Of a DNA stretch of 64,000 bases, positions 1 through 64,000 are shown piece by piece. The position numbers and the translations under genes were made by a program. Positions within the stretch are counted from its first letter, which is position 1; each line of letters starts with the position of its first letter. Location of the stretch: NCBI GenBank assembly GCA_051859245.1, contig JBHYGA010000004.1:544001-608000 (forward strand). The letters run 5' to 3'. This DNA is from Gemmatimonadaceae bacterium (GTDB taxonomy: Bacteria > Gemmatimonadota > Gemmatimonadetes > Gemmatimonadales > Gemmatimonadaceae). The notes beneath the pieces were generated by a model, which worked only from the letters and a program-made list of their open reading frames with translations, was not told the DNA's origin and searched no databases.

Positions 1-631
1 TGTCACCGAGTGCATCGCTGAGCCGTCCGGCAATGCGGGCGACGAGTTGATTCATGGTATGCACCTCGGACACGAGCGTGGACACATCCCGCGATTCCCA
101 ATAGTGCGTTTCGTCGCGCACTACCACGTTGACGCCGAGGGAGATGGCGTGGTCGAGCAAACGCACGAGTGCGGTGTGGCACGCAACGAGGTGCGCGTCG
201 CTGACCGTGGAAGCGTACTGGGTTTTGCAGCTGCAGTGCCAGTACCAGTCCACCGGCGCTCCGCCCGCCGATCGGCGGCGCAGTAAGCCAAATGTGGCCG
301 TCTCACACCCTTTTCCAGGCTGCACGAGGAACCCCAGCGCTGAGGAGCAATCCCCGTCGAGTGGCGCATCGTCCGCATCATCCGCATCGAATGGAGTGGC
401 GACGATCTGAGCCCACTGGCGCAGCGCGGCGCGCAGCCCAGCGTGCTCACGTTCGCCGCCGCGATCGCCGCCGCGATCGTCGTCGAGGTCAGTCAACAAC
501 GGTGAGACATGAGCGAACGGCAGCGATCGCGCGAACGCTTGAAGCGCAGTGAGCGATGCGATCACCGACTCGCGTGTCGTTGACGCGGGGAGGCGAAGTT
601 CGAAGTTGAGATGAAGTCCGATATTTCCCAC
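1..631 (-). CDS. Hypothetical protein, partial (3' end outside window)
   Basis: Absent from the ORF track because it has no stop in the window. Manual translation from GTG 631 is open to base 1: MGNIGLHLNFELRLP...GKGCETATFGL...WYWHCSCKTQYAS...ACHTALVRLLD...VRDETHYWESRD...LSDALGD. Confidence 0.75.
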   Translation of the reverse strand, partial: MGNIGLHLNFELRLPASTTRESVIASLTALQAFARSLPFAHVSPLLTDLDDDRGGDRGGEREHAGLRAALRQWAQIVATPFDADDADDAPLDGDCSSALGFLVQPGKGCETATFGLLRRRSAGGAPVDWYWHCSCKTQYASTVSDAHLVACHTALVRLLDHAISLGVNVVVRDETHYWESRDVSTLVSEVHTMNQLVARIAGRLSDALGD

Positions 632-651
632 CTGTGAGTGATGTCTCACAG
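632..651. promoter_or_regulatory. Inverted repeat, possible operator or translation-start hairpin
   Basis: CTGTGAG-tgatgt-CTCACAG immediately 5' of the GTG at 631. Confidence 0.35.
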
Positions 652-700
652 TATCCGGTCATGGCATAATGTGCGGTACCAAAACCTCACCGAACTAATC

Positions 701-1606
701 TTACCGTTTCACCAGCGTGCCCCGATACGCGTTGATCGCATCCACGGTGAGCTTCGTACGCAGCTCCGCCACTTTGCGACCGATGTCCTGCAGCCACTCG
801 AGCGACTCGAACTTCACACCGTTGATCTCCGCTTCACCGGCCCTTACGCGCTGCGGATAGCGGAGCGACACGGGGTCAACGAGCGACATGGTTGCGTCGA
901 TTGCGAGTTCTTCATGCAAGCCGCTGCTCCCGGTGCTCGCGCCAATGCGGATTTGCTCGGGGATCTTGAGTTCATTTTGAATGAACGGCTGCACGTGTGT
1001 GACGTGGTTGTAATACTCGGCGACGTGTTTGAACACGACGCCTGCGGTGTCGCCCACGTACAGTGCGGTGAGCGAATCCGCGGCGAAGCGCATGCCGGCG
1101 GTGTTTCCGCCGCTGTCGCCGAGGTAGTAGATCTCTTTGAAGCCCATGCTGCGCAGGAAGTTGCCAATGTCGAAGAGCAGCGCGCGATACGTGGCCTGAG
1201 AAATCATCGGGCCCGCACGACCGGGCGTGATGTTGGAGCCCACGTTGCCAGGTTCAAGTGTCACGAGCGGCGCGACGAGTGTCTTGCCCAACCGACGCGC
1301 AATCATTTCGCCGTGCAGCCGGTTGTTGATGTTGTGTTTGTCGAGCACGAGGTTCGCGCTGTTGTCCTCCACGCCGCCGGTGAGCACCAGTACGGTTGTG
1401 TAACCATCGCGGATCATGTCGCGCAGCTCGGGCTGCGTGAGCTGCTCAATCCACACGGTGTTCACGCCCTCGATGGTGCGCGGCGCATTCGCGGGGCGAC
1501 GCGGCGGTTGCGGTGCGGCGGCGCCGGTTGGCGGCTGCTGCGCGGCGGCGCTTGCGGGCGCGGTGGCGAGTGCGAGGAGGGATAACAACAGCAAGGTCGC
1601 GCGCAT
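701..1606 (-). CDS. Secreted creatininase-family protein (divergent)
   Basis: Signal peptide MRATLLLLSLLALATAPASA; WIEQLT..E, VLTGGVED, LGDSGGN resemble the creatininase fold. Confidence 0.75.
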   Translation of the reverse strand: MRATLLLLSLLALATAPASAAAQQPPTGAAAPQPPRRPANAPRTIEGVNTVWIEQLTQPELRDMIRDGYTTVLVLTGGVEDNSANLVLDKHNINNRLHGEMIARRLGKTLVAPLVTLEPGNVGSNITPGRAGPMISQATYRALLFDIGNFLRSMGFKEIYYLGDSGGNTAGMRFAADSLTALYVGDTAGVVFKHVAEYYNHVTHVQPFIQNELKIPEQIRIGASTGSSGLHEELAIDATMSLVDPVSLRYPQRVRAGEAEINGVKFESLEWLQDIGRKVAELRTKLTVDAINAYRGTLVKR

Positions 1607-1725
1607 CAAGGTCTCCGGACAGCGGGAGCGAGTGGGTTGCAGGCGTGTGTGGTGGTATTCAATATGATATGGTGGCAACGGCGTCCTCTCCTCTTTCGAT
1701 TGCTTGGAGCAGCGTAAGCGAACCC

Positions 1726-2006
1726 ATGATGGACCCACGCGCCATTCTGTGGAAGCACTCGCGCAACTGTCGGCGGCGGTCATGCAAGGACTGGTCGACA
1801 GCGAAGGCGCGATCGGCTACTTCATGGGCATCAACAACGCGCGTTTTCGCGGTGAGGCCGCGCCGGGTGACGTGATCACGCTCTCAGTGGAGCTACAACA
1901 GTTTCGACGTGGTATCTGCAAAACGCACGGCGTAGCGACTGTGAATGGAACGCAAGTTGTGCGCGTTGATATGACGTCGATTATTCGCAGTGCAACCACT
2001 ACCTGA
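1726..2006 (+). pseudogene. fabZ: FabZ-like 3-hydroxyacyl-ACP dehydratase with internal deletion and frameshift
   Basis: MMDPRAIL (1726-1749) joins out of frame to VEALAQ...FMGINNARFR...PGDVITL; the HRYPF and GHFP segments are absent. Confidence 0.7.
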
Positions 2007-2042
2007 TGGCAACGTCCATGCTGGCGACACTGCGCGGCCGCG

Positions 2043-2852
2043 CTATGCTCCGATGGTTTTGGAGATCCAGTCCCGGTAATGGCTCAGCCGCACGTTGCAG
2101 GTCACCTGCCCATAGCGTCCCGGCGTACGTACGGTGCTCTGTGGATCGGACCAGGACGTCAGCCCCGCGACCACCAAGCGGTCGCCATCCTGTATGAGAA
2201 GCGGGCCGCCGCTGTCGCCGCTGCCGGAGCCTCCCTCGAGCGGCAGCGCATTCGCGGGCTCGTCGAACACGTAACAGATCCAACGCCCATGCGCGCTCGT
2301 GATGCGGTTGTACGCGCGGCGCAGCGTCGTGCGATGCGCATCGCTGAACTGGTAACCCGTGACGCCGTTGCCGGTCGCACCTTTTCCGATGATCTGCACG
2401 ACCTTGTCGTATTCGCTGTCACCTTCGTTCATCGCAGCCGGTGCAACATCGGTGACCGACTCGGCAAGCTTCAGCAGCGCGATGTCGTCCGATGTGGCGA
2501 GCAGCGATCGGAAGAGCGTCCAATCCCACGTGGCCAGCGCACGGTCGACCACTTCCTGCGGCGGTTTCGTGTAGCCCGGGTGCACCACGAGACGCTCAAC
2601 GCGCCGAGCTGTGCCGTTGAGCATCACGTGGGTGAGTTCGTGTTGCCACGTGACGGCATGCGCGGCGGTGACGACCCACTGCGGCGCAATGAGGACGCCG
2701 TGTCCTTCGCCAGGCATGTCCACGAGCGCCGGGAACGCCGAGGCAGGAACTCGATACTGCGCGTCGTCCACGTCATCTCGAATGACGATGGCGTCGGCAG
2801 CCGTCGAGACAATGAACACGGCGAGTGCGACGAGGAGCAGAGTTTTGGTCAC
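2043..2852 (-). CDS. Secreted trypsin-like (S1) serine protease
   Basis: TAAH, DIALL and GDSGGPL catalytic motifs; signal peptide; start uncertain (GTG 2852 or TTG 2888). Confidence 0.9.
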   Translation of the reverse strand: MTKTLLLVALAVFIVSTAADAIVIRDDVDDAQYRVPASAFPALVDMPGEGHGVLIAPQWVVTAAHAVTWQHELTHVMLNGTARRVERLVVHPGYTKPPQEVVDRALATWDWTLFRSLLATSDDIALLKLAESVTDVAPAAMNEGDSEYDKVVQIIGKGATGNGVTGYQFSDAHRTTLRRAYNRITSAHGRWICYVFDEPANALPLEGGSGSGDSGGPLLIQDGDRLVVAGLTSWSDPQSTVRTPGRYGQVTCNVRLSHYRDWISKTIGA

Positions 2853-2932
2853 GGCGAATTGGTGAGGAAGGCACACTCGCGGCTTCAACCGTGTACGACC
2901 CGCTGATGAGGGAAGTTTCGGCTACTCGATCT

Positions 2933-3364
2933 ATGACCACAGCCAGAATGCCAGCGGAACCACTTATTGGCCAACGTGCACGAGGATTTGCGTGGCGCTC
3001 GCTACTGCCAGCGATGATGGTGGTCAGCCTCCTCTCGGCCTGCAATGGCGCCACGTCCGAGCCGTTCGCCACGTTCGAGGTGTCTGGATCGGTGCGTTTC
3101 GTGAGCGGGACACCGGTGCCAAACGCATCGGTTGTCGTGCAGACGTTTGGCGACGCGTGCGGAGTGAGTGCGCTGATTCACCATGGAACCGCCACCACTA
3201 ACAGCCAGGGAGCGTTTCGCCTTCAGCTTGGCTCGGGCTTCGACGGCTGCATTCGCGCCATTGCTACAGTGAGCGATGAGCGCAGTGCGTTTGTCGTCCG
3301 CGAAGGAGTGCGCGCTGCGGGCGGTGACACCATTACGCAGCTGAACGTGACGATTTCGGACTAA
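2933..3364 (+). CDS. Putative lipoprotein with carboxypeptidase-regulatory-like beta-sandwich domain
   Basis: Lipobox LLSAC; VSGSV..SGTPVPNASV..TTNSQGAF pattern; start uncertain. Confidence 0.6.
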   Translation: MTTARMPAEPLIGQRARGFAWRSLLPAMMVVSLLSACNGATSEPFATFEVSGSVRFVSGTPVPNASVVVQTFGDACGVSALIHHGTATTNSQGAFRLQLGSGFDGCIRAIATVSDERSAFVVREGVRAAGGDTITQLNVTISD

Positions 3365-3616
3365 CACAACACGCCCGCTTCGGCGAACAGCGTTCCACTC
3401 GGTGCCGTGCTCGATCGCGAGCGCGGCGTGATTGGCATTCGCCACGTGATTCCCGCTCACTCCGTCATGGCCGCAGATCCAGGCAGGTTGACATCTATGT
3501 TAAAACGATGAGCCACTTCGCGAACAATTTCCGCCTCGGTCATGAGAGACATGTGTGAGGCTCGCACTCGGCGGCCTCTTTGCCCTGTCGCCGCTTATCC
3601 TGTCGGAGCCCACCTC

Positions 3617-4201
3617 ATGAACCGGCTGCTCGCACTCAGTCTGTTGCTCGTTACCGCAGTCTCGCAGGTGCACGCAGCACAGCCGGTGCAGGGCTTTGTC
3701 GGGAGCTTCGCCCCCGCGAACTGGTCGAGCTTTCCAGGTGATGGTTCGATCGCCTTTGACGCCACATCGTTGATCCTGACAAGCGGTGATTTCTTGCAGC
3801 CGTCGTTTACCGATGTCTCGATCAACGTGCCATTCGCCGTCCGCGTGAGCTTTGATTGGGACTACGCGACCAACGACTTTCCGGAGTTCGACCCGTTCGG
3901 CATCACCACGCTGTCGCCGTTAAACGCCCCTGTATTCACCGCGCTCTCCGACGGGAACGGCAACGAAGTGCAGTCCGGCAACTTCTCGATACTGTTGTCG
4001 GCTGGCGAGCTGTTTGCGTTTACCGCCAGGAGTACCGATGGAATTGGAGGCGCGGCGACGACTCGGATCTCCAACTTTGCCTTTGAGCAAACCGGCGTCG
4101 ATGTTCCCGAGCCGAGTAGCATGGCGCTGTTGTTGGCGGCGCTTGTAGCGAGCGCTGCGTTCCGCCGTGGGTGGCTGTCGCGGCGAGACTGCGCCGGGTG
4201 A
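3617..4201 (+). CDS. PEP-CTERM sorting-signal protein
   Basis: N-terminal signal peptide; C-terminal VPEPSSMALLLAALVASAAFRR (PEP, TM helix, basic tail). Confidence 0.9.
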   Translation: MNRLLALSLLLVTAVSQVHAAQPVQGFVGSFAPANWSSFPGDGSIAFDATSLILTSGDFLQPSFTDVSINVPFAVRVSFDWDYATNDFPEFDPFGITTLSPLNAPVFTALSDGNGNEVQSGNFSILLSAGELFAFTARSTDGIGGAATTRISNFAFEQTGVDVPEPSSMALLLAALVASAAFRRGWLSRRDCAG

Positions 4202-4225
4202 TGTGATCGCGCGTTCGCCCAAGCG

Positions 4226-4861
4226 TCAGAAGTACAGCGCTCCGCGAATGCTCACTCCGCCAAGCGACAGCCGCGTGACCGTGCGCTTCTGCTCCGTTAG
4301 TGGTGAGTTATTGTTCTCGCGCGAGACGGTTGCGCTGACCGTCCAGGCGGCGCCGAGCGAGAGACTGCGCGTGACCATCCAAAGCGCACCGAGGTCGGCA
4401 AAAATGCCGCCGCCGCCGTTGTTGTTGGTCACCGACTCGCCGCCGAACTGCTGCTCGGTGCGTGTTACTCCCGCGAGCGCTCCGATTGTGAAATGCTGCA
4501 GCACGTCTTCACTGGCCGGTCGAAAGAATCGTCGGCCGAGCTGAACATTCAATGAGCGATTGCCCGTGACTCCGGCTGTGAGCGGCGGGTCGCTCTCATT
4601 GTCTGTCTCCTGCAACTCGCCACGCACGGTACCGATCCAGGCGCGCGTTGGCGAAGAGAACCGCATCAGGCCGGCGCTCGCGTAGTTGCCAAGCGCAAAC
4701 TCGGCGCCCCATTGACCCGCACGGAACGTCGTGCTGTCTGCGGATTGGGCCGAAAGCGATCGTTCTGGAATGTTCAGCGCTACAGCGAGCGTAGCAGCTG
4801 CGATAAATGTGCGGCGAATAATCGAGCGCAATGGAATCTCGGAGGTAGAAGTAGGCAGCAC
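4226..4861 (-). CDS. Outer-membrane beta-barrel protein (paralog 1)
   Basis: Signal peptide, amphipathic strands, terminal ALYF beta-signal. Confidence 0.7.
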   Translation of the reverse strand: MLPTSTSEIPLRSIIRRTFIAAATLAVALNIPERSLSAQSADSTTFRAGQWGAEFALGNYASAGLMRFSSPTRAWIGTVRGELQETDNESDPPLTAGVTGNRSLNVQLGRRFFRPASEDVLQHFTIGALAGVTRTEQQFGGESVTNNNGGGGIFADLGALWMVTRSLSLGAAWTVSATVSRENNNSPLTEQKRTVTRLSLGGVSIRGALYF

Positions 4862-4891
4862 ACACTGTGCGTAGAGACGGAGGAACGCCGG

Positions 4892-5527
4892 TCAGAAGTA
4901 CAGCGCCGCTCGAATGTCCACTTGGCCAAACAAAATTCTGGTCGAGGTCAACGTCGTTGTTTCTGGTGGTGAGAGCCCACCTTCGCTCCGCCCTCGCGAT
5001 CGCACGCGCGACGCCTCAGCACTCCATGCTGCGCCGATCGACAATCGTGGTGTCACCATGTAGAGTGCGCCCACGTCGACGAACGCTCCACCACCACCGT
5101 ACCATTGGGAGGACGGAAACGTCGGGCCCGCTCGCTCGCGGCCACCGAGCACGATTACGCCTACGGTGGCATGCTGCTGCACGCGGCTTGACATGGTGCG
5201 ATACCAGCGATGCCCAAGTCGCAGCGCGATTTCCGCGTCGTTGAAGGATCGTGCGACCGCGTCGGGCTCAAACCCGCGCTGTTGCACGTCGCTCCGAGTA
5301 CGCTGGATACTCGCCCCTACCGCGCCGATCCACGCACGGTTCGGTGTGGAGAATCGCAAGAGTCCCAGACTTGCGAAGGCAGCCTCGAGCCCGATCTCTG
5401 CGCCCCACTGTCCGGCCTCAAAGGCCGTGGTGTCGGGGGCTTGTGCGGCAGTTGTGGTGGGCAGCGTGACAACACCCGCCATGATGCACGCACTGACGTA
5501 CAACGACCGTAGCACCGCAACAGGCAT
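4892..5527 (-). CDS. Outer-membrane beta-barrel protein (paralog 2)
   Basis: Shares AGQWGAE, RFS.P.RAWIG, GGG.F.D.GAL.MVT and ALYF with 4226..4861. Confidence 0.7.
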   Translation of the reverse strand: MPVAVLRSLYVSACIMAGVVTLPTTTAAQAPDTTAFEAGQWGAEIGLEAAFASLGLLRFSTPNRAWIGAVGASIQRTRSDVQQRGFEPDAVARSFNDAEIALRLGHRWYRTMSSRVQQHATVGVIVLGGRERAGPTFPSSQWYGGGGAFVDVGALYMVTPRLSIGAAWSAEASRVRSRGRSEGGLSPPETTTLTSTRILFGQVDIRAALYF

Positions 5528-5694
5528 GCAAGCCTCGAGAGGAAAAGTTGCCGGGCGGCGCAGGTTTACAGCGGATCAGTACTTACGATAATTGCACACG
5601 CACCGTGAGTGTTTGTGTACGCAACGCACTTCAAAGTTCCATCGAGGGCCCGGGATTGCGCTGTCCGTCTGAGACAACATTCGTTGCCTCGCAG

Positions 5695-6255
5695 CTAGTA
5701 TCGGCAGTACTTGTCAATCAGGGCCTTCGCCGTTCCATTTGACTCGGCACGACGCGACAGCCAGCACAGCAGCGGTTCGATAAACGAAAGCAACCCGGGC
5801 ATATTCGTGTCTCCCCATCGCACAATCAACGCGGTGTGATAGAGATTCTTCGGCACGCCTTTACGAGTCGTGAGACCGTCGGCCGCCAAGCCGTACATCA
5901 CCTGGAGCATCCGCTCGAATCCGGGTGATCCTGGCTCAATGAGCACATTGAACGTCACGGGTTCACCCGAAGACGGATTGTAGAATCGATGCACTTGCCC
6001 GGCTTTCGCTGTGACCGATTCCGAGGGCGATAGTAGCAGCGTCTCCGTTCCTACTTGCAGACCAAGGGTGCCCTCCACGCATGTGAAGGACTCATCGAAG
6101 GTCCGGTGGTAGTGCAACTCATTGCTTCCGCCAGGCGCGAGCTCGATTTGCGCGAGACTATACTCTCCCCTCGTCTCAGCTGAGAGTTCAAGGAAGGTGA
6201 CCCGGTCGTTGATAACGGGATTCGTAATCGTGCGCGAATACGCAATCGTCGTCAT
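5695..6255 (-). CDS. Cupin domain protein
   Basis: LHYH..FDESF....G and VHRF cupin motifs; GGAGG RBS before ATG 6255. Confidence 0.85.
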   Translation of the reverse strand: MTTIAYSRTITNPVINDRVTFLELSAETRGEYSLAQIELAPGGSNELHYHRTFDESFTCVEGTLGLQVGTETLLLSPSESVTAKAGQVHRFYNPSSGEPVTFNVLIEPGSPGFERMLQVMYGLAADGLTTRKGVPKNLYHTALIVRWGDTNMPGLLSFIEPLLCWLSRRAESNGTAKALIDKYCRY

Positions 6256-6311
6256 CGCTGTACCTCCGCTGGACGTGAAGAAGTGTTCGGAGTCGATCAG
6301 CACCGTCGGCA

Positions 6312-6686
6312 TCATCGAGCCCAAGGCGGTGTCATCGGCGCTGCCTCGCCAACGATTACTTCCCCGCCGACCGGGAAGATCGCGATGGCTTCGAACGGGA
6401 TGTCGTGAGGATTCGCGAGCTTGAACACGCTCGACGCAGGCACGATCAGCGTGGACCCAGCTTCGACGTCGAGCACCTCCCCGTTAATGGTCGCCTGACC
6501 CTTCCCGGAGAGGGCGACCAGGATCTCTTCACGCGTGACGCGGTGTGCAGTGCCCGGTGTCCCTGGCTCTACGTGCAGACGCCAGGTGGCGGTCTCCAGG
6601 GTTCCGAGGCTCGGAGCCGCCAACGAGGTAAAGCGCGTGCCGGATACATCGAAAGAGCGGTGGTCGGACGGGTGTAGCAGTGGCAT
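6312..6686 (-). CDS. Cupin domain protein
   Basis: PGTAH..TREE....LSG.G pattern; AAGGAG RBS. Confidence 0.8.
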   Translation of the reverse strand: MPLLHPSDHRSFDVSGTRFTSLAAPSLGTLETATWRLHVEPGTPGTAHRVTREEILVALSGKGQATINGEVLDVEAGSTLIVPASSVFKLANPHDIPFEAIAIFPVGGEVIVGEAAPMTPPWAR

Positions 6687-6700
6687 TTGAGTCTCCTTGA

Positions 6701-6728
6701 GGTTATACTTCACTGAAGATTATAAACC
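6701..6728. promoter_or_regulatory. AT-rich imperfect palindrome between divergent cupin and MarR genes, probable MarR operator
   Basis: GGTTATA-CTTCA-C-TGAAG-ATTATAAACC in a 54-bp divergent intergenic gap. Confidence 0.4.
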
Positions 6729-6740
6729 TTGGTGAATAAT

Positions 6741-7208
6741 ATGGCAAGCCCCCAGACTCAGATCGATCTTGGCGTTCTCTTCAACCTGGCGTACGGCGCC
6801 TTCGTCGCCCGCCTCCACACGGCGATGGCAAAGGCCGGATTTCAGGATCTCGGCCAATCTTTCGGCTACGTGTTCCGGCTTATCGATGCCGAACCGGTGA
6901 GTCTCGCCGCCCTCGCGACCCGTCTGCAGATGACGCCCCAGGGCGCGCTGAAGATTGTGGCCGACATGGAAGCGAAGGGCTATGTGGAACGGCGCAACCA
7001 TCCTGATGACGCGCGCGTGCGCATGGTGGCGCTCACGCCTCGCGGGCGAACGGCACTGCTCACCGCGAGGCGGTTCCACACGGCATTCGAAGCCGAGTTA
7101 GCTGTCCAGGTTGGCGCCGCTCAAGCGTTGGCCCTTCGGCACACGCTTGAGCGTATCGTTGCCGACGCTGCGGCCGACGGAATCGAGCTCACGGCTCGGC
7201 CCGCGTAG
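6741..7208 (+). CDS. MarR family transcriptional regulator
   Basis: LA..LQMT.Q....V..ME.KGYVER..HP.DAR...V.LT.RG wHTH signature. Confidence 0.9.
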   Translation: MASPQTQIDLGVLFNLAYGAFVARLHTAMAKAGFQDLGQSFGYVFRLIDAEPVSLAALATRLQMTPQGALKIVADMEAKGYVERRNHPDDARVRMVALTPRGRTALLTARRFHTAFEAELAVQVGAAQALALRHTLERIVADAAADGIELTARPA

Positions 7209-7267
7209 ACAGAAGTACACGCCGTAGTGCTCGTATCGATCCTGTTCCTCCCAAGCCGACGCGCACG

Positions 7268-7765
7268 TTGACCGAGTTCAGCATCCAGCCATTGATTCGC
7301 AGCCCAGTCGCCGACGCCGCTCTTGAGCGCCTGCTACGTGAGACGTATGTCTCGGCGGGTTACACCGACGCAGACCGTGCAGCGACGCTCTTCAGCGCCG
7401 ACGCCGTGCACGCGCGTGGTAGCACTCGCGCCGCCTATGACGGCGACGGCACGCTCGTAGGCACGGGCACGCTCGTCATCGGCGGAACTCCCGCCAGCCG
7501 CCTCGCGACCGGGAGCGAGGCGGAGCTGCATCTGCTCGCGGTCGCGGCTAACGCGCGCGGACGCGGCGTTGGCGAGGCCATCGTCAACGTGCTGCTGCAA
7601 GACGCCAAGCAGGCGGGCGCTGCCACGGTATGGCTCTGGACCCAACCGGCGATGCTCGCCGCGCAGCGGCTCTACCTGCGCTTGGGCTTTCACAGAGAAC
7701 CGGTGCACGATTTTCGTCTCGGCGACCGCACGTTCCTCGTCTTCGCCAGGGCGTGCACGAGTTGA
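7268..7765 (+). CDS. GNAT N-acetyltransferase
   Basis: LAV...ARGRGVGEA and AQRLY.RLGF acetyl-CoA motifs. Confidence 0.9.
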   Translation: MTEFSIQPLIRSPVADAALERLLRETYVSAGYTDADRAATLFSADAVHARGSTRAAYDGDGTLVGTGTLVIGGTPASRLATGSEAELHLLAVAANARGRGVGEAIVNVLLQDAKQAGAATVWLWTQPAMLAAQRLYLRLGFHREPVHDFRLGDRTFLVFARACTS

Positions 7766-7807
7766 CTCGCAACTGCTCAGTTGAACGTAACGATTCCGAA
7801 CGAATGC

Positions 7808-7848
7808 AAAACGCCCGCCCCAACGAACGTCGTCGGAGCGGGCGTTTC
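7808..7848. terminator. Probable bidirectional intrinsic terminator
   Basis: AAAACGCCCGC...GCGGGCGTTTC hairpin between convergent genes. Confidence 0.7.
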
Positions 7849-7886
7849 ACATCACGCGTGTGTTCTCGCGTTACATGTCGTTCAAC

Positions 7887-9551
7887 TTACCGCGACGACT
7901 GGGCCGCACTCTTCGTCGGCCCAGGACACGCCGGCCACCCACGCGGCGTGCCGTCGGGGCCATTACCCTGCGGCACCAAATCGCGCGGCAACTTCTGCAC
8001 ATCTTCCGACGCCATGTACGCGAGCATCGCGATCAGCGTGGCGTTGTTGCGCAGGTCTTCGGGCACAATCTTGTCGTACGTGTCGCGGTTGGTGTGCCAC
8101 GTGGTGTTGCTGTAATCCCAGCCGAGCGCGCCGGTGCCAATGCCGGGCGCCTTGGCACACACGAACGTGGTGTGATCGGTGCCACCGGGGCCGCCAAACG
8201 GTGAGTTGTTGCCCAAGCGAATCCACTGCGTAATCTCCGACGGCATTTCGCTCATGTAACGCGTGAGGAACGCGCCGGCGTGTACGAACGGACCTGGGCT
8301 GATCGACGAAATGCGACCCGTGCCGTTGTCCTGATTGAACAGCATCTGCATGCCTTCAATCACTTCCGGATGCATCTCAACGTACGCCTTTGAGCCGTTG
8401 AGTCCCTGTTCTTCGGAGTTCCACAAACCGATCACAATCGTGCGCTTGGGATTCGGATACACCGTCTTCAGAATGCGCATCGCTTCGATCATCGTGAGTG
8501 AACCCGTGGCGTTGTCGGTCGCGCCCGAGCCACCGGTGAACGAATCAAAGTGCGACGACAATACCACGTATTCGTTTGGCAGTGTGCTGCCTTTGATCTC
8601 CGCAACAACATTGCCAACCGGGCGCTCCGGTCCCTTTTCTGCGGTGACCATCAGGCGAATCTTCGGCGACTGATTGTTTGCGGCGAGACGATACAATAGA
8701 CCCATGTCTTCGCAGCCGACGTCAACCGTAGGAACCTCCTGCTTCGCCGAACCAAATACTTTGTTGATGCCCGGATACTGCGAGAAGTTGGTGGTCAATG
8801 CGCCAAGCACACCGGCCGCCTTGAGTTTGGCTTGAATGTTGCCCGGTCCACCGCCGGCGAGTACACGCTGGTTGAACGAAGCGGAGAGTGCACTCTGCTC
8901 CTGCCGCAAACGGTCGCGCGATTCCGGCGTGCCGAACTCCGCCCACTGTGACGCCATGCGACACGAGAGCTGCGGTGCGTTCAGCAACACGAACTTGCCG
9001 CGTGCCGACGGAACCCACGCAGCGAAGAGTTCCGGCGTGACGACGGTATCGGGAATCACCACCACATTGCCTTCAACCCACTGTCCGTTGGTGCCGGGAG
9101 TCCATCCCATCGCGGTGACTTCAAGTCCACGCACGCGCGGGAACAACAACTCGCCGAACGCGGAGCCGTTCTTGAAGCTGTTCCAGGTGCCGTAGTTCTC
9201 AATGCGCGCGGGAACGCCCCACTTGTTGAACGTGGCCAGCATGTAGGCCTGCGCGCGGTCGGCGTCGGACGATCCCGTCAACCGAGGCCCGATGGAATCG
9301 AGCAATACTTGTGCGAACTGCATGACCTGCGAGCGCTGCATGCCTTCCTCAAAGATCTTGTTGATCATCGGGTCGGTGGCCGGCGTCGAGCGCACATACG
9401 GTGCATTGGCACGGTCTACCGGCAGCGCCTGCGGGTTGGTGGGCGGCGGCGTTGGGCCCGGAGGGCCTCCTCGGCCGCGCGGCTGCGCGAGGGCGTCGGC
9501 ACTGGTGGCACTCACGGCGAGTACGCCGATGAGGAGAGCTTTTTGAAGCAT
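7887..9551 (-). CDS. Secreted M28 family peptidase (carboxypeptidase Q-like)
   Basis: IGPRLTGS, SHFDS, GATDNATG, SEEQGL.GS, DH..F, WHT..DT.DK metal-binding motifs; signal peptide. Confidence 0.9.
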   Translation of the reverse strand: MLQKALLIGVLAVSATSADALAQPRGRGGPPGPTPPPTNPQALPVDRANAPYVRSTPATDPMINKIFEEGMQRSQVMQFAQVLLDSIGPRLTGSSDADRAQAYMLATFNKWGVPARIENYGTWNSFKNGSAFGELLFPRVRGLEVTAMGWTPGTNGQWVEGNVVVIPDTVVTPELFAAWVPSARGKFVLLNAPQLSCRMASQWAEFGTPESRDRLRQEQSALSASFNQRVLAGGGPGNIQAKLKAAGVLGALTTNFSQYPGINKVFGSAKQEVPTVDVGCEDMGLLYRLAANNQSPKIRLMVTAEKGPERPVGNVVAEIKGSTLPNEYVVLSSHFDSFTGGSGATDNATGSLTMIEAMRILKTVYPNPKRTIVIGLWNSEEQGLNGSKAYVEMHPEVIEGMQMLFNQDNGTGRISSISPGPFVHAGAFLTRYMSEMPSEITQWIRLGNNSPFGGPGGTDHTTFVCAKAPGIGTGALGWDYSNTTWHTNRDTYDKIVPEDLRNNATLIAMLAYMASEDVQKLPRDLVPQGNGPDGTPRGWPACPGPTKSAAQSSR

Positions 9552-9672
9552 GAGCTGGGATTGGTGAGGGTCGGCGGCGCGGAGACTCGCGCGCGCCGGT
9601 GATGGGAGGTAACGGTGTGAAGCTACGTTGTCGAAATGTGATCCGCTGACGATCGGCCCCAGCAAAGCCGCC

Positions 9673-9706
9673 TTGTCCGAACGTATCACGCGTGATACAC
9701 TACAAT
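9673..9706 (+). promoter_or_regulatory. vapBC promoter with palindromic operator
   Basis: TTGTCC(9673)-17 bp-TACACT(9696) preceded by TGn; perfect palindrome GTATCACGCGTGATAC at 9683-9698. Confidence 0.65.
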
Positions 9707-9943
9707 ATGGATCACGTTTCTGTGCGCGAGCTTCGTAATCATGGGGGACGCGTCCTCCAGCGCGTCGCAGGAGGCGAAACGCTCACCGTGACGATGGACG
9801 GCGAGCCCATTGCCGAACTGCGGCCGGTCGCCGGACGAGCGCTGTCGGCAGCCACGCTGCTCAAGCGGTGGTCCAAGTTGCCGTTGGTGGACGCGAAGCA
9901 GTTTCGCGCCGATCTCGATCAGGTCATGGACGCCTCCCTGTGA
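9707..9943 (+). CDS. vapB: Phd/YefM-family antitoxin
   Basis: VSVRELRN..GRVL.RV.GGE...VT.DG.PIAELRP; overlaps the toxin start (GTGA). Confidence 0.9.
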   Translation: MDHVSVRELRNHGGRVLQRVAGGETLTVTMDGEPIAELRPVAGRALSAATLLKRWSKLPLVDAKQFRADLDQVMDASL

Positions 9944-10368
9944 TCGACCACGCTCGACACGCCCGAGGAATCCTCGACACCAGCACCGTCATTCTGCTCA
10001 GTCAACTGGCTGACCCGAGCGTCCTGCCGGCTGAACCGTTGATCACAGCGATCACGTTGGCGGAGCTGACGGTCGGCCCGTTGGTGGCGACATCAGATTC
10101 GGAGCGGGCCGCCCGACAGGCGCATTTGCAGCAGGCCGAATCAGACTTTGACGCACTGCCGTTCGACGCGGCCGCTGCTCGCAGCTTCGGGCGTGTGGCG
10201 GCATCGCTCAGGCAGTCCGGTCGCAAAACGGCAGCCCGATCCTATGATGCGATGATTGCCGCTACCGCGTTGTCGCACGCGTTGCCGGTGTACACGTGCA
10301 ATCCCGACGACTTTGGCGGCATTGATGGGCTTGAGGTGATTCCGGTGCCGTGGCCGATCAGAGAATGA
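9940..10368 (+). CDS. vapC: PIN-domain toxin
   Basis: ILDTS, ITLAEL, YDAMIAATA, YTCNPDDF acidic PIN residues. Confidence 0.92.
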   Translation: MIDHARHARGILDTSTVILLSQLADPSVLPAEPLITAITLAELTVGPLVATSDSERAARQAHLQQAESDFDALPFDAAAARSFGRVAASLRQSGRKTAARSYDAMIAATALSHALPVYTCNPDDFGGIDGLEVIPVPWPIRE

Positions 10369-10862
10369 CGCTCGCACAACTGTCCGTCGGATTGCTCTGC
10401 CTCTACTGGGCCGCTGCGGGAACGACGCTCGGCGTGCTCATCTTCACCGCCGCTCTCGCGGTGCGCGCCACGATCTACACGATTGTCGCTCAACCAACCG
10501 GCGGCCTGGCCGGCGCAATGGTTGCCACGATGATGATGTTCTTTTTCGCAGCCGCCATTGCAGTGCTCTTTATGCTGCCGACTGCGTTCGTTTCCACATG
10601 CGCGTTTGCGATTGGCGCACGCATGGGAGCGTTCGACGATCACTCGCGTCGCGTACTGGCGGTGACGGCGATGATCGTGGGTGGAATCGGAACTGCGCTG
10701 TTTGTGTGGTCCGCCGGCTGGGAGCTTTCGGAAGCGTCCGCGGAATCGATCGCGTTGCTCGTTGGCCTGTGGCTGACGATCGCTGCAGGGTGGGCTGGTC
10801 CAAGACTCTTTATTCGTCAGCTGCGCCTTGGCCGATTTTCCCCAATCTCAGTGAACCGGTGA
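10365..10862 (+). CDS. Hypothetical membrane protein
   Basis: About four hydrophobic segments; ATGA overlap with the vapC stop. Confidence 0.6.
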   Translation: MTLAQLSVGLLCLYWAAAGTTLGVLIFTAALAVRATIYTIVAQPTGGLAGAMVATMMMFFFAAAIAVLFMLPTAFVSTCAFAIGARMGAFDDHSRRVLAVTAMIVGGIGTALFVWSAGWELSEASAESIALLVGLWLTIAAGWAGPRLFIRQLRLGRFSPISVNR

Positions 10863-12058
10863 TCAATCCCGTCTTTACCAAACAGGTGGCACGCGTAGGC
10901 CTGCTGAGCATTGCGATGGCGTCGTGCACCCACGAGTCTGCCGACGGACGTGTCGAGCGCACGCTTGTGAATGGAGTTGTCGAGGTGAACAACCGCGCTC
11001 GACTTGGCGCCGCGGCCACGTTGCAGCTGGATGATTTGGTGTTGCGTGACGTCGGTGGCCTGAAGGAACGCGAAGACGACGAGTTCAATCACAACAACGG
11101 ATATTTATCCGGCGTTGTGCTTTCGGATGGCGGGTTCGCCGTCATCGATTGGACGCGGGTACGTGTGTTTGATTCCGCAGGGGTGCAACGTGCTGTGATC
11201 GGGCGCGAGGGCGAAGGACCCGGAGAGTTCGCTGGCATTGAGAGCATTTGCCGAGCGGCCGATGATACGCTGATCGTGATCGACCAACGTCGTGTGAGCG
11301 TGCTCGACTCGCGCGGAGGGATTGTGCGTCAGACGATGCGGCAGGATTTCCGTCTCACGGGTGATGGCTGTTTTGACGACGGCTCACTGCTCTCGCACGA
11401 CTTCGCCGCATCAGGCAACAACGACGTGCAAAATCGCGCGGTAGTGCGACAAAGCGACGACGGTCACTTGCTGGATTCGCTCGGTGTGTTTCCGAGATAC
11501 GCATTTCGCGGCGTTGCGCAGTACATCCGCTTGCATCCGCACGGAGAACATGTGTACGTGAGCGACCCGCGTACCAACGAAGTGCGCCGCTACAAAAAGG
11601 ACGGTACGCTCGACCAGATCGTGCGCATGGCAGACAAGGCACGTCGAATTGACGAACGTTCTGCCGTACGATGGCTCGGTGGTCCCGCCGCCGCGATGGG
11701 CAGTCCAAACGCTTCTGATGTGCGCAATCAGAGTGAAGCACAAATGTGGCCATTCTACCGCAACATCAAGATTGATGGCACCGGACGGTTGTGGGTTCGC
11801 GACTTTCCCGCGAACGACACCGCGCCCGATCGATGGACGATCTACGACACGCTCGGCGTATTCGCAGGCAGTCTCGACATCCCGCGCGGGCCGCCGCGCA
11901 AGATCAACAATCCGCCACCAGGAGCTCCACCATTCATGCAAGGCAGCACGCCCGAGTTGATTGACGCGTATGGTGACGTCGTGATCTTGCTCGAGCGTGA
12001 TGCCGACGGGGCGGCGCATTTTCTGTCGCGGAAAGTCAGGCCGCGCGTGTTCGAATAA
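10859..12058 (+). CDS. 6-bladed (NHL-like) beta-propeller lipoprotein
   Basis: Lipobox MASC; IGREGEGPGEF; DGTGRLWV; GTGA overlap with the upstream gene. Confidence 0.75.
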   Translation: MINPVFTKQVARVGLLSIAMASCTHESADGRVERTLVNGVVEVNNRARLGAAATLQLDDLVLRDVGGLKEREDDEFNHNNGYLSGVVLSDGGFAVIDWTRVRVFDSAGVQRAVIGREGEGPGEFAGIESICRAADDTLIVIDQRRVSVLDSRGGIVRQTMRQDFRLTGDGCFDDGSLLSHDFAASGNNDVQNRAVVRQSDDGHLLDSLGVFPRYAFRGVAQYIRLHPHGEHVYVSDPRTNEVRRYKKDGTLDQIVRMADKARRIDERSAVRWLGGPAAAMGSPNASDVRNQSEAQMWPFYRNIKIDGTGRLWVRDFPANDTAPDRWTIYDTLGVFAGSLDIPRGPPRKINNPPPGAPPFMQGSTPELIDAYGDVVILLERDADGAAHFLSRKVRPRVFE

Positions 12059-12078
12059 CGCTTGGCTATCGCGCGCAA

Positions 12079-12564
12079 CTATTCAAGCACCGCGTCACCA
12101 ATACGACCCCACGTCTGAATGCGCTCGGCCGAGACTTTGATCAACGACACATCGGGATCCTCGGGACCATTCTCGAACCACTGTTCAAGTGACGTGTGCC
12201 AGTACTTCTTTTTGAGGTCCGCATCGTCCACGATCGTGCCGCTGCCCCAAACGGAAATAAAGCTCGGACCGTCGTGATCGGAGAACGTGAGCTGCACGCG
12301 ATCGTCGCGCGAGATTTCGGCGATCTTGGTGGAACTGGTACGCGCAAAGAACCAGTTGTCGCCGTCGTACTGCACTTCTCCATTGTTCGACATCGGGCGC
12401 GTGTTCACGCCGTGCTCGCCGACGGTCTGCATCATGCAGAAATCGATCTTCGCCATGGCCTTGGCAATGTCGCTGAACTCTTTGGTCTTTTTCACGGCTG
12501 GGCCCGGTTGCGGTGATTGTGCGTCTCGCCTGACGAGCTTCTGACGAGTTGGCGCAGTGGTCAT
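12079..12564 (-). CDS. Pyridoxamine 5'-phosphate oxidase-like general stress protein
   Basis: DFCM..T, RPMS, WFF, W...LEQWF..GPEDP...LIKV; start uncertain. Confidence 0.85.
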   Translation of the reverse strand: MTTAPTRQKLVRRDAQSPQPGPAVKKTKEFSDIAKAMAKIDFCMMQTVGEHGVNTRPMSNNGEVQYDGDNWFFARTSSTKIAEISRDDRVQLTFSDHDGPSFISVWGSGTIVDDADLKKKYWHTSLEQWFENGPEDPDVSLIKVSAERIQTWGRIGDAVLE

Positions 12565-12589
12565 ACACCGGTCGCAGTATTCGTTGCAT

Positions 12590-13795
12590 CTATTGCCGTA
12601 TGCGATACCGCTCCACGTACGGCACATCCAGCTCATCCAGTCGAACGCCCCACACCTGATCGCCCGCGAATGCACGTGGATCAAATCGGCGCGGCACGGT
12701 GACGCGTGCGATAAACGCGCCGGTGCTGTCGATCACATACCAATGCGCCGCGCGCTCCTCGAACATGGGCACAAACTCCTGCACCCAGATTCTGTCGGCG
12801 TCGTCAATGCGCACGCTGCCGAAGGCGGGCAACGTGTCTGACACCACGGCGTTCGAGTCCCGCGCGAGCGTCTGCTGGCGCGCGTTGCTGCTGAGCAATG
12901 TCACTGGCATCGCCACACGCACAATTGTCGTCTTGTCACCATCGACATCGTAGCGAACGAGTTCAAAACGATCGGTCTCGCCTGCGACCACGCTGTTTTC
13001 GCCAACAACGAACACCGAACCTCGGCCCATGCTGAGTCGTCGGACTTCAATACTGTTGATCTGTCCAGACGCCGTTCTGCTCACCTTGATGATGGATTCC
13101 TGAGACCGAAACTCAGCCAGCGCTTTGCGCATTGCGCCGGCCGAGTCGAGCAGCGCGACCCGCTCCGGTCCGCGCATGACGCCGGTTGGAATTTCATTGT
13201 TGTTCGCGACGATTGTGCTGTGCGTTGCCACGAGCGTTCCGTCGCCCAGTGCACCAATCACGCGGCTGCGACTGATGCCCTCGGCCGGCTCGGCCAGTCG
13301 CACCAGTCGTGCGTACGAGCCGTCCGGTCCGAACACCATGAGCCGCCCACTGGCATCGCTCGCGAGCAGTGAGTCCGCGCCCAGCCGGCTGAACTGCGAG
13401 ATGGTGCGAATGAATTCGCCCGGTCCCTCACCACTGCGTCCGGCCGTCCAAAGGTGCGAGCCGCTCTGATCAAACGCGCGTAGCTCGAGCGCCTGCGCAT
13501 CGGCTACCACCACGGCGCCGGTGGGAAGCAGCGCGAGGCCGACTACGCGTCCAAGCACCTCCGGGCCCGTTCCGTCGATCGACCCGATCCGCACCTCGGC
13601 CGAGTCGGCGATGGTCCAGACCGGCAGCTCGGAGGGCAGCCCGGCGTGCTCCACGATCGTCACGCCCGCGCTGTCGCGGACGGTGCCGCGGGCGGAGAGG
13701 TCGGCGGTGTCGGACGCGTTCGCGCAGCCGGTGGCGTGGAGAACGGTGGCGGTCAGCAGGGCAAGCGCGCCGAGCGTTGCTGGGGTACGTGTCAT
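12590..13795 (-). CDS. 6-bladed (NHL-like) beta-propeller lipoprotein
   Basis: Lipobox ATGC; GRSGEGPGEF; C-terminal VWGVRLDELDVPYVERYRI. Confidence 0.8.
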   Translation of the reverse strand: MTRTPATLGALALLTATVLHATGCANASDTADLSARGTVRDSAGVTIVEHAGLPSELPVWTIADSAEVRIGSIDGTGPEVLGRVVGLALLPTGAVVVADAQALELRAFDQSGSHLWTAGRSGEGPGEFIRTISQFSRLGADSLLASDASGRLMVFGPDGSYARLVRLAEPAEGISRSRVIGALGDGTLVATHSTIVANNNEIPTGVMRGPERVALLDSAGAMRKALAEFRSQESIIKVSRTASGQINSIEVRRLSMGRGSVFVVGENSVVAGETDRFELVRYDVDGDKTTIVRVAMPVTLLSSNARQQTLARDSNAVVSDTLPAFGSVRIDDADRIWVQEFVPMFEERAAHWYVIDSTGAFIARVTVPRRFDPRAFAGDQVWGVRLDELDVPYVERYRIRQ

Positions 13796-13909
13796 GTGCC
13801 TGGGGAGGGGGCGGAGGCCGCTGGGTTGACGCAAGCGAGCGCGCGCGGCTGGCAACTACTGGTTATTCCGTAGGTTAGAAGTGGATGGGTGGTGCTGTCA
13901 ACCAGCGCC

Positions 13910-13955
13910 TTGCGATGTAGCACACAAATGCTACATTAATAGCACACTTGTACTA
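13910..13955 (+). promoter_or_regulatory. Antitoxin-doc promoter with tandem operators
   Basis: TTGCGA(13910)-16 bp-TACATT(13932); ATGTAGCA-N6-TGCTACAT at 13915-13936 and a weaker TAGCA-N6-TACTA copy at 13940-13955. Confidence 0.6.
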
Positions 13956-13965
13956 CGGAGCACGC

Positions 13966-14193
13966 ATGGTCCGCGAACTTACGCTGCGTCAGGTTGGGGG
14001 CTCGATCGGCGCGACAATCCCGAAGGATATGGCCGAACGGCTGCACCTCGAGGCCGGAGATCGTGTGCTGGCCATTGAAACGGATCGCGGCATTCTGCTG
14101 ACGCCGTATGATCCGGACGTCGAGGCCGGACTCGCAATCGCGGCGCACGCGGCGAAGAAGTTCCGCAACGCGCTGCGCGAACTGGCGAAGTAA
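13966..14193 (+). CDS. AbrB/MazE/SpoVT-family antitoxin
   Basis: LRQVGGSIGATIPK....L.LE.GD; ends RNALRELAK; directly upstream of doc. Confidence 0.9.
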   Translation: MVRELTLRQVGGSIGATIPKDMAERLHLEAGDRVLAIETDRGILLTPYDPDVEAGLAIAAHAAKKFRNALRELAK

Positions 14194-14196
14194 GCG

Positions 14197-14592
14197 ATGG
14201 TTCGGTGGGTTCCGCGGCTGGTCGTGGATGCCGTGCATCTGGACCACCTGCGCGAGCACGGCGGCTTGCCGGGCGTTCGCGACGAGAATGCACTGGAAGC
14301 GGCGCTTGCACGGCCGAAACAAAAGGCGCACTACGAGCCGGACGCCGACCTCGCGACACTCGCGGCCGCGTACGCGTACGCGTTCGGACTCGTGCGTGGA
14401 CATCCGTTCAACGATGGCAACAAGCGCACGGCGTTTCTTATCACGATGGTGTTTCTCGGGCTCAACGCGAAAGAGCTTGACGCAACCGAGACAGAAGTCG
14501 TTCAGGTGATGACCGCACTCGCGGCGGGTTCACTGACGGAAGCGGCGATGGCACAGTGGATTCGTGAGCGTGTTGTACGGCTCACGCTGTAG
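14197..14592 (+). CDS. doc: Doc (Fic-family) toxin
   Basis: HGGLPGVRD...LE.AL.RP and HPFNDGNKRT. Confidence 0.92.
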   Translation: MVRWVPRLVVDAVHLDHLREHGGLPGVRDENALEAALARPKQKAHYEPDADLATLAAAYAYAFGLVRGHPFNDGNKRTAFLITMVFLGLNAKELDATETEVVQVMTALAAGSLTEAAMAQWIRERVVRLTL

Positions 14593-14594
14593 CG

Positions 14595-15301
14595 TCAGGG
14601 TCGAGCGGTTCGCAGCAACCATGACTCGCCGTCTTCATTTGTCTGGAACCAGAGCACGTGTGTTGATGTGCGGTCCACGGTGCGCGGAGCGAAGCGGTCA
14701 GCGATCCCTCAGCGCGAACGTACCGTGTGCTACCCAGTACCGTTGCAACACGTTGTACCCGGGTATCGTCGCCGCTCGTGCGAAACACGCGTACGGTGTC
14801 GGTTACGACCGCGGCTTTTCCATACGTGCGACTCTCAAGCGCGAACCACACCGCACCGTCTTTGCAAGTCGCGCTCACTGGCAGGCCGAATACGGCGACG
14901 TCGGATGGAAGAGCAAGTTGTTTGACGTACTGTCCAGTCTCAGGTGAGAGCCACACGATGCGTCGCAAGTTTCGGTCGATCCACCCAGCGGCATCTGAGC
15001 AACCAAATACGGCGCCGATTGCGCTAAACTCACCCGGGCCTTCGCCGGTTCGGGCGAGCCGAGTCGCGCGACGGGTCTCCAGGTCGACCCATCCGAGATA
15101 CTGTGCGGGTCCGGAGACCAACACGAAACGCTCACCCGCGAGCGCTACGTAGCTGGGAATATCGATCTCGAGATCGGTGAGAGAGATTGAATCGGAGCGC
15201 GCGCTCACCCGCTGCGCATGCGTGCTGTCAAAAGCCGTACATACGACAAGCGTCGCGGCAAGAAGCGGCCGACCAATGCGTGCTGCTATACCAGGATGCA
15301 T
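14595..15301 (-). pseudogene. Beta-propeller protein with internal deletion and frameshift
   Basis: Signal peptide and RTGEGPGEF; after SLRAPWTA the family-type C-terminus TSTHVLWFQTNEDGESWLLRTARP* lies in another frame (14669-14595). Confidence 0.6.
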
Positions 15302-15501
15302 CGTAGCGTGGCTGGAGTCCATGAGTGCAACCTGCGCTGCTGAACAAACCTTGATTCCACGCCAAACGTCACTTCGACGTGAAATTTCATGCGCCTTCCC
15401 ACAGAGCACTGCAGAGCGGCGTGCACAGTCGCTTGTCACATATACTTGCATCCCCACGTACGCGGACTCACTTTCGCTTGACTCACTTCACTGAGGCCAC
15501 A

Positions 15502-15666
15502 ATGCATCGTGTTGTACCAGTGCTGAGGCTTGCGCTCGCAAAGGGCATCGCTGAGGGCGCCGACGGACGGATCTACGTCTACGAACACAGCACACAGGAC
15601 ATTCGCGTCACCGATGATGACGACGTGCCGCAGGTGGGCCGACTTACCATCGAGCGTGGAGGGTGA
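15502..15666 (+). pseudogene. 54-aa collapsed remnant of a beta-propeller gene
   Basis: Signal-like start, one blade (GIAEGADGRIYVYE) and the family C-terminal motif (VTDDDDVPQVGRLTI), all in frame. Confidence 0.55.
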
Positions 15667-16226
15667 ACGACACCGCCGCTCGTCGCGTGCATGTGCTCGG
15701 CGGGTCTGGATCAGGGACCTCCACGCTCGCCCGCGCGCTCGCCGCGGAACTGCAGTACGCGTGCTTTGACACCGACGACTTCTACTGGCTGCCGAGCAAT
15801 CCACCGTTTCAACAGAAGCGGAGTATCCCGGAGCGCATCGCGCGGCTCGACGCGGCGCTTTCCAATCAGAGCCGTTGGATGTTGTCGGGATCATTCGCCG
15901 GATGGGGAGACGTCTTCATCCCATATCTCACCGATGTGATCTTCCTGACGCTTGATCCGAGTGTCCGCATGGCGCGTTTGCGTGAGCGTGAAGTTACACG
16001 ATACGGTCACGCGCGCATCGCCGCTGGTGGTGAGTTGCATGACGCACACAACGCGTTCATGAAGTGGGCGGCGCTCTATGATGTTTCCGGGCACACGCAG
16101 CGCAGTCGTGAACAGCATGAGCGGTGGCTTGCACAGTTGCCAGCGCACATCAACGTGCATCGATTGAGTAGTGAGCAGTCACCGTTGATGCTGGTGCGCG
16201 CGAGCCGTCACGCGTTGTTGTTGTGA
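15663..16226 (+). CDS. Adenylate kinase-like P-loop protein
   Basis: VHVLGGSGSGTSTLA, DTDDFYW, W.LSGS..GWGD. Confidence 0.85.
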   Translation: MNDTAARRVHVLGGSGSGTSTLARALAAELQYACFDTDDFYWLPSNPPFQQKRSIPERIARLDAALSNQSRWMLSGSFAGWGDVFIPYLTDVIFLTLDPSVRMARLREREVTRYGHARIAAGGELHDAHNAFMKWAALYDVSGHTQRSREQHERWLAQLPAHINVHRLSSEQSPLMLVRASRHALLL

Positions 16227-16272
16227 CGAACGTGCTGCAGTTCGTCGCTCAGCATATTCAAGAACAATAGCT

Positions 16273-19203
16273 TCACTTCACCCGACCAAGCCCGGCGCGC
16301 GCCGCTTGCACAGCAGGCTGCACCGCGGCATCACCCGCGCCCCACTGCGCAATCACGCGCTGATACCAATAACGTGCTGTTGACCGATCGCTCATTCGTT
16401 CGGCGACCTCAGCACGCAATGCCATCGCGCGGGGAAGCGTGATTGACCCGGTGCTGGAAGGCAACGCACGATCGAGCACACGCGCCGCGTCGGCGTTGCG
16501 CTTTGCCGCCATCAGCATGGGTGCAGTGGTCAGTACGGCGCACGGTGCGTTGCCGCATGTTGCCATGGGCAGGCTCAAGAGTGTGCGTAACGCGCTTGCC
16601 GAATCTCCACGCGCGAGCGCGAGATACGCGCGCGCCAGATCACCACGATGTGCGGCGGTGGTGTTGCCGGTCGTGCGCAGTTGTGCATCCAGGGAATCCG
16701 ACGGGCCGATCATGGCGGCCACGGCAACCGTGTCGCCCGCAGCCGCCAGCAAGGGCATGGCTGCGAGCGCGGTGTTCGGATCATTGGTCAGTAGTTGCCG
16801 CGCCTCAGTGAGTACGGGTTCTGTGGGAAGCAGTCCGATGCGCGCGAGCTGTGTGCGATCTACAAAGGTAAGCGGCGCCCCCGACGCGATGTTTTTGCCT
16901 CCCTTCGCCTGCAGCATCAGCGCGTATCGCGCGAACGGCGCAGAGTCGGGCAATGCCGGATTCTGCGCGAGTCGTTGCAGCTGGATTGTGGTCACGATCT
17001 GTGACAACGGTGTGGCTTCCGGAACGTTCCCGATTTCCTGCATCACAAACGCAACGGTGCGCGCGTCAGCCGTATCAAGATGCGCACGAGCAACAGCACT
17101 GAGTGCTGGAGCGGAATCGAGCACCGTGGCCAACGTGGTGTAGTACGGTGCGAGCTGCGGCGCGAGTCGAGCCACACCACGTGCGTACCGAGCGGCGTCC
17201 CGGAAGCGGCTCAGTCGAAGCGCCAACTGATACGCGTGCAACTGCGGCACCAGCATCATCGTATCAAGTGCGATGGCGCGCTCGAAATCATTCAGCGCAA
17301 CGCTGTCCGCACGTCCACCAAATTCGCCAAAGTGATAGCCCGCGTCACCGAGCTCGAGCCACAGTTCGGCGTCACTCGGATAGCGACGTGTTGCTTCCGT
17401 AAGCGTTGCAAAGAGTGCGCTCAGCCCAGGGATGTCGTCGACGGCGTCATTCGCAGACGGTGTGCGGCGTACGACCGCGAGCCGCAAGGAGTCGCCATGC
17501 AACAACAAACTGTCACGCGGACTGCCGCCGCGACGCAAACGAATGGCGCGATCCAGTGCGGCCTGCGCCTCGGGCAATGCTTCACGACCAGTGCGGATGT
17601 ACACCGACGCCACGCCGCGCCACGCGAGCGCGAACAGCGAGTCGATGGCGACCGCCGATTCGTACGCGGCCAACGACGAGTCCGTCACGCCGCGTCGGTA
17701 GAACTGCTGCCCCTGCAAAAATGCTTTCAAGGCGGGCAACGACGACGTGCCCATGGATGCCAATCGCGTACCGCCAGCCAGTGTGCCGCTGCTGCCAAGC
17801 GCGCGCAGCAACTGGATCACCACGGAGTCCGCCAACGCATCAATGCGCGTCGCGTCGCCGCTTACGTCAACGTTGTGTTGCACCACACCGCGGGCGACGT
17901 CCACCAGTGCGACGCGAGCGCGCACCGAATCGCGGCCGACCGGATTAAGCTCGCCGAACACGACCAGTCCGGCGCCAACCGCGTTGCCGAGCGCTGTGGC
18001 CGTGGTGACATCAGCGCGCGTGGCGGATTGTGCAATGCTCGTGGACGGCGACACAGTGCGCAGTGTACCGGCGCCATCGAGACTGCGCGCGAGAATGTCA
18101 ACGAGCCCTTCGCGCCACACGCCCAAGGCGTCGTCGCGCACGGTGAAGGGCATGACGGCGAGCAATGTCGCGTCGGGCCCTGATGGCCCGTTCGGTGAAC
18201 GTGTGGCAAACCACGCGCCGCCCGCAACCACAGCCACGGCGAAGGCAGCCGCGACCAGCAGCTTGGCGCGGGAGCCCTTGCCGGCCGCAGGCGCAGCGTT
18301 CGTGTGCGAACCAGTACGGTTCTCGCTCCTGACCTGATTGGCGTTCGCGAGACGGTCGAGGATGGCGGTCGCCTGCTGCGGACGCTTGTCCGGATCTTTC
18401 TCCAGGCACTGCATCACCAGCTGCGCCAGCGGCTCCGGCACGTCGGCCCGGTGCGTCGCGATTGCCGCCGGCGCCTCGACCATGTGCGCTACCAGCTGCG
18501 CGTGTGCCGGACGGTCGCCGAATGGTGGGCGTCCGGTGAGCAACTCGTAGGCCATCGCGCCGAGCGAATAGATGTCGGCGCGATGATCCGTGTCGGGGTC
18601 GCCGGCCCCTTGTTCAGGCGCCATATAGGCCGACGTGCCGATAGACGTGCCGAGCTGCGTGAGCTGCTCGTTTGGTGCGGAACCCGAACGCGGCGCCGTG
18701 CGCGCCGAACTCATCGCTTTCGCAATACCGAAATCGGTGACGAGGGCGGCGCCGCCGGACAGCATGACGTTGTCCGGCTTGATGTCGCGATGCACCACGC
18801 CGCGACTGTGCGCGTACGCCAGTGCTCGAGACACATCGTTGAGGATCAAGAGCACATCGCTGATCGGCAGACCTTTGTGGTCGGCTACCAGATCGCGCAG
18901 CGACGATCCCTCAATGAACGGCATCAGGTAGTAGGGCAGGCCTTCCGCCGTGGCGCCGGCCGATAGCACCGGAACGATGTTCGCATGTTGCAGTGCGGCC
19001 GCAAGCGCGATTTCCCGGCCGAAGCGCTCCACCGACAGTGACTGCGCCAACTCGGGCGAGAGGAGCTTGACCACGATGTCGCGGCCAAGCGTCCCGTCGT
19101 GGGCGATGAACACGCGGCTCATGCCGCCACCGCCAAGTTCCCGGCCGAGGGTGAACGAGGCACCCAATGCCGTCTGGAGAGATTCGCGAATGAGGTCAGT
19201 CAT
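16273..19203 (-). CDS. Hanks-type Ser/Thr protein kinase with TM segment and TPR-like C-terminus
   Basis: LGGGGMSRV, VVKLL, HRDIKPDN, DFG, YMAPE; TM helix; LAVMPF segment and helical repeats. Confidence 0.92.
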   Translation of the reverse strand: MTDLIRESLQTALGASFTLGRELGGGGMSRVFIAHDGTLGRDIVVKLLSPELAQSLSVERFGREIALAAALQHANIVPVLSAGATAEGLPYYLMPFIEGSSLRDLVADHKGLPISDVLLILNDVSRALAYAHSRGVVHRDIKPDNVMLSGGAALVTDFGIAKAMSSARTAPRSGSAPNEQLTQLGTSIGTSAYMAPEQGAGDPDTDHRADIYSLGAMAYELLTGRPPFGDRPAHAQLVAHMVEAPAAIATHRADVPEPLAQLVMQCLEKDPDKRPQQATAILDRLANANQVRSENRTGSHTNAAPAAGKGSRAKLLVAAAFAVAVVAGGAWFATRSPNGPSGPDATLLAVMPFTVRDDALGVWREGLVDILARSLDGAGTLRTVSPSTSIAQSATRADVTTATALGNAVGAGLVVFGELNPVGRDSVRARVALVDVARGVVQHNVDVSGDATRIDALADSVVIQLLRALGSSGTLAGGTRLASMGTSSLPALKAFLQGQQFYRRGVTDSSLAAYESAVAIDSLFALAWRGVASVYIRTGREALPEAQAALDRAIRLRRGGSPRDSLLLHGDSLRLAVVRRTPSANDAVDDIPGLSALFATLTEATRRYPSDAELWLELGDAGYHFGEFGGRADSVALNDFERAIALDTMMLVPQLHAYQLALRLSRFRDAARYARGVARLAPQLAPYYTTLATVLDSAPALSAVARAHLDTADARTVAFVMQEIGNVPEATPLSQIVTTIQLQRLAQNPALPDSAPFARYALMLQAKGGKNIASGAPLTFVDRTQLARIGLLPTEPVLTEARQLLTNDPNTALAAMPLLAAAGDTVAVAAMIGPSDSLDAQLRTTGNTTAAHRGDLARAYLALARGDSASALRTLLSLPMATCGNAPCAVLTTAPMLMAAKRNADAARVLDRALPSSTGSITLPRAMALRAEVAERMSDRSTARYWYQRVIAQWGAGDAAVQPAVQAARAGLGRVK

Positions 19204-19229
19204 GCGCGAAAAGTAGCTGTGGGGCGCAA

Positions 19230-20084
19230 CTACCTCGCGACAGTCTCCGAAACCGCCCACACGTTGCGATGATCCCGCGCATAATCCGCAAAGCGGCGCG
19301 GCGCACGACCGGTAATGCGCTCCACCGCATCTGTCGTCCGCTCGGCATATCCGAGCTTGTAAAAGTTGAGAATGAGCAGCAGGTGCTCCACGTATTCTGG
19401 TGACAGCCCCGCCTGCAGAAGCGGACCGCGCATCGCATCGGGCGGAATGTCCACGTATGTGATGGTCCGTCCGGATTCGCGCGTGAGAATCGCGGCGATC
19501 TCGTCGTGATCAATGGACTCGGCGCCCGTGAGATCGAACGCCTGATTGTCGTGCTCGCGATCATTCAGCAACGCGGCCGCAACCGCGGCAATGTCACGCG
19601 CGTCGATCAGACTTGCCTTTGCGGTGCCCGTGGGAAGCAGAATCTTGCTTTCAGCCAGAATGGCGGGCAGCCAGAACGACTGGAAGTTCTGCATGAACCA
19701 GTTCGGGCGAATGATGTTGTACGCGAGTCCTGATGCTTCGAGGTGACGTTCCGCCTGGCGCAGTGGCGCGTTGTCGTCTGCGTCGGCCCCCATGGCGGAC
19801 ATCAGCACGACCTTCTCGACGCCGGCAGCGCGTGCCGCGTCTACGATTGGGTTCAGCAGCGCGTCCTGCCTGGCGTGCCCCGGGGGCGACAACAGAAACA
19901 GGCGGTTCACGCCGGCGAGCGCCTCGTTCACGCCTTGGCCACTCTCAAGATCCAGGTGTACCTGGTCAGCTGCGGCGGGCGGACGGCTGGTGGCTTTTCG
20001 CACGCGATGTCCGAGCGCGTGAAGTAGCGGGACAAGGGCGCGTCCAACGGTTCCGTTGGCTCCAACGACAAGCGTGGTCAACAT
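19230..20084 (-). CDS. NmrA-like/atypical SDR NAD(P)H-binding protein
   Basis: LVVGANGTVG, IRPNWFMQN, IDARDIAAVA. Confidence 0.9.
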   Translation of the reverse strand: MLTTLVVGANGTVGRALVPLLHALGHRVRKATSRPPAAADQVHLDLESGQGVNEALAGVNRLFLLSPPGHARQDALLNPIVDAARAAGVEKVVLMSAMGADADDNAPLRQAERHLEASGLAYNIIRPNWFMQNFQSFWLPAILAESKILLPTGTAKASLIDARDIAAVAAALLNDREHDNQAFDLTGAESIDHDEIAAILTRESGRTITYVDIPPDAMRGPLLQAGLSPEYVEHLLLILNFYKLGYAERTTDAVERITGRAPRRFADYARDHRNVWAVSETVAR

Positions 20085-20233
20085 GCAATGCTCCGGTGAG
20101 ATGGGTGAACACAACGTCCGTTTCCATAATCACCTGAGTTGCACGGACTTTGAATCGCTATATATTCGGATTACATGTCCAAACGTACGCTTCTTGTGGT
20201 CACGATCTTCCAAACTCTGAGCTCGATCGCCTC

Positions 20234-21181
20234 ATGGACCTGCTGACCCACGTGCTTCAGGAGGCAGGCGTGGTGCGCCGGATGCTCGATCTGCGCGCCC
20301 TCGACCGTACCAGGGCGCTCCGGTTTCCGTGCGACCGGAGCATTGGCTTGCATATCGTGACCCAAGGGCCGGTCTGGCTGCACGCGCCGGGCCTGGCGTC
20401 TCCGACGGCGCTGGGAGCGGGCGACATCGCGCTGATGGCACGCGGTTGCACACACATACTCGCCACAGAGGCGGCGCTTGGTGCTGTGCCGGTGCATTCG
20501 GTGGTGGATCTGGCGGGATTGTTGGTGGCGGACAACAACAACGCGTACGTGGCGACGCGGGTGATCAGCGGCGCGTATCAACTGTGGAATACGCCGCTGC
20601 ATCCGATGTTCGCGCAGTTGCCCGCATGGTTCATTATGCGCGCCAGCGAGGTGGCCGAACAGTCACCACTGGCGTTGACATCGGGGCTGATTCGCGCCGA
20701 GTTAGAGTCACCACAACTTGGCAGTCAGGGTGTGTTGCACGGGCTGCTCGACGTGATCTTCACCTACGTGCTGCGCGCGGCGTTGCAACAGCACGCGTCG
20801 TCAGCAGGACTCGGTATTGTGCTGCGTGATCCGGCGGTGCATGCAGCGGTCACCTTGATGCACGAAGACTGCGCACAGCCCTGGACGCTCGAGCAACTGG
20901 CGTCGCGCGTTGGCGTGTCGCGGACGGTGCTGGCCGAGCGGTTTCGCGAAGCGGTTGGTGACACACCACTCCAGTATTTGCGCAACACGCGCGTGCAGCA
21001 CGCCATGCGTTTACTCGGTGAGACGTCGCACTCGATGGAGCAGATCGCGCAGTCGGTGGGCTACAGCGACGCGTTCAGTTTTTCAAAAGTCTTCAAGCGT
21101 GTGGTGGGGGTGTCGCCGCGAGATTTTCGGCGCCGAGATGCAGCGGAGCGTGCGTTGCCGTATCGGTTCAGTTCGGGCTGA
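20234..21181 (+). CDS. AraC family regulator with cupin sensor domain
   Basis: PWTLEQLA..VGVSR..LAERF, IA..VGY.DAFSFSKVFKR; divergent from the NmrA-like gene. Confidence 0.92.
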   Translation: MDLLTHVLQEAGVVRRMLDLRALDRTRALRFPCDRSIGLHIVTQGPVWLHAPGLASPTALGAGDIALMARGCTHILATEAALGAVPVHSVVDLAGLLVADNNNAYVATRVISGAYQLWNTPLHPMFAQLPAWFIMRASEVAEQSPLALTSGLIRAELESPQLGSQGVLHGLLDVIFTYVLRAALQQHASSAGLGIVLRDPAVHAAVTLMHEDCAQPWTLEQLASRVGVSRTVLAERFREAVGDTPLQYLRNTRVQHAMRLLGETSHSMEQIAQSVGYSDAFSFSKVFKRVVGVSPRDFRRRDAAERALPYRFSSG

Positions 21182-21295
21182 TCGGCGTCTCGCTTCTTGC
21201 CAGCAGTGGTGTCGGCGGCGCAGTATCAGCAGCGGAACTGCTTGAAACACGCCGCGATCCTCGCGCCGGTGATCACGACTCCCACCCAGTTCGCC

Positions 21296-22471
21296 ATGCA
21301 ACGACGCGACGCTCTTCGTGCCCTCGCCACCACGGTGCTTGGTGTGGTGGCTGCACCCGCCATCCTGCGTGGGCGTTATCAGCTCTTTGCGCACAGCACC
21401 GCGCAATACTCGGCCCGTACCGTTGCGTTGATGCGCGAGAGCACGGTGATTGATATGCTCTGTCAGTTCGCGTTCGACGACTTTCGAAAATCCAATATCC
21501 CGCTCGCCCAGCAATGGAAGCGCGACCCGTCGGCGTTCACCGCGGAACACTTTGCCACATTTCGTGAATCTGGCGTGAACATTCTCGCGCTCGGCAGCGG
21601 CGCGGGAACGTACGAGGGCATGCTGCGACACCTCGCTGAGTGGAACGGGTTTGTTGCCTCGCACAGCGACTGGTTTACGCGCATTGACGAACCACGCGAT
21701 ATTGCGCGCATTCGTGCGTCGGGCAAGATCGGTATTCTGATGTCGACGCAAACGTCGGATCACTTTCGTACGGCGGCAGACGTCGACGCATTCCACGCGC
21801 TCGGGCAGCGTGTTTCGCAGCTCACGTACAACATGCAAAGTCGAACGGGCGCGGGATTTCTGGAGAACCGCGACAGCGGGCTCACTGCGTTTGGTGCGGA
21901 GTTGATGGCGCGCATGGAGCAGGTGGGCATGGTCGTGGATCTGTCGCACTGCGGTGATCAGACCACGCTCGATGCGCTTGACTCCGCGAAAAAGCCGCCG
22001 TTGTTCACGCATGCGTCGGCGCGCGCGCTGCTCGAGAACTGTGCACGCTGCAAGACGGACGACATGCTGAAGAAGCTCGCGGCGAAGGGCGGAGTTGTTG
22101 GGGTGCCAATGATTCGCTTCATGATTCGCCCGGCACCGCCCGTGACGGTGGAACACGTGGCCGATCACGTGGAGCATCTGATCCGGCTGATTGGCGCCGA
22201 GCATGTTGGTGTGGGCAGCGACCTCGATATGGCCGGGCTTGCGAATCCGATGCGCAACGACGGTGGTGGTGTGCCGAGCAATCAGCCGAACTTTTCGCGA
22301 TACAACGCGTACTTTGCCGAAAATGGTGGCGCGCATGTGGATGGTCTGGATCATCCCAAGCGTTTGTTTGATCTGACAGAAGCGATGGTGCGCAGGCGGC
22401 ATTCAGATGAGACGATCAGGTTAGTGCTGGGCGGAAGTTTTGCGCGCGTGCTGTCGGCGGCGTGGACGTGA
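21296..22471 (+). CDS. Tat-exported M19 membrane dipeptidase family protein
   Basis: MQRRDAL twin-arginine signal; QLTYN, VDLSH, FTH, HVGVGSD. Confidence 0.88.
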   Translation: MQRRDALRALATTVLGVVAAPAILRGRYQLFAHSTAQYSARTVALMRESTVIDMLCQFAFDDFRKSNIPLAQQWKRDPSAFTAEHFATFRESGVNILALGSGAGTYEGMLRHLAEWNGFVASHSDWFTRIDEPRDIARIRASGKIGILMSTQTSDHFRTAADVDAFHALGQRVSQLTYNMQSRTGAGFLENRDSGLTAFGAELMARMEQVGMVVDLSHCGDQTTLDALDSAKKPPLFTHASARALLENCARCKTDDMLKKLAAKGGVVGVPMIRFMIRPAPPVTVEHVADHVEHLIRLIGAEHVGVGSDLDMAGLANPMRNDGGGVPSNQPNFSRYNAYFAENGGAHVDGLDHPKRLFDLTEAMVRRRHSDETIRLVLGGSFARVLSAAWT

Positions 22472-22473
22472 GC

Positions 22474-23748
22474 ATGAATGCTGCTGCGTGGTGTGCACTG
22501 TTTGCGCTCGCGATTGGGACGCCCGCGCACGCGCAGCGCGCGACAGGGCATGATGCTTCGTCTCCTGTGCTGGTGATTGATTCGGTGCGGGTAGTAGATG
22601 TTGCGGCCGCGCGTACGGGCGCCCTGCAGCGCATCGTGATTCGTGGTGACAGGATTGCCGCTGTCTCGGCGCTTGATGCACCGCTGCCTGAGAGGGTGGA
22701 TGTCTTGCTGAACGCACGAGGTTCGTACGCGATTCCCGGCCTGGTGGATCATCACGTGCATCTCGTGCCTCGACAAGCGGCGGCGCTTGAGCGTGCGGCG
22801 CGCGGTGGTGTGACGATGGTGAACAGCATGGCCGGTGACGCACGAGTGGCGGGAGAGTACGCGCGACAGGTTATCACGAAGGAGCTGGCCGCCCCTGAGA
22901 TCGTGTACGCGAGTGTGCTGGCGGGACCGGGCTTTTTCATTGACCCTCGTTTTCGCGGCGCTGGCGTTGGCTTTGCGCCAGGTACTGCGCCGTGGGCGCA
23001 AGCGATGACCGACACCACGGATCTGGTGCGCGCCGTCGCGCGAGCGCGCGGATCGGGTGCGGAGCTGCTCAAACTGTATGCGATGCTCGACAGCACACTG
23101 GCTGCGCGCATTACGGCGGAAGCGCACGTGCAGGGGATGCGTGTCGTTGCGCATGGCACCGTATTTCCAGCGCGACCACTGCAGTTGGTGCAGTCGGGTG
23201 TGGATGTGCTTACCCACGTGCCGTATCTGTCGTGGCAGGGCGCGGCGAGTCTGCAGGCCGGTGATGTGTTCAATCGTGCGGAGGGACCGTACGCCTCTGT
23301 CGCAGTAGAAGGCGCGCAGATTAAGACGCTGGTTGACGCGATGGCGAAGGCGGGTACGGTGCTGGAGCCCACGCTGTATGTATTTCTGTCGCGCGAGTCG
23401 CCACTGGGCATGCGTGCGTGGTCACTCGCCCTGACTCGTCGCGCCCACGAACGTGGCGTCCCGATTGTTGCCGGCACAGACAATTTGATTGGATCAGACA
23501 GCGCCGCGCTGCCGAACATTCACGCCGAGCTGGCGTATCTCGTGGAAGCGGGGCTTTCGCCGGCTGCAGCGCTAGCGACTGCGACCGTGGTTCCAGCGCG
23601 AGTGATGGGGCGTGCTGCAACGCACGGTGCGGTCGCGCCGGGTTTTGTCGCCGATTTGTTGTTGCTTGAGGCGGATCCGCTCGTGGACATTGCTGCGACA
23701 CGCGGCATTCGCCACGTTGTACTGCGCGGGCGGGTGCTTGCGCGGTAG
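22474..23748 (+). CDS. Secreted amidohydrolase family protein
   Basis: PGLVDHHVH, LKLY, VVAH, LTH, AGTD, ADLLLL..DPL. Confidence 0.88.
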   Translation: MNAAAWCALFALAIGTPAHAQRATGHDASSPVLVIDSVRVVDVAAARTGALQRIVIRGDRIAAVSALDAPLPERVDVLLNARGSYAIPGLVDHHVHLVPRQAAALERAARGGVTMVNSMAGDARVAGEYARQVITKELAAPEIVYASVLAGPGFFIDPRFRGAGVGFAPGTAPWAQAMTDTTDLVRAVARARGSGAELLKLYAMLDSTLAARITAEAHVQGMRVVAHGTVFPARPLQLVQSGVDVLTHVPYLSWQGAASLQAGDVFNRAEGPYASVAVEGAQIKTLVDAMAKAGTVLEPTLYVFLSRESPLGMRAWSLALTRRAHERGVPIVAGTDNLIGSDSAALPNIHAELAYLVEAGLSPAAALATATVVPARVMGRAATHGAVAPGFVADLLLLEADPLVDIAATRGIRHVVLRGRVLAR

Positions 23749-23808
23749 GCACCCGCTGCGACTTGTCGGCATGATACACACACGGCGTACATCGCGCTTC
23801 TGACACGC

Positions 23809-24204
23809 ATGTCGAACTCCCCGCTCGAACGAGTGCGAGCAATCTGTCTCGCACTACCGCACGCACACGAGGTAGAAGCGTGGGGCGAGCCAACGTTTCG
23901 CGTCAAGAACAAAATCTTCGCGATGTACGCCGCGCCGACCAATCATCACGGCGCGGGCAGACACGGTGTGTGGCTGCACTGCGCCGCAGAAAATCAGCGA
24001 CAACTTGTGGCCGGCGATCCGACGCGTTACTTCGTGCCGCCATACGTCGGAAAAAGTGGTTGGGTTGGCGTGTGGATTGATAAACGTCCGCGATGGCGGG
24101 ATGTCGAAGAGCTCGTCTGCGATGCGTATCTGCGCATCGCGCCCAAGCGTCTGTTCGCTGAGCTCAACCGTGCGGAGTTTTTGCGCAAGCGGGTGGTTCG
24201 CTAA
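23809..24204 (+). CDS. MmcQ/YjbR family DNA-binding protein
   Basis: CLALP...E...WGEPTFRV.NK.FA, YFVPPYVG..GWVGV. Confidence 0.88.
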   Translation: MSNSPLERVRAICLALPHAHEVEAWGEPTFRVKNKIFAMYAAPTNHHGAGRHGVWLHCAAENQRQLVAGDPTRYFVPPYVGKSGWVGVWIDKRPRWRDVEELVCDAYLRIAPKRLFAELNRAEFLRKRVVR

Positions 24205-24215
24205 CGTGCTCGGCG

Positions 24216-24272
24216 TTACGCCCGTCGCGCGAACCGTTTGATTTCAACTCGCGCGCCGATCGGTACACCCGC
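24216..24272 (-). repeat. Degenerate direct-repeat copy of the ridA 3' end
   Basis: 47/57 nt identical to 28131-28187 by hand alignment, with exact core GATTTCAACTCGCGCGCCGA; translates AGVPIGARVEIKRFARRA* versus AGLPLGARVEIELLARRD*. Confidence 0.85.
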
Positions 24273-24297
24273 TGCGGGATCTTCGGCGGCGTGGAGA

Positions 24298-26904
24298 TCA
24301 TCCGGGTGAGTTGCCGCGCACACTCGGATCTAGTTGTGAACGGTATCGTGCTGCCTCGGCCTGCCGACCGTGTGACTCGTAGAGCTTCACGAGCGTACGT
24401 AGTGCCTGCTGCGCGTGCCGATCATTCACGCCGCGATCGGCAGCCAACCGCTCGTACGCCGGACGCAGGATGGCTTCAGCATCTCGCGCTCGGCCAAGCG
24501 CGAGCAACGCGTCACTCAACTGTACCCGGGTGCGAATCGTCATGATGTTGTGTTCGCCAACCTGGCGTCGAAGGCGTGCCTCAGCATCACGCAGCACTTG
24601 CACCGCCTTCGTGTTTTTCCCTGCACCACGCAGTGCGTCTCCGTATGCGGAGAGGTATGCGGAAACTTGCGGATGATCAGGTCCGAAGAATCGACCCACC
24701 ATTTCCGCGCTCTCGCGCAGTATGGGTTCCGCGTCTGCGTAGCGACCACGTGATGTGTAGCTTCGGCCTTGCAGGTAGAGTGTTTCGGCGAGGTCTGGAT
24801 GTCCGTCAGGATACCGACTGCGCAGGGCGTCTTGCGCGGCGGCGTAAAGTGTGTCTGCCTCGACGAAGCGCCGCTGTTGATCGTGCACGTGTGCGAGCGC
24901 GGTTTGCGTGCTCGCAATCTTCGGATGTTGCGCGTCGTGCAATTCAAGCCAGATCGCGATGGCATCACGAAAATACCGTTCTGCGCGTGCGAGCGCCGCG
25001 CTGTCAACGTCGACGGCCGCGCCGGTGTAATCACCAAGCAGTTTGAGTTGTTGTGCGCCGCGATCGTCGCGGCGCGGCGGACGACTGTGAACGCCGCGCT
25101 CCCACTCCGCGAACGCCTGTGATGCTTCGCGATGCCGTCCCGCGGCATGCAACGCCGCGCCGAGGTCGAGTAGCGTTTCCTGCGTCTCCTGTGCCGTATC
25201 GCCGAGTCGTACGCGCAGCCGAACCAGTGCGGCGCGATAACCCTGTTCGGCTTCTGCAAATCGACCGACACGCTCGTCGAGCTTGGCAATGTTGGCGAGA
25301 CTTCGCGCGACGTCGGGGTGCGAATCTCCGAAAATCTGGCGTCGAATGGCGAGCGTGCGTTCGAGGCTTGGACGCGCTTCGTCGAACGCTCCCAAGTCCA
25401 CGCGCGCCAGGCCGATCACATCCAGCATTGCCGCTTGCGCAGCCGGTTGCCGTTCAAGTGCGTTGGCGCGCGCTTCACCGCGTTCCAGCAATGTGCGCGC
25501 GCTGATCGTATCGGACCGCGCGGAGCCAACGTCTTCGGCCCGAAACAGTCCCGAGAGAAAGTTGGTTGCTTGTTCCGCGCGGTCACGCTCGGCGGTTGCT
25601 CGTGCGCGCTCTTCGGTCGCCTGCGCAAGCGCACGCGCGATACGACGGTTCTGCACTGACAACGTGGCAACGTAGCCCGTGATGACAAGCAGGGCCGTGG
25701 CTGCAAGCGTGAGCGGCAACGCGTGTCGCCGAATCCGTCGACTCCATCGATATGCGCGGTCACCATCGCGCGCGGCCACCGCTTCACCGTTCAACGCGCG
25801 CTGCACGTCGGCGGCAAACTCCGCCACGGAGGCATAACGAGCGCCAGGCTCGTAGCGGAGCGCTTTCAGTACAACGGCGTCCAGATCGCCCGGCAGCGTG
25901 CGACGATGCACAGAAGGAGGTGCGGGATCGTCGCGATGACGCTGCGTGCTGAAGAAGTCGCGTGTGAGCGCACTCGATTCAAACGGCCGGTGTCCACTTA
26001 ACAGTTCGTACAGCACCGCGCCGAGCTGGTACACGTCCGTCGACGTTGTTACTGGCCCACCGTTGAACTGTTCCGGTGCGGCATAGTGCGGTGTGAGCCA
26101 GCGACGCTGCGTGGTGGCCGGCGCACCCGTGACGCCGGTTGAGCCAGTACCACCTGGTTCTGTTTCGAGAATCTTGGCGATGCCGAAGTCGAGCAACCGA
26201 GGGCGGCCGTCACGCCCCACCAGAATGTTTGACGGCTTGAGATCGCGATGGACGACGAGTTGTCGATGCGCCGACTGCGTCGCCTCTGCGACTTCGAGAA
26301 AGAGTCGAAGGCGTGTCGGTACGTCGAGCCCGCGCGTATCGCAGTACGTGGTGAGCGGCTCTCCCTCGACGTACTCCAGCACGAGGTACGGCCGGCCATC
26401 AGGCGCCACGCCTCCGTCAAACAATCGTGCAATATTCGGGTGCGCGAGCGAGGCGAGAATGCGCCGCTCCGCGCGAAACCGCTCAAAGTCGGACGCCGTG
26501 TCGAGACCCGCGCGCAGCACCTTGATGGCGGCGCGCTGCGCAAACTCACCGTCGGCCCGTTCACCGAGGAACACGCGTGACATGCCACCGTGACCGATCT
26601 GACGCACGACGCGCCATGCGCCGAGGCGCTCACCGATGAGGCGATCCGCTTGCTGCGCGTCTTCCGTCTCGCGAACCAGCGACGCGGCAACCTCACCTGC
26701 GTCATCAGCGAGCACTGCGTCAAGTCGACCGTACTCGGCAAGCAGCGACTCAACCTCTCGTCGCAACTCCGCATCGTCGCCGCACGCTTCAGCGACCAGC
26801 GCGGGCCATGCCGCGGGTTCGACATCGAGCGCACGGTCCAATATCGCGTCGATCTGACGCCAGCGATCGGCAGTCAGGCGAGCGACCGAGTCGTTGCGCG
26901 GCAT
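24298..26904 (-). CDS. Ser/Thr protein kinase with TM helix and TPR repeats (ECF-associated type)
   Basis: IGHGGMSRV, AIKVL, HRDLKPSN, DFG, YAAPE; FGDSHPDVA-type TPR repeats; start overlaps the ECF stop (TGATG). Confidence 0.92.
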   Translation of the reverse strand: MPRNDSVARLTADRWRQIDAILDRALDVEPAAWPALVAEACGDDAELRREVESLLAEYGRLDAVLADDAGEVAASLVRETEDAQQADRLIGERLGAWRVVRQIGHGGMSRVFLGERADGEFAQRAAIKVLRAGLDTASDFERFRAERRILASLAHPNIARLFDGGVAPDGRPYLVLEYVEGEPLTTYCDTRGLDVPTRLRLFLEVAEATQSAHRQLVVHRDLKPSNILVGRDGRPRLLDFGIAKILETEPGGTGSTGVTGAPATTQRRWLTPHYAAPEQFNGGPVTTSTDVYQLGAVLYELLSGHRPFESSALTRDFFSTQRHRDDPAPPSVHRRTLPGDLDAVVLKALRYEPGARYASVAEFAADVQRALNGEAVAARDGDRAYRWSRRIRRHALPLTLAATALLVITGYVATLSVQNRRIARALAQATEERARATAERDRAEQATNFLSGLFRAEDVGSARSDTISARTLLERGEARANALERQPAAQAAMLDVIGLARVDLGAFDEARPSLERTLAIRRQIFGDSHPDVARSLANIAKLDERVGRFAEAEQGYRAALVRLRVRLGDTAQETQETLLDLGAALHAAGRHREASQAFAEWERGVHSRPPRRDDRGAQQLKLLGDYTGAAVDVDSAALARAERYFRDAIAIWLELHDAQHPKIASTQTALAHVHDQQRRFVEADTLYAAAQDALRSRYPDGHPDLAETLYLQGRSYTSRGRYADAEPILRESAEMVGRFFGPDHPQVSAYLSAYGDALRGAGKNTKAVQVLRDAEARLRRQVGEHNIMTIRTRVQLSDALLALGRARDAEAILRPAYERLAADRGVNDRHAQQALRTLVKLYESHGRQAEAARYRSQLDPSVRGNSPG

Positions 26905-27440
26905 CACTCGTGTCCGAGCTCTCGCGCCAGAAACAGCTTCGCCTTGACCCAATCTCTCCCAACGGTGCGCGGGGTGATGCCCAGAATCTGTGCGATCTCC
27001 GCGTCATCCAATCCCGCGAAGTACCGCATCTCGACAACGCGACAGAGTCGTTCATCGAGCGCACGCAGCCGATCGAGCGCTTCATCAAGAATCAGGACTT
27101 CGTCGAGACGCTCGTCGGTGGCGGCACCACCCCCGGTGAGCGTGACGGGTCGTGCACCGCCGCCACGCTTGGATGCCTGACGATGGCGCGCGTGGTCAAC
27201 GAGCGCCTGCCGCATCGCGCGCGAGGCGGAACCGAAAAAATGTGCGCGACTTTGCCATTCGCCTTCGCCGGATGCGCCGAACTTGAGGTACGCTTCGTGT
27301 ACCAGATCGGTGGTGCTCACAGTGGCACCGGCGGCGTGAACACGCAGATGTCGACGCGCGAGCCGCTTGAGCTCAGCGTAGACCGCGCCGTCCAGCGGAG
27401 ATGCGGGAGCACTGGTCTGAAGATCCGGCTGGCTCTCCAT
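26904..27440 (-). CDS. ECF sigma factor, kinase-associated type
   Basis: VYAELKRLA, STTDLVHEAYLK, HFF..A.RAMRQ.LVDHAR, KRGG, RYFAGL..EIA..LGI..RTV.RDW. Confidence 0.92.
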   Translation of the reverse strand: MESQPDLQTSAPASPLDGAVYAELKRLARRHLRVHAAGATVSTTDLVHEAYLKFGASGEGEWQSRAHFFGSASRAMRQALVDHARHRQASKRGGGARPVTLTGGGAATDERLDEVLILDEALDRLRALDERLCRVVEMRYFAGLDDAEIAQILGITPRTVGRDWVKAKLFLARELGHE

Positions 27441-27680
27441 AGGTCTCAAGATCCGGGTTGTGCGAGGGTTCTGCAAGAGCGATCGCGACGCGTGGACTCG
27501 GGCAGCGAGGCCGTTCGACGTGATCGGGGACATACTCCGAAGTCGTACGGAATTCCGGGGTGGTCTCGGACACAGCGCGCAAATGTCTGAGGCGAACTGG
27601 GCATTTCGTATGTGGGGAGAGACCACTGCGGTCCGGGCAATTGTTACACAACGTGCCACCCTTCTTCCAATCCCAGCACT

Positions 27681-28100
27681 ATGCTCACCAGTCAGCAACG
27701 GGCCCTCGTTCGCGAGACCTGGGCGCTTGTTACCCCAATCGCGCCAACAGCGGCGGGCCTCTTCTACGACCGCTTGTTCACGCTCGACCCTTCGCTTCGC
27801 GCGTTGTTCGCGCATGCGGAGATGGATGCGCAAGGTGACAAGCTCATGCAGATGCTGGCGGTCGCGGTGGCGCACCTGGATCGACTTGATGCGTTGGCGC
27901 CCGCCGTTGAAGGGCTCGGGCGCCGGCACGCGGGCTACGGCGTACGCGATTCGCACTACATCACGGTGCGCGACGCGTTGTTATGGACGCTGGAGCAGGG
28001 GCTGGGACCGGCATTTACGCCCGAAGCACGCGCGGCCTGGGCGACAACTTATGAACTGCTCGCTGGCATCATGCGAACCGGTGGTGCGGTACCCGTCTGA
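27681..28100 (+). CDS. Single-domain globin
   Basis: FY.RLF..DP..R.LF, QGDKLM.ML, LGRRH.GYGV...HY..V..ALLWTL, AW..TY. Confidence 0.92.
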   Translation: MLTSQQRALVRETWALVTPIAPTAAGLFYDRLFTLDPSLRALFAHAEMDAQGDKLMQMLAVAVAHLDRLDALAPAVEGLGRRHAGYGVRDSHYITVRDALLWTLEQGLGPAFTPEARAAWATTYELLAGIMRTGGAVPV

Positions 28101-28130
28101 ACGGGGTCTCGATATCAGATGCGTGGCGCG

Positions 28131-28514
28131 TCAGTCGCGTCGCGCGAGCAGTTCGATTTCAACTCGCGCGCCGAGCGGCAAACCCGCCACCGCAACCGTT
28201 GTGCGCGCGGGATACGGTGCGGTAAATCGTGTGGCGTACGCCGCGTTCATTGCCGCAAAGTCGGCCATGTCAATGAGGTACACATTGCACTTCACGACAT
28301 CGTCGAGTGATAAGCCGTTGTCTTCGAGTACGGCTTGCAGGTTGTCAAACACGCGATGCGTTTGTGCGGTCACGTCGCCGGTGATCAGCGCGCCGGTGGC
28401 GGGATCAATGGGCGTTTGTCCTGAGCAGAACAGTTCAGACCCGCTCCATACAGCGTGAGAGTACGGGCCAATGGCGGCGGGTCCGCGGGCGCTTGAGGCG
28501 GCGTGGCGAGGCAT
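28131..28514 (-). CDS. ridA: RidA/YjgF family enamine/imine deaminase
   Basis: AIGPYS, SGQ, VVK..VYL.DM.DF..MN..Y, PARTTV.V..LP....VEIE. Confidence 0.93.
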   Translation of the reverse strand: MPRHAASSARGPAAIGPYSHAVWSGSELFCSGQTPIDPATGALITGDVTAQTHRVFDNLQAVLEDNGLSLDDVVKCNVYLIDMADFAAMNAAYATRFTAPYPARTTVAVAGLPLGARVEIELLARRD

Positions 28515-28694
28515 GTGTCCGGGTGTGGTGTGGTGAGGGGATCGCGATTGCCTAGTGTACGCAAATGCAGCGTAATGTGCGAGGCAGGGGAACTCGTGCA
28601 TCGTGCGCGGACTAGTCAGGGCAGTCCACCGTGTGCGTCGGCAATCGATGTGTCGTCGCAGTCACTCCCTCCGCGAATCGCAGGAGTTCTACAC

Positions 28695-29276
28695 ATGCAT
28701 CGCCTCTCGCTCACTTCATCACGCACGGCATCACGCGCGATGTCATACGCGCCGCCGCTCCGCGCGCGTGCAATCGCTGTCGCCGCACTCACCCTCTCGG
28801 CGGCATTATGGGTGATGCCAAACACCGCCAGCGCGCAGATGGAACCCAAGCCCGCGGCGACACCATCGGTGATGATGACGCAGACCATCCCGATGAATGT
28901 GAACGCGGACGGCGTGGCCATTCACGGTTATGATCCGGTGGCGTACTTCACGGCGGGTGCACCAACCAAAGGCACCAACGCGTTCACTGCGAAGTGGCAG
29001 GGCGCCACGTTCCAGTTTGCATCGGCGGCCAATCGCGATGCATTTGTGGCCAAGCCCGACGCGTACGCACCGCAGTACGGCGGCTACTGCGCGATGGGCA
29101 TGGTGGGCGGCGGCAAGTATGACATTGATCCCTCCGCGTGGCGCGTAGAAAACGGCCGCTTGTATCTGAACAAAGATCCGCGCACGCAGAAGTCGTGGCT
29201 GCGTGACGTGCCGGGCCACATTGTGAAGGCAGACGCGAAGTGGCCGACCGTGGTGGCCAAAGAACAAAAGAAGTAA
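28695..29276 (+). CDS. Secreted YHS-domain protein
   Basis: AIHGYDPVAYF, F.SAANRDAF...P..YAPQYGGYCA, GRLYLN; GGAG RBS. Confidence 0.88.
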   Translation: MHRLSLTSSRTASRAMSYAPPLRARAIAVAALTLSAALWVMPNTASAQMEPKPAATPSVMMTQTIPMNVNADGVAIHGYDPVAYFTAGAPTKGTNAFTAKWQGATFQFASAANRDAFVAKPDAYAPQYGGYCAMGMVGGGKYDIDPSAWRVENGRLYLNKDPRTQKSWLRDVPGHIVKADAKWPTVVAKEQKK

Positions 29277-29303
29277 CGTCAGGGCGACAGATTCTGGTCT
29301 TGC

Positions 29304-29332
29304 TTGACAAATGAGCAGAACCCCGTCAGGAT
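29304..29332 (+). promoter_or_regulatory. Sigma70-type promoter of the aroF leader
   Basis: TTGACA(29304)-17 bp-CAGGAT(29327); predicted +1 falls near the A of the leader ATG (29339). Confidence 0.6.
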
Positions 29333-29338
29333 TGTGCA

Positions 29339-29419
29339 ATGCGCCACAACGCCAGCTTTTATGCCTATTGGTTTACGCCGACCCCCACGGGCCACGGCGT
29401 CGGGCATTGCTGCGCGTAA
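29339..29419 (+). CDS. Aromatic amino acid attenuator leader peptide, 26 aa
   Basis: MRHNASFYAYWFTPTPTGHGVGHCCA*; five of six consecutive codons are Phe/Tyr/Trp; upstream of DAHP synthase. Confidence 0.85.
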   Translation: MRHNASFYAYWFTPTPTGHGVGHCCA

Positions 29420-29442
29420 CGCGCTCCACCTGACGATCTGCG

Positions 29443-29476
29443 AGGCCCGTGCTCAATGCGCGGGCCTTTTTTGTTT
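29443..29476 (+). terminator. Attenuator terminator
   Basis: AGGCCCGTGC-tcaat-GCGCGGGCCT followed by TTTTTGTTT; the 5' arm can alternatively pair with CACGGGCC (29386-29393). Confidence 0.88.
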
Positions 29477-29536
29477 GGCCAACGCAGATCGCACACGCCG
29501 AGTGGATCCCAACACTCTCTCTGGAACGGGACCCGT

Positions 29537-30577
29537 ATGATCATCGTGACTGCAGTTGGAACACCGGCCGACGCTGTAGAAAACATTGTGGCGCATGTGG
29601 AGCGTGCAGGACTGCGCGCGCACATCAGTCGCGGCGAAGAACGCACCATCATTGGCTGCATTGGTGATCATGACAAACTGATCGCGGCCAATCTCACACG
29701 TCTGCCCGGTGTGGAACAGGTGCTCAAGATCGGCAAGCCGTACAAGATTGCGTCGCGTGCGTTTGCGGGGTCTGATACGATTGTGTCGCTGGGGGACGCG
29801 GCGGGCACGCGCGTCGGTGGTGCAGAACTGGTTGTGATTGCAGGTCCGTGTTCGGTGGAGGGGCGCGATATGCTGTTTCAAACGGCGAACGCCGTGCAGG
29901 CGTCTGGCGCGCGCGCGTTGCGTGGTGGTGCGTTCAAGCCACGTTCGTCGCCGTACGCGTTTCAGGGTATGGGACGCGAAGCTCTGGAGCTGCTCGCCGA
30001 GGTGCGTGCGGAAACGGGATTGCCGGTGGTGACCGAAGTGCTGGATCCACGACAGGTGGAGTTGGTCTCGGAGTTCGCCGATGTGCTGCAAGTCGGCGCG
30101 CGTAACATGCAGAACTTCGCGCTGCTCACCGAGATTGGGAAATCGCATCGCCCGGTGCTACTCAAGCGCGGTTTGTCGGCCACGATCACCGAACTGCTCA
30201 TGGCCGCGGAGTACGTGCTGGCGCAGGGCAATACGCAGGTGATGTTGTGCGAGCGTGGCATTCGCACGTACGAAACGTCCACGCGCAATACGCTCGATAT
30301 TGCGGCGATTCCCGTGCTCAAGCGCGAGACGCATTTGCCGGTCATTGTGGACCCGAGTCACGCGGCGGGGCAGGCCGCTTTAGTTGCGCCACTCGCGATG
30401 GCGGCGATTGCCGCCGGCGCTGATGGATTGATTGTGGAAGTCCATCCCGACCCGACGTGCGCGCAGTCGGACGGTGAACAGTCGCTCACTTTTGCCGCAT
30501 TCGACGCGATGATGCGTCAGGCCCGCGTGGTGGCGCAGGCCGTGGGCCGCGAGTTGACCGTGCCGCTACTGGTGTAA
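29537..30577 (+). CDS. aroF: 3-deoxy-7-phosphoheptulonate (DAHP) synthase, type I-beta with N-terminal regulatory domain
   Basis: [53 protein letters not shown]...SDG.QS. Confidence 0.95.
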
Positions 30578-31144
30578 CGAAACGCGATCGGCGGCGCGTG
30601 CGAGTACGATGAATCGTGTCCAGTTGTGCGGCACATCCTGTACTCCACGCGCCAGCACTTCGAGTCCGTAACGCTGCGCTGCCAATGCACTCGCGATGGC
30701 GGCCACCGTGCGATCGCCGCGTTCACTGACTTCACGCGCGGCGCCGGCAGTATCGGCGTGTGGTTTGACTTCCAGCCACGGGTGTCGCGCGGAGAAGATG
30801 CGACACTGCGCCAGCGCCACCGGATGACTCCAGACCTGTTGTACAGTCGCGAGCATCGCACCGGGAACACCGAGTACGCACAACTCAATGACCAGCCGGT
30901 GTTCGTCGATCGGCACGAGTGCGTCGCCCACGCTGTGCATCGCGTCGAGCGCTACGGTCACCTTTCCGGCGATCGCATTCTCAACCGGAATCATGGCGCG
31001 GTCGCAGTTACCGCTGAGCACGGCCTGCAACGCCGCGGGGAATGACGTGTGTGGTACACCAACTGCCGTGTCACCGAAGTGCTGAAGCACTGCAGTATCG
31101 GAGTAGGCGCCGGGTTCTCCCTGATACGCGACGCGTTTGATCAC
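30566..31144 (-). CDS. pheA: Prephenate dehydratase, catalytic domain only
   Basis: AYQGEPGAYS, PVEN..AG.V, SHP.ALAQC, DTAGAA, N.TRF; stops before any ACT domain. Confidence 0.88.
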   Translation of the reverse strand: MIKRVAYQGEPGAYSDTAVLQHFGDTAVGVPHTSFPAALQAVLSGNCDRAMIPVENAIAGKVTVALDAMHSVGDALVPIDEHRLVIELCVLGVPGAMLATVQQVWSHPVALAQCRIFSARHPWLEVKPHADTAGAAREVSERGDRTVAAIASALAAQRYGLEVLARGVQDVPHNWTRFIVLARAADRVSLHQ

Positions 31145-31189
31145 GAGCGCGTCGCGGCTGCTTGGATATCTCGTGTATTCATGAACGCG

Positions 31190-32242
31190 TTAATCCTGAA
31201 TCACTGGTAGCGTGCGCGGTACAACAGCGCGGCCAAGCTGCCCAAGATCGCTGCCGTACCAGATGCTGCGCGTTTTAGGATCGTACACCATGTGCCGGAC
31301 CGCGTTGACTTTGTTTTCGCCAATGTCGGTGTGTCCAAAGAAGCGCTGTGTTTTTGGATCGAATCCCACGAGCCGATTCGGGCGCACACCCGTCTCCACT
31401 ACCCAGAGACGATCCTGTTCGTCGACGGTCATGGCGTACGGCAATGACGCCGCCTTGCCAGGCAGCTCGTACTCCTTCACGGCCCCGGTTGCTGGATCAA
31501 GGCGACCGAGAAATCCACGCGTGTAGTCGGTGTACCAGATGCCGCCGTCGGTGGTCCGTGCAATACGACGCGGACGCGTGCGCTCGTTGGGCAGCACATA
31601 TTCCTTGACCGCTCTAGTAGTCGGATCAATGCGTCCGATCTTGTTCGTGCCAAAGAGATCAAACCACACCATACCGTCCGGAGCGACTACCACACCGTAC
31701 GGTCGTGAACGCGGCGTGGGCATGGTGATCAGTTCTACCTTGCCGGTATTCGGATCGAGCTGCCCCATCATGTTCGAGTTCTGCAGCGAGAACCACAGAT
31801 TGCCGCGTGCATCAAAGTCGATGGTGTGCGGATCTCGCGCGGCCGCTTCCGGCATGGGATACCGACGAATGGCGAGCGAACGTCCATCAATGCGTCCGAT
31901 CATGCCGTTCATGTTGCCGGCGTACCACGCATTGCCCTGTTTGTCGACCACCACCGTGTGCGGATGCGTGCCGCTATCAATGGCGATCTGTTTGAACTGG
32001 CCGTTGGCGGGCGTGAAGTACGCGACGTAGTTGCCCGCCTGACCCACAAACCAGATGCGATCTCCGGCGGGCGCGACGTACGGATCGCGCGGGCGACCTT
32101 GCCAGGGCACATCCCAGGCGCTGTGCTGTACGGTGTCTGCGGCTGTGGCGCGGGCTTGAGAACGCGCCTCAGCGCTCAGCAGAAGCGACACTGTAAAAAG
32201 CGACAGAGACGCGACAGTAATACGCAGTGGTCGTGTGGGCAT
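31190..32242 (-). CDS. Secreted virginiamycin B lyase (Vgb)-like beta-propeller
   Basis: Repeated PH/PY....D..G.xWF...N.IG.xDP.TG blades; signal peptide. Confidence 0.8.
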   Translation of the reverse strand: MPTRPLRITVASLSLFTVSLLLSAEARSQARATAADTVQHSAWDVPWQGRPRDPYVAPAGDRIWFVGQAGNYVAYFTPANGQFKQIAIDSGTHPHTVVVDKQGNAWYAGNMNGMIGRIDGRSLAIRRYPMPEAAARDPHTIDFDARGNLWFSLQNSNMMGQLDPNTGKVELITMPTPRSRPYGVVVAPDGMVWFDLFGTNKIGRIDPTTRAVKEYVLPNERTRPRRIARTTDGGIWYTDYTRGFLGRLDPATGAVKEYELPGKAASLPYAMTVDEQDRLWVVETGVRPNRLVGFDPKTQRFFGHTDIGENKVNAVRHMVYDPKTRSIWYGSDLGQLGRAVVPRTLPVIQD

Positions 32243-32558
32243 GTGCGCTCCTGACGTCGAGAGTTCCAAAGGACGGTGACAAGGGTGTCATCCAAACCTG
32301 CAGTCGACAGTACAAAGACACCAGACGTTTCGAAGAACATGTGACGTAGCTGTGGTGCCGCATCAATGATTCTATACTGTAACGACCCATGCACGCCTGC
32401 CTAATGATACGAGTGGCGACTGCAGGATGCTGAGGCGCAGGGGCCTGCGGCGAAACATTTGCCGACGCGCGAAACGCAGCCTAGTTTGCCGGATCATCAC
32501 GTGTCACGATGCTGTTCAGCGAAACGCGTCCCGTCATCGTAGATCAGCGTCGTAACGC

Positions 32559-33071
32559 GTGACCCCACCTGCGGCTGTCGACCGTGCAGTTCCGATCCCC
32601 CGACGGCGTGCTGTGTTGTGTAGCGCCGCTGTCGCAACCCGACTTACCGTGCGTCCTCTGCTTACCGCTGATTTCTCCGACATTCACAATGCGCTCGGCC
32701 CGGATGAGCGATTGCTTGCGGTGCTGCATGGCAATGATGAACGTGGGCCCGCCAACTGGGTGATCACGTCGCGCCGATTGCTCATTCTTGCGCAGACGCA
32801 TCCTGATCACGATGTCGCACATGTGATGCACGCGGCGATCACCTGTGTTGAACTGCGCGCCGATCCGCTTGGTACTTCATTGCGTGTTCGCGCAACAGGA
32901 CGACAGCTCACGCTGCAAACGATCGATGCGGCGCAGGCGACGCAGTTCTGTTCGTTGTTGCGTGAGCGTGCGGGGCTGGGTACGCCGGCGTTTGGTACAC
33001 CGGCGATTACACCATCGCAGACGCGGCGCTCAACAGACCGTATGCCGGCGGTGCAGCTGGCGGCGCGTTAA
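32559..33071 (+). CDS. Hypothetical protein, possible bacterial PH domain
   Basis: L.PDE.LL, WVITSRRLLIL, I.CVE pattern. Confidence 0.5.
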   Translation: MTPPAAVDRAVPIPRRRAVLCSAAVATRLTVRPLLTADFSDIHNALGPDERLLAVLHGNDERGPANWVITSRRLLILAQTHPDHDVAHVMHAAITCVELRADPLGTSLRVRATGRQLTLQTIDAAQATQFCSLLRERAGLGTPAFGTPAITPSQTRRSTDRMPAVQLAAR

Positions 33072-33078
33072 CACCCGC

Positions 33079-34305
33079 TCAGTCGCCGGGATACACGACC
33101 CACAGTTCGGGTCGGCCGATGTTGCAGTGCACAACGCGACCGAGCAATCCGAATGCGGTCAGTGACGTGAACAACGTGAGGCGTGTTTGCTGATGTCCGC
33201 CGCCCAATGTTTTGCGGTGCGCGCGTGACAGGGCGCGCTCACGATTGCCGCGCGACGGCACTGGGTGGAAAATGAACTCTACGCCGGGTGACCGCTCTGG
33301 TTCGTCGTCCTGCCAGGCGTCGAGCTGACGGATCGCGGCCACCACCTTTGACGTGCCAACACGTTGGGCCGCGACCGCGTCGGCGTTGTAGACCACGGGT
33401 CGAGAGAGCGACGGCAAGAGCAACACGGCCACAAACGTCCAGAGCGTACTAAGTGCCGGCAACGCAAGCCAGAATGCCGCGTCGCCAGGCGACCAGGGCA
33501 GCAACGGCGCGAACAACGCAATGCCGGTCACCGGCCACAGCGCGGCGCGCAACAGGCCGCGCCGTCTGGCACCCGTGGTGAACTGCGTGTGTCGACGAGC
33601 GAACTGCACGGCCAGCAGATCGCGGTACCCCGGTGCCGTCCATCGGGCCGGAATCCACAAGGTGGGTGCCTGAACACCGACCCAGCCGCCAACAAAGGCT
33701 TCGTCATTCGCGTGCACCACACGCACGGCGCTATCACGCACGCCATGTTCGAGTGCCAGTGCACCAACCGCTTCGTCTGCCGGTTCGGTGCGCAGCGAAG
33801 CCACGAGTTTCGCAATCACTCCCTGTGCAGCCAGCAGCGCGACTGACGCGCCAAACACCACGCCGATGACTCCGAACATTCCGAGTTGCGACGCAGTCAA
33901 TGCCGCACCGAATGCAATGCTCGAAATCAGCACCGCTTGTATGATCACACCACGTAACCAGGTCGTAACCCATCGGAATACGGACGGACGCGCTCGCACC
34001 GCTCTCGCGCCGCCAATGAACTCAACGATGGCGAGCAACATCGTGTGTGAGAGAAACACACCGAGCACCATCAAGGCAGCATTTACGGGCGCGGAGAGCG
34101 GCATGCCACTCACGGGCCATTCGCTTGGCACGCGCACCACACCGGTGAGCAGCGCGACCAGCCAAATCAGCGAGAGCAGCACCGACCCACCAACGCCGGT
34201 GATACCGAGCAGCAGCCGCCGTCGTGCAAACGAGAGCGTGTGGCGCTCGTTTTCGCGTGCGGTGTCAGCGATGACGGCGTTGTGTGGAGCGATGGGTAGC
34301 GACAT
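33079..34305 (-). CDS. Multi-pass membrane protein, M48 peptidase-like without HEXXH
   Basis: TM helices; SR...Y.AD..A and FHPVPS...R.RAL resemble the M48 C-terminus. Confidence 0.55.
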   Translation of the reverse strand: MSLPIAPHNAVIADTARENERHTLSFARRRLLLGITGVGGSVLLSLIWLVALLTGVVRVPSEWPVSGMPLSAPVNAALMVLGVFLSHTMLLAIVEFIGGARAVRARPSVFRWVTTWLRGVIIQAVLISSIAFGAALTASQLGMFGVIGVVFGASVALLAAQGVIAKLVASLRTEPADEAVGALALEHGVRDSAVRVVHANDEAFVGGWVGVQAPTLWIPARWTAPGYRDLLAVQFARRHTQFTTGARRRGLLRAALWPVTGIALFAPLLPWSPGDAAFWLALPALSTLWTFVAVLLLPSLSRPVVYNADAVAAQRVGTSKVVAAIRQLDAWQDDEPERSPGVEFIFHPVPSRGNRERALSRAHRKTLGGGHQQTRLTLFTSLTAFGLLGRVVHCNIGRPELWVVYPGD

Positions 34306-34431
34306 AAACCGAACGAAACGAAGGACACGCGAGACCACAGTGTCTCAGCGAAGCTGTTCGTTCAGTGTGTGACGCGTGCGTTTCGTTCCCTGAGCGCTAC
34401 GGCCACCGTTCAGTTAGCAGACAGTGACCGA

Positions 34432-35790
34432 TCACGGCGCGCCGGTTGGCTGCTGCAAACGCCAGCGCACGAGGTACGGCACATCGAGTGAGTCGATAAC
34501 CGTGCCCCACGCGTCGTCACCTCGAAGCGCATGAATGCGTGCACCGAGTGGAAGCGTAAAGCGTCCGCGCAGCGTGCCGTCGGGCGCGAAGAGCTCGAAC
34601 GCGTTCCGCGAACGAAACGAGACCACCGGTGGTGGCACTTCGCCTTCCACCTGCCGCGGCGGATCCGGTTCGAACGCTTCGGAGGGCGTGCTCACACCAA
34701 CGAGCAGTTGTCCGTCGAGTGTTGCCGTGATGTTAATAATCGGCGGCTTCTGCGTTGGAATTTCAGGGCCGTTCCATGTCCACTCCGGATCGTTGCGTCG
34801 CATGTTGTACAGCACCATCTCGCGTCGCTGCGTGCGCTCCGCGTCGGGTACGGGAATGCTCGGTGCTGAACGCTCGATACGATGCAGTCTGTCGTTGTGC
34901 GAGGTATGCACCACGAACTCCGCGCCCGACGAACCGGCAACGTGACTGCTCGGAAGCATCGCGGACATGGGCCGCGGCAAGAACGGAACGCCCATGGAGT
35001 TGACGTTGCCATCCCGACGAGAGATCAGGTTCAGCGGCGGATCGCCGAAGAACGGTTCAAGAATGGTGTCGGTGGCAATGCCAGCCGTGTCGTAGACAAA
35101 CCACGCGTTCCGCCCGAGGGCCTCACGAGTGAGTGCGGTGTCGCGCACATACGCGCGCACTGACAATCGTCCGTCACTCAGCGCCAGCAACGACTGCGCG
35201 CTCGTGTTGTAACTCATCACTGGTGGACGCCACAGCGTGAGATACGTGCCGTCGGCGGCGTACAGATTGATGCGTGAGCTGCCCGCATCCCACAACGCCA
35301 CGCGACCATCGGCGAGCACGGCCACACCGTTGCTGCGTTGATATTCACCGGGCCCGCTGCCTTTGCCGCTGATGACACGAATGAGCGTGCCGTCACTGGC
35401 ATAGTGTCTGAACTGCGGCGACGTGCTCTCAAATACGTATAGTTCGTTCTGCGCATTCACCGCGATGCTGTGCACGGACCCAAAACTGGTGGTTTCGTCG
35501 CCATCGGGGTCGCCGATGCGCCACGCTTCAACCAACTGCAGTTCCTGCGCAGTGTTGATATCGCCGGTGGTGCGAACGACGACCGTGTCGCCGACGGTAT
35601 CAACCACCGCCGTGAACGTCGTCGCGTTTTTCGGTGTCTGATCTGTTGCGCCGCACGCAGTCGTAGCGAGCGCAGCGGCGGCGAACGCCATGATCGCACG
35701 CACGGTGCGCGGCCAATGGCGGGTAGCGGAAGCGAGCATCTTGGAGGGGAGGCGGGGAGCGGCGGGGCGACGACCACCACTGTTGGACAC
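34432..35790 (-). CDS. 6-bladed (NHL-like) beta-propeller lipoprotein
   Basis: Lipobox TTAC; GKGSGPGEY; C-terminal WGTVIDSLDVPYLVRWRL; start uncertain. Confidence 0.8.
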   Translation of the reverse strand: MSNSGGRRPAAPRLPSKMLASATRHWPRTVRAIMAFAAAALATTACGATDQTPKNATTFTAVVDTVGDTVVVRTTGDINTAQELQLVEAWRIGDPDGDETTSFGSVHSIAVNAQNELYVFESTSPQFRHYASDGTLIRVISGKGSGPGEYQRSNGVAVLADGRVALWDAGSSRINLYAADGTYLTLWRPPVMSYNTSAQSLLALSDGRLSVRAYVRDTALTREALGRNAWFVYDTAGIATDTILEPFFGDPPLNLISRRDGNVNSMGVPFLPRPMSAMLPSSHVAGSSGAEFVVHTSHNDRLHRIERSAPSIPVPDAERTQRREMVLYNMRRNDPEWTWNGPEIPTQKPPIINITATLDGQLLVGVSTPSEAFEPDPPRQVEGEVPPPVVSFRSRNAFELFAPDGTLRGRFTLPLGARIHALRGDDAWGTVIDSLDVPYLVRWRLQQPTGAP

Positions 35791-35795
35791 TCGTG

Positions 35796-36914
35796 TTACG
35801 CCGAGGGTTGTGTCGTGCGCAAGAGCTCGTCAGGGCGGCGTCGAAACCAGCTGGCCACGAGGTAAAACTCGTCGAGATCATGCATGGGCACGTCGCTTCC
35901 CCGCGGATCCGCTTCGTGAAAAATGCGCCGCGATAGCTCCTGTAGCGCGGCCTCCTGTTCGGCAGTAGCTGGAAGCGGAAGTTCAGCACGCACCGTGCCG
36001 CGACGGATCACATACGCGCGACCATTGTCGCCCGCGTCACCTGTGCGGTACACAAACGACAGCCGATCCATGCTGGCATGAAAACGCGTGACCCGTGTCC
36101 ATAACCACTCAAGCAGCTCCGCACGATCACGCCAAACGGCCGCGCGCTCGAACTCAAGTGCGTTGGAAGCCGCCTGCATGCGTTCGCGCGCGCGTACGAG
36201 TGGTTCATCTGTGCGTGCATTCAGAAAATCGCGCACCTCGTTCACACTCTGCGCGTACTGCGCGGCGTTTCCCGTCCCAATACAGGGCCCGGGACAGCTG
36301 CCGATTTCTGCGCGCAAGCAGCCGGGCGTGCGCTGCCGTCGCAGCCCACGTGGTGGCACCGTGTCGGCAAACCACAGCGGACGCGCAGCGCTGGTTCCGT
36401 TGGGTTCTTCGAGCGTGCAGTCGCGTATCGCCGCGATTTCTGCCAGTGCATGGACGGCATCGGACAAGTGCGACACACGTCGGAACGGCCCCCACAAACC
36501 AGATGCGCGTGCATCGTCTGTTCGGCGTACCACGCGCAGTCCGGGCACGGCGCCGGCCGTTAACGCCACATAGGCGCGCGGCCATTCGTCGGACACCATC
36601 GTCGAGTTGAAGTGAGGTCGATGCTGCTTGATGAGGCGCAGTTCGTCGAGCAACGCCGCAAACTCATTGGGCGCGTAATGCCATTCAATGGTGAACGTGT
36701 GTCGGAGAATTTTGGCTGACTTGTTGCGTCGTCCCTTGGCGCGAAAGTACGACAGCAATCGCGTACGCAGTGCGCGCGACTTGCCCACGTACAACACGCG
36801 CCCTGCTTCCGCGAGCATGCGGTAGGTACCCGGCCGGTTCTCACAGCTGCTGCGCACCTGTTCCAGCAGTGCGCCGCGATGTGCTGGCGTATGTCGACCA
36901 ACGCGCGTTGCCAT
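35796..36914 (-). CDS. GIY-YIG nuclease with UVR domain (UvrC N-terminal half / Cho-like)
   Basis: PGTYRM....RVLYVGKS..LR.RL.SYF, LIKQHRPHFN, C.GPC, M..AS..LEFERAA..RD. Confidence 0.85.
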   Translation of the reverse strand: MATRVGRHTPAHRGALLEQVRSSCENRPGTYRMLAEAGRVLYVGKSRALRTRLLSYFRAKGRRNKSAKILRHTFTIEWHYAPNEFAALLDELRLIKQHRPHFNSTMVSDEWPRAYVALTAGAVPGLRVVRRTDDARASGLWGPFRRVSHLSDAVHALAEIAAIRDCTLEEPNGTSAARPLWFADTVPPRGLRRQRTPGCLRAEIGSCPGPCIGTGNAAQYAQSVNEVRDFLNARTDEPLVRARERMQAASNALEFERAAVWRDRAELLEWLWTRVTRFHASMDRLSFVYRTGDAGDNGRAYVIRRGTVRAELPLPATAEQEAALQELSRRIFHEADPRGSDVPMHDLDEFYLVASWFRRRPDELLRTTQPSA

Positions 36915-36918
36915 GGGA

Positions 36919-37305
36919 TCAGCCGGGTTCGTTCAACGCGTCTGCAGACGCAACGTCATGCGGTGTGGTGTCCGCGACGGCGCGACGATAATTCGACCCC
37001 CACGTGCGTAACAGTTCAATGCACGGAATGGCGGTCTCGCCGAGCGACGTGAGCGTGTATTCCACGTGCGGTGGCACCACGGGGTACACCGTGCGCGTGA
37101 TCAGTCCCGCACGCTCGAGTTCACGCAGCTGTTGGGTGAGCATTTTGTGGTTCACGGTCGACAAGTCGCGGCGTAGCTCATTGTAGCGCCAAGCGCGCTC
37201 TCGCAGTCGCCACAAAATCGGCATTTTCCATTTGCCACCGATCACGTGCAGCGACAGCTCCACCGGATTGTTGAAGCGCTGTCCATCGAACTCGAACACA
37301 GGCAT
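36919..37305 (-). CDS. HxlR family transcriptional regulator
   Basis: IGGKWK..ILW.L, RYNEL, KMLTQQLRELE..GLI.R.VYPVVPP.VEY.LT. Confidence 0.93.
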   Translation of the reverse strand: MPVFEFDGQRFNNPVELSLHVIGGKWKMPILWRLRERAWRYNELRRDLSTVNHKMLTQQLRELERAGLITRTVYPVVPPHVEYTLTSLGETAIPCIELLRTWGSNYRRAVADTTPHDVASADALNEPG

Positions 37306-37415
37306 GGCACACTTTCCAAATGGGAAGTATCACCCGAAAAAGTGCATACTACCCGCGATCACGGGCGTCCGATAGCGTGGGTGGAGAAACGACCCTGATT
37401 CACGCTGGAGGAAAT

Positions 37416-38162
37416 ATGAGTGCCAATATCAATCGCGCGTCCACGGGCCGACCGAAGCGCATTCTGATGATCGCCGCCAACGCGTCCACGTCCACCGTGA
37501 CCGGATGGCCCGTGGGCTTCTGCTGGTCCGAACTCACGCACCCCTACTGGGTGTTCAATGAGGCGGGGTACGAGGTAGAGATTCGCAGTCCGAATGGCGG
37601 TGCCCTGGTGGCCGACAGCTATTCCAATCCCGCAGATCCAAGTGGCTACTCGGCGCATGATCTGCTGTCGCTCGGCTTCAAGACATCCGCCACGCACGCC
37701 GCTCTGCTCGCGGAAACGGCGTCCATCGCCAGTGTTTCGGTCGCGAACTATGACGCGGTGTTTGTGGCTGGCGGACAATCGCCCATGTTCACGTTTGCAA
37801 ATAATGACGCGCTGCATCAACTGGTGGCCGACTTTCACGCGCAAGGGAAAGTGACGGCGCTCGTGTGTCACGCCACGTGCGTGCTGCTCAAGGCGCGCGA
37901 CACGAATGGTGATTTGCTGGTGAACGGAAAAACATGGACCGGGTTTGCCGATAGTGAAGAGCGTTTTGCCGATGAGATCGTGGGACAGCGTTTACAACCG
38001 TTCTGGATTGAGTCGGAAGCGCGTGCACTACCCAACACCAACTTTGTGGTGGATCAGCGATTTCGTGAGTTCGCAGTGCGCGACGGCCTGCTGGTGACCG
38101 GACAACAACAATACAGCGGTGCGGCAGCCGCACGTCTTGTGGTGGAGGCGCTTGGTCGATGA
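37416..38162 (+). CDS. DJ-1/PfpI (type 1 glutamine amidotransferase-like) protein
   Basis: GF..SELTHPY, YDAVFVAGG, VCH nucleophile, DGLLVTGQ. Confidence 0.9.
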   Translation: MSANINRASTGRPKRILMIAANASTSTVTGWPVGFCWSELTHPYWVFNEAGYEVEIRSPNGGALVADSYSNPADPSGYSAHDLLSLGFKTSATHAALLAETASIASVSVANYDAVFVAGGQSPMFTFANNDALHQLVADFHAQGKVTALVCHATCVLLKARDTNGDLLVNGKTWTGFADSEERFADEIVGQRLQPFWIESEARALPNTNFVVDQRFREFAVRDGLLVTGQQQYSGAAAARLVVEALGR

Positions 38163-38791
38163 ATACCCAGGAAATGGCGATCGCTGTCATTGGCGACGGC
38201 AATGTAGGACAGGCGTTGGCCGTGCGACTGCACGCGAGTGGACACCACGTGCGATTTGGTGTGCGCAGCGAATCGCCCAATGCAGGCACGGACGACGGCA
38301 TCCCACGTCAGACCATTCGTGACGCGTTGCGCGATGCGGATGTGGTATTTCTTGCTGTTCCAGCGATGGCGGCGCAGGAGGTGCTCGCCACCGCAGAATC
38401 GCTGCGCGGAAAAATCATTGTGGACTGCACCAATCCAGTGCGCTGGGATGCGGGGCCTGTGATCGCATCGCCGGAGGCGGGTTCAGTCGCGGCACAACTT
38501 GCGGTCACATTTCCGGACGCGCGCGTGTGCAAAGCGTTCAACCACTTTGGCGCCGAGATCCATGCGCAACCGCAGATGGCGCACGGTCCGGCAGATGCAT
38601 ACATCGCGGGAGATGATGCCGATGCCAAAGCGGTTGTGATCGCGCTCGCCGACGCGATTGGATTCCGCGGTCGCGATGCCGGTCCGCTACGCAACGCGCG
38701 ATTGCTTGAACATCTGGCGGTACTTTGGATACACCTGGCAACGGTTGGTGGAAACGGGCGCGAGTTTGCGTTTCGACAGGAAGGTCGCTGA
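38159..38791 (+). CDS. NADPH-dependent F420 reductase-family oxidoreductase
   Basis: VIGDGNVG, VFLAVP, VDCTNP, KAFN, AGDD.DAK, DAGPL..AR.LE. Confidence 0.9.
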   Translation: MNTQEMAIAVIGDGNVGQALAVRLHASGHHVRFGVRSESPNAGTDDGIPRQTIRDALRDADVVFLAVPAMAAQEVLATAESLRGKIIVDCTNPVRWDAGPVIASPEAGSVAAQLAVTFPDARVCKAFNHFGAEIHAQPQMAHGPADAYIAGDDADAKAVVIALADAIGFRGRDAGPLRNARLLEHLAVLWIHLATVGGNGREFAFRQEGR

Positions 38792-38797
38792 GGGGTA

Positions 38798-39112
38798 CTA
38801 CAGCGACGTAAAGGCAATGGTCACACGCACGGTATCGCCGCTACCTTTTCCTCGGCGCGCCTTCTTTGGCACGGCAAGCAACGTGCGACCGTCCTTTCCG
38901 CGCCACACGCTCGTCTGCCAGGTGAGCCCGTCAACCGTGGCGACGACTGGTGTGCGCCCCCACCCGTGCGTGACAGGCGGTGCGAACTCTTCAGGCACGG
39001 GTGCAAAAAACCAGCCGCCTGGACCTTCGTAGCGGAAGAGTGTCGCCGTAAACGCGCCGCCAAAGCGCGCGGTGCTATCGCTCGGGGTCGAAGTCTGTCG
39101 TGAGGATCCCAT
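38798..39112 (-). CDS. DUF1905-like protein
   Basis: GPGGWFF..VP, GR.PV.ATV.G..WQTSVW, GD.V.V. Confidence 0.75.
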   Translation of the reverse strand: MGSSRQTSTPSDSTARFGGAFTATLFRYEGPGGWFFAPVPEEFAPPVTHGWGRTPVVATVDGLTWQTSVWRGKDGRTLLAVPKKARRGKGSGDTVRVTIAFTSL

Positions 39113-39785
39113 GGCGCGATTTCATGGTGTGAAAAAAGGCCTGCAGCGTGCGATCAGGCTGGACGGGGTACTGCGCGGTGGTAGATACAAGCGCAGCAAT
39201 GCGATCCAGTCGGAACGAACGAAAATCTTCGCGTAACTCGCACCACGCGACCAACGTCCATGCTTGCGCGCTGAAGAGTACACCAAGCGGCCACACGCAG
39301 CGTGTAGTTTCGGTTGATGCCACGTCGCGGTAGGTGAGTTGCAGCACGGTGCGTTCTTCGATCGCGCGCAACAACTCGCCAAGTCGCGCTGACATATCGT
39401 CACCTTTTCGTGTGACAAATGCGGGTACTTCACGCATGTGGTTGGCGAGTGCGCGCGGGACAATGGCGCGCACCTTGTTTTGCGCGCGTTCGGCAGCGCG
39501 TCGCAGTGCGTCGTCGCCATAGGCCTGGGTAAATCGTAATCCAACCGCGAGCGCTTCAATTTCGGCGCGGTCAAACATGAGTGGCGGCAAATCCAGTTTT
39601 CGCGCGAGCGCGTACCCGACTCCCGCTTCGCCGGTAATGGGTACGCCAGCGTGCATCAGGTCAGCAATGTCGCGGTAAATCGTGCGCACCGACACGTCGA
39701 GCCGGCTGGCAAGCCACTGCGCCGTGGTGAGACGACGTCCACGCAGATAGTCTGTGATGCGATACAGGCGATCGGCACGACGCAT
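39075..39785 (-). CDS. YafY-family HTH-WYL transcriptional regulator
   Basis: MRRADRL..I, L.VS.RTIYRDI..L, GE.GVGY, WTLVAWCELR.DFR.FRLDRI. Confidence 0.93.
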   Translation of the reverse strand: MRRADRLYRITDYLRGRRLTTAQWLASRLDVSVRTIYRDIADLMHAGVPITGEAGVGYALARKLDLPPLMFDRAEIEALAVGLRFTQAYGDDALRRAAERAQNKVRAIVPRALANHMREVPAFVTRKGDDMSARLGELLRAIEERTVLQLTYRDVASTETTRCVWPLGVLFSAQAWTLVAWCELREDFRSFRLDRIAALVSTTAQYPVQPDRTLQAFFHTMKSRHGILTTDFDPER

Positions 39786-39805
39786 GCGTGGCTCAATGAG
39801 TCAGG

Positions 39806-40834
39806 TCAGTGCGCCACGACGGCGCCTTTCGGGTTGCCAACCTTGAGAACACCAACCGCACCCTTGGTGGCATCGGCAAACGCGTGGCTGACGAAGGGAT
39901 AGATGCCCTCTTCGAGAGCACGACCTTCAAAAATTACTCCACCACCAACGGGTACGTTGAATGTCTGCACGCCCTCGAGCGGCGCGCCAAATCCACCCAC
40001 ACGCACACGATCAAAGATGGCACCGACTACGTGAAATGCAGACACACGGTTTGGCCCTGCATTCACCACGTAAAAACGGACCAGTTCACCGGGATCGGCA
40101 GGAACGGGGTTCGCGGCGTATTGTCCGGCCACACCATTAAAGACCACGTGATCCGGAGAGAGATCGAGCAACTGTGACCAATCCAGTCCGCGCAACGAGT
40201 CTGCGCCGGTTGGTGGACCGAGGTAAAACTCACTCTGCACGAGTACCAGTTCGCGCGCCGGTGGCAACGGGGTTACGGGATCGACAATGATCGCGCCGTA
40301 CATGCCGTTCGCAATGTGCGCGGCGACCGGCGCGGTGCCGCAGTGGTACATGAAGGCGCCCGGCACGCGCGCGACAAAGCGGAACGAGAGAGAGTCGCCC
40401 GGATTCACATTCACGTACGCACGGTCTGGCGCAATCTCAGCCGCGTGAAAATCCATGGAATGTGGAATCGGCGATACGTTCACAATCGTAAAGTCCACGG
40501 TGTCTCCAACCGTTACGCGCACCACGGGTCCGGGAATCACGGAATCAAACGCCCACCCGTCATAGACCACGCCGGGTGCGACGACGTGACGAATGTGCGC
40601 GGTGGTCATGCGCACGTTGTGGCGACGCTGCGTGCTGCGCGGTGGTGCGGTCGCCGTTCGCTGCAGCGGCACGGCCGGATCGCCGATTTTCGCTTCACCG
40701 TGCGACATCGCGGCCGGAGCCGGCCCGTCGGGTGCCGCTGTGGAGGCTGCCTGCGAGCCGTTCGGCGCTGGCGCTGGGGCATTACACGCGAACACGAGAA
40801 ACAAAAACGGAACTGCCACAGATGGACGAAGCAC
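39806..40834 (-). CDS. nirK: Copper nitrite reductase (NirK)-like lipoprotein
   Basis: HSMDFH, YHCGTAP...HIANGM, FHVVG and FVSH supply type 1/type 2 Cu ligands and the catalytic Asp/His; lipobox VFAC; AGGAG RBS before GTG 40834. Confidence 0.8.
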   Translation of the reverse strand: MLRPSVAVPFLFLVFACNAPAPAPNGSQAASTAAPDGPAPAAMSHGEAKIGDPAVPLQRTATAPPRSTQRRHNVRMTTAHIRHVVAPGVVYDGWAFDSVIPGPVVRVTVGDTVDFTIVNVSPIPHSMDFHAAEIAPDRAYVNVNPGDSLSFRFVARVPGAFMYHCGTAPVAAHIANGMYGAIIVDPVTPLPPARELVLVQSEFYLGPPTGADSLRGLDWSQLLDLSPDHVVFNGVAGQYAANPVPADPGELVRFYVVNAGPNRVSAFHVVGAIFDRVRVGGFGAPLEGVQTFNVPVGGGVIFEGRALEEGIYPFVSHAFADATKGAVGVLKVGNPKGAVVAH

Positions 40835-40961
40835 GAGGAACTCCTGGTGAGAGTCCCTGAAAGGTACCTCGACTTTCGCGTTACTGTCGCGTTGCCGTCG
40901 TATTGCCGTCAAATCATTTAGTCCGACGGCCGCCGCTCCTGCGTTCACAACACCCTACGCG

Positions 40962-41303
40962 TCAGGTGGTGGACAAAACGCCATACGCGCGAACCGCACG
41001 AAATACCTGCACCCCGTGCGCCGGATCCGACGTATCAGCGCCCTGCATGCACGCAAAGTACGACGCACAGGCATCACTCTGCGGAATGAGCGGCAGAATG
41101 GCGGTGGCATGATCAGCGGAACGCCACAAGACGATATCCGCCCACCGACCATCGGGCAGCTGTGAAGTGGCGCGCCCGAGATACCCGGGCTGATGCTGCA
41201 GAAATTCCTGATCCAGCCGTTCCGAGGCGGCGAGGAGCTGTTGTTCGCTGACGTCAGCGTTCAGCGTGAAGGGCGCGATCTCAATGGCCAGTGAATGCGG
41301 CAC
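40962..41303 (-). CDS. Small protein, probable dimeric alpha-beta barrel (ABM-like)
   Basis: FL..QPGYLGR......G.W.DIV.W.S...A pattern; GGAG RBS. Confidence 0.65.
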   Translation of the reverse strand: MPHSLAIEIAPFTLNADVSEQQLLAASERLDQEFLQHQPGYLGRATSQLPDGRWADIVLWRSADHATAILPLIPQSDACASYFACMQGADTSDPAHGVQVFRAVRAYGVLSTT

Positions 41304-41361
41304 GGTTGGTTCTCCAGGTGGGTGCGAAATGCATATCGAGTTCGCACAACCTGCACCGGGG

Positions 41362-41385
41362 CTGCTGACAGCCTGCTGTCAGCAG
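41362..41385. promoter_or_regulatory. Perfect inverted repeat, probable operator
   Basis: CTGCTGACAGC-ct-GCTGTCAGCAG about 60 bp upstream of the 41303 start; no U-tract in the gene direction. Confidence 0.6.
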
Positions 41386-41394
41386 TGTTTCGCG

Positions 41395-42951
41395 CTAGCC
41401 GAGCGCCGCCTCACGAAACTCTGCCGCCTGCCGGCGGATCTGGACGATCTCCGATTCAGGAATGCGATCCAGATTGCGAATCATCATCGCCATGCGCGGA
41501 TGATTCACAAATCGCTCGCGATGCCTGGCCAGAAAGTCCCAGTACATCATGGTGAACGGACACGCGTTCTCGCCAACCCGCTGCTTGGGATCGTAGCGAC
41601 AGCTCGCGCAATGATTGCCCATGCGCTGGATGTACGCGCCAGTGCTCACGTATGGCTTTGACGCGATCGCGCCGCCGTCACCCCACGTGGCCATACCGGC
41701 GACGTTGGGCAACTCCACCCATTCATACGCATCGGTAAACGCGGCCCAGAACCAGCGCGAAAGCGCGGCCGGCTCCACACCAAAGAGCGTTGCAAAGTTG
41801 CCCTGCACCATGAGTCGATTGATATGATGCGTGCGGCCGTGATCGCGCACCTGACAAATCGAATCGTGCAAACAACGCATGTCGCATGGCGTGCCACTGC
41901 GTTCGTCCCATGCTTCACCGTCTGGCGCCCAGAACCACTGAGGTAACGGCAGTGTGGCATCGAGTGCGTTTGCCGCACGCAAACCAGGCATGAGTTGCCA
42001 GTACATACCGCGCATGAACTCACGCCACCCAAGAATCTGTCGGATGAATCCTTCCGCGCTGGCAATCGGCACCACGCCTTCGCGATAGGCACGTTCGGCA
42101 CGCTGCACCACTTCGAGCGGATGCAACAAGCCAACGTTGATCATGGACGACAGCGATGAATGCAACAGCTCGTGCTCACCCGCCACGATCGCATCTTCAA
42201 ACGGACCAAACTCACCGAGCCGTTCCGTGACAAAACGCTCAAGCCACGCCTTGGCATCACGTCGCGTGACGGGCAGACCGAACGTGTCCACTGTGCCCCA
42301 GCGGCCGGACCAGCCGGCAACGCGCTGCATCTGCGCGCGTGTGAGCTCATCCGGTTCGACATGAAAGGGTGCGGGCACCGGCCGTCCTTTGGGCCAGGCT
42401 TTTCGGTTCTCCGCGTCGTAGTTCCACTCACCACCTTCGGGTTTTCCGTTGGCGTCCATCAGCACGTTGTATTTGCGGCGCATGTCGCGGTAAAACCACT
42501 CCATGCGGAACTCTTTACGTCCGTTGGCCCAGATGGTGAACTCCTCGCGCGTGGCGAGAAACCCGCGATCCGGACGACGCACCAGTGACACGCCGCTGCG
42601 CTGCAGGAGCAACTCCGCGCGTTCCAGCTCTTCCTGCATATCCCATTCGCGCGCTTCCGTGACCACCACGCGCCCCGCGCCCGTGTCGTGCGCCAGCTGT
42701 GCCAGCCCCTCGGCGTAGCTGTTGACGCGTTCGTACCGCACCTGGTAGCCGGCACGCGTGAGCGCGTCGGCGAAGTGCCGCATCGCGGAGAGGATGAGCA
42801 CCAACTTCTGACGGTGCCACGGCAAAGACGCGCCCTTGGCCACCGACTCAAGCAGCACCACGATCACATCATCGCGTGGTGTGGCTGGAATGTTGGCGAT
42901 CGCGCGTGAGCACTCCCACGGCGCGACAAAGGCAAGAGTTGGTCGGGGCAT
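41395..42951 (-). CDS. FeS-type cryptochrome/photolyase (PhrB-like)
   Basis: HRQKLVLILSAMRHFA, ME.FYR.MR, GG.WNYD.ENR, EGFIRQILGWRE, HHI.RLM, DAYEWVE.PNV, C-terminal Cys cluster (HCASC...ACPF). Confidence 0.92.
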   Translation of the reverse strand: MPRPTLAFVAPWECSRAIANIPATPRDDVIVVLLESVAKGASLPWHRQKLVLILSAMRHFADALTRAGYQVRYERVNSYAEGLAQLAHDTGAGRVVVTEAREWDMQEELERAELLLQRSGVSLVRRPDRGFLATREEFTIWANGRKEFRMEWFYRDMRRKYNVLMDANGKPEGGEWNYDAENRKAWPKGRPVPAPFHVEPDELTRAQMQRVAGWSGRWGTVDTFGLPVTRRDAKAWLERFVTERLGEFGPFEDAIVAGEHELLHSSLSSMINVGLLHPLEVVQRAERAYREGVVPIASAEGFIRQILGWREFMRGMYWQLMPGLRAANALDATLPLPQWFWAPDGEAWDERSGTPCDMRCLHDSICQVRDHGRTHHINRLMVQGNFATLFGVEPAALSRWFWAAFTDAYEWVELPNVAGMATWGDGGAIASKPYVSTGAYIQRMGNHCASCRYDPKQRVGENACPFTMMYWDFLARHRERFVNHPRMAMMIRNLDRIPESEIVQIRRQAAEFREAALG

Positions 42952-43112
42952 GGTGGGAAATGACAATCGCCGTCACGCGCGTTCCCGTGCTGTCCCTGCA
43001 CCCTTGCCGAGCCGATGCCCAGTCGGCAGTGTGAAGGTGCGATTGGCACCCGCCGCTGGTGTGTCGAGCGCGACTCTTGACGCGGTTTCCGCGGCGTTTC
43101 GCCGGAGCATGT

Positions 43113-44294
43113 ATGAAGTTCAGCTGGATTGGACGCGCAGGTGCGACACTACTCGTAGCGGGCGCGCTGCGTACCCTCGGTGCGCAAGGCGCGCCGCCCG
43201 CCGAGGCGCGCGCCAACGTTGCGCCCATTGCTGCGCGCGTACCGAGTCAACTTGCCGACACTACGTTCTGGCGATTGGTGAACGAACTCTCCGAACCGGC
43301 GGGGTGGTTTCGCAGCGAAAACTTTGTATCGAACGAAACACTGTGGCAGCACGTGATTGCCCCACTGCGTGCGGTGGTGCCGAAAGGTCACGCGTATCTG
43401 GGTGTGGGGCCGGAACAGAACTTCACGTACATCGCGGCGCTTGAGCCTTCGATCGCGTTTATCGTGGATATTCGACGTCAGAATCTTGCGCTGCACCTGT
43501 TGTACAAATCGTACTTTGAACTCGCCGAATCGCGCGCCGATTTTTTGAGCTTGTTGTTTGCACGACCGCGCCCCAAAGGCCTCGATTCCACAACCTCGGC
43601 AGCCGCGTTGCTCGATGCGTATTACGCCGTGCCCATGGATTCAGCGTTGTTGCACAACACATGGCAGCGGGTGCAGTCACATCTTACCAAGACGCACGGC
43701 TTTGCGATTCGCGATGATGATTGGGCGTTGATGCGTCGTGTTGACAGTTCGTTCGCGATTGCCGGGCCCGACATCAACTATTCGTTTGTGCTCGAATACG
43801 GGTTTGCCATGATGAGCACCCGCGGCATGCCCACGTTCTCCACGCTCATGCGACAGGACAACGGCGCCGGCACCAATCTCAGCTTTCTCGGCAGCGAAGC
43901 GGTGTATCGCGCGATTCGTAGCCTGCAGCAGCGCAATCTGGTTGTTCCCGTGACGGGCGACTTTGCTGGTCCGCGTGCGCTGCAGTCAGTGGGCAACTGG
44001 TTGCGCCAGCACAATACGCGCGTGGGTACGTTCTACCTCTCCAATGTGGAGCAGTATCTGTTCCAGGACTACGACACCTGGCCGCGCTTTTACAACAACG
44101 TGGCCACGTTGCCGATGGACAGTACCAGCACGTTCATTCGATCGGTCACCAATCGCTGGAATCGTGGCAGCGGCGGCGCGCTGGGGCCGTTGATGCTGCA
44201 ACTGATCGGCCCGATGCAGACCACCGTTAATGCATTTCGCGCCGGACGCGTGCAGCAGTACGGTGATGTGTTGGACATTGTGCGACCGTACTGA
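43113..44294 (+). CDS. Hypothetical exported protein
   Basis: Signal peptide; SEP.G.F.SENFVSNE, YLGVGPEQNFTYI, FY.SNVEQYL blocks. Confidence 0.75.
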   Translation: MKFSWIGRAGATLLVAGALRTLGAQGAPPAEARANVAPIAARVPSQLADTTFWRLVNELSEPAGWFRSENFVSNETLWQHVIAPLRAVVPKGHAYLGVGPEQNFTYIAALEPSIAFIVDIRRQNLALHLLYKSYFELAESRADFLSLLFARPRPKGLDSTTSAAALLDAYYAVPMDSALLHNTWQRVQSHLTKTHGFAIRDDDWALMRRVDSSFAIAGPDINYSFVLEYGFAMMSTRGMPTFSTLMRQDNGAGTNLSFLGSEAVYRAIRSLQQRNLVVPVTGDFAGPRALQSVGNWLRQHNTRVGTFYLSNVEQYLFQDYDTWPRFYNNVATLPMDSTSTFIRSVTNRWNRGSGGALGPLMLQLIGPMQTTVNAFRAGRVQQYGDVLDIVRPY

Positions 44295-44336
44295 ACACAA
44301 CGCTCGCCTCACGACGGCGTGAAGTGAGCGTTGTGT
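44295..44336. terminator. Long hairpin between convergent genes
   Basis: ACACAACGCTCGCCTCACG-acgg-CGTGAAGTGAGCGTTGTGT. Confidence 0.6.
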
Positions 44337-44337
44337 G

Positions 44338-44778
44338 TTACACGCGAAAGGTGTCGGCGCGCCAGTGCTTGATACGCTGCTTAATCAGCTTCGGTTCGGT
44401 GAGAGATCCGGCAAGTACTTCCCGGACCAGATCAACCACTTCGGCATCGCTGGCAAACCGCAGTGCGATGAGCTGACGCGGCGTGAGCTCGTGCACGCGT
44501 GATGCGAGATCTGCCGGAAGCAAACGCGAAAGGCGCAGCTGTTCTTCGAGGCGGATAATCCGATCCTGCGCCTTGAGCGGAAACAGTCGCGAGAACGCGA
44601 CCGCACCAAACAGGGCGGCCGCCCCGACCAGGTCGAAATGACTTTCGGCGTCGCGCAGCGTGAATGCGCGCCAGATGCTCCACAGCAGGTACGCAAATGC
44701 CAGCGGCGAGGTCACGTAGTGAAAGCCCGGGACCATGCGGGCGTGGTTCGCGTAGTTCTGCGGCGTAGTGTCCGACAT
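44338..44778 (-). CDS. DUF6526-like membrane protein
   Basis: QNYANH, QDRIIRLEE.LR, QLIALRFASD.E, IK.WRAD..RV. Confidence 0.8.
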   Translation of the reverse strand: MSDTTPQNYANHARMVPGFHYVTSPLAFAYLLWSIWRAFTLRDAESHFDLVGAAALFGAVAFSRLFPLKAQDRIIRLEEQLRLSRLLPADLASRVHELTPRQLIALRFASDAEVVDLVREVLAGSLTEPKLIKQRIKHWRADTFRV

Positions 44779-44823
44779 GTAGTGATTGTTCGGCGATGGA
44801 GGAGACTTCGGAGTCAGCGTAGT

Positions 44824-45135
44824 TCAGCGCGGTAGCTGTGCGCGCATTCGTTCAACCAGATCTTTTGACTCGCGCAGTCCGAGTCCGGTTCGCTCCCGCA
44901 CCAGTTTGATGGCGTCAATCGTGCGATTGTTCTGAATGAACGCACGCACCTCGGGGTCGTCTTCGATCAAACCGCTCTGATCACGATTTCGTGCCAGCGC
45001 GCGCGGCTGTTCGGTCCACAGCACGGTGCGATTTGCGCGGCGTCGTCCCCACACTGCACCCACCGCCACCAGCAAGAGCGCCACCACGCCAACTCCAATA
45101 AACAGAATGGATGACAGCGTGATGGTCTCTGGCAT
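44824..45135 (-). CDS. Membrane protein with ribosomal L7/L12 C-terminal-like domain
   Basis: N-terminal TM helix; IDAIKLVRERTGLGLRESKDLVE. Confidence 0.75.
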   Translation of the reverse strand: MPETITLSSILFIGVGVVALLLVAVGAVWGRRRANRTVLWTEQPRALARNRDQSGLIEDDPEVRAFIQNNRTIDAIKLVRERTGLGLRESKDLVERMRAQLPR

Positions 45136-45177
45136 ATCGTTCCTCGCGTGGCGTGCGGGCGCGGTTCGCTTCGCGTA

Positions 45178-47193
45178 TCAAATCAGCGTACGGGATACTT
45201 CGACGACACGTTCGGCGGTAATGCCGTACTGCTTGTAGAGCACCGGCGCCGGTGCGCTGGCACCAAAATCGTCGATGCTGACAATGGCGCCGTTGTCGCC
45301 TACCCAGCGATGCCACGACATGGAGTGTGCCGCTTCGACCGCCACGCGCGGAACGCCGGCGGGTAGTACACGCGTGCGATACGCGTCGTCCTGGGCGGCA
45401 AGCAGCTCAAGACTCGGCGCGCTCACAACCCGCACACGCACACCCTGTGCTTCGAGCATGGCGGCCGCGTTGAGCGCAACACCGACTTCGCTGCCCGTAG
45501 ACATCAGCACGATCTGCGGTTCGCCGCCATCGGTCTGTTGCAGTATATATGCGCCGTGTGACACGCCAATGCGCGCGCGATCCGCAATATCGAGCCAGGC
45601 CAGCTTCTGTCGCGACAATACAATCGCCACAGGTCCACCACGGTGCGCAATCGCGATCTTCCACGATTCCACAACTTCTGCCGCGTCGGCCGGACGCAAC
45701 ACGGTGAGTCCTGGAATGCAGCGCAAGCTGGTGAGATGTTCAACCGGCTGATGCGTGGGGCCGTCTTCACCGAGCCCAATGGAGTCGTGCGTGAATACAT
45801 AAATCACGCGCTGCTTCATAAGCGCGGCCAGTCGAATCGCGGGGCGCATATAATCCGCGAACACCAGGAACGTGCCGCCAAACGGAATGTTGCCGCCGTG
45901 CAGGGCAATACCATTCATGATCGCACCCATGGCGTGCTCACGAATGCCGTAGTGGACGTACCGACCTGTGGGATCGGCGGCGGTAAAGATGGACTCGCCT
46001 TTGAGCTGCGTGAGATTAGATCCCGTAAGATCTGCCGATCCACCAAGCAGTTCGGGCAGTGCCGGTGCGAGCGCGGCAAGCACGGCACCACTCGCGGCAC
46101 GACTGGCTACCGAACCGCTGGCCGCGTCAAACGACGGAAGCGCTTCCTCCCAACCGGCGGGCAAATCACCACGCTGGCGACGTTCGAGATCGCTCGCGAG
46201 CTGCGCGTGCTGTGACTGATAGGCAGCCCATCGCTGCAACCACTGCGTGCGTGTTTCTGCGCGCTGCGCGACGGCATTTCGCCAATGCTCTGCCGCTTCG
46301 GCCGGTACATGGAACGGCTCATGACTCGGCCATGCGTACACGTCTTTCGTGAGCTCGATTTCTTTGGCACCAAGCGGTTCGCCGTGCGCTTTGGCCGTGT
46401 CAGCGCGATTGGGTGAACCAAAACCAATGATGGTGCGCGTAATCACCAATGTTGGTCGCGTGGTGTCGGCTTTTGCGGCCGCGATTACGCGATCGATCGC
46501 GTCCTGATCGTTGACGTCTGCAAGATGCAGCACCTGCCACCCGTACGACGCAAAGCGTGCTTCCACATCATCGCTGCAGGTGAGATCGGTCCGTCCGTCA
46601 ATCGTGATGCGATTATCGTCGAAGAAGCCGATCAGTTTGCCGAGACCAAAGTGGCCGGCGAACGACGCCGCTTCGTGCGAGATACCTTCCATGAGGCATC
46701 CATCACCCGCGATGAAGTACGTGTAGTGATCAACGATGCGGTGTCCTTCGCGATTGAATCGTGCCGCGAGGTGACGTTCGGCGAGCGCAAATCCCACGGC
46801 GTTGGCCACACCCTGGCCGAGCGGGCCCGTGGTGGTTTCCACACCGGCCGTGTGTCCGTACTCCGGGTGTCCGGGCGTGCGTGACCCCCACTGACGGAAG
46901 GCCTTGATGTCGTCGAGCGACACATCGTACCCCGCGAGATGCAGCGATCCGTAGAGCAGCATTGAGGCGTGGCCGGCCGACAGCACCAGTCGATCACGAT
47001 CGGTCCAGTCCGGGTGCGCCGGATCATGCCGCAGGTGACGCGTGTACAGAGCGTACGCGAGCGGTGCGAGCGCCATTGGCGTGCCGGGGTGACCCGACTC
47101 CGCCTGCTGGACCGCGTCCATGGCAAGAGTGCGCACGGTATCGATGGCGAGGCGCATCGACGCGGAAGACACAGCAGCAGCAGAAACGGACAC
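45178..47193 (-). CDS. tkt: Transketolase
   Basis: [50 protein letters not shown]. Confidence 0.97.
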
Positions 47194-47266
47194 GGATCAC
47201 TCCGAAAAAACGGCGACGGAAGCAGGAAACGCGCGCCCGACAGGCGGTCGCGCCCAAACCTGAAAG

Positions 47267-47806
47267 TTAGCCGAGATAGCGATCGCGTGTGAGCACAAAA
47301 TGATGAGCCGCGTGGCCGGCAATCATCCAGGCCAGAGCACGGGCTGAGACCTCGTGACCACTGGCGACCGTCCGCCGGGCGAGCGCGTTCTCGTCGAGTG
47401 GCTCAAGCAACGCGAGAGTTGAGGCGCGAACGGCCCCGAACTCCGTGATCACCGAGGCGAGCGACCGCTCGTTGGCACCGGACAGCGGGACCCAGTCATC
47501 CTGCTCAAAACCGGAGAGGGCGGTCTGATCGCCGCGAGCCGCCCGGAGCAGTCGATAGCTGAAGACGCGCTCCGTATCGATGGTGTGCACGAGCGACTCG
47601 AGCAGCGACCATTTGCCGGGCGCGTAGCCCTGTCGTGCGGCGTCGTCGGTCACGCCACGCAACAAGGTGGCCAGTTCACCAGGCTGTCTCGCGAGCAGCG
47701 TGGTGAGATCGCTGAGGCCATGCGCAGTGAGCGCGGCCTCAGCGTCGCTGATGTACTTGAGCGCCCAGGGCGCGTGTTCGTCGGGGGCAGGACGTGAGAT
47801 GGTCAT
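47267..47806 (-). CDS. DinB/YfiT family protein
   Basis: YAPGKWS..E...H..D.ER.F.YR, GFEQD, GH..HH. Confidence 0.88.
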   Translation of the reverse strand: MTISRPAPDEHAPWALKYISDAEAALTAHGLSDLTTLLARQPGELATLLRGVTDDAARQGYAPGKWSLLESLVHTIDTERVFSYRLLRAARGDQTALSGFEQDDWVPLSGANERSLASVITEFGAVRASTLALLEPLDENALARRTVASGHEVSARALAWMIAGHAAHHFVLTRDRYLG

Positions 47807-47827
47807 GCCCCGGAATCTATCGCGCGA

Positions 47828-48559
47828 TCAGTTGTTGAGACTGTCCATGTCCGCAACCAGCGGTTCGGCCACCAGAATCGCCACCGCGGCGCGCGTGAGG
47901 GCGGCGCGCGTTGCCTCAGGCAGGTCGGGGCGCAGCCACACGCGCCGGCGATCCCGCACAAAGATTTCCGCGTCCACCTGACCATCGGAGTTACGCAGTA
48001 CAAAACTGTTCGGGTGCGACCACAGATATGGCAGCAGTCGACGGGCACCTTTGGCCACGATTGTCCACGACTCGTCAGCGCTGGCCAGCGATCCGATCGG
48101 GAAGCCGTAGTCCGCTGCGTCCGCGCTCGTGGCGTTGGCTGCGGGGAGTGCCGCGTCCGCGGTGAGGTACCACGACTCGTTGCCGACCAGCGTGCACGAC
48201 ATGGCGAACATGCGCTGGTCTTCGAGGCGCATTTTCACGTTCTTGGCTGGTGTGACCAGGCGGTCAAGTTCGCAGTGGCTGCGACCGGGTGCGGCGGTGA
48301 GTCCGTCGTCGATATCGAACTGCACCTGCCAGCGCTCGCGCACTTCGCCGGTGAGGAAGTTGCCGCTGCGCCATTCCTTGCGGCCGCTCTCTCGGATGCG
48401 GGTGGATTTATAGGGTCCGACGCGCAGACTGCTGCCGCGCCAGCCGCCTTGATCAATAACGAGATAGCCGCTGTCGGGCTCAAACGGCGAGGGCAACGGC
48501 GTGTCGTTCGGCAAAGAACCAGTAAGGGCAATAACGGCGAACGCGAGTGAGCTGAGCAT
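47828..48559 (-). CDS. Hypothetical exported protein
   Basis: Signal-like N-terminus; open frame collinear with neighbours. Confidence 0.55.
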   Translation of the reverse strand: MLSSLAFAVIALTGSLPNDTPLPSPFEPDSGYLVIDQGGWRGSSLRVGPYKSTRIRESGRKEWRSGNFLTGEVRERWQVQFDIDDGLTAAPGRSHCELDRLVTPAKNVKMRLEDQRMFAMSCTLVGNESWYLTADAALPAANATSADAADYGFPIGSLASADESWTIVAKGARRLLPYLWSHPNSFVLRNSDGQVDAEIFVRDRRRVWLRPDLPEATRAALTRAAVAILVAEPLVADMDSLNN

Positions 48560-48649
48560 ATGAGATCTGTCCGTGTGCAGGGTCTGCACAGTATGACGGA
48601 TTTTGCTGGTCTACAGCTTCGGGTCAGGTGACCTATCTATTGCATTCTT

Positions 48650-49834
48650 TTAACGACGTGCCACAGCCTCAAGCGATGTCGCGCACGCCAGCGCCGCCTC
48701 GGCCGACGGCGCGCTGCCCTGCGCCACCCGTGGTGTGCCACCGCCACGGCCGCCCACGTGCTGCAGTGCTTCCCGCAGCATTCGACCAGCGTCGAGCCCG
48801 CTGTCCTCGCTGGCGGCCAACAGTACTGCGGCCGGTGCGGCGCTGCTCGCGAGGAACACGGCGTGGGGTCCCTGAATGAATTGCTGGGCCAGGCTTTGCA
48901 TTGAGGCCACCGGCGCGTTGGACAGGTGCACCACGTGAATGCGTCGACCATTGTCTGCTGGCGCGGTGGTGTCGTACAGCGCGCGCGCCTCAAAGGCCGC
49001 GAGCTGCTCAAGCAGACGTGCCCGGTCCTTGCTCGTGTTGCGAAGTTCGGTCTGCAGGGCGTTGACCAGCGCCGGCGTTTCTTCTGCGGCGGCCGAGAGC
49101 AACACGCCAATCTGTTGTGTGATTTCATAATCGGCGCGCGCCCGGGCGATCGCGCGCGCTCCACAACGAAACTCAACGCGTGTGGCGCCCCGTGCGCGCT
49201 CGGACTTTCGCAGCAACACCGGTCCAATGGCACCCGTGCGACTCACGTGTGTGCCGCCGCACGCATTTTTGTCGAGGCCCGCGATTGATACGATGCGCAG
49301 CACGCCGCCACGCTCACTGGGCTTGCGCAAGCCAGTCGCGGTTTCGGCGTTCTCAAACGAAACGGAAATCTCGCGATTCTCCGCGACATACACATTGGCT
49401 ATGCGCTCAGCTTCCCGCAGTGCATCCGGGTCAACTGTGTCGGACGCCAAATCGAGCGACGCACTCTCGGCGCCAAAGTGCACACTCACCGTTGGCCAGC
49501 CGAATTGATCCTCGAAAAGCGCCGACAACAGATGCTGCCCACTGTGTTGTTGCATGTGATCAAACCGGCGCGGCCAGTTCACCGTTCCGGATACGTCCGT
49601 CACACCGAGGGGCAGCGGTGATTCCAGTACGTGTAACACCTGATCGTGTTCTTCGACGACGTCAACCACCCGAATGCCTGCGAGGACGCCCGTGTCGTGC
49701 GGTTGCCCGCCACTGGTGGGGTAAAACGCCGACCGGTCCAGCACAATCCGGCAGCGCGTGTCATCGTGCGCGATCACCGACGCGTTGAACTCCACGAGTG
49801 TGGCATCGGTGTAGTAGAGTCGTTCGGTGATCAT
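48650..49834 (-). CDS. alaX: AlaX-type alanyl-tRNA editing protein with DHHA1 domain
   Basis: TERLYY.D, FYPTSGGQP.D.G, MQQHSGQHLLS, CGGTHV, GRGGG....AQG. Confidence 0.92.
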   Translation of the reverse strand: MITERLYYTDATLVEFNASVIAHDDTRCRIVLDRSAFYPTSGGQPHDTGVLAGIRVVDVVEEHDQVLHVLESPLPLGVTDVSGTVNWPRRFDHMQQHSGQHLLSALFEDQFGWPTVSVHFGAESASLDLASDTVDPDALREAERIANVYVAENREISVSFENAETATGLRKPSERGGVLRIVSIAGLDKNACGGTHVSRTGAIGPVLLRKSERARGATRVEFRCGARAIARARADYEITQQIGVLLSAAAEETPALVNALQTELRNTSKDRARLLEQLAAFEARALYDTTAPADNGRRIHVVHLSNAPVASMQSLAQQFIQGPHAVFLASSAAPAAVLLAASEDSGLDAGRMLREALQHVGGRGGGTPRVAQGSAPSAEAALACATSLEAVARR

Positions 49835-49942
49835 CAGCAACAAAAGATAGAGGTGAGGTCGCTTGACGAGCGTGCGACTGTCAGGGAGGTTGCACAGGCG
49901 CACGCCCGGACACGCTTTTCCACACAACACTCAACGCCACGC

Positions 49943-52126
49943 ATGACGCCACGGCTCACGCAACATCGCGGGATCTCGGCACTTCGGTCAATTGTCCGCG
50001 TCGGTGCCCTGCTGACGTATACAGTCAGCGCGGGCTGCGTACCAACCGTGGGCACCGTGCCCGCACCTACAGTGCCCGTGGCTGTAGCCGTGCCAACGCG
50101 AGCGCCGTGGATCGCGCCGACTCCGGCCGCCGTGGCGCGCAGTGAAGGTGACGCGCTGTACCGTTTGCAGCAACTGGCCGACGTGTGGCATGCCGCGCGG
50201 GGGTTTCATCCGGACCTTGTGGATCGCGCCGCCGAGTGGGACACCGCCTATCTGCGGCACGTCGATGCGGTGCGTGCGTCTACCGACGACGCGAGTTTCG
50301 CAGCCGCGATGCACGCACTGTTGCGCGAAATCGGTGATGCCGAAACACGCGTGGTCCGTGATACCGTGATGCGCGAGCGTGTGGCACTGCCCGCGGCCTC
50401 CACGTTTGCCGGAACGCTCACACCGCCTGTACGACGAAGCCTTCGGCGTGGCGCAGGGTTGATGCGTGACGCTGAAACGCGCGACGAGCGCACGGTTGGC
50501 GCCGCGTGGACACTGCACGGTAGTCCAATCCTTCGCGGCACCGGCCATGCTGATTCCGTTGTTGTCCAGGCAATCCGGATTGGTGATCAGTCCGTGATTC
50601 CAGCCGCAATGTTTGCGCTGCGTCAACGCGGCGACGTGCGGTTCGTTTCTACGGAAACGGGTGTGTTGCATTCGGACGCGATGGCCGTGCACATCAAACT
50701 GAGCGACAGCCTGTACGCTCGCGTGCGCACCGAGGAGCTGTTGCGTGCCGACGGTCGTGCAATCGCGACACGAGCAGATTCTGTCGCGAATGACACGGGT
50801 GCGCTGGCGGCGCCACCTGAAGCCAAACCACGACTTGCCGTGTCGGTAAGCGACGGTGACGGTCACACGTCGGCTGCACCGTATCCGTCGCTCCCGGAAC
50901 GATTGCTCGCCGTGACCAAACTCTGGGGCGCCGTGCGGGCGTTCAATCCGTACTTGCCAATGGCGGATGAGTCGTGGGATGACATGTTCGCGCGCGCCAT
51001 CGGTGAAGTGGAAGAGGCATCGTCTGCGCGAGCGTATTCCGTGGCGATGGCGCGATTCGTCGCGGCACTCGATGCATCGCAGGCGCGCATTGTTGTTCCC
51101 GATCATCCCGAGTTTGGTGCGCGCGAAGGTCGTGTGCCGTTTCAGATCCGGCTCGTCGACCGACGCGCGATTGTTTCGGACATCAACGACGCAACGGCGG
51201 CCCAACTGGGCGTGTTTCGCGGCGACGAAATTGTGGCGATCGGTGGTGAGCCGATCGACAAGCGACTCGATCGTTTGCGCGAGTATATCTCCGCGTCCAA
51301 CGCGTGGTCGCGCGAGCAGATGTTGGAGCAGTGGCTGCTCTCGGGTCCGGCTGGTGCGATCTCCACATTTCGCGTGCAGTCGGCGAGTGGTGCGGCCACC
51401 AGTGTGGAGTTGCGATACGAAGCGTTGGAACGCGCCGCGGTGAAAAGTGCGCCGCGTGAGGTGCAGACACTGGCCAACGGTGTCGTGCGCGTTCGCCTTG
51501 GACCGGTAACCGACGGCAGCGAGCTCAGTCTTCCCGACATCGTGTCAAACGCGGCGGCGGTGATTGTCGACGCACGTGGCGTGCACACTGATGAATCGTT
51601 GCGCTGGCTCGCTGGTTCAATGCTCGACGCCGACAACCGCGCGTTCGCGCGCGATGAAGTGAGCGAGATCGTGTCGCCGCCGCGCGGTGCATTGCGCAAT
51701 CCGGAGCTCGATCCGGCCCGCCAGTTCACGCGCACCGAACGACGGACCGGCCCAGTACGCGGCGAGTTGTTCAGCGGACCAATGGCGATTCTGGTTGACG
51801 CGTCCACGAGTGGCGAAGGCGAGCTGCTGGTGCTGCGATTAGCGGCGGGCGCTGGTCGCCGAATCATCGTGGGATCAACCACCGCTGGTGCGGTTGGTCA
51901 TACGGCGTCGCTGTTGCTGCCTGGTGGCGTGCAGGTCACGTATCCCGTGAGTGATGTGCGCTACCCTGATGGTCGATTTATTCAGCGGCTTGGCGTCGCG
52001 CCGGGCATTCTTGTTGAGCCGACGGTTGCGGGCGTACGAAGCGGTCGGGACGAAGTGGTGGAGGCAGCGCAGCGCTGGATCGCGCAGCAGCTGGCGCCGC
52101 CGGCGCCTGTGCGTCGTCGCGAGTGA
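49943..52126 (+). CDS. S41 peptidase-like protein with PDZ domain, possibly inactive
   Basis: GDEIVAIGG PDZ, VIVDARG, ILVD..T.G.GE, VGSTTAG, GV.P.I.V. Confidence 0.75.
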   Translation: MTPRLTQHRGISALRSIVRVGALLTYTVSAGCVPTVGTVPAPTVPVAVAVPTRAPWIAPTPAAVARSEGDALYRLQQLADVWHAARGFHPDLVDRAAEWDTAYLRHVDAVRASTDDASFAAAMHALLREIGDAETRVVRDTVMRERVALPAASTFAGTLTPPVRRSLRRGAGLMRDAETRDERTVGAAWTLHGSPILRGTGHADSVVVQAIRIGDQSVIPAAMFALRQRGDVRFVSTETGVLHSDAMAVHIKLSDSLYARVRTEELLRADGRAIATRADSVANDTGALAAPPEAKPRLAVSVSDGDGHTSAAPYPSLPERLLAVTKLWGAVRAFNPYLPMADESWDDMFARAIGEVEEASSARAYSVAMARFVAALDASQARIVVPDHPEFGAREGRVPFQIRLVDRRAIVSDINDATAAQLGVFRGDEIVAIGGEPIDKRLDRLREYISASNAWSREQMLEQWLLSGPAGAISTFRVQSASGAATSVELRYEALERAAVKSAPREVQTLANGVVRVRLGPVTDGSELSLPDIVSNAAAVIVDARGVHTDESLRWLAGSMLDADNRAFARDEVSEIVSPPRGALRNPELDPARQFTRTERRTGPVRGELFSGPMAILVDASTSGEGELLVLRLAAGAGRRIIVGSTTAGAVGHTASLLLPGGVQVTYPVSDVRYPDGRFIQRLGVAPGILVEPTVAGVRSGRDEVVEAAQRWIAQQLAPPAPVRRRE

Positions 52127-54657
52127 GCACACTCCCAATTCATGAAGTGCTGCCAGCGCTGTTGGCGGCACTTCGCGAACGTTCGGTTGCCGTGCTTGAA
52201 GCGCCTCCCGGGGCGGGCAAGACAACGGTGGTGCCACTCGCCTTGATCAACGAGGTGTGGTTATCTGGTCAACGCGTGCTCATGCTTGAACCGCGGCGAC
52301 TTGCTGCACGCGCGGCGGCATCGTTCATGTCGCGTGCCCTCGGTGAGTCGGTTGGACAAACGGTTGGCTATCGCGTTCGCGGCGAGTCGCGCGTCAGTGC
52401 ACGTACGCGCGTGGAGATTGTAACCGAAGGCGTGCTCACGCGTATGCTGGCTACGGATCCGGCACTTGATGGCGTAGGCGCCGTCGTGTTCGATGAGTTT
52501 CACGAACGTTCACTGAACGCCGACCTCGGACTCGCACTGACGCTGCAAACACAGTCGGTGTTGCGGCCCGAGTTACGCGTGCTAGTGATGTCCGCCACGC
52601 TTGATGGTGATGCCGTCGCGCGATTGATTGCGGACGACCGTGGTGATGCGCCAGTAATTCGCAGCAGTGGTCGTATGTTTCCGGTCGCGATCGAATATCG
52701 TGCGCCGCGCGATCGTGAGCGACTGGAGTCGCATGTGGCACGCGTACTGCGCGAAGTGCTGCCGCAGCACGAAGGTGATGTGCTCGTGTTTCTGCCGGGA
52801 GCGCGCGAAATTCGCCGCGCAGCGGAGCTGCTCTCTGACGTTGCGGCCACGCATGCCGGATCGCGCGTGTCGGTGCATCAGCTATTCGGCATGATGCCGC
52901 TCGCCGCACAAGACGCGGCCATTGCACCCGCGCCGCCGGGTGAACGAAAAATCGTACTGGCCACCTCGATCGCACAAACGAGTCTCACCATTGAAGGCGT
53001 GCGGGTGGTGGTTGACGCAGGCCGCGAGCGATTGCCACGGTTTGATCCACGCGTTGGGTTATCGCGTCTTGAAACGGTGCGCGAAAGCCACGCGGCCGCC
53101 GAGCAGCGGCGTGGTCGCGCCGGTCGCGTGGCGCCCGGTGTGTGCTATCGATTGTGGGACGAGCATGAGCAAGCCATGTTGCCGCCGCGCACACGACCGG
53201 AAGTTCTCGACGCGGATCTCACGCCGCTCGCGTTGGATCTGGCCGATGCTGGCGTGACTGACGCGGCGTCGTTGCGCTGGCTCGACGTGCCGTCGCCCGC
53301 ATTGCTCGCGCAAAGTCGGAGCGTGCTGCACATGCTCGGTGCGCTGGACAGCAATGGCCGAATCTCGGCGCATGGTCGCGCAATGAGTGCACTGCCAGTG
53401 CATCCGCGACTGGCGCACTTGTTGTTGCAGGCGCGTGTGCGCGGTGAGGGAGCGCTCGGTGCGATCGTCGCGGCGTGTGTCGAAGAGCGAGATTTTCTGC
53501 GCGGGGATGGCCGCAGCCCGCCATCAGACTTACGCTTGCGTGTCGAGCTGGTGCAGGGTGGTTCCGCGTCGGCGATGACGCATGATTTGCATGGCGCGTC
53601 GGTGGATCGCGATGCGGTGCGGCGCATACGCGATACCGCACGCGATCTGGCGCAGCGTGCAGATGTTCCGTGGCGCGAGCAGCAAGGCCACACGGATGCG
53701 TGTGGCCACCTGCTCGCGCTGGCCTTTCCTGATCGCGTGGCACAACAGCGCCCGGGTCAGCGCAATCGGTACATTCTGCGCAACGGTACCGGTGCGTCTC
53801 TTCCGCCGGGTGATGCGCTCGACGGCACGCCGCTGCTGGCGATTGCGGAACTCGATGGCGCGCCGCCTGAGTATCGTATTGTAAGGGCGGCGGCGATCAG
53901 CGACGCGGATGTTCGCACCGCGTTTGCCGAAGATTTGCGTGCGGTTGATGTGGTCGACTGGGATGAGAGTGCACAGCGCGTGCGCGCGCGACGTCAAACG
54001 CAGCTCGGCGCGCTGGTGCTTGACGATGCACCGCTGCGCGATGTGCCGCCTGACGCCGTGCACCGTGTAATGCTCGACGTGATCAGGTCGCGCGGCATCT
54101 CCGCGCTCGCGTGGGAGCGTGAGGCCACGCGACTGCGCGAACGTCTCGCGTTTGTGCACGCGCATGATAGTTCGTGGCCCGATGTCTCCGACGACAACTT
54201 ATTGTACAAGCTCGAGACGTGGCTTGGTCCATCGCTACATGGTGTGAAGCGGTACACCGACATTGATGATCGCGTCGTGCATGACGCGTTGCTGACCCTG
54301 CTCGACTGGTCACAACGTGCGGCACTCGACCGTCTTGCGCCAACGCATCTAAGTGTGCCGAGTGGTTCACAGATCGCACTGGACTACAGCGATCCCGCGG
54401 CGCCGGTGTTGGCGGTGAAGTTGCAGGAGGTCTTTGGCTGGACCAACACGCCAATGATTTGTGACGGACGAGTGCCACTCACGCTGCACCTGCTCTCGCC
54501 GGCGCAGCGACCGGTGCAAGTGACGCGTGATCTGGCAGGCTTCTGGCGCGACGGCTACTTCGAAGTCCGCAGGGAGCTGCGAGGCAGATATCCGAGACAT
54601 CCGTGGCCAGACAATCCGTTATCTGCCGAAGCGACGCGTCGCGCCAAGCCGCGCTAA
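52123..54657 (+). CDS. hrpB: ATP-dependent helicase HrpB
   Basis: APPGAGKTT, EPRRLAAR, DEFHER, MSATL, QRRGRAGR, LLSPA.RP.QVT.DL..FW, RYPRHPWP. Confidence 0.96.
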   Translation: MSTLPIHEVLPALLAALRERSVAVLEAPPGAGKTTVVPLALINEVWLSGQRVLMLEPRRLAARAAASFMSRALGESVGQTVGYRVRGESRVSARTRVEIVTEGVLTRMLATDPALDGVGAVVFDEFHERSLNADLGLALTLQTQSVLRPELRVLVMSATLDGDAVARLIADDRGDAPVIRSSGRMFPVAIEYRAPRDRERLESHVARVLREVLPQHEGDVLVFLPGAREIRRAAELLSDVAATHAGSRVSVHQLFGMMPLAAQDAAIAPAPPGERKIVLATSIAQTSLTIEGVRVVVDAGRERLPRFDPRVGLSRLETVRESHAAAEQRRGRAGRVAPGVCYRLWDEHEQAMLPPRTRPEVLDADLTPLALDLADAGVTDAASLRWLDVPSPALLAQSRSVLHMLGALDSNGRISAHGRAMSALPVHPRLAHLLLQARVRGEGALGAIVAACVEERDFLRGDGRSPPSDLRLRVELVQGGSASAMTHDLHGASVDRDAVRRIRDTARDLAQRADVPWREQQGHTDACGHLLALAFPDRVAQQRPGQRNRYILRNGTGASLPPGDALDGTPLLAIAELDGAPPEYRIVRAAAISDADVRTAFAEDLRAVDVVDWDESAQRVRARRQTQLGALVLDDAPLRDVPPDAVHRVMLDVIRSRGISALAWEREATRLRERLAFVHAHDSSWPDVSDDNLLYKLETWLGPSLHGVKRYTDIDDRVVHDALLTLLDWSQRAALDRLAPTHLSVPSGSQIALDYSDPAAPVLAVKLQEVFGWTNTPMICDGRVPLTLHLLSPAQRPVQVTRDLAGFWRDGYFEVRRELRGRYPRHPWPDNPLSAEATRRAKPR

Positions 54658-54693
54658 GGCGGCGATCGCGTTCACAAACGCAACGCGCTGTGG

Positions 54694-55101
54694 CTAGCGC
54701 TGCATCCAATCTCCAGACGGTACGCGACGTCCGGTGGCGGCCGGTTGATTGTATCGGTACATCCACGCTTCCTGCTCGCTGCCGTCTTCGAACCGCACGG
54801 GAACCCGCACACGCAAGAACAGTGAACCGAAGCGCGCGTCGGGTGCAAACCCCTCGTACTGATCGAGCATGGCGAGGGTTTGTTCGGCAACGTCGGCACG
54901 AAGTGCCCACACTTCGCCCTGCACACGCTCAGACTCATCGTCCGCCGACAGCAGTGCGGCGAACTGTCCGGTGTCATAGAGCACGCCCGACACGCTGGCA
55001 TCACCCACGTACGTGGCGGAACTGGCCAGTCGCTCACCCATCAGCGTGCCGGCACCACGCCGAAGCGTTCCGTAAGTAAAGAGCAACGTCTGTCCACTCA
55101 T
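54694..55101 (-). CDS. Gamma-glutamylcyclotransferase family protein
   Basis: FTYGTLR.G, V.GEV, LD.YEG, AW.Y.Y, SGDW. Confidence 0.9.
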   Translation of the reverse strand: MSGQTLLFTYGTLRRGAGTLMGERLASSATYVGDASVSGVLYDTGQFAALLSADDESERVQGEVWALRADVAEQTLAMLDQYEGFAPDARFGSLFLRVRVPVRFEDGSEQEAWMYRYNQPAATGRRVPSGDWMQR

Positions 55102-56282
55102 GCGCGCAGGGCTTCGGGGAGGACACGAACCAGAGACTGCATTTCTTCCGGTGTGCCGATGCTGATGCGAACCCAGTCATGATACGGTGGGAACGCGCGG
55201 CCAACAGCAAAGTTCTTGACGGCGAGCGCGCTTTGCACGGTCGCCGTGGGAATACCGGCGTGCACAAAAATGAAGTTCGCGTGCGACACGGATTGTTTCC
55301 GACCCATTCTTTCTACGGCCGCGCGGAGTATCTCGCGGCCTTCCGCATTCTTGGTGCGACAGAAGTCCTGCCATTCGGTATCGGCGACCGCAGCAATGGC
55401 GGCGCGTGCGGCCAGTGCGTTTGGAACGCCAGTGGTGAATCCCTGCATGCGTGCAATGATGTCCGGCCGCGCGATGGCAAATCCTATCCGGCAGCCGGCG
55501 AGACCATGAATCTTGGACGCGGTGCGAAGCACGATCACGTTCTCACCCTTGACCACCAGATCGGTCATGCTGCGATATGACGGGTCCGTGACGTAGTCGT
55601 GGTATGCTTCATCCACGAGAACCGGCGTGCGTTTCGCGGTGCTCACCACGTAGTCGCGCAGCGTGGCGTCCGGCACCAGCGTACCTGTGGGATTGTTCGG
55701 ATTACAGACAAACACCAATCCAACGCTTGAAACGTGCCGCCGATCCATGGCGTTCAGATCATGCACATGATCTTCCGTGAGCGGCACGCGATGCACGGTG
55801 AGTCCCATGTGCTCGGCGTACTGCGGCAACGCTTCAAAAGTGGGATCGGCCGTGAGGATGTCGGCGCCTCGCATGCCAAACGTCAGCGCGGCTGTGCACA
55901 ATACCTCGCGCGATCCCTGCGTGACCATGACACAGTCCGCTGGCACGCCGGCGTACCTGGCGTAGGCGTCGCGCAGAATACGAATGGACGGTGTGCCGTA
56001 TTTGTTGTGCTCGTCCCATGCGTCGGTCATGGCCTGTCGCGCACGGGGCGACATGCCGTAGGGATTTTCGTTGGATTGCAGGCGTACCGGGCCCGCCAAC
56101 CGTCGCTGTCGCTGTACTGCGCGGGCGTACTCGGTCACGTCACTCAGCGCCGAGCGGGGCGTCGCGGCGGTCGCGGCGGGGAGCACATCCGGCAGGAGCA
56201 GTCCCGCGCCAACTCCGAGGGACGTTGTGCGCAGCCAGGCTCGGCGGGAGAGCGAAGACGACATTGTAGCGGCCTCGGCCAT
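55098..56282 (-). CDS. Tat-exported histidinol-phosphate aminotransferase-family PLP enzyme
   Basis: SRRAWL Tat signal; SNENPYG, CNPNNPTG, DEAY, RTASKIHGLAG.R.G. Confidence 0.88.
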   Translation of the reverse strand: MAEAATMSSSLSRRAWLRTTSLGVGAGLLLPDVLPAATAATPRSALSDVTEYARAVQRQRRLAGPVRLQSNENPYGMSPRARQAMTDAWDEHNKYGTPSIRILRDAYARYAGVPADCVMVTQGSREVLCTAALTFGMRGADILTADPTFEALPQYAEHMGLTVHRVPLTEDHVHDLNAMDRRHVSSVGLVFVCNPNNPTGTLVPDATLRDYVVSTAKRTPVLVDEAYHDYVTDPSYRSMTDLVVKGENVIVLRTASKIHGLAGCRIGFAIARPDIIARMQGFTTGVPNALAARAAIAAVADTEWQDFCRTKNAEGREILRAAVERMGRKQSVSHANFIFVHAGIPTATVQSALAVKNFAVGRAFPPYHDWVRISIGTPEEMQSLVRVLPEALRA

Positions 56283-56479
56283 ACGGAGGGAGAAATACGG
56301 GCGAAGTGTGATCCACCGTGCCCGACTGCAATGTGCGACCTACTACCTTTCCCTCGCTAGCGTAGGATCAACTTTGTATCGAATTCTGTGATACCGGTCT
56401 CGTGCGGCGTCTTTGCGCTGCGGCGGTGATCGTGTGATGGCGAATCCGCAATCACAGTGCTTTCTACTTTCAGGCTCGC

Positions 56480-56899
56480 ATGTTCCGACCGTTTTCCATC
56501 GAGTGGGCAGACGCCTTCCGTGACGCGATCAACGCTGACGCCCAATACGCGGCCGTCGCGAAGAGCTGGACGTGGCCAGTGGCCTTGGTGCTGGACGCCA
56601 CACCGGCGTACGGTTACCCACAGCCGGTAGCCGTGCAGTTCACACTTGATCGTGGGCACTGTTCGGCGGCTGTGATCATGCCGCCCCATACCGTGAGCGC
56701 CACCTTTGTCCTCCGCGCCGACTACGAAACGTGGAAAGAGGTCGCGCGCGACGGACTCGATCCCATCGCCGCGGTGACGCAGGGCCGCGTGAAGTTCACC
56801 GGGCCCCTTGGCACGTTGCTCATGCACGCCAAGGCCGCGTCGGCTTTGGTGGGTGCGGCGCGCGTTGTTCCGACCGCTTACCCCGACGACCGCGAGTGA
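56480..56899 (+). CDS. SCP2 sterol/lipid-binding domain protein
   Basis: FS.EW...F..AIN, A.Y..W..V....LDP..A..QG..K..G. Confidence 0.8.
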   Translation: MFRPFSIEWADAFRDAINADAQYAAVAKSWTWPVALVLDATPAYGYPQPVAVQFTLDRGHCSAAVIMPPHTVSATFVLRADYETWKEVARDGLDPIAAVTQGRVKFTGPLGTLLMHAKAASALVGAARVVPTAYPDDRE

Positions 56900-56904
56900 C
56901 ACCG

Positions 56905-57828
56905 ATGGCCGGAGCGGAGAGTGCGAAGCCACCGCGGTGGCAGCTCGTGCTCGCGTTCCTCTGCATTTATGTCGTGTGGGGTAGCACGTATCTCGCCATG
57001 AAGTTTGCGGTGGACACCATTCCACCGTTCCTGATGGGCGCCACGCGCTTCCTGATTGCCGGTGCACTACTGGTAGCGTGGAGTGCGTGGCGAGGTCGCG
57101 CCCAGGTGAGCCGTGCAGGCCTGCAGAGCGCGGCAGTTGTTGGCGGCCTGCTGCTGTTCTGGGGCAACGGCTCGGTGGCCTGGGCGGCACAGCGCGTGCC
57201 CTCTGGTATGATGTCGCTGCTCGTCGCCACCGTTCCGCTCTGGATGGTGTTGATCGAGGGGGCGCGAGGGCGGAAGCCAACGTTCGCGCAGCTTGTAGGC
57301 GTCGCGATCGGCCTCGTTGGTGTGAGTCTGCTGGTGCTGCCGGCCGACGGCTCGTGGCGCAATGCGCCCGTTGATCCGGTGGGAGCCGCCGTGCTGGCGA
57401 TTGGTTCGTTCGCGTGGACGGCGGGCTCGCTCTATTCGCGCACCGCAACACAGGCGCCGTACGCACCGATGGCCAGCGGACTGCAGATGTTATGCGGCGG
57501 TGCGATGCTGCTGGTGCTCGGTCTTGCGTCTGGTGAGACGGCGCGGTTGTCGCTCGATCTCATGTCGCTGCGATCCATGTGGGCGGTCGCGTATCTCATT
57601 GTGTTCGGATCGCTTGTTGGCTTCAGCACCTACATGTGGTTGTTGCAGAAGGCGAGTCCAAGTGCGGTTGGTACGTACGCGTACGTGAATCCGGCAGTTG
57701 CTGTATTGCTCGGTGTGCTGCTGGCGGGCGAAAAAGTGCCGGCGCGCGGCGTACTCGCCATGTCGGTGATTGTGGGAGGCGTTGCGCTCGTCTCACTCGC
57801 GCCGAAACGTGGATTCCGGCGCTCGTAA
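56905..57828 (+). CDS. EamA/DMT family transporter (YedA-like)
   Basis: YVVWGSTYLA, PPF.....RF..AG, YAYVNP.VAV.LG; about 10 TM helices. Confidence 0.92.
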   Translation: MAGAESAKPPRWQLVLAFLCIYVVWGSTYLAMKFAVDTIPPFLMGATRFLIAGALLVAWSAWRGRAQVSRAGLQSAAVVGGLLLFWGNGSVAWAAQRVPSGMMSLLVATVPLWMVLIEGARGRKPTFAQLVGVAIGLVGVSLLVLPADGSWRNAPVDPVGAAVLAIGSFAWTAGSLYSRTATQAPYAPMASGLQMLCGGAMLLVLGLASGETARLSLDLMSLRSMWAVAYLIVFGSLVGFSTYMWLLQKASPSAVGTYAYVNPAVAVLLGVLLAGEKVPARGVLAMSVIVGGVALVSLAPKRGFRRS

Positions 57829-57841
57829 CACGCCCGGTGGT

Positions 57842-58549
57842 TCACAATTTTTTCATGAACGCACGAATGCGCGCGGCGTTCGCGCCAACGTCGCTACGAC
57901 CGACGCGTGACATGGAGCGCACATCAATGCGCGAACCGCTTTCGTTTGCGCGAATGCGCACCACGACATCATCCTTGAAGCCGAACCATGTGGTGGTGGC
58001 GGTCGCTTCAATCCGGCCGCTGGCCGAGTCGGCGGCAACGATGTCCCACCCCATTGCTGTCGCGGCGGACAGCGCGTTGCGAAACGCCTCAGGTGGCGCG
58101 TCGCTCACGGTGATCGGTTTGACGTCGGGATACGCGGCGGCCTGCAGCGCGGCGATACTGTCGCCAGCGTAGCGTGAGCCGTTCGGCGCGCTGTCTCGCG
58201 CCGGCAGCAGTGCCACGAAGAGCGGTGGGTCGGCGGTGTCGGTGGCGATGTCGTGAATTGGCGGAACAGACCGCGCCGTGCGCGAGAAGCTCCACGGTAC
58301 CGCAAAGGTGACCAGGCCGAGTAGGAGCGCGAGTAAAGGGACCGCGAGCTTCGTACCACGCGGCTTGGCGAGCAGCATCGCGAGCACCGCCAGAATGCTG
58401 GCCGCGACTCCCACGTAGAGTGAGTATCGAAGCAGCATCAGGCCCGTTCGAAAGTCCCACACGCCGAGTTTTGTGCCAGTGCCCGACGCCAGCAACATGA
58501 CGAGGCCGAGTACTGCCGTGCCCAACGCCACTGTGCGCGACCAATTCAT
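57842..58549 (-). CDS. DUF1499 domain protein
   Basis: PPIHDI.TD..DPP.F, IEATATT.WFGF.DDVV.R, D.RS.SRVG.SD.G.NA.RI. Confidence 0.88.
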   Translation of the reverse strand: MNWSRTVALGTAVLGLVMLLASGTGTKLGVWDFRTGLMLLRYSLYVGVAASILAVLAMLLAKPRGTKLAVPLLALLLGLVTFAVPWSFSRTARSVPPIHDIATDTADPPLFVALLPARDSAPNGSRYAGDSIAALQAAAYPDVKPITVSDAPPEAFRNALSAATAMGWDIVAADSASGRIEATATTTWFGFKDDVVVRIRANESGSRIDVRSMSRVGRSDVGANAARIRAFMKKL

Positions 58550-58665
58550 GAGACTGCTCCTGATACGACATGAGAATGACGCCTGGCGGCCGAAACCGTG
58601 GCGCCGGAAATTCCGTAGATTAGCGTGCGGCTTGTTACACCACTGCTCTCAAACACGGGACGGCG

Positions 58666-59025
58666 ATGCAGAACCACATCAAAATTGTAGCGCTTGGAAA
58701 TATGGCGCTCGGCGCTTTGGGAATCGTTGTCGCGATTCTCTTCATGCTTGGCTTCAGCGTTGCGGGTCTGGCCAGCGGAGAGCTTGCGGGCGGTCTCGTG
58801 CTTGGCTCGATCGGTGTGATCGGTGGCGCGTTCATTGCTGTGTATTCACTGCCGCAGTTCATTGGCGGACTTGGTTTGCTGGCTCGCAAGAACTGGGCGC
58901 GATACGTGCTGATGGTCACGTCAGCACTCTCGCTCTTCGGATTTCCGATCGGCACCATTCTTGGCGGTTACTCGCTGTGGGTGCTCACGAACAACGACAC
59001 GAAGATGCTCACGTCGGGTTCGTAA
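58666..59025 (+). CDS. Hypothetical membrane protein
   Basis: TM helices; G.GLL..K.WAR, FPIGT.LG.Y..WVL. Confidence 0.75.
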   Translation: MQNHIKIVALGNMALGALGIVVAILFMLGFSVAGLASGELAGGLVLGSIGVIGGAFIAVYSLPQFIGGLGLLARKNWARYVLMVTSALSLFGFPIGTILGGYSLWVLTNNDTKMLTSGS

Positions 59026-59063
59026 ACGTCATGATCGTTGCAACGACAACGGCGCCCGTCGCA

Positions 59064-60491
59064 CTAGCGGCGGGCGCCGTTTGCCAATTGTTCGTTGGCT
59101 AACTGCTCAACGGCGGCCGCCATGCGATCGAGCGGGTGTGTGCCGTTGCTGCACCACGGCAGCCCCATGCTGCTGCGCACCGTGCCATCAACGGCAAACT
59201 CCACGCGCAGCGATTCGCGCAGATTCCCAACCGAGGTGCACTGGCTTCCCTGCAGTCGTACCATAGCGGGGAGTGATGCAAGATCCAGAGAAACGATGAG
59301 TTGTTGAAGGCGTGTCACCTGCGCTGGTGCAACGTGCGCGGTATCGTTTGGTGTGCTGCCGCTGGTGGCTTGCACCCAGCGACGGAGTCGACCATCGGTG
59401 GCGAGTTCAATGCGCGTTTGCTGACACGTTGGCGAACAGCGCACACGCTGCACCGCCACCACAAGCTCGTTCGCCTGAATATCTGAGCTGACCGTGATGA
59501 AGGGCGCGTCGCGTGATTCGGTTTCGCTCATCATGGGCGCGCCCGCAGCGGTGGCCGCGGCGCCCGTAAAACTGCGTTGCGCTGACGGTGCGGCCGGCAC
59601 CACCGACATTGCGGAGATCGACGGCCGCTGCGCCGGATCGGCGGCCACGCGACCCCCGGTGCGCTCAAGCGGCGAGGCCATCGATTCCGGCGGTGGCACA
59701 AGTGCTCGCGCGCGACTCTGGAGCGCAGCGTCTGACGTTGACGCCTTGGCGGCACTTCGGTTGCCGGCGACATCGAGCTCGGCCGATTTCGGCGCCACGT
59801 TGGCTGCGACGGGTGCGCGCTGCGGCGCCACGGCGGGCACCGTGCCAGCCGCTTCAGTACGAGTGTCGACACGCGTATCAGCACGCGCGGCATCAGAGGC
59901 TTGTGCGACCGCATCCGGCGCTGCTGCATCGGCCATACCAATCGCAGGCGCCACTGCGTCAGGAGTGCGCAGTTCGGGTGGCGCGATCTCGCGTGCGGCG
60001 ATGTCGCGTTCCGCGATGTCGCGTTCCGCGATGTCGCGTTCCGAGATGTCGCGTACCGACACGGGCTCGCGATTCGCCACGAAGACGCCGGTGACACCGA
60101 TCATCAGCAGCGCCGCGATGCTTCCCCAGCGTGTCCAGGAAACGGACGAGCGCGGTGGTGTGATGCTCGCGTGTGCAGTGGTGTTGTGCACGTGCGGTGT
60201 TGATACTGCTGTCGTTGCCGCCGTTGCGGCCGCCGTGGCTGCCGCCGTTGCGGCCGCCGGCAGCACATTGGCTGGCACACTATCGAGCGCACCAAGAATG
60301 CGCGATGACGCGGCAATCAAACCACGAGCCTCCGCCACGCGTGCGGCGAACTCCGGACTTGAGCGCACGAGCGCGTCGTACTGCGCACTCGTTGCTGCAT
60401 CGAGCTGACCGTCGAGCCACTCGTGGATCATGCCTTCGTCTGGAAGCGCGTCGCTGTGCGACGTGCTGCGCGTACGATCATCCTGCGACAT
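59064..60491 (-). CDS. Transmembrane anti-sigma factor-like protein
   Basis: N-terminal IHEWLDGQL anti-sigma-like domain, W..IAA TM helix, long low-complexity linker, Cys-containing C-terminal domain; overlaps the ECF stop. Confidence 0.75.
   Translation of the reverse strand: MSQDDRTRSTSHSDALPDEGMIHEWLDGQLDAATSAQYDALVRSSPEFAARVAEARGLIAASSRILGALDSVPANVLPAAATAAATAAATAATTAVSTPHVHNTTAHASITPPRSSVSWTRWGSIAALLMIGVTGVFVANREPVSVRDISERDIAERDIAERDIAAREIAPPELRTPDAVAPAIGMADAAAPDAVAQASDAARADTRVDTRTEAAGTVPAVAPQRAPVAANVAPKSAELDVAGNRSAAKASTSDAALQSRARALVPPPESMASPLERTGGRVAADPAQRPSISAMSVVPAAPSAQRSFTGAAATAAGAPMMSETESRDAPFITVSSDIQANELVVAVQRVRCSPTCQQTRIELATDGRLRRWVQATSGSTPNDTAHVAPAQVTRLQQLIVSLDLASLPAMVRLQGSQCTSVGNLRESLRVEFAVDGTVRSSMGLPWCSNGTHPLDRMAAAVEQLANEQLANGARR
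59983..60057. repeat. 15-bp tandem repeat, five units (three exact)
   Basis: GCGATGTCGCGTTCC x3 (59998-60042) plus two degenerate flanking units; encodes (ERDIA)n. Confidence 0.9.
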
Positions 60492-60993
60492 GGTCCCGCC
60501 CCTCCGCGCTCTGTTGTAGCGCTTCATAGTGCTCAGCGAGGCGTCGGCGCGCTCGCGAAAGTGTTGTACCTACCGAACTGCGTGTAATGTCGAGCGCCGA
60601 AGCGATTTCGTCGTAGTCGAGTCCTTCTTCGCGCATCAATAACGCCAATCGGTCGCGTTCAGCGAGTGCGTCAATCGCTTTTCGTGCAAACGCGCGCGAT
60701 TCGTCGCGCTCCATGGACGTCACTTCCGGTTCAACCACGCGATCGCGTTCTTCGTTGGCGAGCAGTTCGAGACGTGCGCGCTGTCGCGATGCCTTGCGCG
60801 CGTCGTCACGCACCAGATTCGTCGCCACCGCGAACAACCAGGAACGCTCACTCGTGAGCGACTCCTGTCGAAGTGCGCGCAGGAACGTTTCCTGCGCGAT
60901 CTCCTCAGCCCAGTCGCGATCACCCAACCGACGCGTGAGATACCGCACGAGTGGTTGATGATAAAGTCGGAACAGCCGGTCCACGTCTTCCAT
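60478..60993 (-). CDS. ECF RNA polymerase sigma factor
   Basis: AEEIAQETFLRA, WLF.VA.NL..D, EGL.YDEIA..L......VGT.LSRARR. Confidence 0.93.
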   Translation of the reverse strand: MEDVDRLFRLYHQPLVRYLTRRLGDRDWAEEIAQETFLRALRQESLTSERSWLFAVATNLVRDDARKASRQRARLELLANEERDRVVEPEVTSMERDESRAFARKAIDALAERDRLALLMREEGLDYDEIASALDITRSSVGTTLSRARRRLAEHYEALQQSAEGRDHVAG

Positions 60994-61045
60994 GAATGAT
61001 GCTACCCGCGTGGCGTGTTGGTGATGCGTGTCGGGCGATGAACGA

Positions 61046-63316
61046 CTACCATCGCTCGACCAGCTGCCGAACCGTGGCGGCATCGAGACGGTCTACACCG
61101 TCGGGACTGACCTCAACGAGCACCCGGTTGCCACGAACCCGCACGCGATCGCCGAGCGCCATGGACTCGCGCAGTGCTGGCACGGCCTGCGCAATCGCCA
61201 TCCAGGCGGCACTGAACGGTTTCACGCGAACAGTCTGTTCGGGATGCCAGTTGCGATCCGCAACCAACCGGCGATCCGTCCACACCGAGTCAACGAGATC
61301 GAACAGTCGACCATCCACAACACGGGCGCGGCCAGCATCGGCGTCACGCTCGCCCAGCATCTGATCGGCCGCGGACATCGTAACCACCGCACGCTGTTCC
61401 GCCGCGCGCCGCGCTGATTCAAACGCCACGGCTGGTGCGGCCGCGTTGCCCGCTTTGGCGCTCATGTCTGGCGCCGCAGGCACGCTGATAAGGCGTGTAC
61501 CAGAGCCTCCGGCAGTCGCGCCACGCGTTCGCTGCGCGACACCCGCGTTTGGTTCGAGCACCAGATACGAGGTGAGCGGTGTTGGTACGCCAAAGCGTTC
61601 TCCGAGCAACCGCAGTTCATTGTCGATTTCAGCGTTGGCGCCGTGTCGACGACGTTCGGCGTCCAGCGCCGCCACGCGTTGCACCGCCCAGAGTCGCGGT
61701 ACAAATGCGTTCATGCTGTCACGTGCGCTGAAGTGATACGTGGACTGCACCACGCGTGTCTCGCCGCCGCTTACACCGGTCACGCGAAGGCGACCGCTTG
61801 ATGATCCGGTGTATCGGGCCAGGAACACCAGCTCCTGACCGGCCATGAGGTCCGTGCCATACGGCGCGTACAGCTGACGCAGCTGTCCGCCATCCAGCTG
61901 CACGCGCACATTGGCGAGCAGCGGTGCGGACAGTCGCTGCGCGGTGACCGCGACGGCGCGCTCAACCGATTCATCCGGTCGCACAAACTGTGCGGCACCG
62001 CGCGCGCCGAGCGCGATCTGCTCGACCAGTGATGCATCAACGTCTTCACCCACGCCAAACGTGAACACGCGCGCGTCGCCGCGCCACGCACTGGTGCTGT
62101 CGAGAATGGCAGCGGAGCGCAGTCCGTTGGTGGGCTGTCCGTCCGTGACGAGCAGTACGAGCGGCAAACGCGACTCGTCGCGAGACCGATCGCGTTCACT
62201 CGTGAGCGCCTCGCGCAAGGCATCACCGATATTCGTGCCACCGCGCGCCTCCAGTGCGTCGAGCCAGCTGCGCGCGCGGCGCACATTAACCGGTGTGGCG
62301 TCGACAAGCGCCGGCGATTGCGCCGTGATCTCATCGGAGAACGCGATCAGACGAAATCGATCGTTCGGTTGCAGCGATGACAGCAATGCTTTGCCAGCTG
62401 CAATGGCCTGCGTCATCTTTGTGCCCTGCATACTGCCGGATACGTCAAGCACAAGTGCGATGTCTCTCGGCATGGCGCGCGGAGTTTCGCGAGGCGGCGA
62501 CACGATCACCAGCGCATGGCGCTCGCCGCGTGCGTTGTGCGTGAGCACGGTGACGCCGGCGGCACGACCGGTACTGCGAATGGGAAGGTACGCGACCACA
62601 TCACCCGCGCGACCAGTGAGCGAGACATCGCGCACGCGCTGATCACTGCTGTGTGCGCGTGCGTTGACTGTGTGTGTGGGCGACCATGGGGTGCCGAGGC
62701 TGTCGTTGCTCCACCGGATACGGAATGTTCCCGTCGCGCGTTCATCGCGGGGATCGTCTACACCAACCAACGTACCGCTCACGCGCATTGCATCGCCGTC
62801 GCGCGGCAAGACGTGCCGATGTTTCACCACAACCGTGCGTCGCTCGCCCGCGCGAAACGGAAAAATGCGAGTGCGGACCATGCCGAGTCCGGCCCATTCC
62901 ACCAACGCCGGATCACGCAGTTCGCGCACAATGCGTTCGTACGTTTCTTTGGCGCGCGCCGCATCGAGTATTTCACCCGCCACCAATTCTCCGTCGATTT
63001 CGAGTCGCAGTTCTTCAAACGCTGCACCGGCTGGAAGCGGAAACAGAAAGTCTGCCTCGCCCACCGTTGCGCCGCGATTCTCGAAGGTCTCCGTTACCGT
63101 GGTTTGCGCAATGCGACCATTGATATCAATGACGGTGCTGGTGGCAATGCGGGAAACACTGGGTGTGCACGGCAGCGCGGCACGCTCCGTTGGCTGCGGA
63201 CGCGGTCGTGGCACCGCGCAGGATGTGACCACGCGCCCCTGCGCCAACAGCGGCAGCGCGGGCGTGAGGTGCATGGCGAGCGCTGCCAGCAGCGCGAATC
63301 GGGTGGGGATGAACAT
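61046..63316 (-). CDS. Secreted VIT-vWA domain protein
   Basis: Signal peptide; VIT (F.N..E..F.FPLP..A..YE.IV...DPAL.E); vWA MIDAS DVSGS, GGTNI, TDG.PT; T..TSYLV. Confidence 0.9.
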   Translation of the reverse strand: MFIPTRFALLAALAMHLTPALPLLAQGRVVTSCAVPRPRPQPTERAALPCTPSVSRIATSTVIDINGRIAQTTVTETFENRGATVGEADFLFPLPAGAAFEELRLEIDGELVAGEILDAARAKETYERIVRELRDPALVEWAGLGMVRTRIFPFRAGERRTVVVKHRHVLPRDGDAMRVSGTLVGVDDPRDERATGTFRIRWSNDSLGTPWSPTHTVNARAHSSDQRVRDVSLTGRAGDVVAYLPIRSTGRAAGVTVLTHNARGERHALVIVSPPRETPRAMPRDIALVLDVSGSMQGTKMTQAIAAGKALLSSLQPNDRFRLIAFSDEITAQSPALVDATPVNVRRARSWLDALEARGGTNIGDALREALTSERDRSRDESRLPLVLLVTDGQPTNGLRSAAILDSTSAWRGDARVFTFGVGEDVDASLVEQIALGARGAAQFVRPDESVERAVAVTAQRLSAPLLANVRVQLDGGQLRQLYAPYGTDLMAGQELVFLARYTGSSSGRLRVTGVSGGETRVVQSTYHFSARDSMNAFVPRLWAVQRVAALDAERRRHGANAEIDNELRLLGERFGVPTPLTSYLVLEPNAGVAQRTRGATAGGSGTRLISVPAAPDMSAKAGNAAAPAVAFESARRAAEQRAVVTMSAADQMLGERDADAGRARVVDGRLFDLVDSVWTDRRLVADRNWHPEQTVRVKPFSAAWMAIAQAVPALRESMALGDRVRVRGNRVLVEVSPDGVDRLDAATVRQLVERW

Positions 63317-63459
63317 AGCGTTCTCCGGTCGTGGACAACCAATCAGGGTTATCCGGGAGACGCCAGGCGCGCGCTCGCTTGCACATCACCTCGAGCATCA
63401 GCGACCGACGGGTCGCCCGACCGCCCTCACCGTACCGCCGTCACGCTACCGCCGTCTCA

Positions 63460-64000
63460 CTACCGCTGACGCGCCGGCTCGAAGCTCCGTTCGACCACGT
63501 GCACGGGAACGGCACTCTCCACGGCCGTCGTGACGGTTTGCTGCACCGTACCGGCATCTCGACGAGCAGCCCAGCCGAGTCGAAATGGCGAAGGGGCACT
63601 GCGCAACGCGGCCAGCTGCAATCGACGCGCGACAATTTCGGCGGCTCGATCATCGGCGTCGGGAAGCACCACAACCAGCAGGTCTGGCGCAGCGCGTACG
63701 ATCACCTCGGATGAGCGGATGTGTCGGAGCAGAAAGCGCGCCATGCGTTCGAGACGCGTATTGAGCAGCGCACGCTGCTCCACGGTTTCGGTAAAGTCGT
63801 CTTGCGGCATATGCACCACGCACACACCAACGCGCGCGTCGGCACGTGGCTGCAGCTCGGTGTTCAGCAGATCGAGATAGTCCGCGGTGTACGCGCCCGT
63901 CGCTGCATCGCGCGTGTGCGAATCCGTACGGTCGTTCAGCTCACGTGCCGGTGTCACGCTGACGTCAATCACCACGCCGTGATACGTGACGACATCGCCG
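63460..64000 (-). CDS. Protein with degenerate GGDEF-like C-terminal domain, partial (5' end outside window)
   Basis: RDAATGAY, IR.SEVIVRAAPD..VV.LP.AD...AE.VA.RL; frame is open to the window edge. Confidence 0.6.
   Translation of the reverse strand, partial: GDVVTYHGVVIDVSVTPARELNDRTDSHTRDAATGAYTADYLDLLNTELQPRADARVGVCVVHMPQDDFTETVEQRALLNTRLERMARFLLRHIRSSEVIVRAAPDLLVVVLPDADDRAAEIVARRLQLAALRSAPSPFRLGWAARRDAGTVQQTVTTAVESAVPVHVVERSFEPARQR

Follow-up and report, generated by a model that had tools for sequence, protein, structure and literature searches.

In Escherichia coli, the trpL, pheL and hisL leaders follow the four-segment attenuator model, and the ilvGMEDA and thr leaders are multivalent attenuators that respond to the branched-chain amino acids and to threonine and isoleucine, respectively. 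The closest described counterpart of the leader reported here is the aroR-aroF leader of Corynebacterium glutamicum, described as a leader peptide with Phe-Tyr-Phe control codons that precedes the operon of aroF (DAHP synthase) (PMC11802643, PMC4046766). Deinococcus, mycobacteria, Corynebacterium and Sinorhizobium already provide examples of leaderless leader peptides. The descriptions include 14 predicted leaderless leader peptides in Deinococcus deserti (PMC4007540), polycysteine leaderless ORFs in mycobacteria (10.1101/834739) and the ilvB leader of C. glutamicum, which is cited as having no ribosome-binding site (PMC4046766). No aromatic leader ahead of DAHP synthase was found in the portions of PMC4007540, 10.1101/834739 and PMC4046766 that were covered, and ‘aromatic’ had 0 matches in the article text of PMC4007540. 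An initial reading of the DNA from its letters (here termed the sequence-only reading) knew of no description of such an element in this lineage. Literature searches agree with this for the Gemmatimonadota, the kind itself being known elsewhere.

The window analysed here is a stretch of 64,000 nucleotides from a Gemmatimonadaceae bacterium. Upstream of a DAHP synthase gene in this window lies an element that is, in our view, likely a leader-peptide transcription attenuator, predicted to permit read-through into the DAHP synthase gene when the supply of charged tRNA-Tyr or tRNA-Phe, and possibly also of charged tRNA-Trp, is too low and the translating ribosome stalls. The expression of DAHP synthase is likely to be raised in this way when aromatic amino acids run short.

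Elements of the leader and its alternative folds

The features of the locus are as follows.

29304-29309, + strand: -35 hexamer TTGACA, read from the sequence
29327-29332, + strand: -10-like hexamer CAGGAT, 17-nt spacer from the -35 hexamer, ending 6 nt ahead of the leader ATG
29339-29419, + strand: leader ORF MRHNASFYAYWFTPTPTGHGVGHCCA, 26 codons plus TAA, read from the sequence and its translation
29357-29374, + strand: control codons TTT TAT GCC TAT TGG TTT (F Y A Y W F), read from the sequence
29375-29400, + strand: anti-antiterminator hairpin, ACGCCG (29375-29380) with CGGCGU (29395-29400), CACGGGCC in the loop region
29386-29404, + strand: segment 2, the putative antiterminator 5' half, CACGGGCC (29386-29393) plus CGUCGGG (29398-29404)
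29412-29424, + strand: small hairpin GCGCG-UAA-CGCGC, its loop containing the stop codon of the leader, in all folds of the leader RNA
29429-29451, + strand: segment 3, the putative antiterminator 3' half, CCUGACG (29429-29435) plus GGCCCGUG (29444-29451)
29442-29476, + strand: intrinsic terminator GAGGCCCGUGC / UCAAU / GCGCGGGCCUU (hairpin 29442-29468), followed by a U-tract
29537-30577, + strand: DAHP synthase gene with an N-terminal regulatory domain, starting with ATG at 29537, the gene taken to be regulated

The promoter proposed in the sequence-only reading, TTGACA and CAGGAT with 17 nt between them, is present as described. Its absence from the sites listed by a consensus promoter scan can be explained by the fact that CAGGAT matches TATAAT at 3 of 6 positions only. 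The proposed ORF and its F/Y/A/Y/W/F control codons were likewise found in place; 5 of the 6 codon positions are aromatic (2 Phe, 2 Tyr and 1 Trp).

The terminator with its U-tract, which had also been claimed, consists of 11 pairs (8 of them G-C) around a loop of 5, followed by TTTTGTTTGG. Its U-tract is clean and, when folded alone, the hairpin reaches -22.4 kcal/mol (z -5.56). Terminator-like sites as such are not in excess in the surrounding 3-kb region, where 3 were found against 2.6 +/- 1.7 in shuffles. The pairing of ACGCCG with CGGCGT, proposed to enclose CACGGGCC, is present as well; the corresponding hairpin reaches -13.0 kcal/mol when folded alone, and its helix is part of the RNAalifold consensus.

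The antiterminator needed to be extended. In DNA letters, CACGGGCC at 29386-29393 is complementary to GGCCCGTG at 29444-29451, and the pairing proposed between them was therefore correct, but it left out a second helix between CGUCGGG (29398-29404) and CCUGACG (29429-29435). In the fold of 29386-29455, the antiterminator is a bipartite helix that encloses the leader stop codon, and GGCCCGUG is common to this helix and the 5' arm of the terminator. This fragment, which corresponds to the RNA left free by a stalled ribosome, takes up the antiterminator fold with -36.9 kcal/mol (z -3.44), and 0 of 200 shuffles were as good. Because the small stop-codon hairpin lies inside the antiterminator, a ribosome at the stop codon would sit within the antiterminator itself. 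Once the whole terminator is available (29386-29476), the terminator fold is favoured with -43.9 versus -36.9 kcal/mol, and read-through would thus have to depend on the order in which the helices form during transcription, which we assume.

The whole leader RNA folds with -64.4 kcal/mol (z -3.40), better than all 200 shuffles. In the untranslated fold, AUGCCU at 29361-29366, within the control codons, pairs with GGGCAU at 29401-29406. The sequestration of segment 2 in ribosome-free folds is partial, with a mean of 0.6 across leaders and a value of 0.3 in the window. By eye, the control codons of each member of the genus can be matched with the 3' end of the ORF to form a helix (AUGCC:GGCAU, UAUUCC:GGAAUA, AUCCC:GGGAU, UUACC:GGUAA and CCUAC:GUAGG), but this helix is given little weight because its register shifts between sequences. 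Altogether, the leader combines clustered control codons, a terminator, a competing antiterminator, an anti-antiterminator and a spacing suited to a ribosome.

This arrangement is far beyond chance. Of the 620 terminator-like sites on both strands of the 4.7-Mb genome, no other has a short ORF ahead of it in which 4 or more of 7 residues are aromatic. Short ORFs with at least 5 aromatic residues in 6 occur 3 times genome-wide, and only the present one is followed by a terminator. Moreover, a genus-level covariance model matches the genome at this site only (E 3.3e-39), the next candidate having an E value of 0.79. One could ask whether the RNA is a switch that responds to a bound ligand, tRNA or protein, such as a riboswitch, a T-box or a TRAP-like element, in which the ORF would be incidental. 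The high degree of structure in the leader (z -3.4) and the strong conservation of some of its parts would suit such a switch, which we nevertheless regard as extremely unlikely. The Rfam search of the leader gave no family at its gathering score (the best match, Leu_leader, reached 22 bits versus 50, E 0.079) and no T-box or riboswitch match, and the 7 other weak matches were to sRNA models, mostly on the terminator. Furthermore, the sole feature that even very divergent sequences share is an in-frame cluster of aromatic codons with a constant spacing to the antiterminator segment, for which a ligand-binding RNA would have no need.

The identity of the downstream gene is supported by a score of 483.4 bits against NCBIfam NF006421 (cut-off 335) and by the alignment of residues 1-338 with the solved chains 1rzm/3pg9 (E 4.8e-109). 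An inverted repeat that is conserved within the genus abuts its start codon. A paralogous DAHP synthase gene (G000:C5:603391-604404) has no leader and is located directly behind another gene. A His leader (MRSALQHHHHVHHGHG...) ahead of hisG in the same genome matches the aromatic leader in its promoter-to-ATG spacing and in the 13-nt offset.

Conservation across the Gemmatimonadales

The comparison covered the regions upstream of 100 DAHP synthase orthologues from the order Gemmatimonadales. A short ORF with an aromatic cluster was present in 92 of them, 2 were cut by contig ends and 6 had no leader; as the relatives are not independent, this and all other conservation counts are inflated. The leader is also found in other families of the same class (4 of 4 loci in f4, 4 of 4 in f8 and 5 of 16 in f7), and at 2 of the 3 loci that encode an N-terminally shorter form of DAHP synthase (L017, L018 and L027). 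The set of 100 excludes L019, where a long open frame precedes DAHP synthase and a leader was not observed, and a paralogue type of about 50% identity (L020-L026 and L028-L031). No convincing aromatic leader was found at orthologues from other phyla that belong to this DAHP synthase clade (L063-L136); in A+T-rich Firmicutes loci, aromatic-rich ORFs are to be expected from composition and were left out of the count. A possible aromatic leader was noticed at L089, a Gemmataceae record.

The 92 leaders are 21-41 codons long (median 27) and start with ATG (87) or GTG (5). At least 4 aromatic residues in 7 are present in 81 of them, and even within one genus the cluster varies between YSYFYF, YSYWYF, YFYYYF and FYAYWF. 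The DAHP synthase start always follows the unit of ORF and terminator at a distance of about 160-270 nt and the genes upstream of the unit vary, so that the leader appears to be conserved with the DAHP synthase gene and not with the gene upstream. This constant association bears on the idea that the ORF and terminator form an independent small gene for a protein or RNA, with DAHP synthase being transcribed from its own promoter and no regulatory link between the two. Such a gene could account for the partly conserved peptide tail in the Gemmatimonadaceae (TP.R.G.G), and terminated attenuator RNAs and leader peptides of Sinorhizobium meliloti are described as being able to act on their own (PMC7298713, PMC6614838). 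We consider it very unlikely indeed, not only in view of the association with DAHP synthase but also because the + strand shows no promoter-like site from the terminator to the DAHP synthase gene. In addition, the conserved feature of the peptide is its aromatic cluster. Many changes elsewhere in the peptide, including most of those in the tail, are non-synonymous, with the RNA pairs being kept, as in L007, where ACGCCG:CGGCGU is replaced by GCACCG:CGGUGU. What has been retained is the aromatic identity of the control codons. Lastly, the control codons and segment 2 keep a fixed distance, for which an independent gene would have no need.

The structures of the putative attenuator are conserved to different degrees. 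For this analysis, an alignment termed A2 was dropped for A3, since A2 also took reverse-strand matches to the palindromic terminator. On 46 model-fitted sequences, the terminator was 99% paired, with 6 of 11 pairs changed on both sides, and the 1:2 helix was 94.3% paired, with both-side changes in 3 of 4 pairs. For the terminator and 1:2 structure together, 93.8% of positions were paired and 16 of 26 pairs were changed on both sides, compared to 6.2 +/- 1.4 pairs for shuffled and 0-4 for slid controls. The stem covariation suggested as a check by the sequence-only reading was thus found for the terminator and the 1:2 hairpin, but hardly for the outer antiterminator helix. The latter was 96-99% paired in the 46 sequences and mostly conserved rather than covarying; in the Gemmatimonadaceae, only 2 of its 8 pairs showed both-side changes, in one sequence each.

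The antiterminator was also approached through duplex energies. Duplexes between a leader's own window and its own terminator arm were 3.6 kcal/mol better than those formed with windows of leaders that have different arms, and the rank of the own duplex was at most 0.05 in 28 of 89 leaders and at most 0.2 in 61 of 89. When the 3' arm was left out, the 5' arm of the terminator was at least 60% paired upstream in 83 of the 89 leaders, and in the full untranslated transcript the terminator formed in 87 of them. It should be noted that the shuffled controls are imperfect, being mononucleotide shuffles of a G+C-rich, readily pairing RNA (arm paired 0.77 against 0.62).

Spacing was conserved as well. 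From the last control codon to the start of segment 2 the median distance was 13 nt (IQR 12-15, n = 89), and from the end of segment 2 to the stop codon it was 21 nt (n = 89). In the window, the duplex search placed the start of segment 2 at 29385, at a distance of 13 nt from the first base of the last control codon. The start of segment 2 would lie just outside a stalled ribosome.

A terminator hairpin was found in 89 of the 92 leaders and a strict U-tract rule was passed by 82. Ten Gemmatimonas-type and other orthologues have degenerate U-tracts (e.g. ...GGGCCUCGGUCGUUUC), which makes the efficiency of intrinsic termination uncertain in those orthologues. Such poor U-tracts, together with the genus-conserved inverted repeat at the DAHP synthase start codon, would fit a scenario in which ribosome stalling acts mainly via Rho or via translation of the downstream gene and not through the intrinsic terminator. 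This scenario seems to us very unlikely, given the near-universal terminator hairpin and the strength and clean U-tract of the terminator in the window. Moreover, ribosome stalling would leave RNA open to Rho and expression would fall, a response opposite to the one that suits a biosynthetic gene, and no covariation was detected in the repeat at the start codon.

Comparison of the leaders also bears on the claim that the peptide is translated from a leaderless mRNA. The pattern TTGnnn-16..18-nAnnnT, ending 4-10 nt ahead of the start codon, was present in 83 of the 92 leaders; the background for the same geometry is 669 of 63,750 ATG triplets (1.0%) on the + strand of this genome. At the -10 position the relatives carry nAnnnT hexamers (TAGCCT, TACCGT and others), mostly with the start codon 6-7 nt downstream, and only 6 of the 92 leaders have a Shine-Dalgarno-like motif at most 16 nt upstream of their start. 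The spacing between promoter and ATG and the scarcity of Shine-Dalgarno-like motifs suggest that the leader is likely translated from a leaderless mRNA, and that it probably has neither a Shine-Dalgarno sequence nor a 5' untranslated region. This lends comparative support to the earlier claim of leaderless translation. More generally, the trpL/pheL-type ribosome-mediated attenuation ahead of DAHP synthase that had been proposed is supported by the retention of the leader at 92 of 100 loci, by conserved spacings and by the covariation of the terminator and the 1:2 helix; a lack of leader conservation, which had been named as grounds for refuting it, was not what we observed.

Proposed mechanism and amino acids sensed

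We propose that transcription starts at, or a few bases from, the A of the ATG at 29339 and that the resulting leaderless mRNA is translated. Without a ribosome, segment 2 (29386-29404) would be tied up by the ACGCCG:CGGCGU hairpin and by long-range helices that also hold the control codons, and a ribosome running to the stop codon at 29417 would cover it. With segment 2 unavailable in either situation, the terminator at 29442-29468 would form and transcription would stop at the U-tract near 29470-29476. The leading edge of a ribosome stalled on 29357-29374, in turn, would lie about 12-13 nt past the A-site codon, masking ACGCCG while falling short of CACGGGCC. The free segment 2 could then pair with the emerging CCUGACG and GGCCCGUG, and the two-part antiterminator would be complete ahead of the synthesis of the terminator 3' arm, allowing the polymerase to read on. 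The single Trp codon of the window leader may provide a third input.

The sequence-only reading held that a lack of any one of the three charged tRNAs would allow read-through. Conservation of the control codons, which it had suggested to check, is in line with this for Tyr and Phe but less so for Trp. The aromatic clusters of the 92 leaders contain 272 Tyr, 159 Phe and 32 Trp residues in total; Tyr codons occur in 91 leaders, Phe codons in 74 and Trp codons in 29, so that Trp is missing from 63. The conserved signal is therefore Tyr/Phe, with Trp being optional, and Trp sensing by the window leader is possible.

Indeed, the same attenuator may sense Tyr and/or Phe only, the single Trp codon being a neutral stand-in without a useful Trp response, and we give this view somewhat less than an even chance. 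It would agree with the report on C. glutamicum aroR, the one analogue examined by experiment, that transcription increases upon Phe limitation only and that Tyr availability has no effect (PMC11802643). It would also agree with the rarity of Trp in the leaders and with its free exchange for Phe between close relatives, as in YSYWYF and YSYFYF, and with the N-terminal regulatory domain of the DAHP synthase, which is of the Thermotoga type. The Thermotoga-type enzyme is inhibited by Tyr and Phe. From a mechanical point of view, a Trp stall should nevertheless work, since a ribosome stalled at UGG (29369-29371) would have its edge over ACGCCG, just as at the neighbouring Tyr and Phe codons, and in other attenuators single control codons can matter. 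Furthermore, trpE of this genome lacks a dedicated Trp leader, and a Trp input at the common step would therefore not be redundant.

Assuming that the leader does act as an attenuator on DAHP synthase, the terminated short RNA or the 26-residue peptide with its TP.R.G.G tail might in addition control further genes of the aromatic pathway, or stress genes, in trans, by analogy with the trpL RNA and peptide of Sinorhizobium. This we consider very improbable; if true, it would make the attenuator the hub of a small regulon in Gemmatimonadota.

Significance and relation to described leaders

As far as literature searches show, this would be the first described amino-acid attenuator of the Gemmatimonadota, a common but little-studied soil phylum. 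The leaders constitute a candidate RNA family of about 100 sequences that is absent from Rfam, and the leader ORF, which is unannotated, merits addition to genome annotations. Taken together with the His leader of the same genome, the findings suggest that this lineage builds attenuators on leaderless transcripts, which would need fast ribosome loading at the 5'-terminal AUG to couple with RNA polymerase. The fixed 13-nt offset from the last control codon to the antiterminator may serve as a measure of ribosome reach in an organism without genetics. Our findings also predict that this copy of DAHP synthase, and not the paralogue, is the Tyr/Phe-responsive one.

With the E. coli trpL, pheL and hisL leaders, the present leader would share control codons in a short ORF, the 1:2 anti-antiterminator, the 2:3 antiterminator, the 3:4 terminator and the coupling of translation and transcription. 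There is, however, no similarity by sequence or model (Trp_leader, Phe_leader, His_leader, Leu_leader and Thr_leader all remained below the Rfam thresholds). Moreover, and in contrast to the E. coli leaders, the Gemmatimonadaceae leader probably lacks any Shine-Dalgarno sequence or 5' untranslated region, its stop codon is located inside the antiterminator and not ahead of segment 2, and its control codons mix two or three amino acids. In the latter respect it resembles the ilvGMEDA and thr leaders, where one leader likewise carries codons for several end-products of a shared pathway, but the pathway here is the aromatic one.

The leaderless leader peptides of Deinococcus, mycobacteria and Corynebacterium would resemble it in that the start codon of the peptide is positioned at the 5' end of the transcript, directly behind the promoter. 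Those cases rest on mapped transcription starts, whereas here the leaderless state is deduced from the promoter-to-ATG spacing (83/92) and the scarcity of Shine-Dalgarno-like motifs (6/92). The aroR leader of C. glutamicum comes closest, with mixed aromatic control codons ahead of DAHP synthase and ribosome stalling that is said to raise transcription. It belongs to a different phylum and, judging from the descriptions, the likeness is one of design only; we therefore regard aroR as an analogue and not a homologue. Compared to aroR, the cluster of the Gemmatimonadaceae leader is longer, with aromatic residues at 5 of 6 positions and, in relatives, at up to 7 of 7, is dominated by Tyr and, in this genome, includes Trp; the leader precedes a single gene, and it belongs to a family that appears to be phylum-wide.

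The DAHP synthase leader and its conservation

An aromatic-rich short open reading frame (ORF) upstream of the DAHP synthase gene constitutes a real, conserved, single-copy regulatory element of the source genome (G000; 4.70 Mb, 62% G+C), of which the window spans C4:544001-608000. The features listed for this locus in the sequence-only reading, namely the promoter, ORF, codons, pairings and terminator, were all recovered at the following positions.

Features of the DAHP synthase leader locus (window positions)
29304-29309, + strand: -35 hexamer TTGACA, read in the sequence
29327-29332, + strand: -10-like hexamer CAGGAT, 17 nt behind TTGACA and 6 nt ahead of the ATG at 29339
29339-29419, + strand: leader ORF MRHNASFYAYWFTPTPTGHGVGHCCA, 26 codons, from ATG 29339 to TAA 29417-29419
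29357-29374, + strand: control codons TTT TAT GCC TAT TGG TTT
29375-29380, + strand: ACGCCG, pairing with CGGCGT at 29395-29400
29386-29393, + strand: CACGGGCC, upstream partner of the terminator 5' arm
29444-29451, + strand: GGCCCGTG, in the terminator 5' arm
29442-29468, + strand: terminator hairpin of 11 pairs (8 G-C), followed by TTTTGTTTGG
29537-30577, + strand: DAHP synthase gene (NF006421; 483.4 bits, cut-off 335)

Three short ORFs in the genome reach 5 or more aromatic residues in 6; of these, the DAHP synthase leader alone has a terminator behind it. Likewise, among 620 terminator-like sites on both strands, this leader was the only case of a short upstream ORF with at least 4 aromatics in 7. 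The fold of the leader RNA beat 200 of 200 dinucleotide shuffles (z -3.40). An Rfam search with the leader gave no family at gathering score (top match Leu_leader, 22 bits versus 50), terminator-like sites in the 3-kb region were no more numerous than in shuffles, and a consensus promoter scan did not list the TTGACA/CAGGAT promoter, of which CAGGAT is a weak -10.

The encoded enzyme aligns over its whole length, N-terminal regulatory domain included, to the solved chains 1rzm and 3pg9. The 3' end of its gene overlaps by 12 nt that of a convergent 192-residue gene (30566-31144, - strand). The similarity of this neighbour to prephenate dehydratase is confined to the catalytic part (model positions 5-187 of 283; score below the curated cut-off), and the C-terminal regulatory part is lacking.

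Orthologues that are 82-98% identical are present in 11 of the 14 other genomes of the genus; none was found in G001, G003 and G014 (89, 64 and 85% complete). In the order-wide sample, 113 of 401 genomes had a DAHP synthase match at E <= 1e-112. The comparison of upstream regions that had been proposed as a check covered 100 orthologous regions of Gemmatimonadales (loci L002-L016, L032-L056 and L137-L196), L019 being left out as its DAHP synthase gene lies behind a long open frame with no leader seen. The aromatic leader is kept in 92 of these regions, with 21-41 codons (median 27) and a start codon that is ATG in 87 cases and GTG in 5. Contig ends cut two regions (L004, L056), and no leader was found in six (L137, L192, L140, L153, L165, L190). 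In L137 and L192, the orthologous gene is located directly behind a prephenate-dehydratase-like ORF with no leader in between, which suggests an operon form with any control further upstream. The position of the leader is constant, about 160-270 nt ahead of the DAHP synthase start, and the upstream neighbour gene varies by locus. A 7-residue window with at least 4 aromatics occurs in 81 of the 92 leaders, the weakest being L166, L174 and L175 with 2. The second DAHP synthase copy of G000 (C5:603391-604404), about 50% identical to the window's copy, has no leader and lies directly behind another gene.

Outside the order, a leader with hairpin was found within the same class at 4 of 4 loci of family f4, 4 of 4 of f8, 5 of 16 of f7 and 0 of 2 of f6, and in a second class at neither of 2 f10 loci. 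No convincing leader was seen at the other-phylum loci L063-L136. An N-terminally shorter form of DAHP synthase has an aromatic leader at 2 of 3 loci (L017 and L027, not L018); the two leaders read …SYFFSYY… and …TYFYYFAF…, and the enzyme is 68-71% identical over the catalytic part.

Amino acids read and start of the leader

Of the aromatic residues in the 92 clusters, 272 are Tyr, 159 are Phe and 32 are Trp; the number of leaders with at least one such residue is 91 for Tyr, 74 for Phe and 29 for Trp. The conserved input of the family is therefore Tyr/Phe. Accordingly, the view that the cluster senses three amino acids fits the leader of the window, but not the family; that the leader responds to Tyr, Phe or Trp supply is a prediction. 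Variants within the genus include FYAYWF, YSYFYF, YSYWYF, YPYFYF and YFYYYF, and W and F are exchanged between close relatives. Thus, aromatic identity is kept, while the particular residue varies. Compared to a crude genome background, TTT (64% versus 41%) and TAT (46% versus 33%) are somewhat commoner in the leaders.

In 83 of the 92 leaders, TTGnnn, 16-18 nt and nAnnnT are followed by the start codon after 4-10 nt (mostly 6-7), which leaves room for a few untranslated bases at most. Among all 63,750 ATG triplets on the + strand of G000, 669 (1.0%) have this pattern in front of them, and an SD-like motif in the 16 nt ahead of the start was found in 6 of 92 leaders. These observations agree with the earlier suggestion of leaderless translation: with the transcription start predicted from promoter spacing, the leader is probably translated from a leaderless mRNA.

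Promoter-like sequences close to a start codon were also seen elsewhere in G000. TTGCCA-17-GAGTAT lies a few bases ahead of the GTG start of trpE (C1:944496, - strand), which has no Trp leader upstream and whose mRNA may itself be leaderless. A 12-codon ORF, MTLSLFLNAARL, is located 6 nt behind TTGAC-17-CATACT at C4:110922, outside the window.

Alternative folds and the position of the ribosome

The untranslated leader, folded from its AUG, has a minimum free energy (MFE) of -60.6 kcal/mol (z -3.39) and forms an upstream domain plus the terminator. This domain contains a helix of AUGCCU (29361-29366, within the control codons) with GGGCAU (29401-29406), together with the anti-antiterminator hairpin (1:2), in which ACGCCG and CGGCGU close around CACGGGCC. 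With the sequence through 29385 removed and the terminator 3' arm not yet made, as for a stalled ribosome, the MFE fold of 29386-29455 is a two-part antiterminator (-36.9 kcal/mol, z -3.44) built of the helices CACGGGCC:GGCCCGUG and CGUCGGG:CCUGACG, which enclose a small hairpin whose loop contains the stop codon. Once the whole terminator is available, the terminator fold wins (-43.9 kcal/mol), and read-through must therefore rest on folding order, as is usually assumed for attenuators.

Stem covariation, also proposed as a check, was examined in 46 sequences fitted to a model built from 11 genus sequences. It was apparent in the terminator plus 1:2 structure (93.8% paired), where 16 of 26 pairs show both-side changes (shuffles, 6.2 +/- 1.4; slid controls, 0-4), although the alignment was fitted to the same structure and favours it. 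The outer antiterminator helix, however, is nearly invariant (96-99% paired). Across families, the terminator sequence and its upstream partner change together, examples being the pairs CGGGGCCG/CGGCCCCG (L015) and GCGGGGGCC/GGCCUCCGC (L016). For a given terminator arm, pairing with the upstream segment of its own leader is favoured by 3.6 kcal/mol over pairing with the segments of leaders with different arms (rank <=0.05 in 28 and <=0.2 in 61 of 89). In simulations, the terminator forms in 87 of 89 full transcripts, and at least 60% of its 5' arm is paired with upstream sequence in 83 of 89 'stalled' fragments; z-scores against mononucleotide shuffles had a median of -2.55 (below -2 in 62 of 89).

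The termination site is inferred to follow the hairpin. A strict U-tract rule was failed by 10 of the 92 leaders. In Gemmatimonas-type orthologues (L032, L033, L037, L040, L041, L047 and others), the hairpin is retained with a degenerate U-tract (...GGGCCUCGGUCGUUUC) and the stem is lengthened by CCGA:UCGG. Further downstream, an inverted repeat at 29503-29536 (GTGGATCCC ... GGGACCCGT; GCGGATCC ... GGATCCGY in genus relatives) with a pyrimidine-rich stretch inside ends 0-1 nt ahead of the DAHP synthase ATG. It is 89.8% paired over 11 sequences, yet its covariation does not exceed that of shuffles, and the MFE fold of the window sequence lacks it.

Relative to the initial base of the last control codon, the segment that pairs best with the terminator 5' arm begins at a median offset of 13 nt (IQR 12-15; n=89), the offset being at least 12 nt in 69 leaders; the end of this segment lies a median of 21 nt ahead of the stop codon. 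A ribosome covers about 12-13 nt downstream of its A-site codon. Since the offset approximates this reach, a ribosome stalled on the control codons would mask the anti-antiterminator arm and just spare the 5' half of the antiterminator (segment 2, 29386-29404), leaving it free, and a ribosome that reads on would run over segment 2. In our judgement, no other single argument is as strong as this spacing for the view that the ORF is translated and that its translation determines the fold.

Related leaders and known systems

A putative second leaderless leader-peptide attenuator, as judged from its sequence, is located on the same contig outside the window (C4:198476-198640): the pattern TTGACC-18-TAGCAT-6-ATG leads into the His leader MRSALQHHHHVHHGHGPTGRGLAYVLAGA, with a terminator and then hisG downstream. 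Here, too, the partner of the terminator arm starts 13 nt past the final codon in the run of His codons.

The sequence-only reading gave no earlier description for this lineage, and the titles and abstracts of the papers found for Gemmatimonadota yielded none of leader-peptide attenuation. Leaderless leader peptides have been described or predicted in Deinococcus deserti (PMC4007540) and mycobacteria (10.1101/834739), and for the Corynebacterium glutamicum ilvB leader (cited in PMC4046766). The overall design of the window's leader is that of the classical attenuators. The nearest described case is found ahead of the aroF operon of C. glutamicum, where the aroR leader has the codons Phe-Tyr-Phe and, according to reviews, responds to limitation of Phe but not of Tyr (PMC11802643, PMC4046766).
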